In this document: positions 1 to 17,432 of the stretch, piece after piece
Layout of the letters: the number at the start of each line of letters is the position of its first letter
How positions within the stretch are numbered: the stretch's first letter is position 1
Virus record (IMG/VR): IMGVR_UViG_2778261167_000008
Location: 1-17,432 of that record
DNA: 17,432 nt
DNA from: a virus
Lineage: Duplodnaviria; Heunggongvirae; Uroviricota; Caudoviricetes
Strand: one strand, 5' to 3'
Program-made: the position numbers and the translations under genes
Notes under the pieces: model-generated
The model's database searches: none
What the model was told of the DNA's origin: nothing
Seen by the model: the letters and a program-made list of their open reading frames with translations, nothing else

Positions 1-54
1 GCAGAGCAGGCAGAGCAGGCAGAGCAGGCAGAGCAGGCAGAGCAGGCAGAGCAG
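1..54 (+). repeat. Six perfect tandem copies of the 9-bp unit GCAGAGCAG, in frame, encoding (Ala-Glu-Gln)6
   Basis: Read directly from the sequence; a partial seventh unit (gcagac) follows. The array may continue upstream of the window. Confidence 0.95.
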
Positions 55-90
55 GCAGACACCTCCGCTAAATCGAAAAAGGCGAAATAA
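1..90 (+). CDS. 3' end of an upstream head gene (partial); C-terminus ...AEQAEQAEQAEQAEQAEQADTSAKSKKAK
   Basis: Frame 1 is open from the window edge to TAA at 88-90. Its position just upstream of the head-tail joining genes suggests a capsid or decoration protein, but the identity is not determinable from 29 codons. Confidence 0.55.
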   Translation, partial: AEQAEQAEQAEQAEQAEQADTSAKSKKAK

Positions 91-92
91 CC

Positions 93-473
93 ATGGCTGA
101 CCCAATCACAGCGGCAGACGTGCAGGCGTTCCTCGGTGAATTGGGTTACTCCATTCCGGGCGCTCTGCTGGAGCCGATCCTCTGTGTGGTGAACAAGATT
201 ATCCCGTGCCTCGATGGTGCTGGGTATGACGACTGCACCGCGAAGCTGATCCTGATGTACGCCGCCGCGCTTATGGCTACGTCGTCTGGGGCGCGCCGCA
301 TCAAATCACAGGGGGCTCCGTCCGGCGCGTCTCGTTCGTTTGATTACGGTGCTGACAGCATCACCTGGCTGCGCGAATCGCTGGCCCGGCTTGATACCAG
401 CGGCTGCACCGGTGAGCTGCCAATCAGCGCCGGTAACAGCGTCGGTCTGTTCATGGTGGTCGGGGGATGCTGA
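93..473 (+). CDS. Small head-tail joining or head completion protein (positional equivalent of lambda FI; function inferred from position only)
   Basis: 126-aa ORF with ATG at 93, 2 nt after the upstream stop; GC-rich codon usage matching the operon. No diagnostic motif recognised. Confidence 0.5.
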   Translation: MADPITAADVQAFLGELGYSIPGALLEPILCVVNKIIPCLDGAGYDDCTAKLILMYAAALMATSSGARRIKSQGAPSGASRSFDYGADSITWLRESLARLDTSGCTGELPISAGNSVGLFMVVGGC

Positions 474-642
474 TGACGTACAAATCAGTTAAGCACGGGC
501 TACCCCGCTCATTCGTCCGCGTCTGGGTGATAACCGACACTGGGCGGGAGACTACCGGCTACGTTAAATCGGACGGTGAGTGGTTCATCAACTGCCCGCG
601 CATCCGGGCGACTGGTGCGAAGGTGCTGCGCTGGAAGGAGGG

Positions 643-996
643 ATGATGTCATCGGTAGCGAACTGGAGCTATACAGCCACGGCGACAATCTGGCGCAAGC
701 TTGAAGGCAATGACGAATACGGCGACCCGCTGGGCTATGCCGAACCTGAGCAAATCCTCTGTGATTACGAGGGCGGGCTCAGCAAGAAGTTAGCCAGTCT
801 GGGCGCTGAAATCATCGTGAAGAACACCGTCTGGACGGAGTTCGCGCTGGCGGCCGCGGGTGATTATCTGCTGATTGGCGTTTCGACTGAGGCCGACCCA
901 GTTGTCGCTGGGGCCGACGAGGTGCGGCAGGTTATCCGTTACGCCGACACGTTCGAGCGACTGGCGGATGATTACGCCATCCTGACGGGAGTGTAG
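643..996 (+). CDS. Head-tail connector or adaptor protein (positional equivalent of lambda FII)
   Basis: The ORF track starts at 580, but a strong SD (AAGGAGGG, 635-642) precedes tandem ATGs at 643 and 646, giving about 117 aa. Function is inferred from position and size only. Confidence 0.5.
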   Translation: MMSSVANWSYTATATIWRKLEGNDEYGDPLGYAEPEQILCDYEGGLSKKLASLGAEIIVKNTVWTEFALAAAGDYLLIGVSTEADPVVAGADEVRQVIRYADTFERLADDYAILTGV

Positions 997-998
997 CC

Positions 999-1367
999 AT
1001 GGGCATTAAAGTGCGTGGCGTTAAGCAGTCGAAAGCCGGGCTAAATCGCATCATTAACGACGTGAAAGGGCGCAAGGTTGTAAGGGCGTTACAGTCCGCA
1101 ATGATAATCGGCAGCTCACAGGCCGCACTTTATACGCCGATCGACACTTCGACATTGCTCAATAGCCAGTATCGGGAGTTGATAAACAACGGAGTTCGGC
1201 TGACAGGGCGTGTGGGGTACACGGCGAACTACGCTGTTTTCGTTCACGATCCTAACATTCCGCAAACCTTCCGTCGCGCCACCGCGCAGAAAGAGTTCCT
1301 CACTAAAGGCTTTGAAGACACCCGCAGCCAAATTGATGCCGTGATGCGCAAGGAGCTTTCAGTATGA
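999..1367 (+). CDS. Tail completion / neck protein, HK97 gp10-like (positional equivalent of lambda Z)
   Basis: 122-aa ORF starting 2 nt after the upstream stop, with an SD-like GGGAG upstream. N-terminal MGIKVRGVKQ...L pattern recalls the HK97 gp10 family; this is from memory and needs HMM confirmation. Confidence 0.5.
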   Translation: MGIKVRGVKQSKAGLNRIINDVKGRKVVRALQSAMIIGSSQAALYTPIDTSTLLNSQYRELINNGVRLTGRVGYTANYAVFVHDPNIPQTFRRATAQKEFLTKGFEDTRSQIDAVMRKELSV

Positions 1368-1747
1368 CACCTGCCATGTATGAGCGCGTGCGTAACTATT
1401 TCGTTGATGCCGGGCTTACCACTGGCTTCATTGTTCAGTTGCTGGCGTGGGACGACACAACGAAGTTAACCGACGCATTCATCGTGTTCAGACCTAACGG
1501 TGGTACCGACATCAGAAATGACCTCGGATCTGACCACTACGTTCTGGTGGATGTCATTTCCGCCAAGGATAAGCGCCGCGCAGCCGCTGAGAAGGCTCAG
1601 GAAATTATCAATTATGTCGAACAGAACGATATTACCGACGAATGCCTTGGCCTGATTCAAAACCTCGGCAATATGCCTGCACCTATCCTGACCGAAGAGG
1701 GCCGCCTGGTCTTTCGGCTCCAGTTCATGTGCGTTTACGGCGAATAA
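1364..1747 (+). CDS. Tail terminator-like protein (positional equivalent of lambda U)
   Basis: 127-aa ORF whose ATG (1364) overlaps the upstream TGA (1365-1367), indicating translational coupling. It sits immediately before the major tail gene; function is from position. Confidence 0.5.
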   Translation: MTPAMYERVRNYFVDAGLTTGFIVQLLAWDDTTKLTDAFIVFRPNGGTDIRNDLGSDHYVLVDVISAKDKRRAAAEKAQEIINYVEQNDITDECLGLIQNLGNMPAPILTEEGRLVFRLQFMCVYGE

Positions 1748-1765
1748 CCCCATCACTAACCCATC

Positions 1766-1793
1766 GGGCTGCCATCCGGCGGCCTTTTTTATT
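1766..1793 (+). terminator. Rho-independent terminator or attenuator between the U-like and major tail genes
   Basis: Hairpin GGCTGCC-ATCC-GGCGGCC (one G-U pair) followed by TTTTTTATTT; a strong SD (GAGAGG) and ATG follow immediately at 1806. Confidence 0.55.
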
Positions 1794-1805
1794 TGAGAGG
1801 TACAC

Positions 1806-2561
1806 ATGCAAGGCTGTGCTAATGATTTTGGCAAGCTGATCGGGAAAGTAGCTGTGCTACGCATGGCCTTTGGCTGCCCCGACGCAGTGCCAGCGCTTTC
1901 CGAGTGGAAGCGTCTCGGCGCTATGACGACCAAGGGCATCGACTATTCGATGAACACTATCAACTCCGAGGCAGATGATGCTAAAGGGCTAGTGGAGAAC
2001 CTGGTCAACAACATGGATCTGACGATCTCCGGTGAAGGGGAGTTTCGTAAATCTGATAAAGATAACGAGATCGGAGCATGGCGTCTGTCGAAGTACATCT
2101 TTGATGAAGTCCAGGCTGGTCGTCAGCCTAACCTGTGGGTACGTTTCGACTTTGCTGGAGAGAACGCTGGCACTTACATCCTGGGCTACATGAACACCAC
2201 GTCATGGTCTGGTGACTTCGGTACCAACGATATCTCTACCTTCTCCGGCGAGTGGAAGGTCTACGACGCCGACACCGTTGTGTTTGAGGTCGCTGACTCT
2301 ATCGCGGCCACTGGTGTAGAGGTTACCCCTGCAACTGCATCTTTGGTCGTTGGCGCAACCCAGCAACTGAGCGGCGCAGTTCAGCCAACCGATGCGACTA
2401 ACAAGGCGATCACCTGGACGACTTCGGCGGCATCTATCGCAACCGTCAGTTCAACCGGTCTGGTAACGGCCGTAGCCGCCGGAACCGCGACCATTACGGC
2501 AACAACCGCAGATGGTGACTTCACCGATACCTGCGCTGTTACCGTGACAGCCGCACCGTAA
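1806..2561 (+). CDS. Major tail protein with C-terminal bacterial Ig-like (Big_2) domain (lambda V-like)
   Basis: 251-aa ORF with SD GAGAGG 5 nt upstream. The C-terminal ~85 aa (VEVTPATASLVVGATQQLSGAVQPTDATNKAITWTTSAASIATVSSTGLVTAVAAGTATITATTADGDFTDTCAVTVT) matches the Big_2 signature; lambda gpV has the same architecture and size. Confidence 0.75.
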   Translation: MQGCANDFGKLIGKVAVLRMAFGCPDAVPALSEWKRLGAMTTKGIDYSMNTINSEADDAKGLVENLVNNMDLTISGEGEFRKSDKDNEIGAWRLSKYIFDEVQAGRQPNLWVRFDFAGENAGTYILGYMNTTSWSGDFGTNDISTFSGEWKVYDADTVVFEVADSIAATGVEVTPATASLVVGATQQLSGAVQPTDATNKAITWTTSAASIATVSSTGLVTAVAAGTATITATTADGDFTDTCAVTVTAAP

Positions 2562-2611
2562 TCACTACAAAGGGCGGCGTGCTGCCCTTGATACTGGTTA
2601 TGGAGAACGAT

Positions 2612-3355
2612 ATGACACCTTTGAAAGAGATTGGCGAGTGCCTGATTGGTTCTGGAAGCCGTGAATACTTCTTCCGCCCATCATTCCGTAACATGACGCG
2701 GATCGGCGAACCAGAGCATATCGTTCGCACTTTCTATGCGCTGTTCAATGACGATGTGGCAAAGATGCTTGAGGCGGCGCGAGAAATTCACAGTGCGTTA
2801 CCAGAGCATCAGCGCATATTTTACGCCTACTATTTCGGTGACGTTTCGCTGCCGCGCTGGGCACTTGATGCAGCAGGTTCTGCTGCGTTTGTGCGTGAGG
2901 CATTGCTTTCAGCTATTAACGTCATTCAGTCATGCTGTGACGAGGACGTTTCTGAACTGACAGGCTGGCACGAGCCATCACGTACTGGAAGGCGTGCATT
3001 TGTATGGCGCCGCGGCTTGCTCCCGCCTGAGAACCTTATTCTGATAGCTCAGTCACTGATCATGCATGGCATCATCGGCAGGGCAAAGGTTCGTAAGTTG
3101 CAGAAGCACGAAAGCAAGGAAACGACTCCTGAGTTTCATGCGACTGAATACATCATGGCAGCCCGCAATCACTTCGGTATCAGCAAGGAAGAGGCTATGG
3201 AACTCACTATGACCGAATTTGCGATGATGCTTAACGCCAAATACCCTGATCAGAAAGGCTTCACCAGGGAAGAGTACGACGCTGTTATGGACGATGACGA
3301 TCGCCGCTGGCAGGAAATGATTGAGCGCGAAAAATCAGCAAAGAAAGCCGCCTGA
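2612..3355 (+). CDS. Tail assembly chaperone (G/GT-like), apparently one continuous ORF
   Basis: Position between the major tail and tape measure genes; acidic C-terminus. SD GGAG at 2602-2605 supports ATG 2612 (the track's GTG 2579 and ATG 2600 are in-frame alternatives). No second overlapping frame was seen. Confidence 0.5.
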   Translation: MTPLKEIGECLIGSGSREYFFRPSFRNMTRIGEPEHIVRTFYALFNDDVAKMLEAAREIHSALPEHQRIFYAYYFGDVSLPRWALDAAGSAAFVREALLSAINVIQSCCDEDVSELTGWHEPSRTGRRAFVWRRGLLPPENLILIAQSLIMHGIIGRAKVRKLQKHESKETTPEFHATEYIMAARNHFGISKEEAMELTMTEFAMMLNAKYPDQKGFTREEYDAVMDDDDRRWQEMIEREKSAKKAA

Positions 3356-3427
3356 GTTAATAATGGATGTACCGTAATCGCCTGACCGGGCTTAATATGG
3401 CTCAACAATAAAACTCAGGTGATAAGG

Positions 3428-3802
3428 GTGAAGAAAATACTTTTGGCTTTGGTGATTCCACTGGTTCTGGCTGGCTGTAAGCCTGGCGAGGAAAAGGCCA
3501 TATCTCTGGCGAAATCTGAGGTTGCTGCAAATCTTAAAGACCCGGCCAGCGCACAGTTCCGGAACGTAAAAGTATCAAAGATGACTGATGCCGAAGATGG
3601 TCATGTCGTCGCTGTTGTCTGTGGAGAAATCAACGGTAAGAACGGTTTCGGTGCATATGCAGGGTTTCATCCATTCTTCGTTGAGCTGAACATGAAATCG
3701 ACAGGGATCTTCTCTAAAGGCGTCGATTATACGCTTGGAAAGCATTTCCTTAGCTCGAAAGATACGCCGCCGCCTCAGGCATACAAAGACCGATTCCAAT
3801 AG
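3428..3802 (+). CDS. Small secreted lipoprotein (cargo gene; function unknown)
   Basis: Starting at GTG 3428 gives MKKILLALVIPLVLAGC: a charged n-region, hydrophobic core and lipobox L-A-G-C, with K at +2 arguing against inner-membrane retention. SD AGGTGA at 3416-3421; GTG 3419 is an alternative start. GC is lower than the flanking tail genes and the gene has its own terminator. Confidence 0.7.
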   Translation: MKKILLALVIPLVLAGCKPGEEKAISLAKSEVAANLKDPASAQFRNVKVSKMTDAEDGHVVAVVCGEINGKNGFGAYAGFHPFFVELNMKSTGIFSKGVDYTLGKHFLSSKDTPPPQAYKDRFQ

Positions 3803-3818
3803 TCGACACGAATAACTA

Positions 3819-3843
3819 ACCCACCGCAAAGTGGGTTTTTTTA
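3819..3843 (+). terminator. Rho-independent terminator after the lipoprotein gene
   Basis: Hairpin ACCCAC-CGCAAA-GTGGGT followed by TTTTTTT, 17 nt after the TAG stop. Confidence 0.65.
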
Positions 3844-3856
3844 TGCCCGGAGAAAA

Positions 3857-6193
3857 GTGATGTCAGAGAAAGCAGGCGAGATTTATTACGACATCGAGGC
3901 CGATGTTTCTGGCTTGCTGAAGGCGCAGGGGAAGGCCAATAAGTCACTCGACTCAATCGGAAACTCTGCCGCCAACGCAGCCAAAAAGATGGACGAGCTG
4001 CAGACCAATATCAATCGCGTGGCTGGTGCTATTGCAGCATCTCTCGTTGTTGACTGGGGCAAGGCGTTTCTGGTTGCCGCTGACAACATGAGTCAGCTTA
4101 ACGCGCGCATTGAACGCCTGACAGGCAGCGCTGCGGCTGCATCACAGACGATGCAGAGCCTGATGCGTATCAGTTCGTCGACTGGCGGTTCGCTGCAGGA
4201 CACCACAAAGCTGTGGGAAACCCTCAGCACTGCTCTCCGCGATACCGGCGCAACGAACGGCCAGATTATTCAGCTCACCGAGACGCTTCAGAAAATCGGG
4301 CGCATCGGCGGATCCTCATCCGAAGAAATGGCTAATGCTCTTCGTCAGTTCGGCCAGTCAATTTCATCCGGAACTGTCAGGGCGGAGGAATTCAACTCCA
4401 TCCTTGAGCAGATGCCGGAACTGGCGCGCCAGATCGCCGCCGGTATGGGAGTCAGCATCGGAGAGTTGCGCCAGCTCATGCTGGACGGAAAGTTGACGGC
4501 AGAAGATGCGCTCAACGCTATCCAGAAGCAGACCGGATCAGTCAACGCTGAGTTCGAAAAGCTACCACGTACGCTTTCTCAGGCCAATACAGCGCTGACA
4601 AACTCATTCCTGTCGATGATCGACTCTGTTAACCAGGCGACTGGTGCCAGTAGTGGTCTGGTGGCAATAATCGACTCTATGTCAGCAGCACTAGATCGCC
4701 TGGTAGGAAAGGCGGCGTCGGCAGATGCTCAGATATCAGATTTGAACAGCACAGCGGAAATGTTCACCAGGCGCGCGCGCACTTGGTCATGGCTTGGGCT
4801 TGATGGTTGGGAAGCACAAAACAAAGCGCTTGCCGGTCTAAGCAATAAGGCCGCCTTGCTGGTTGGCGATCTGGCTGCTGTTTCCAAAGCATCACAGACC
4901 GCGGCTAACACAAAGCCGATTGAGATTAAAACTACAGGTTCCGCTACTGGAAGCAAAGCGAAGGGCGGAAAGTCAGCAGCTCAGAAAGAAGCTGAGCAGT
5001 ACGCTAAAGCGCAGGAGACGGTTAACCAAAAACTGGATGAGCTGAGGCAAAAGGCCGAGTTGTCAGCGGGCAGTGTTGGTGAGTTATCGAGAGCTCAGGC
5101 CGTGCTTAATGCACAGCAGTCTCTCGGTAATGATGCGACACAGGAACAGGTCATTCTGGCTGGGCAATACGCGGCTAAAGCCTGGGATAACGCCAACGCA
5201 TTGCGCGCCCAGGCAAAGGCAGAAAAGGAACGTACTGACGCTGCCAATAAATTCAGCGCTATCCAGGGTAAAACCAGTAAAACTGCCGGACTGGATAGCC
5301 AGTATCAGAAAGACATCGCGGATATCCAACAATACGCCCAACTTTACCCGCAGAAGATCGGAGAGGCTGAGGCGGCGCGCGCTGCTATCGAACAGCAATA
5401 CCGTGATCAGCGTAACGCGGCAATGTGGGAAGAATGGGCGCAGCAGAACGCGGCCACACAGGCAGCGGCTGCGGCTTTCGATTCACTAGGTTCGGTTGCC
5501 AGTAACGCGCTGACAGGAATCATCACAGGTAGCATGTCTGCCAGCGACGCAATGCGCAGTATAGGCATGACGGTCCTGAACAGCGTTGTTAATTCGTTCG
5601 TCCAGATGGGTATCGAGTGGGTTAAGTCTGCAATTATGGGACAGGCGGCACAAACGGCTGCTATTGGCACGGTGACAGCAGTGCAGACGGCAGCAGTGGC
5701 AACACAGACTGCTACCAGCACAGCGGCGGCGGCAACGACTGCGGCAGCTTGGACCCCGGCGGCGATCCTTTCTTCAATAGCCTCGATGGGTACTGCGGCG
5801 GCGATCGGTCTCGGCGCGGTGGCTGGCGTTATTGGAGCTAATCTGCTCGGCAAGCGCAAGAATGGCGGCCCGGTGAGTGCAGGTGGGATGTATCAGGTCG
5901 GCGAAGGAGGCATGCCTGAAATTTACCAGGCCAGTACCGGTAAGCAGTACATGATACCGGGCGACAACGGCAAGGTGATCAGCAACAAGGATATGACAGC
6001 AGGGGGTAGTGGCGGGGTGGTTATCAACATCCAGAACTACACGTCATCGTCCGTCGATGCTCAGGCTGGTACAGATGCAAACGGCGGGCTTACCGTTGAT
6101 GTCATCGTTGCTGACCTGAACAACGGCGGCCCAATCAGTAGCGCTATTACCAGCAACATGAACGTTAAACGCACGCCAAGAGGGCAGGGCTGA
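3857..6193 (+). CDS. Tail tape measure protein
   Basis: 778-aa ORF with a helical, Ala/Gln-rich N-terminal two-thirds and a hydrophobic Ala/Gly/Thr-rich segment near the C-terminus (AAQTAAIGTVTAVQTAAVATQTATSTAAAATTAAAW...GLGAVAGVIGANLLG). SD GGAG at 3849-3852; ATG 3860 may be the true start. About 0.15 nm per residue implies a tail near 115 nm. Confidence 0.85.
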   Translation: MMSEKAGEIYYDIEADVSGLLKAQGKANKSLDSIGNSAANAAKKMDELQTNINRVAGAIAASLVVDWGKAFLVAADNMSQLNARIERLTGSAAAASQTMQSLMRISSSTGGSLQDTTKLWETLSTALRDTGATNGQIIQLTETLQKIGRIGGSSSEEMANALRQFGQSISSGTVRAEEFNSILEQMPELARQIAAGMGVSIGELRQLMLDGKLTAEDALNAIQKQTGSVNAEFEKLPRTLSQANTALTNSFLSMIDSVNQATGASSGLVAIIDSMSAALDRLVGKAASADAQISDLNSTAEMFTRRARTWSWLGLDGWEAQNKALAGLSNKAALLVGDLAAVSKASQTAANTKPIEIKTTGSATGSKAKGGKSAAQKEAEQYAKAQETVNQKLDELRQKAELSAGSVGELSRAQAVLNAQQSLGNDATQEQVILAGQYAAKAWDNANALRAQAKAEKERTDAANKFSAIQGKTSKTAGLDSQYQKDIADIQQYAQLYPQKIGEAEAARAAIEQQYRDQRNAAMWEEWAQQNAATQAAAAAFDSLGSVASNALTGIITGSMSASDAMRSIGMTVLNSVVNSFVQMGIEWVKSAIMGQAAQTAAIGTVTAVQTAAVATQTATSTAAAATTAAAWTPAAILSSIASMGTAAAIGLGAVAGVIGANLLGKRKNGGPVSAGGMYQVGEGGMPEIYQASTGKQYMIPGDNGKVISNKDMTAGGSGGVVINIQNYTSSSVDAQAGTDANGGLTVDVIVADLNNGGPISSAITSNMNVKRTPRGQG

Positions 6194-6690
6194 TGCCAAT
6201 TATCGACTATCCCGACTGGCTGCCACTGGCGCAGAAGGCCAGCAAAAACATGACGCTCGATACCGGGTTCCAGACCGATCAGCCAGCGGTCGGCCCGGCT
6301 ATCTTCCAGAACCTTACTGACGACCTGAAAGTGACCTGGTCACTGACATGGATCTTCACGCTGGACCAGGAGCGCGCTTTCCAGCAGTGGCTGCGCAGCC
6401 CGAACTATCTCAACAGGGGCCTGAACTGGTTCCGTATGAATGTCAACCTTGGCGGCAGTGGCCTGCAGTTGCAGGAGCTTCATTTCACACAGATGCCGGT
6501 GCAAACCAGTATCGACGGCGGGGTGGTGACCTGGACTGGGACCGTTATCGCGAACCACCTCTACAACTCCGATGACGAGTTTGATGACGTTATTGTTGAA
6601 CTGCCGCCGCCTTGGGATTCGTGGCTTGATATCGTGGTGACGGGTTATCCGGACGGGCGCGATCCGGAAAGTCTGCCTCGCGTTGTTTGA
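6193..6690 (+). CDS. Minor tail protein (lambda M-like, distal tail)
   Basis: 165-aa ORF whose ATG overlaps the tape measure TGA (ATGA coupling); position directly after the tape measure. Similarity to gpM is a weak pattern match from memory. Confidence 0.5.
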   Translation: MPIIDYPDWLPLAQKASKNMTLDTGFQTDQPAVGPAIFQNLTDDLKVTWSLTWIFTLDQERAFQQWLRSPNYLNRGLNWFRMNVNLGGSGLQLQELHFTQMPVQTSIDGGVVTWTGTVIANHLYNSDDEFDDVIVELPPPWDSWLDIVVTGYPDGRDPESLPRVV

Positions 6691-6704
6691 TTTTCATCCA
6701 TAAG

Positions 6705-6720
6705 TTGCAAATGGTATAAT
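6705..6720 (+). promoter_or_regulatory. Candidate promoter with extended -10 element (TGgTATAAT) upstream of the HNH gene
   Basis: TG at 6712-6713 and TATAAT at 6715-6720. The adjacent TTGCAA (6705-6710) is too close to be a -35; extended -10 promoters can work without one. About 90 nt of hairpin-prone leader follows. Confidence 0.4.
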
Positions 6721-6809
6721 TAATAAGCGCCTAGGGTAGCTCCCGAAAAGGCGGAACGTAGACCGCTCTGGCGCAACCATCCATCTACGAAACCTTCTAC
6801 GAGGTTTAT

Positions 6810-7349
6810 ATGAACTTTATTACTCCTCAATATCTTTCTGAGTGTTTTGTCTATAACAAAAATACAGGGGAGCTATTCTGGAAAGCTCGACCTATTCACC
6901 ATTTCAACAGCTTAAAAGGTCAGCAAACTTTCAATGGGCAGTTTGCCGGGAAAAAAGCTGGAAGAGCAAATAATCGCGGTTATTTCAGAATTGCTATTAG
7001 TGGCAAGGAGATTCTAAACCACAGAATAGTTATAGCCTTGGAGACAGGCGTGATGCCTACTGACGAAGTGGATCATATCAATGGGATCAGAACCGACAAT
7101 AGGTACGAAAATTTAAGAGTGGTCTCGCGGCAGACAAATGCCAAAAACATGAAATTAAATATCAATAATACCAGCGGGATATCTGGCGTATCTTGGAATA
7201 CAAGAAAATCAAAATGGAAATCAGTAATCTGGATGAATTGTGTTGAAAAGCATCTTGGGTACTTCGATTCCATTATTGACGCCTTCAATGCCAGGGTAAT
7301 AGCAGAGGTAAACATGGGTTACCATAAAAATCATGGAAGGATCCCCTGA
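6810..7349 (+). CDS. HNH homing-type endonuclease with AP2-like DNA-binding region
   Basis: 179-aa ORF, markedly AT-rich against GC-rich flanks, with SD GAGG 5 nt upstream. Contains HNH core EVDHINGIRTDNRYENLRVVSRQTNAKN and a downstream GISGVSWNTRKSKWKSVIW segment typical of phage HNH-AP2 endonucleases. Confidence 0.8.
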   Translation: MNFITPQYLSECFVYNKNTGELFWKARPIHHFNSLKGQQTFNGQFAGKKAGRANNRGYFRIAISGKEILNHRIVIALETGVMPTDEVDHINGIRTDNRYENLRVVSRQTNAKNMKLNINNTSGISGVSWNTRKSKWKSVIWMNCVEKHLGYFDSIIDAFNARVIAEVNMGYHKNHGRIP

Positions 7350-7819
7350 TGCCATCGTTCCGTCAATATAAGCAGCAGCGCCCGACGCGAGGGCTATACG
7401 ACACCATCACGTTCTACCATCCATCCTTTGGCTATGTGCGCCTTGTCGATAAGCAGTTCTTCCCTAAGACGCTCGGCGGCCAGTCCTACACGCCAGCGCG
7501 CTTTGAAATCGAAGAGAGCCAACAGAGCGGCACGCCGGTGATCGACGCGACCGTGAAGCTTGGGCGGCTGTCGTCGGACATCAAGGCGCTGATGAAACAG
7601 TGGAAGGGGGCCGCCAGACTGACGGCCATCACGGCAACACGGCAAATCTTCGACAGCGGTGATATGTCGGTACCGATAAAGTCTTGGGAGTTGTACGTCA
7701 AGACGATAGATATAGACGCTGATGCCGCTTCTGTGACGCTTTCTGTCACTAACCCGCTGAACAACAACATAGGCCGACTTTATGATCCGCAGGAATACAC
7801 CGGGCTGCAGTACCTCTGA
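7349..7819 (+). CDS. Minor tail protein (lambda L-like N-terminal domain)
   Basis: 156-aa ORF whose ATG overlaps the HNH TGA; SD GGAAGG at 7335-7340. Position and a loose resemblance to the gpL N-terminus; the Cys-rich C-terminal domain of lambda L is absent. Confidence 0.5.
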   Translation: MPSFRQYKQQRPTRGLYDTITFYHPSFGYVRLVDKQFFPKTLGGQSYTPARFEIEESQQSGTPVIDATVKLGRLSSDIKALMKQWKGAARLTAITATRQIFDSGDMSVPIKSWELYVKTIDIDADAASVTLSVTNPLNNNIGRLYDPQEYTGLQYL

Positions 7820-8198
7820 TTTCATCAGTAAGGTGATCGGCGTTCCGTGGTCTAACCGGGCCTGTTCGTTCGAGAAGGTAGATTGCTGGGGTCTGGTGGT
7901 ACTGTATTACCGTAACGTTCTTGGCATTGAGCTGCACCAGACACCGGACTACGAAGCCGGGGCTGACTTCTTCACCTGCTATCAGGGTGATGTCGTTTTC
8001 TGGCGCCAGGTCGATAATCCTGTCGAAGATGGGATATTCGTCGGGTACCGCGGCGTGCAACCGGCACACGTTGGCCTGGTGCTGAACCGGCAGGCGTTGC
8101 ACTCGCGCGGAGAGAACGGAAGTGTGCGTATGGACTCGTTGCTTGTCATTCAGCGGGCATTCACCAAAGTGGAGTTTTTCGAATATGGCGTTGATTGA
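7782..8198 (+). CDS. Tail-associated NlpC/P60 (C40) peptidase (lambda K-like C-terminal domain)
   Basis: 138-aa ORF with candidate catalytic Cys in KVDCWGLVV and two downstream His residues (AHVGLV, ALHSRG), consistent with the Cys-His-His triad. Overlaps the previous gene by 38 nt. Confidence 0.65.
   Translation: MIRRNTPGCSTSDFISKVIGVPWSNRACSFEKVDCWGLVVLYYRNVLGIELHQTPDYEAGADFFTCYQGDVVFWRQVDNPVEDGIFVGYRGVQPAHVGLVLNRQALHSRGENGSVRMDSLLVIQRAFTKVEFFEYGVD

Positions 8199-17432: not shown

What the first reader, a model, noticed from the sequence alone, without database searches (positions are those of the whole stretch)
1..90. Perfect in-frame 9-bp tandem repeat encoding (AEQ)n at the C-terminus of a head gene
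Seen in sequence: six identical GCAGAGCAG units, plus a partial seventh, at the window edge, ending in a Lys-rich tail. Perfect trinucleotide-multiple repeats are prone to slipped-strand copy-number change without frameshift, so the C-terminal extension could vary in length between phage copies. The repeat may extend upstream.
Basis: seen in the sequence. Interest (0 to 1): 0.35.

Follow-up and report, generated by a model that had tools for sequence, protein, structure and literature searches.

The report
Length-variable AEQ repeat in small phage protein
The window opens inside a real, perfect 9-base repeat that encodes a stretchy acidic spacer in a small prophage protein of unknown function, and the number of repeat units differs from 1 to 17 among related prophages, which is an ordinary kind of coding length polymorphism.

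Summary
Window 1-59 holds 6.6 perfect GCAGAGCAG units. Frame 1 reads (AEQ)6-ADTSAKSKKAK and stops at 88-90, two bases before the next gene.

The gene is not the major capsid gene. In relatives it is a separate 58-163 aa ORF between the capsid gene and a DUF7370 gene. It matches phrog_2288, has no known function, and is named "hypothetical" in every record seen.

The predicted length variation is real. Related prophages carry 1-17 units, as AEQ or PEQ. Each array is almost pure at the DNA level. Some proteins with identical flanks differ only by one unit.

AlphaFold gives a confident N-terminal beta domain, followed by a disordered segment that includes the repeat. Other relatives have nothing, or a long helix, in the same place. 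All keep a (L/F)EVATP motif and a Lys-rich end. The repeat is therefore a length-tolerant spacer.

The window and three unrelated contigs all end inside the array, so 6.6 units is probably a lower bound caused by an assembly break.

Lambda gpFI and a virion protein of phage AchV4 occupy the same gene position. Homology to either was tested and not supported.

This is an ordinary coding minisatellite in an uncharacterised protein family, of low to moderate interest.

The parts
1..59 (+). Tandem array of six full GCAGAGCAG units (1-54) plus a partial seventh (55-59), cut by the window edge. It encodes (AEQ)6 followed by A.
   Evidence: TRF gives period 9, 6.6 copies, 100% matches, score 118. Sequence, translation.
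1..90 (+). 3' end (29 codons plus the TAA stop at 88-90) of a small ORF of the phrog_2288 family. Its 5' part lies outside the window.
   Evidence: Translation. Full-length homologues in L001 (110 aa), L002 (96 aa) and L003 (85 aa) have the same C-terminus. Their PHROG match is E 1e-21 to 1e-41.
55..87 (+). Conserved non-repeat C-terminal tail ADTSAKSKKAK with a Lys-rich end. Codons 70-87 also mark the point where homology to relatives with a different spacer begins, that is, a mosaic junction.
   Evidence: KK.K ends are nearly invariant in alignments A1 and A2. Many relatives align to the window only from base 71-79 onward.
93..473 (+). The next gene, a DUF7370 / phrog_786 protein of 126 aa. 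It served as the anchor for collecting related loci.
   Evidence: Pfam DUF7370 E 1.2e-41. phrog_786 E 5.5e-51. Loci.

Best explanation
The feature is an in-frame 9-bp coding minisatellite. It encodes a variable-length, acidic spacer, predicted to be disordered, in a small protein of 58-163 aa. That protein is encoded immediately after the major capsid gene of a siphovirus-type prophage of Enterobacteriaceae.

The protein has four parts:
- a folded N-terminal beta domain of about 47 residues;
- a conserved (L/F)EVATP(G/S) motif;
- the spacer;
- a conserved Lys-rich C-terminus.

Units are gained and lost by replication slippage or unequal recombination between identical units, with no change of frame. 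This keeps each array homogeneous while its length drifts. The mechanism is inferred from the pattern and was not observed directly.

The spacer tolerates changes of length and even of structure. Relatives have no spacer, AEQ units, PEQ units, or a helix of about 54 residues.

The window begins inside the array, most likely because a short-read assembly broke there, so 6.6 units is a lower bound.

The protein's function is unknown. My best guess, at about 0.35 and by inference only, is a low-copy head-associated accessory protein. In that picture the N-domain docks on the capsid or neck, and the spacer holds out the basic tip as a tether.
For: Array and reading frame.

Gene position and separate ORF: in L001, L002, L003, L004 and L005 the order is capsid gene, small ORF, DUF7370 gene. 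In L001 the capsid stop is followed by a GC hairpin, then GGGAGAGAG and the small ORF's own ATG.

Family: phrog_2288, E 1e-21 to 1e-41. DUF7302 is matched by 8 of 46 representatives, best E 4.4e-06. Every source name seen is 'hypothetical'.

Copy number: 1-14 among loci anchored on the DUF7370 gene. It is 2-17 among 13 IMG/VR loci that share the exact 51-nt right flank.

Array purity: 26 of 35 arrays are 100% pure. Units are lineage-specific: GCAGAGCAG, CCGGAGCAG, CCTGAGCAG and CCTGAACAG.

Proteins with identical flanks differ only in unit number.

Structure: AF2 of P0003 gives residues 1-47 as five strands at pLDDT about 89, and residues 53-89 below 50 with no secondary structure. AF2 of the coiled-coil variant P0127 gives the same N-domain, a disordered 52-63, and one helix at 67-120 with pLDDT 87-91.

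Minimal members of 58-71 aa have no spacer.

Contigs that end inside the array: the window, L011, L073 and L131.
Against: No reads or long-read data were available, so slippage within one population and the true copy number in the source are not shown.

Among the fetched DNA loci, no pair with at least 97% identical flanks differed in copy number. The evidence for change on an identical background is therefore at the protein level only.

The assembly-break reading is an inference. The window could simply have been cut there.

Nothing in the data shows that the protein is in the virion or binds the capsid. No significant structural or sequence relative of known function was found.

AF2 disorder for a low-complexity segment is weak evidence. 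(AEQ)n could still form a helix.
Confidence: 0.85

Rival explanations
1. The protein is a functional analogue of lambda gpFI, a DNA-packaging chaperone that is not part of the virion. A small capsid-binding domain would be tethered through a flexible acidic linker, here the AEQ array, to a second element that contacts the terminase-DNA complex. The repeat would set the tether length.
For: It has the same gene position as lambda FI, between the major capsid gene and the head-completion genes (compared). The size is similar, and both have a two-part build with an acidic flexible middle (lambda FI sequence; AF2 models). A review states that gpFI bridges the capsid and the terminase-DNA complex (PMC13595911). 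By eye, some distant members (P0381, P0387, P0405) end in helix-extended-helix-like segments.
Against: There is no Pfam PF14000 match at E up to 10. BLASTP finds no alignment at E up to 100. hhalign probabilities are 0.2-1.5%. Foldseek did not return 2LSM. The possibly related YqbF (2hjq) appears only at E 6.5, probability 0.06. The domain order is reversed relative to gpFI. Pfam finds no SAP/HeH domain in any of 46 representatives at E up to 0.01.
Confidence: 0.2
2. The protein is a structural virion component, either a minor head or neck decoration or a short fibre. It would be like the small protein encoded after the capsid gene of Achromobacter phage AchV4. The repeat or helix would form a projecting stalk.
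For: AchV4_0008 is 114 aa and lies immediately after the capsid gene, in a head module with a similar gene order in the decoration-to-head-closure part. It was detected in virions by LC-MS/MS with 24 peptides and 82% coverage (PMC7996906; gene map). It appears among the BFVD fold matches of the P0003 model (E 0.23, probability 0.89). There are weak PHROG matches to 'virion structural protein' and 'head-tail connector' families (E 1.4e-4 to 0.09). The long single helix of the variant forms suits an oligomeric coiled-coil stalk.
Against: The profile comparison with AchV4_0008 is not significant (hhalign probability 0.26%). The fold match is below significance. These prophages already encode a head-decoration protein upstream of the capsid gene. 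A hairpin between the capsid gene and this ORF in L001 suggests lower expression than the capsid protein, though this evidence is weak.
Confidence: 0.3
3. The repeat is an artefact of the contig or window edge, produced by assembly collapse or extension in low-complexity sequence, and is not a real genomic feature.
For: The array sits exactly at base 1. Three other contigs also end inside it.
Against: The same array, in frame and with the same flanks, lies internally in complete E. coli chromosomes (L001 with 12 units, L002 with 8) and in dozens of independent assemblies. The reading frame and the downstream tail are conserved at the protein level, even where the units use different codons.
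Confidence: 0.02
4. The array is a contingency locus that switches the gene on and off (phase variation).
For: It is a perfect short-unit tandem repeat inside a coding region. One database protein (P0361) reads the array in the QSR frame.
Against: The unit is 9 bp, so gain or loss of units never changes the frame. All 48 arrays examined keep the frame and the conserved tail. P0361 is a single case and needs an indel outside the repeat.
Confidence: 0.02

Closest known systems
In-frame coding minisatellites (VNTRs) in bacterial and phage proteins, and flexible Ala/Pro/Glu-rich inter-domain linkers such as those of 2-oxo-acid dehydrogenase E2 chains
   Same: It has perfect head-to-tail units with a length that is a multiple of three. 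Copy number is polymorphic among relatives and each array is homogeneous. The encoded peptide is a low-complexity acidic spacer between functional parts. The PEQ variant gives weak low-complexity matches to the E2 SucB and TraD linker regions.
   Different: The host protein is an uncharacterised small phage protein. The same slot is filled in relatives by a long helix or by nothing.
Lambda gpFI DNA-packaging chaperone (Pfam PF14000; PDB 2LSM)
   Same: The gene position, between the major capsid gene and the head-completion genes. The small size. A folded small domain plus a flexible acidic middle.
   Different: There is no detectable sequence, profile or fold similarity. The domain order is reversed. 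The end is Lys-rich rather than a helical N-domain.
AchV4_0008, a virion structural protein of Achromobacter phage vB_AchrS_AchV4
   Same: It is encoded immediately after the capsid gene in a head module with a similar gene order. It is about 115 aa, with an N-terminal small domain followed by a linker and a helical tail. It shows a weak fold resemblance.
   Different: Sequence-profile similarity is not significant. It has no tandem repeat. Its C-terminus is not Lys-rich.
phrog_2288 / Pfam DUF7302
   Same: Full-length relatives match phrog_2288 strongly. Several family representatives match DUF7302.
   Different: Both are families of unknown function, so membership names the protein without explaining it. 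The window itself holds only the last 29 codons, which lie outside the conserved N-domain.

Membership tests
In-frame coding tandem repeat with slippage-type length polymorphism | Head-to-tail identical units | tested here: met
   6.6 units, 100% matches, no indels.
In-frame coding tandem repeat with slippage-type length polymorphism | The unit length is a multiple of 3 and the ORF is kept through the array | tested here: met
   The 9-bp unit reads AEQ and the frame runs to the TAA at 88-90. The frame and tail are kept in all relatives.
In-frame coding tandem repeat with slippage-type length polymorphism | Copy number differs among relatives, including on otherwise identical backgrounds | tested here: met
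   1-17 units. Protein sets with identical flanks differ by one unit. No DNA locus pair with at least 97% identical flanks differed.
In-frame coding tandem repeat with slippage-type length polymorphism | Length heterogeneity within one population, or a measured slippage rate | not testable with these tools
   No reads or passage data were available.
phrog_2288 (small phage protein of unknown function) | HMM match of the protein | tested here: inconclusive
   Full-length homologues that share the window's C-terminus match at E 1e-21 to 1e-41. The window holds only 29 C-terminal codons, outside the conserved domain, so its own N-domain type is unknown.
phrog_2288 (small phage protein of unknown function) | Position between the major capsid gene and the DUF7370 gene | tested here: met
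   The downstream neighbour is in the window. The upstream neighbour is seen in relatives.
Lambda gpFI / Packaging_FI (PF14000) | Sequence or profile match to PF14000 or to gpFI | tested here: not met
   There is no Pfam hit. BLASTP finds nothing. hhalign probability is at most 1.5%.
Lambda gpFI / Packaging_FI (PF14000) | Fold of the head-binding domain (PDB 2LSM) | tested here: inconclusive
   2LSM is not among the Foldseek matches. Nothing reaches E 0.001. Foldseek is weak on domains of about 45 residues.
Lambda gpFI / Packaging_FI (PF14000) | Stimulates DNA packaging and is absent from virions | not testable with these tools
   This needs genetics and biochemistry.
   In relatives the capsid ORF (DUF6260, E 3.8e-109) ends 32 nt before the small ORF's own start.
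Phase-variable contingency locus | Unit gain or loss shifts the reading frame | tested here: not met
   The unit is 9 bp, and all arrays are in frame.

The most novel reading that the evidence does not exclude
The family could be an undescribed class of modular head-associated tether proteins. A docking domain and a basic tip would be separated by a spacer that evolves very fast, through three interchangeable solutions: an AEQ minisatellite, a PEQ minisatellite, or a coiled coil that itself expands in 21-residue duplications. Spacer length would then be under diversifying selection, for example to match capsid or terminase variants after modular recombination, or to alter virion surface properties. 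The 9-bp array would act as a hypermutable length dial.
Probability: 0.1. Interest if true: 0.5.

Novelty: new member of a known kind. Interest (0 to 1): 0.27.

Why it matters
Practically, the array breaks short-read assemblies of these prophages. Four contigs end inside it, so copy numbers taken from draft genomes are unreliable. The locus could serve as a simple length marker for typing related Enterobacter, Klebsiella and E. coli prophages.

Biologically, it points to a small, widespread and unnamed protein encoded next to the capsid gene. Its middle part is free to vary in length and structure, while its two ends are conserved. That makes it a tractable candidate for a tether or accessory role in head assembly or packaging. 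None of this is surprising to a phage specialist.

Tried and rejected
- **Known families.** Pfam, NCBIfam and PDB sequence or profile searches of full-length relatives found no informative family. There were only coiled-coil or low-complexity noise and DUF7302.
- **Fold searches.** Foldseek of both AF2 models against the PDB and BFVD gave nothing at E 0.001 or better with a known function. Matches resembling ribosomal protein L9 and the GINS B-domain are architectural only.
- **gpFI homology.** An apparent by-eye similarity to the C-domain of lambda gpFI was tested and rejected. BLASTP found nothing and hhalign probability was at most 1.5%.
- **AchV4_0008 homology.** Tested and not supported.
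- **Frameshift fusion to the capsid protein.** I considered a capsid-to-small-ORF fusion by programmed frameshift, because the small ORF's frame stays open upstream of its ATG. I rejected it because the open stretch is a GC hairpin followed by the ORF's own ribosome-binding site, with no slippery heptamer. The consensus terminator scan did not list that hairpin.
- **DNA-level structure of the array.** Folding of window 1-90 as single-stranded DNA is weaker than most shuffles (z +1.77).
- **Close DNA pairs.** A search among fetched loci for pairs with near-identical flanks but different copy numbers found none.
- **Large repeated proteins.** Two hits in the exhaustive search, P0374 and P0404, are unrelated repeats.
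- **Literature.** Searches for DUF7370, YqbF and related terms gave nothing relevant. The Popovic 2012 gpFI paper is not held.

Full report
**1. Observation**

Window 1-59 consists of 6.6 perfect head-to-tail copies of GCAGAGCAG, with 100% matches, no indels and TRF score 118. Frame 1 reads AEQ six times, then ADTSAKSKKAK, and stops at TAA 88-90. The next gene starts at ATG 93. The description is accurate. The array touches base 1, so its full length in the source cannot be read.

**2. Which gene it is**

The window is the neck and tail module of a siphovirus-type prophage:
- a DUF7370 gene at 93-473;
- a tail terminator at 1364-1747;
- an Ig-domain major tail protein at 1806-2561;
- a DUF6246 gene at 2579-3355;
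- the tape measure gene at 3857-6193;
- a tailspike at 10720-12756;
- cargo genes after that.

Relatives that extend upstream include E. coli 30EVA1 and FDAARGOS_1250 and Klebsiella phages 2 LV-2017, ST101-KPC2phi6.1 and KO-TP1. They show the order portal, Mu-F-like protein, DUF2213 protein, decoration protein, major capsid protein (DUF6260), a small ORF, then DUF7370. The repeat lies in that small ORF, not in the capsid gene. In L001 the capsid stop is followed by a GC hairpin with a UUCG loop, then GGGAGAGAG and the ORF's own ATG.

The full-length proteins are 85-110 aa and end exactly like the window's fragment. They match phrog_2288, a family of unknown function, at E 1e-21 to 1e-41. They have no Pfam, NCBIfam or PDB relative of known function. 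Every database name seen is "hypothetical protein".

**3. Copy number in relatives**

I anchored on the DUF7370 protein and fetched 35 loci from GTDB species-representative genomes and 80 IMG/VR loci. In the 38 loci where the slot holds AEQ-type or PEQ-type units, the count ranges from 1 to 14. At the DNA level, 26 of 35 arrays with at least two units are 100% pure. The rest carry a single variant unit. The units are lineage-specific: GCAGAGCAG for AEQ, and CCGGAGCAG, CCTGAGCAG or CCTGAACAG for PEQ. This pattern has two implications. Homogenisation within each array is the signature of slippage or unequal exchange. The use of different codons for the same peptide unit suggests constraint on the peptide itself.

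A scan of IMG/VR for the window's exact 51-nt right flank found 13 loci with 2, 4, 5, 6, 6, 6, 6 (at a contig edge), 7, 7, 7, 8, 10 and 17 units.

Among cluster representatives at 90% identity, several proteins are identical outside the array and differ only in unit number. P0001 has 3 units and P0005 has 2. On one background there are AEP3AEQ3, AEP2AEQ3 and AEP3AEQ2 forms, as expected for the loss of single units.

Among the fetched DNA loci, no pair with at least 97% identical flanks differed in number. The evidence for recent change is therefore at the protein level only.

**4. The window edge**

L011 (Enterobacter soli), L073 and L131 are unrelated contigs, and all three end inside this array, as the window does. 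A contig end is very unlikely to fall by chance in the same stretch of 150 nt or less in four assemblies. The likeliest reason is that short-read assembly breaks there. The window's 6.6 units are then a lower bound. This is an inference.

**5. What the repeat encodes**

AlphaFold2 of P0003 (89 aa, 43-sequence alignment) gives a five-strand beta domain for residues 1-47 at pLDDT about 89. From residue 53 to the end there is no secondary structure and pLDDT is below 50. That stretch covers LEVATPG, the AEQ units and the Lys tail.

Other relatives are 121-163 aa and carry no AEQ units in the same slot. AlphaFold2 of P0127 gives the same kind of N-domain, a disordered 52-63, and one long helix at 67-120 with pLDDT 87-91. 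That helix also varies by tandem duplication. P0121 has three copies of a 21-residue unit.

An exhaustive HMMER search of 1.84 billion representative proteins found only 49 matches at E 0.001 or better. Many are minimal forms of 58-71 aa with no spacer at all. Two of the 49 are unrelated repeat proteins.

Across all forms, two things are kept: the (L/F)EVATP motif and a basic end of the KK.K type. The AEQ array is therefore one of several interchangeable fillers of a length-tolerant spacer between two conserved ends. Because PEQ can replace AEQ, an extended flexible segment is more likely than an obligatory helix.

**6. Function of the protein**

The function is not established. I examined two leads.

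- **Lambda gpFI.** It occupies the same gene position and has a small folded domain plus an acidic flexible middle. It bridges the capsid and the terminase-DNA complex (PMC13595911). An apparent by-eye similarity did not survive testing. There is no PF14000 hit, no BLASTP alignment, and hhalign probability is at most 1.5%. 2LSM is not among the Foldseek matches.
- **AchV4_0008.** It is encoded immediately after the capsid gene of Achromobacter phage AchV4 and was found in virions by LC-MS/MS with 82% coverage (PMC7996906). It appears as a weak fold match (E 0.23), but the profile comparison is not significant.

I therefore file the protein only as a member of phrog_2288, related to DUF7302. 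I guess a head-associated accessory or tether role at about 0.35, a structural decoration at about 0.3 and a gpFI-like chaperone at about 0.2. These readings overlap.

**7. Mosaicism**

The same array plus tail is joined to at least two different N-domain types among loci with the identical right flank. Many relatives with helical spacers align to the window only from base 71-79, inside the Lys-tail codons. The 3' end of this gene is therefore a recombination boundary between head and neck/tail modules.

**8. Verdict**

The repeat is real and in frame, and its copy number varies among relatives as predicted. It is an ordinary coding minisatellite that forms a spacer in an uncharacterised small phage protein. 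It cannot act as an on/off switch, because the unit is 9 bp. It is a new member of a known kind, of low to moderate interest.

Noticed in passing
window 1 (edge); L011 2-64; L073 7-42; L131 6-59: Four independent contigs, including the window, terminate inside this 9-bp array. This suggests that it routinely breaks short-read assemblies and that copy numbers from draft genomes are unreliable.
   Followed up: partly
window 70-90; relatives: Homology between the window and many relatives that carry a different spacer begins at base 71-79, inside the KSKKAK codons. The same AEQ array plus tail is joined to two different N-domain types. This marks a mosaic recombination junction between head and neck/tail modules.
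   Followed up: partly
P0121 (163 aa), P0126 (142 aa) versus 121-aa relatives; alignment A1: The helical-spacer variants of the same protein also change length by tandem duplication. P0121 has three copies of the 21-residue unit ADALEQNQKLIADGEAKDKAH, which is three heptads.
   Followed up: partly
L001 5724-5750: Directly after the major capsid stop codon there is a 7-bp GC-rich hairpin with a UUCG loop, followed by a U-rich run. After that come the ribosome-binding site and the ATG of the small ORF. It could be an attenuating terminator or an RNA-stabilising element. The consensus terminator scan did not list it, and its folding z-score is unremarkable.
   Followed up: partly
window 467-646: A 59-aa ORF (phrog_1261) is annotated in several public records of relatives as '50S ribosomal protein L13'. 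This looks like a propagated misannotation of a small neck-module phage protein.
   Followed up: no
window 6810-7349: An HNH endonuclease ORF (HNH_3, E 1.1e-13) sits among the tail-tip genes, between a phrog_384 virion protein gene and the next tail gene. It may be a mobile insertion.
   Followed up: no
window 12769-13908 (+) and 14689-15852 (-): Two Acyl_transf_3 genes lie downstream of the tailspike gene (10720-12756, Tail_spike_N). They are probably surface-polysaccharide acetyltransferase cargo for lysogenic conversion. Between them, at 14111-14383, is a truncated tail-fibre-assembly gene that covers only Caudo_TAP profile positions 50-131.
   Followed up: no
window 16497-17156: A calcineurin-like metallophosphoesterase gene (Metallophos, E 1.7e-15) lies beyond the tail and cargo region.
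   Followed up: no
window 15829-15886: AT-rich tandem repeats (period 12 and 23, TTTATTATTCATACTAAAATGAA x2) overlap the 5' end of the minus-strand acyltransferase gene and extend just upstream of its start.
   Followed up: no
P0361 (84 aa): One database protein of the family switches after the N-domain into the alternative QSR reading frame of the array and runs into the next gene. It is a frameshifted copy or a sequencing error.
   Followed up: no
window 2579-3355 and 3419-3802: A DUF6246 gene is followed by a phrog_2320 ORF just before the tape measure gene. This is the usual place for a tail-assembly-chaperone pair. I did not check whether a programmed frameshift links them.
   Followed up: no

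What the first reader, a model, noticed from the sequence alone, without database searches (positions are those of the whole stretch)
2562..3355. Tail assembly chaperone encoded as one continuous ORF with no visible frameshift partner
Established knowledge: most long-tailed phages make G and a frameshifted GT product from two overlapping frames before the tape measure gene. Seen in sequence: only one long frame (2612-3355) occupies this position, and I found no canonical slippery heptamer in it. Inference: either both chaperone domains are permanently fused, or the programmed frameshift has been lost.
Basis: partly seen in the sequence, partly recalled or inferred. Interest (0 to 1): 0.35.

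Follow-up and report, generated by a model that had tools for sequence, protein, structure and literature searches.

The report
Single-ORF tail assembly chaperone (DUF6246)
The gene between the tail-tube and tape-measure genes of this prophage is an ordinary member of a widespread family (DUF6246) that always sits in the chaperone slot as one reading frame, apparently with both chaperone parts joined, so no frameshift has been lost here.

Summary
ORF 2612-3355 (+, 247 aa) is the only conserved gene between the major tail gene (1806-2561) and the tape measure gene (3857-6193). It has no XXXYYYZ heptamer in any phase, and both other frames are full of stops.

The "lost frameshift" reading fails. 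The protein is a full-length member of Pfam DUF6246 / PHROG 791. In 327 phage records and 85 fetched loci the homologue is one uninterrupted ORF of 205-247 aa in the same slot. Slippery heptamers in relatives are sporadic and not conserved, and synonymous diversity across 36 close alleles shows no trough at the domain junction.

The "permanently fused" reading is supported at family level. Among 117 diverse members, 21 weakly match Phage_TAC_6 and 6 match Phage_TAC_11. These two families are the adjacent chaperone genes of gene-transfer-agent tail clusters. A profile comparison aligns window aa 171-233 with the whole TAC_6 domain (P=1.6e-4, 0/150 shuffles). The N-terminal match to TAC_11 is weaker. 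No solved structure matches.

One published genome (Klebsiella phage KlebP_265) already labels its homologue a tail assembly chaperone.

Verdict: an ordinary member of a known family, with low to moderate interest.

The parts
1806..2561 (+). Major tail (tube) protein gene with a C-terminal Ig-like domain; upstream neighbour of the finding
   Evidence: phrog_853 'major tail protein' 7e-101; Pfam Big_2 2e-21 at aa 168-245
2556..2603 (+). Strong RNA stem-loop spanning the major tail gene's stop codon and reaching the first two G of the next gene's Shine-Dalgarno. Inferred to damp downstream expression or stabilise the tail-tube message.
   Evidence: MFE -24.3 kcal/mol, z = -4.7, 0 of 200 shuffles fold as well. 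Not called as a terminator because no T-run follows. Phage mEp010 has an annotated terminator at the same junction.
2612..3355 (+). The finding: a single-frame ORF of 247 aa, a DUF6246 family protein, inferred to be the tail assembly chaperone
   Evidence: Pfam PF19759 DUF6246 1.6e-71 (240 bits against a cut-off of 27); phrog_791 3e-88 over aa 1-242. No slippery heptamer and no open alternative frame.
2612..3115 (+). N-terminal domain, aa 1-168: beta-hairpin, helices, a second hairpin and a long helix. Inferred to be the G-like part that binds the tape measure protein.
   Evidence: AlphaFold2 pLDDT about 70-90 over aa 10-160, with a low-confidence linker at 169-176. Aa 1-33 align with the N-terminus of Phage_TAC_11: hhalign P=0.01, score 21.0 against shuffles 11.9±2.3, 0 of 150 reach it. 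A Pfam TAC_11 hit on member P0140 lies at aa 7-30.
3122..3310 (+). C-terminal module, aa 171-233, resembling Phage_TAC_6. Inferred to be the T-like part that recruits the major tail protein.
   Evidence: hhalign of the family profile A2 against a 120-sequence TAC_6 alignment: 62 columns, P=1.6e-4, score 30.7 against shuffles 10.7±2.0, 0 of 150 reach it. 21 of 117 members hit PF09550, best E 2.1e-5. phrog_29657 (59 aa) matches aa 191-238.
3419..3802 (+). Lipoprotein gene (127 aa) inserted between the chaperone gene and the tape measure gene; an accessory gene, not part of the chaperone
   Evidence: Sequence ...LVLAGC and a sub-threshold Pfam LPAM_1 lipid-attachment match (E 0.0028; 18.4 bits, cut-off 20); phrog_2320, unknown function. 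Absent from L014, L024, L031, L039, L043, L044 and L054.
3818..3837 (+). Intrinsic-terminator-like hairpin followed by a T-run, closing the lipoprotein insertion
3857..6193 (+). Tail length tape measure protein gene; downstream partner that defines the chaperone slot
   Evidence: phrog_1538 1.4e-194; Pfam TMP_3 5.9e-58

Best explanation
ORF 2612-3355 encodes this prophage's tail assembly chaperone, and it belongs to the DUF6246 family. In this family the two functional parts, which lambda-type phages encode in two overlapping frames (G and the frameshift extension T), lie in one frame. The N-terminal domain of about 165 aa is the G-like part and is inferred to coat the tape measure protein. 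A short flexible linker follows. The C-terminal module of about 60 aa is the T-like part, a distant relative of Phage_TAC_6, and is inferred to recruit the major tail protein. Translation gives one 28.5-kDa product by ordinary decoding, so every chaperone subunit carries the T-like module. The amount made relative to tail-tube protein is probably set by ordinary means, such as the strong hairpin that partly covers its ribosome binding site. Shown here: family membership, single-frame architecture across the family, conserved gene position, and remote similarity to TAC_6. Inferred: the chaperone activity, the binding partners and the role of the hairpin.
For: (1) Position. The order is tail terminator, major tail, this ORF, tape measure, tail-tip genes. 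The order major tail, DUF6246, tape measure recurs in CobraSix, Vi II-E1, mEp010, PAShipCat1, SPN3UB, pYD21-A and KlebP_265. The stop often abuts or overlaps the tape measure start.
(2) No other candidate. The only other ORF in the slot is a dispensable lipoprotein insertion.
(3) Single frame is the family rule. 85 of 85 loci give one HSP; 84 resolve to a single ORF of 205-247 aa, and L055 is cut off by its contig end. 321 of 327 phage records match in one piece. The family has 445 clusters at 50% identity, and most of the 150 listed representatives are 180-240 aa.
(4) No hidden recoding. There is no heptamer in the window. Heptamers in relatives are sporadic and sit at different codons. Synonymous diversity across 36 close alleles shows no trough at the domain junction and dips only over the last ~20 codons.
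(5) Link to chaperone families. The two most recurrent weak Pfam hits among 117 members are Phage_TAC_6 (21 members, best 2.1e-5) and Phage_TAC_11 (6 members, best 2.3e-4). They fall at the C- and N-terminus respectively. These two families are adjacent genes between the major tail and tape measure genes in a Rhodobacterales gene-transfer-agent cluster, with TAC_6 in the -1 frame. hhalign gives P=1.6e-4 for TAC_6 and P=0.01 for TAC_11, and both scores exceed all 150 column shuffles.
(6) Independent annotation. The KlebP_265 homologue (38% identical, E 1e-50) is deposited as 'tail assembly chaperone protein' and is listed as a core gene of its phage group (PMC11769527).
Against: The window protein on its own matches no chaperone family. 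Pfam reports only DUF6246, and my TAC_6 model scores it at E=0.22. The hits listed individually are below Pfam's cut-offs. The TAC_11 similarity covers only about 30 residues. By hmmsearch it is barely above a reversed-sequence control (32 against 18 hits). Foldseek found no solved structure with E<=0.001. In BFVD only family members were significant, and the 'tail assembly chaperone' hits had E about 0.5-1.7. A profile search of PDB sequences found nothing. The C-terminal model has low confidence. In lambda a large excess of G over GT is reported as crucial (PMC5009743), so a chaperone made only as the long form would have to work differently. There are no experimental data.
Confidence: 0.7

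Rival explanations
1. Two chaperone forms are still made from this single frame by a non-canonical route. Candidates are proteolysis at the flexible linker (aa about 169-176), internal initiation near M196 or M200, or low-level slippage into a nearby stop that gives a G-only product, as in dnaX.
For: The linker has low model confidence. SD-like purine runs precede M196 and M200. PHROG 29657 is a 59-aa family equal to aa 191-238, so the C-terminal module exists as a separate ORF call in some genomes. G GGA AAG occurs at codon 110 in three relatives, with a stop 2 codons later. One contig, L169, has an in-frame TGA exactly at the domain boundary. T4-like phages are reported to make their chaperone proteins without frameshifting; this rests on the title of Vladimirov et al. 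2022 as cited in PMC10885494, because the paper itself is not held.
Against: No slippery site is conserved, and the window has none. Synonymous diversity shows no constrained patch at the junction. The purine runs are explained by the conserved residues S-K/R-E-E-A. M200 aligns with a structural position of TAC_6 (LTMTEF against LTPAEL). L169 also carries a frameshifted tape measure gene, so it is probably a decayed or mis-assembled copy. L170, another apparently split copy, is a C-to-T-converted sequencing artefact.
Confidence: 0.12
2. The protein is not a chaperone. It would be some other tail-module protein, such as a minor structural or regulatory protein. These phages would then assemble tails without a G/GT-type chaperone, or with one encoded elsewhere.
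For: Pfam and PHROGs list the family as of unknown function. Several records call it 'putative tail protein'. No fold match to solved chaperones was found. The N-terminal domain is larger than typical G proteins: about 165 aa, against 106 aa for TAC_11.
Against: It strictly occupies the chaperone slot in every lineage examined. The similarity to TAC_6 is specific and collinear. No alternative chaperone candidate lies in the tail module.
Confidence: 0.14
3. A recent event in this prophage (an indel or fusion) merged a former G/GT pair, or the frameshift signal has decayed, so the gene is degenerating.
For: None beyond the absence of a slippery site.
Against: The same single-frame architecture occurs in relatives down to about 22-25% identity from Salmonella, Klebsiella, Pseudomonas, Vibrio and Aeromonas phages, including lytic isolates. 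Across close alleles nonsynonymous diversity is about a fifth of synonymous over the whole length, which indicates purifying selection.
Confidence: 0.02

Closest known systems
Klebsiella phage KlebP_265 gp32, deposited as 'tail assembly chaperone protein' (XKC24223.1; PMC11769527); more generally Pfam DUF6246 / PHROG 791
   Same: 38% identity over 224 aa, E 1e-50. A single ORF of 235 aa that abuts the tape measure gene. Same family, same slot, same architecture.
   Different: It comes from a lytic phage of a different group, with several small genes inserted between the major tail gene and the chaperone gene. The window copy has a longer variable insert at about aa 48-100, and a lipoprotein gene is inserted downstream.
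Bacteriophage lambda gpG / gpGT (tail assembly chaperone made by a -1 programmed frameshift)
   Same: Same gene position between the major tail gene (V-like, with an Ig domain) and the tape measure gene (H-like). The total length is similar to GT, stated from my own knowledge as about 280 aa. Two-part logic is inferred: one part binds the tape measure, the other recruits tube protein (lambda mechanism from PMC5009743).
   Different: No second frame, no slippery heptamer and no short form. No detectable sequence or fold similarity was shown here. The roughly 30:1 excess of short form reported as crucial for lambda cannot arise by the same route.
Gene-transfer-agent type chaperone pair: Phage_TAC_11 (RcGTA g10-like, PF11836) plus Phage_TAC_6 (rcc01693 family, PF09550 / TIGR02216)
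   Same: Remote, collinear profile similarity: the N-terminus to TAC_11 and aa 171-233 to TAC_6, including the motif G[IL]S..EA..LT..E[FL]. Same slot between the major tail and tape measure genes, and a similar downstream tail-tip module with an NlpC/P60 gene.
   Different: The gene-transfer-agent versions are two separate genes of 106 and 69 aa, with TAC_6 in the -1 frame overlapping by one base. Here the parts are fused in frame, and the N-domain is about 60 aa longer. The similarity is below Pfam thresholds.
T4-like tail assembly chaperones (Vladimirov, Gautam and Davidson 2022, known here only from its citation in PMC10885494 and PMC12846349)
   Same: A precedent that long-tailed phages can make their chaperone proteins without ribosomal frameshifting.
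   Different: Those are myoviruses with unrelated genes. The paper was not available, so no detailed comparison was possible.

Membership tests
Pfam DUF6246 (PF19759) / PHROG 791 | Full-length match to the family model above the curated cut-off | tested here: met
   240.4 bits against a cut-off of 27, profile positions 1-185 of 185. phrog_791 3e-88 over profile positions 1-225 of 227.
Pfam DUF6246 (PF19759) / PHROG 791 | A single ORF of about 200-250 aa lying between the major tail and tape measure genes | tested here: met
   Window layout. 84 of the 85 fetched loci resolve to a single ORF of 205-247 aa; L055 is cut off by its contig end. Annotated phages.
Lambda-type G/GT chaperone (two frames, programmed frameshift) | Gene located between the major tail protein and tape measure protein genes | tested here: met
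Lambda-type G/GT chaperone (two frames, programmed frameshift) | A second ORF in the -1 or +1 frame that overlaps the 3' end and extends beyond the G stop | tested here: not met
   The -1 frame is open for at most 29 codons. All frames are closed within about 30 nt after 3355.
Lambda-type G/GT chaperone (two frames, programmed frameshift) | A slippery sequence (X XXY YYZ or equivalent) conserved near the end of G | tested here: not met
   None in the window in any phase. In 76 distinct relatives the heptamers are sporadic, sit at different codons, and are absent from 28. No synonymous-site trough at the domain junction.
Lambda-type G/GT chaperone (two frames, programmed frameshift) | Absent from mature virions; binds the tape measure (G part) and the major tail protein (T part); required for tail assembly | not testable with these tools
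   No proteomic or genetic data for any family member were found.
Phage_TAC_6 (PF09550, rcc01693 family; T-position chaperone gene) | Sequence match to the family model | tested here: inconclusive
   The window protein alone gives no Pfam hit and E=0.22 against my TAC_6 model. At family level, 21 of 117 members hit PF09550 (best 2.1e-5). hhalign gives P=1.6e-4, z about 10 against shuffles. 209 of 271 members give C-terminal hits, against 21 in the reversed control.
Phage_TAC_11 (PF11836, GTA gp10; G-position chaperone gene) | Sequence match to the family model | tested here: inconclusive
   6 of 117 members hit, best 2.3e-4. hhalign P=0.01 over about 32 N-terminal columns, z about 4. The hmmsearch count is little above the reversed control, 32 against 18.
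Solved tail-assembly-chaperone folds (for example HK97 gp10; the name is recalled from memory) | Structural similarity of the predicted model to a solved chaperone | tested here: not met
   Foldseek against PDB: 0 matches with E<=0.001, best E 2.9. The model is only moderately confident, pLDDT 72.

The most novel reading that the evidence does not exclude
DUF6246 phages are a large natural group of siphoviruses whose tail assembly chaperone works only as the long, GT-like form. The G-like and T-like parts are permanently fused, and there is no excess of a short form. If so, the roughly 30:1 G:GT ratio that lambda needs is not a general requirement of tape-measure-guided tail assembly. Dosage would be set by other means, for example the hairpin over the ribosome binding site.
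Probability: 0.45. Interest if true: 0.45.

Novelty: new member of a known kind. Interest (0 to 1): 0.25.

Why it matters
For this window it matters little. The gene is an intact, typical member of an established family, and nothing has been lost.

At family level the analysis gives a reasoned function for a "domain of unknown function" (DUF6246 / PHROG 791) that annotation pipelines leave as hypothetical in hundreds of Salmonella, Klebsiella, Escherichia, Enterobacter and Pseudomonas phage genomes. It should stop annotators looking for a frameshift that is not there.

It also points to a natural test of whether the G:GT ratio is a general requirement of tail assembly.

Tried and rejected
- **PDB sequence search.** A profile search of alignment A1 gave only chance PAS-domain hits at E about 1.2.
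- **Foldseek against PDB.** Nothing significant.
- **Foldseek against BFVD.** Only unnamed family members were significant. Hits named "tail assembly chaperone" had E 0.5-1.7 and were not used as evidence.
- **PHROGs and NCBIfam scans of 117 members.** The chaperone links were negligible: phrog_441 in one member, TIGR02216 in two.
- **Viral-contig scan for more diverse TAC_6 sequences.** It returned only close gene-transfer-agent-like copies and did not improve the profile.
- **Pseudomonas phage DMS3 gp40.** I tested whether this annotated chaperone is a DUF6246 member. It is not. DMS3 has a second frame open from inside gp40 up to the tape measure start, as in a two-frame G/T layout.
- **Split versions of the family.** I looked among short database representatives. 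L169 has an in-frame TGA but also a broken tape measure gene. L170 is a C-to-T-converted artefact. L171 is a 687-bp contig fragment. None is a credible G/GT arrangement, but only 3 of about 30 short representatives were checked.
- **The lipoprotein ORF 3419-3802 as a T partner.** Rejected: it has a lipobox, its own terminator, and is absent from close relatives.
- **Literature.** "DUF6246" occurs in one unrelated paper. The T4-like chaperone paper is not held. The vB_YenS_P400 paper has no tail-gene analysis.

Full report
**The observation**

The window carries a siphovirus tail module on the + strand:
- tail completion gene (999-1367)
- tail terminator (1364-1747, Pfam Phage_tail_terminator_3)
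- major tail protein with an Ig-like Big_2 domain (1806-2561)
- the ORF in question (2612-3355)
- a small lipoprotein gene (3419-3802)
- the tape measure gene (3857-6193)
- tail-tip genes

The mechanical ORF starts at GTG 2579. ATG 2612 has GGAG six bases upstream, and most homologues begin MTP..., so 2612 is the likely start. A script found no XXXYYYZ heptamer in any phase of the ORF. The -1 frame is never open for more than 29 codons, and the +1 frame is open only from 2694 to 2958. All three frames meet stops within about 30 nt after 3355.

**What the protein is**

It is a full-length member of Pfam DUF6246 (1.6e-71; 240 bits against a cut-off of 27) and of PHROG 791. Both are listed as of unknown function. 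The family is sizeable:
- tblastn finds it in 327 of 50,697 phage records, from Salmonella, Klebsiella, Pseudomonas, Escherichia, Vibrio, Aeromonas and others. 321 of them cover at least 80% of the protein in one piece.
- An exhaustive profile search finds 445 clusters at 50% identity, and most of the 150 listed representatives are 180-240 aa long.

**Single frame is the family norm**

I fetched 85 loci: five annotated phages and 80 viral contigs. All gave one tblastn HSP. 84 resolve to one uninterrupted ORF of 205-247 aa; the other (L055) is cut off by its contig end. The order major tail, DUF6246, tape measure holds in CobraSix, Vi II-E1, mEp010, PAShipCat1, SPN3UB, pYD21-A and KlebP_265. 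Often the stop abuts or overlaps the tape measure start.

In-frame slippery heptamers do occur in some relatives, but at scattered codons. They usually lead to a stop within a few dozen codons, and 28 of 76 distinct genes have none. Across 36 distinct alleles of the window's own clade (83% nucleotide identity or more), synonymous diversity has no trough at the domain junction. It is 0.20-0.26 around codons 160-175, against a mean of 0.25. It dips only over the last ~20 codons (0.11-0.12). Nonsynonymous diversity is about one fifth of synonymous along the whole length. The whole ORF is therefore read in one frame under purifying selection.

**The lipoprotein ORF is not a partner**

ORF 3419-3802 has a lipobox (…LVLAGC) and is followed by a hairpin with a T-run at 3818-3837. 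It is missing from seven relatives whose chaperone-slot protein is 91-95% identical. In those the gap to the tape measure gene is 33-53 nt instead of about 501. Other lineages also carry inserted genes at this junction: mEp010 and SPN3UB.

**Is it a chaperone, and is it a fusion?**

Direct searches were negative.
- No PDB sequence match.
- The AlphaFold2 model has moderate confidence: pLDDT 72, a good N-terminal domain over aa 10-160, a weak linker at 169-176 and a weak C-terminus.
- Foldseek found nothing in the PDB. In BFVD only family members were significant.

Scanning 117 diverse members one by one against Pfam gave a pattern. After DUF6246 itself, the two most recurrent families were Phage_TAC_6 (21 members, best E 2.1e-5) and Phage_TAC_11 (6 members, best 2.3e-4). 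No other family was hit more than once. In individual proteins the TAC_11 hit lies at aa 7-30 and the TAC_6 hit at aa 143-175 of 208.

I then collected genuine sequences: 120 of TAC_6 and 120 of TAC_11. The TAC_6 query was written from memory, and the hits are real PF09550 proteins 63-87% identical to it. In a Fuscovulum gene-transfer-agent cluster these two families are adjacent genes between the major tail and tape measure genes. TAC_6 lies in the -1 frame and overlaps by one base. They therefore occupy the G and T positions.

The profile comparisons gave the following.
- **TAC_6.** Family columns corresponding to window aa 171-233 align with essentially the whole TAC_6 domain: 62 columns, P=1.6e-4. 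The shared motif is G[IL]S..EA..LT..E[FL]. The score of 30.7 compares with 10.7±2.0 for 150 column-shuffled controls (maximum 17.4), and with P=0.69 for the reversed template.
- **TAC_11.** The match is weaker: aa 1-33 against the N-terminus, P=0.01. The score of 21.0 compares with 11.9±2.3, and none of 150 shuffles reaches it.
- **hmmsearch.** 209 of 271 family proteins give a C-terminal TAC_6 hit, against 21 for reversed sequences. The TAC_11 count is barely above its control, 32 against 18.

The T-like assignment of the C-terminal module is therefore reasonably supported. The G-like assignment of the N-domain rests mainly on position and a short collinear match.

**Independent annotation**

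[quoted passage not shown] It is deposited as "tail assembly chaperone protein" and is 38% identical to the window protein (E 1e-50). Its authors annotated the genome with InterProScan and HHpred, and they list this protein as a core gene of their phage group (PMC11769527). The chaperone label for this family is therefore not new. The fused G-T reading and the link to TAC_6 and TAC_11 are, as far as the held literature shows, not discussed ("DUF6246" appears in one unrelated paper).

**How it most likely works**

One product of 28.5 kDa is made by ordinary translation. The N-domain is inferred to coat the tape measure protein, and the C-terminal module to recruit tube subunits. This follows the lambda model, in which G binds the tape measure, T binds the tube protein, and neither is in the virion (PMC5009743). 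These steps are inferred, not shown.

Lambda needs about 30 G per GT, so a chaperone made only as the long form implies a different stoichiometric logic. A strong stem-loop (2556-2603, -24.3 kcal/mol, z -4.7) spans the tube gene's stop codon and part of the next Shine-Dalgarno. It may hold chaperone expression well below that of tube protein. mEp010 has an annotated terminator at the same junction.

Frameshift-free chaperone genes are not unheard of. [quoted passage not shown] Phage RcZahn lacks clear frameshift signals (PMC8601537). T4-like phages are reported to use another mechanism, known here only from a citation.

**Rivals**
- **Two products by another route** (proteolysis at the linker, internal initiation, or slippage into a stop). 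This cannot be excluded without protein data, but no conserved signal supports it.
- **Apparent split copies.** One has an in-frame TGA exactly at the domain boundary, in a contig whose tape measure gene is also broken. One is a C-to-T-converted artefact. One is a 687-bp fragment.
- **Non-chaperone function.** Disfavoured by the strict synteny and the TAC_6 link.
- **Recent loss in this prophage.** Refuted by the comparative data.

**Verdict**

This is a new member of a known kind, with modest family-level interest as a probable natural fused chaperone. Interest 0.25.

Noticed in passing
window 3419-3837: A 127-aa lipoprotein gene (phrog_2320, unknown function) with its own terminator is inserted between the chaperone and tape measure genes. 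It is present in most relatives whose chaperone-slot protein is 90-96% identical, but absent from seven (L014, L024, L031, L039, L043, L044, L054). Other lineages (mEp010, SPN3UB) carry different inserted genes at the same junction, so this is a hotspot for accessory genes. The lipoprotein may be a superinfection-exclusion protein; this was not tested.
   Followed up: partly
window 2556-2603: A strong RNA hairpin (-24.3 kcal/mol, z -4.7) covers the major tail gene's stop codon and the first two G of the chaperone gene's Shine-Dalgarno. It may attenuate or stabilise the message and so set the chaperone-to-tube ratio. Phage mEp010 has an annotated terminator at the equivalent place.
   Followed up: partly
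window 6810-7349: An HNH endonuclease gene (phrog_99, Pfam HNH_3) sits between the first tail-tip gene (6193-6690) and the minor tail gene (7349-7819). It is a probable homing-endonuclease insertion inside the tail operon. CobraSix has an HNH gene elsewhere in its structural module.
   Followed up: no
window 12769-13908 (+) and 14689-15852 (-): Two Acyl_transf_3 family acyltransferase genes flank the end of the tail module, just after a tailspike gene (10720-12756, Tail_spike_N). They are candidate O-antigen-modifying lysogenic-conversion genes. A truncated tail-fibre-assembly fragment (14111-14383, matching only the C-terminal part of Caudo_TAP) lies between them.
   Followed up: no
L169 3409-3417 (Logan ERR4007762 contig): One family member has an in-frame TGA exactly at the junction of the N-domain and the T-like module (…HGIIG*AKL…), in place of the Lys found there in most relatives. 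The frame continues intact afterwards. This could mimic a short/long pair by readthrough. However, the same contig has a frameshifted tape measure gene, so decay or assembly error is more likely.
   Followed up: partly
P0143 (443 aa, representative library): A database protein joins an unmatched 92-aa N-terminal stretch, DUF6246 residues up to about 258, and a C-terminal stretch that reads like a tape-measure N-terminus (by eye, not tested) in one ORF. It is probably a frameshifted or chimeric assembly, but it would be a chaperone-tape measure fusion if real.
   Followed up: no
L170 (Logan SRR18107613 contig): This relative's sequence shows systematic C-to-T conversion (FFRPSF reads as FFWLLF, and Gln codons become stops). 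It is evidently from a bisulfite-type or deaminated library. Such contigs generate spurious 'split' family members in protein databases.
   Followed up: yes
L086 3681-4210 (Fuscovulum blasticum gene-transfer-agent cluster): The chaperone pair TAC_11 / TAC_6 overlaps as TGATG, with TAC_6 in the -1 frame but with its own ATG. A GGGGGG run lies about 70 nt upstream of the TAC_11 stop. Whether TAC_6 is made by frameshift, by coupled reinitiation, or both was not examined.
   Followed up: no

What the first reader, a model, noticed from the sequence alone, without database searches (positions are those of the whole stretch)
3356..3843. Lipoprotein cargo gene inserted between tail assembly chaperone and tape measure
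Seen in sequence: a ~124-aa protein with a canonical lipoprotein signal and lipobox (LAGC), its own SD and terminator, and lower GC than the flanking genes, sits at a junction that is normally tightly packed. Established knowledge: small phage lipoproteins such as Cor (phi80/N15/HK022) and Llp (T5) exclude superinfecting phages by blocking outer-membrane receptors. Inference: this is a candidate exclusion or host-interaction factor; I do not recognise the mature sequence.
Basis: partly seen in the sequence, partly recalled or inferred. Interest (0 to 1): 0.55.

Follow-up and report, generated by a model that had tools for sequence, protein, structure and literature searches.

The report
Prophage lipoprotein cargo gene before tape-measure gene
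A small exported lipoprotein gene is an optional add-on wedged into the tail genes of an E. coli-type prophage, at the same spot as the first phage add-on gene ever described; it belongs to a very large, unstudied protein family and probably guards the cell envelope against other phages, which is untested.

Summary
A GTG-started 124-aa ORF (3428-3802) has a canonical lipobox (LAGC, Cys17), a Shine-Dalgarno site, somewhat lower GC, and a hairpin plus T-run before the tape-measure gene.

It is cargo, not a tail part. Among 94 related loci the slot holds this lipoprotein in 71, nothing in 13, and one of two unrelated-looking envelope proteins in 10. A near-isogenic empty site bounds a 448-bp cassette (about 3364-3811).

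The "own terminator" is wrong. The hairpin occurs in every slot state, including empty ones, so it belongs to the phage backbone. No convincing promoter of its own was found.

The mature protein is not related to Cor, Llp or HK97 gp15; only signal peptides align. It belongs to a huge family with no Pfam model (13,882 clusters) and an invariant DPxSAxFR...CGExNGKNxxGxYxGF motif. The predicted fold is cystatin/NTF2-like.

Relatives sit at cargo sites in other temperate phages. In at least six phage backbones they lie directly upstream of the tape-measure gene. Their membrane anchors differ, so the shared location is the periplasm.

The most likely role is exclusion of incoming phages at the periplasmic entry step. 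This is inferred, not shown. The window's allele lacks a conserved C-terminal cysteine (C123F).

The parts
2612..3355 (+). Upstream backbone gene, DUF6246/phrog_791. It sits in the tail-assembly-chaperone position between the major tail protein and the tape-measure gene. Its function is not established.
   Evidence: Pfam DUF6246 E 1.6e-71. phrog_791 E 3e-88, unknown function. Relatives are annotated as 247 aa. No informative PDB relative.
3364..3811 (+). The 448-bp cargo (moron) cassette: a 64-nt leader, the lipoprotein CDS and about 9 trailing nt. It is bounded by AATAA microhomology, so each boundary is uncertain by 1 nt.
   Evidence: Near-isogenic empty sites L091/L092 read ...gccgccTGAgatAATAAataactaaccc..., against the filled ...TGAgttAATAA|tggatg...cgacacg|AATAActaaccc. 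Slot length is 501 nt filled and 53 nt empty.
3417..3422 (+). Shine-Dalgarno site AGGTGA, 5 nt before the GTG start.
   Evidence: Read from the sequence. It is conserved as AGGGGA in relatives.
3428..3802 (+). Lipoprotein CDS, 124 aa. The signal peptide is codons 1-16, the lipobox LAGC is at 3467-3478, and the acylated Cys17 is at 3476-3478. The mature 107-aa domain carries the family motif.
   Evidence: LPAM_1. (phrog_2320, E 7.7e-33). (13 invariant residues). (AF2 model, pLDDT 79.9). (dN/dS 0.07).
3794..3796 (+). Codon 123, TTC (Phe). Relatives have TGC (Cys), the presumed disulfide partner of the invariant C65.
   Evidence: C-termini among 70 orthologous loci: ERCQ 61, DRCQ 4, DRFQ 5. The DRFQ group is only the window lineage.
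3818..3842 (+). Backbone hairpin plus T-run (terminator-like), lying between the slot and the tape-measure gene. It is not part of the cargo cassette.
   Evidence: Present in all 94 loci and in all four slot states. Folding energy is -9.6 to -14.6 kcal/mol. Loops vary freely. The stem keeps pairing through A-T, G-T and G-C exchanges.
3860..6193 (+). Tape-measure protein gene. GGAG at 3849-3852 is its ribosome-binding site.
   Evidence: Pfam TMP_3 E 5.9e-58. phrog_1538 E 1e-194. Relatives are annotated as 777 aa.

Best explanation
The finding is a 448-bp moron (cargo) cassette in the tail operon of a siphovirus-type Enterobacterales prophage. It sits between the chaperone-position gene (DUF6246) and the tape-measure gene, in a slot closed on the right by a backbone hairpin terminator.

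Predicted pathway: its one gene makes a Sec-exported, lipid-modified protein. [quoted passage not shown] There it would display a compact 107-aa cystatin/NTF2-like domain in the periplasm.

Most likely function (inferred): the domain binds a conserved periplasmic feature and blocks the periplasmic stage of infection by incoming phages. That stage is cell-wall crossing or formation of the DNA channel by the tape-measure protein and tail tip. This would be superinfection exclusion that works more like HK97 gp15, T4 Sp or TP-J34 Ltp than like the receptor blockers Cor and Llp.

Status of each step:
- Shown: cargo status, slot polymorphism, cassette boundaries, purifying selection, family membership, no homology to Cor, Llp or gp15.
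- Predicted: export, lipidation, membrane sorting, fold.
- Inferred: the exclusion function and its target.
For: Cargo status:
- The slot survey of 94 loci with DUF6246 at 90% identity or more gave lipoprotein 71, empty 13, alternative secreted protein 8, and alternative membrane-anchored protein 2.
- E. coli genomes show the same states with intact neighbouring genes.
- Every cargo found in the slot is envelope-directed.

Same family at cargo sites in unrelated temperate phages:
- Between ogr and int, or at the prophage end, in P2-like phages.
- Between tail genes K and I in Fraca.
- Next to an S24 repressor in Caulobacter.
- Directly upstream of the tape-measure gene in at least 6 tape-measure clusters from Klebsiella, Pseudomonas, Rhizorhabdus and metagenomic phages. 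Twelve of 54 distinct loci have a Pfam-confirmed tape-measure gene next door, and three more are likely by size.

Precedent: this same junction holds HK97 gp15, an envelope protein that excludes phages at DNA entry (PMC3594210).

A maintained, functional gene: dN/dS 0.07.

A periplasmic, conserved target:
- Anchors vary among relatives: a lipobox followed by CKP, a lipobox followed by CGKS, a transmembrane helix, or a plain signal peptide.
- Thirteen residues are invariant across Proteobacteria.
- The family spans 13,882 clusters.
- Some members are fused to PG_binding_1, PG_binding_3 or SPOR domains.
- Slot state shows no link to the type of the J tail protein.
Against: - There is no functional datum for any member of the family.
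- No hit in the defence-system library PADLOC, NCBIfam or the PDB by sequence.
- No convincing sigma-70 promoter lies in the leader, and the leader is no more conserved than synonymous sites. Expression from the repressed prophage is therefore unproven. The gene may be transcribed only with the late tail genes.
- Adjacency to the tape-measure gene may only reflect a general insertion hotspot.
- The window allele lacks the conserved C-terminal Cys (C123F) and may be impaired.
- The survey sampled only close relatives of the window's DUF6246, so the 76% occupancy is biased upward.
Confidence: 0.45

Rival explanations
1. Cor/Llp-type receptor blocker. The outer-membrane lipoprotein binds the periplasmic face of the specific outer-membrane receptor used by this phage and its competitors, and inactivates it.
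For: It is a small lipoprotein predicted to go to the outer membrane, it is cargo in a tail operon, and it has a conserved Cys pair like Llp's essential disulfide (bioRxiv 10.64898/2026.03.26.714494). Llp and Cor show that this strategy exists.
Against: Only the signal peptide aligns to Cor (19 columns) and to Llp (18 columns). The mature part is 107 aa against about 61, and its single-sheet cystatin/NTF2-like model differs from Llp's two-sheet fold; Llp does not appear among the listed PDB hits. The binding motif is invariant in bacteria whose outer-membrane receptors have nothing in common. Relatives are anchored to the inner membrane or are soluble. Phages with the same J C-terminus occur with and without the gene.
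Confidence: 0.12
2. Host-fitness (lysogenic conversion) factor unrelated to phage exclusion. Examples would be a periplasmic inhibitor or binder that protects the cell wall against lysozymes, peptidoglycan hydrolases or proteases, or a Bor-like envelope resistance protein.
For: The fold class includes protease and hydrolase-regulating modules (cystatins, latexin, PepSY-type YpeB/YpmB). Some members are fused to peptidoglycan-binding domains. The family is huge and mostly found in ordinary bacterial contigs. The same prophage carries two O-antigen-type acyltransferases, which are classic conversion genes.
Against: There is no sequence match to Ivy, MliC/PliC or any other Pfam family. Fold similarity is generic, with under 16% identity. 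Every context inspected here was a prophage or phage.
Confidence: 0.2
3. Late-expressed lytic-cycle accessory. It would be transcribed only with the tail operon and would act at or after lysis, for example by keeping progeny from being wasted on lysed-cell debris or on sister lysogens (the 'anti-Kronos' effect), or by modulating lysis.
For: No promoter of its own was detected. The gene lies inside the late operon, upstream of a hairpin that antiterminated late transcription would read through. It has been retained as long as its neighbours (dS 0.62 against 0.54-0.78) and under equal constraint. A few relatives lie beside holin or endolysin genes. The concept is documented for Llp and for prophage exclusion proteins (bioRxiv 10.1101/2024.03.05.583538).
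Against: Relatives sit next to the repressor or at prophage ends after ogr, which are typical lysogen-expressed positions. This rival overlaps with the exclusion model rather than replacing it.
Confidence: 0.15
4. Essential or structural tail or tail-assembly component, for example part of the chaperone system.
For: It lies between the chaperone-position gene and the tape-measure gene, it is present in 76% of sampled relatives, and it is under strong purifying selection. One source labelled a relative 'predicted phage tail protein'.
Against: Thirteen relatives have nothing there and ten have a different gene, with intact tail genes on both sides. A lipoprotein signal sends the protein out of the cytoplasm, where tails assemble. 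Homologues occur at non-tail sites.
Confidence: 0.03

Closest known systems
HK97 gp15 moron (Juhala et al. 2000; Cumby et al. 2012; summarised in PMC3594210)
   Same: It sits at exactly the same junction: tail assembly chaperone, then the moron, then the tape-measure gene. It is present in HK97 and absent in HK022. It is a small envelope-targeted protein and is followed by a terminator. It acts as a superinfection exclusion protein at DNA entry that depends on the incoming tail.
   Different: There is no sequence relation (hhalign probability 0.3%). gp15 is a 62-aa inner-membrane YebO-like protein, not a lipoprotein. Here the terminator belongs to the backbone and remains in empty slots, whereas HK022 has only 19 nt between its chaperone gene and tape-measure gene.
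Cor (phi80/N15/HK022/T1) and Llp (T5) exclusion lipoproteins
   Same: They are small phage-encoded lipoproteins with a lipobox, predicted to reach the inner leaflet of the outer membrane, and they have a conserved cysteine pair. They are cargo-like genes in or near tail modules.
   Different: The mature sequences are unrelated. The size is 107 aa against about 61. The fold is a single 4-stranded sheet plus helix of the cystatin/NTF2-like type, against Llp's two small sheets (bioRxiv 10.64898/2026.03.26.714494). No receptor link could be shown. The family-wide anchor variety argues against an outer-membrane-only target.
TP-J34 Ltp (Streptococcus thermophilus prophage lipoprotein; PMC3952083, Bebeacua et al. 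2013 cited there)
   Same: It is a prophage lipoprotein that excludes superinfecting phages after adsorption. Its reported target is the incoming tape-measure protein.
   Different: It comes from a Gram-positive host, has helix-turn-helix-like repeat domains, and lies in the lysogeny module. No homology was tested or expected.
T4 Sp (Spackle), a periplasmic inhibitor of the tail lysozyme gp5 (own knowledge; mentioned in bioRxiv 10.64898/2026.03.26.714494)
   Same: It is a small exported phage protein that acts in the periplasm on the penetration machinery of incoming phages. This is the kind of conserved periplasmic target suggested here.
   Different: It is all-helical, soluble, and comes from a virulent phage. 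No sequence or fold relation was seen in any search.
phrog_2320 and the unnamed 'DPxSAxFR...CGExNGKNxxGxYxGF' family
   Same: The protein is a full member. It matches at E 7.7e-33 and carries all 13 invariant residues.
   Different: The family has no described function and no Pfam, NCBIfam or PDB entry. The window allele lacks the C-terminal Cys.

Membership tests
Bacterial lipoprotein (Lgt/LspA substrate) | Positive N-region, hydrophobic core, lipobox [LVI][ASTVI][GAS]C | tested here: met
   The precursor begins MKK-ILLALVIPLV-LAGC. Pfam LPAM_1 scores 23.5 bits against a cut-off of 20. The lipobox is conserved in orthologues and in most distant relatives.
Bacterial lipoprotein (Lgt/LspA substrate) | Actual acylation and outer-membrane sorting (no Asp at +2) | not testable with these tools
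   Residue +2 is Lys and +3 is Pro, which predicts outer-membrane sorting by the E. coli +2 rule (established knowledge). Confirmation needs globomycin or palmitate labelling and membrane fractionation.
Moron (Juhala/Hendrix definition) | Extra gene between neighbours that are adjacent in related phages | tested here: met
   Thirteen of 94 related loci have a 33-53-nt junction. Near-isogenic empty sites define a 448-bp insert.
Moron (Juhala/Hendrix definition) | Base composition differs from the flanks | tested here: met
   GC is 47.7% against 51.2% and 55.5%. GC3 is 48.8% against 55.2% and 58.7%. The difference is modest.
Moron (Juhala/Hendrix definition) | Own promoter and own terminator | tested here: not met
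   The terminator is backbone, since it is present in empty slots. No sigma-70 consensus site lies in the leader, and the leader shows no extra conservation. A weak backbone site (TTGGCA-17-AAAAAT) lies inside the 3' end of DUF6246 in relatives. The promoter question is therefore inconclusive.
Cor/Llp exclusion lipoproteins | Sequence or profile homology of the mature protein | tested here: not met
   hhalign of the 47-sequence family profile against HK022 Cor and T5 Llp aligns only the signal-peptide columns, 19 and 18 respectively.
Cor/Llp exclusion lipoproteins | Llp-type fold: about 60 aa, a short helix plus four strands in two sheets, and an N-to-C disulfide | tested here: not met
   The AF2 model has one helix, a 4-stranded antiparallel sheet and a C-terminal helix over 107 aa. 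The best PDB matches are VirB8/TraM/DotI-type domains, cystatins and NTF2-like proteins, and Llp is not among the listed hits. A Cys65 to C-terminal Cys pair exists in relatives but not in the window allele.
Cor/Llp exclusion lipoproteins | Blocks the receptor used by the carrier phage (FhuA); gene linked to the receptor-binding protein | tested here: inconclusive
   Slot state does not track the C-terminal type of the J tail protein. The main J cluster contains lipoprotein, empty and both alternative states. Receptor binding itself cannot be tested here.
HK97 gp15/YebO-like exclusion proteins | Sequence homology to gp15 | tested here: not met
   hhalign probability is 0.3%.
HK97 gp15/YebO-like exclusion proteins | [quoted passage not shown] | tested here: met
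   The chaperone identity of DUF6246 rests on position only.
phrog_2320 / DPxSAxFR...CGExNGKN family (unnamed) | Profile match and invariant residues D38 P39 S41 F44 R45 C65 G66 N69 N72 G75 Y77 G79 F80 | tested here: met
   phrog_2320 matches at E 7.7e-33 and all 13 residues are present. A profile search finds 13,882 clusters at E 1e-3 or better.
phrog_2320 / DPxSAxFR...CGExNGKN family (unnamed) | C-terminal cysteine, presumed partner of C65 | tested here: not met
   The window has Phe123 (TTC). Sixty-five of 70 orthologous loci have Cys.
Phage tail structural or assembly protein | Present in all phages that share the tail module; cytoplasmic | tested here: not met
   It is absent or replaced in 23 of 94 loci, and it carries an export and lipidation signal.
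Known anti-phage defence systems (PADLOC) | Match to a defence-protein model | tested here: not met
   No PADLOC hit at E 1 or better.
Periplasmic lysozyme inhibitors (Ivy, MliC/PliC, PliI/PliG) | Pfam or profile match | tested here: not met
   Pfam gives no hit other than LPAM_1 for the protein. The other 46 family members scanned add only peptidoglycan-binding domains.

The most novel reading that the evidence does not exclude
The family could be a widespread, still unnamed periplasmic module that blocks envelope penetration by incoming siphophage tails. It would do so by binding the tape-measure/tail-tip channel or its cell-wall-degrading activity. Its repeated placement directly upstream of tape-measure genes in at least six unrelated phage backbones would then reflect functional coupling with the resident tape-measure protein, for example telling self from non-self, and not merely a shared insertion hotspot.
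Probability: 0.12. Interest if true: 0.8.

Novelty: new variant of a known kind. Interest (0 to 1): 0.45.

Why it matters
Cargo genes in phage tail operons are a proven source of exclusion and conversion functions, such as HK97 gp15, Cor and the phage FimU proteins.

This one gives a precise genetic handle on a protein family that is very large (about 14,000 clusters at 50% identity), carried by prophages in many Proteobacteria, and absent from Pfam, NCBIfam, the PDB and the defence catalogue searched here (PADLOC).

The slot offers natural controls for experiments: filled, empty, two alternative cargoes, and a Cys-to-Phe allele.

If the family proves to block phage entry in the periplasm through a conserved target, it would add a common and overlooked exclusion mechanism. 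That would matter for phage host-range prediction and for phage therapy against Enterobacterales and Pseudomonas.

Tried and rejected
- Near-identity DNA search of cultured phage genomes found nothing. The element is known only as a prophage.
- Sequence searches of NCBIfam, PADLOC and the PDB gave only signal-peptide-level or chance hits.
- Foldseek against the PDB gave nothing at E below 1e-3. The top BPI/SPLUNC hits had TM scores under 0.4 and were rejected.
- I tested whether cargo state tracks the receptor-binding C-terminus of the J tail protein. It does not.
- I looked for a promoter of its own using the consensus scan and leader conservation. Neither was convincing.
- I tried to show that the alternative 119-aa cargo has the same fold. 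The hints are weak: phrog_2320 at E 0.005; hhalign probability 64%; and shared F44, C65, a G-[KR]-x-N-x-G loop and a C-terminal Cys. Its AF2 model was useless at pLDDT 40, so homology stays unproven.
- DUF6246 could not be confirmed as a chaperone. The PDB hits were chance and one literature mention was irrelevant.
- Tsao et al. 2018 on Pseudomonas morons is not in the library.
- I considered an Rz1-type spanin and rejected it. The gene is not in a lysis cassette, is not embedded in an Rz gene, and is not proline-rich.

Full report
**1. What is in the sequence**

The window is the tail module of a siphovirus-type prophage. In order it carries:
- a Neck1-like gene (999-1367);
- a tail terminator (1364-1747);
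- an Ig-domain major tail protein (1806-2561);
- DUF6246/phrog_791 (2612-3355);
- the ORF in question;
- a TMP_3-type tape-measure gene (3860-6193);
- minor tail proteins, an NlpC/P60 protein, a J-like protein and a tailspike.

The ORF starts at GTG 3428. AGGTGA lies 5 nt upstream, and in relatives the alternative GTG at 3419 reads GGG. It encodes 124 aa beginning MKKILLALVIPLVLAGC|KPGEE. Pfam's lipid-attachment model scores above its cut-off (23.5 against 20 bits).

A hairpin at 3818-3837 with a run of seven T precedes the tape-measure ribosome-binding site. The CDS has 47.7% GC, against 51.2% and 55.5% for its neighbours.

The exact protein is on record for E. coli. Near-identical proteins occur in Citrobacter, Salmonella and Enterobacter.

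**2. It is cargo, not a tail part**

Complete E. coli genomes with 87-90% identical flanks show three states of this junction:
- an orthologous lipoprotein (EC21Z-063, M37H);
- a different AT-rich 119-aa protein with an ordinary signal peptide (O22:H8 strain 154);
- nothing at all (CUPF06).

I then surveyed 94 loci whose DUF6246 is at least 90% identical to the window's:

| Slot content | Loci |
|---|---|
| This lipoprotein | 71 |
| Empty (33, 51 or 53 nt) | 13 |
| 119-aa secreted protein | 8 |
| 97-aa protein with an N-terminal membrane helix | 2 |

All three cargo types are envelope-directed. The sample is biased toward the window's close relatives, so 76% is an upper estimate of occupancy.

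Two near-isogenic empty sites (L091, L092) fix the cassette. The empty form reads ...TGAgatAATAAataactaaccc. The filled form reads ...TGAgttAATAA|tggatg...cgacacg|AATAActaaccc. This is a 448-bp insert, window 3364-3811, bounded by AATAA microhomology.

The gene is old and maintained in this lineage. dN/dS is 0.07 at dS 0.62, comparable to DUF6246 (0.044 at dS 0.54) and the first 900 nt of the tape-measure gene (0.089 at dS 0.78).

**3. The terminator is the backbone's**

The hairpin plus T-run is present in all 94 loci and in all four slot states. In empty slots it follows the DUF6246 stop codon almost directly. Loops vary freely, while the stem keeps pairing through A-T, G-T and G-C exchanges. 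Folding energies range from -9.6 to -14.6 kcal/mol.

The cassette has only about 9 nt after its stop codon, so it has no terminator of its own.

No sigma-70 consensus promoter was found in the 64-nt leader. The leader is no better conserved than synonymous sites.

A weak promoter-like site (TTGGCA-17-AAAAAT) lies inside the 3' end of DUF6246 in relatives. The window has CTGGCA there, which falls below the scan threshold. Because the site is in conserved coding sequence, it cannot be judged.

How the gene is transcribed, in the lysogen or only with the late operon, remains open.

**4. What the protein is**

It matches phrog_2320 (unknown function) at E 7.7e-33. It matches nothing else in Pfam, NCBIfam, PADLOC or the PDB by sequence.

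Homologues range from 98% identity in Enterobacterales to 35-50% in sphingomonads, Caulobacter and Pseudomonas. Thirteen residues are invariant in a 47-sequence alignment: D38, P39, S41, F44, R45, C65, G66, N69, N72, G75, Y77, G79 and F80.

A profile search of 1.84 billion representative proteins finds 13,882 clusters at E 1e-3 or better and 6,727 at 1e-10 or better. This is a very large family with no name.

Nearly all relatives end with a Cys that presumably pairs with the invariant C65. The window lineage alone has Phe there (TTC at 3794-3796; 5 of 70 loci).

**5.

Profile comparison with HK022 Cor and T5 Llp aligns only the signal peptides, 19 and 18 columns respectively.

The Llp structure paper describes Llp as a mature protein of about 61 aa with two small sheets and an essential N-to-C disulfide (bioRxiv 10.64898/2026.03.26.714494). 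The present model is larger and different.

HK97 gp15 is unrelated in sequence. It does, however, occupy exactly this junction and is absent from HK022. It was the first element called a moron, and it excludes phages at DNA entry (PMC3594210).

The location is therefore classical rather than surprising. T5 likewise has an endonuclease gene between its chaperone and tape-measure genes.

**6. Evidence from relatives elsewhere**

The same domain sits at recognised cargo positions in unrelated temperate phages:
- after ogr, next to int or at the prophage end, in P2-like phages of Salmonella and Klebsiella;
- between tail genes K and I in the HK97-like phage Fraca;
- beside an S24 repressor in a Caulobacter prophage;
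- beside holin or endolysin genes in a few loci.

It also lies repeatedly just upstream of a tape-measure gene. This occurs in Klebsiella phage ST16-OXA48phi5.1, in Pseudomonas prophages, in Rhizorhabdus wittichii RW1 and in several metagenomic phages.

Among 54 distinct loci that lack DUF6246, the next gene downstream is a Pfam-confirmed tape-measure gene in 12 and probably in 3 more. These fall into at least 6 tape-measure clusters sharing less than 40% identity. The placement is far more frequent than random, but it could simply mark a shared insertion hotspot. One Pseudomonas prophage has a 6-kb island of other cargo at the same junction.

Membrane anchors differ among relatives:
- a lipobox followed by CKP in the window, which predicts outer-membrane sorting by the +2 rule;
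- a lipobox followed by CGKS in Pseudomonas, which is the MexA-type inner-membrane retention signal (my own knowledge of Narita and Tokuda's work);
- a transmembrane helix in others;
- a plain signal peptide in the alternative cargo.

A few members are fused to PG_binding_1, PG_binding_3 or SPOR domains.

The common denominator is the periplasm, and the target must be conserved across very different bacteria. This argues against a specific outer-membrane receptor. In line with that, slot state does not track the C-terminal type of the J tail protein.

**7. Most likely mechanism, and its rivals**

Shown: an optional, long-maintained cargo cassette that encodes a predicted exported lipoprotein of a large uncharacterised family.

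Inferred (confidence about 0.45): it tethers a small binding domain in the periplasm that interferes with the periplasmic stage of infection by incoming phages. This is superinfection exclusion in the manner of HK97 gp15, T4 Sp or TP-J34 Ltp. Ltp is a lipoprotein whose reported target is the tape-measure protein (cited in PMC3952083).

Rivals:
- a Cor/Llp-type receptor blocker (0.12);
- a host-fitness factor acting on the cell wall or its hydrolases (0.2);
- a late-expressed accessory that protects progeny or modulates lysis (0.15; concept in bioRxiv 10.1101/2024.03.05.583538);
- an essential tail component (0.03, effectively refuted by the empty and replaced slots).

**8. Verdict**

The cargo interpretation is supported and sharpened. 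The attribution of the terminator and the Cor/Llp kinship are not supported. The exclusion function remains a reasonable but untested inference.

I rate it a new variant of a known kind: an envelope-protein moron at the HK97 gp15 site, built on an unstudied family. Interest is moderate (0.45). The repeated adjacency to the tape-measure gene and the family's size are the parts most worth following up.

Noticed in passing
window 6810-7349 (+): An HNH endonuclease gene (Pfam HNH_3 E 1e-13; phrog_99) with 39% GC sits between two tail genes (6193-6690 and 7349-7819). Those two genes abut directly in the related E. coli prophage L002 (12863-13360 and 13360-13830). This is a second, independent insertion in the same tail operon, probably a homing endonuclease.
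   Followed up: partly
window 3794-3796: The window's lipoprotein allele has Phe123 where 65 of 70 orthologous loci, and most distant relatives, have a Cys that is the likely disulfide partner of the invariant C65. The exact allele is nevertheless common, being listed in 121 index blocks. It may be a weakened or altered-function variant.
   Followed up: partly
L003 3942-4301; L020 4829-5122 (same slot in related prophages): Two alternative cargoes occupy the identical slot. One is a 119-aa AT-rich secreted protein. It may be a very diverged relative of the lipoprotein, given phrog_2320 at E 0.005 and shared F44, C65, a G-[KR]-x-N-x-G loop and a C-terminal Cys. The other is a 97-aa protein with an N-terminal membrane helix, no database match, and a candidate promoter of its own (TTAATA-17-TAGAAT).
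   Followed up: partly
window 10720-15852: A low-GC block (30-39%) holds a tailspike (Tail_spike_N), two Acyl_transf_3 genes (12769-13908 on the + strand, 14689-15852 on the - strand) and a truncated tail-fibre-assembly gene (14111-14383, matching only positions 50-131 of Caudo_TAP). It looks like a swapped host-range and O-antigen-modification module that left a remnant of an older tail-fibre system.
   Followed up: no
L104 and L105 (Pseudomonas prophages), about 1300-7000: [quoted passage not shown] The family lipoprotein is the last gene before the tape-measure gene. This junction appears to be a general cargo and defence hotspot in siphophages.
   Followed up: no
window 1766-1785, 3818-3837, 8236-8255, 10682-10703: Several strong GC-rich hairpins followed by T-runs lie within or between tail genes. 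The scan found 28 terminator-like sites against 16.1 +/- 4.3 expected. Terminators inside a late operon suggest that antitermination is needed for tail gene expression.
   Followed up: no
L006 4938-5738 (Escherichia phage Cyrano, 108 kb) and phage PhiR41_1: In these large phages the domain forms the N-terminal part of a 266-aa 'putative membrane lipoprotein'. The gene is transcribed divergently from a transcriptional regulator. This is a different architecture from the single-domain prophage versions.
   Followed up: no
Gordonia phages (for example Easley, Dolores, Clark; about 9.2-10.4 kb, - strand): tblastn with the Pseudomonas family member finds 44%-identical stretches in 21 actinobacteriophage genomes. 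BFVD's top structural match is 'Lipoprotein [Gordonia phage Sidious]'. The domain therefore seems to extend beyond Proteobacteria.
   Followed up: no
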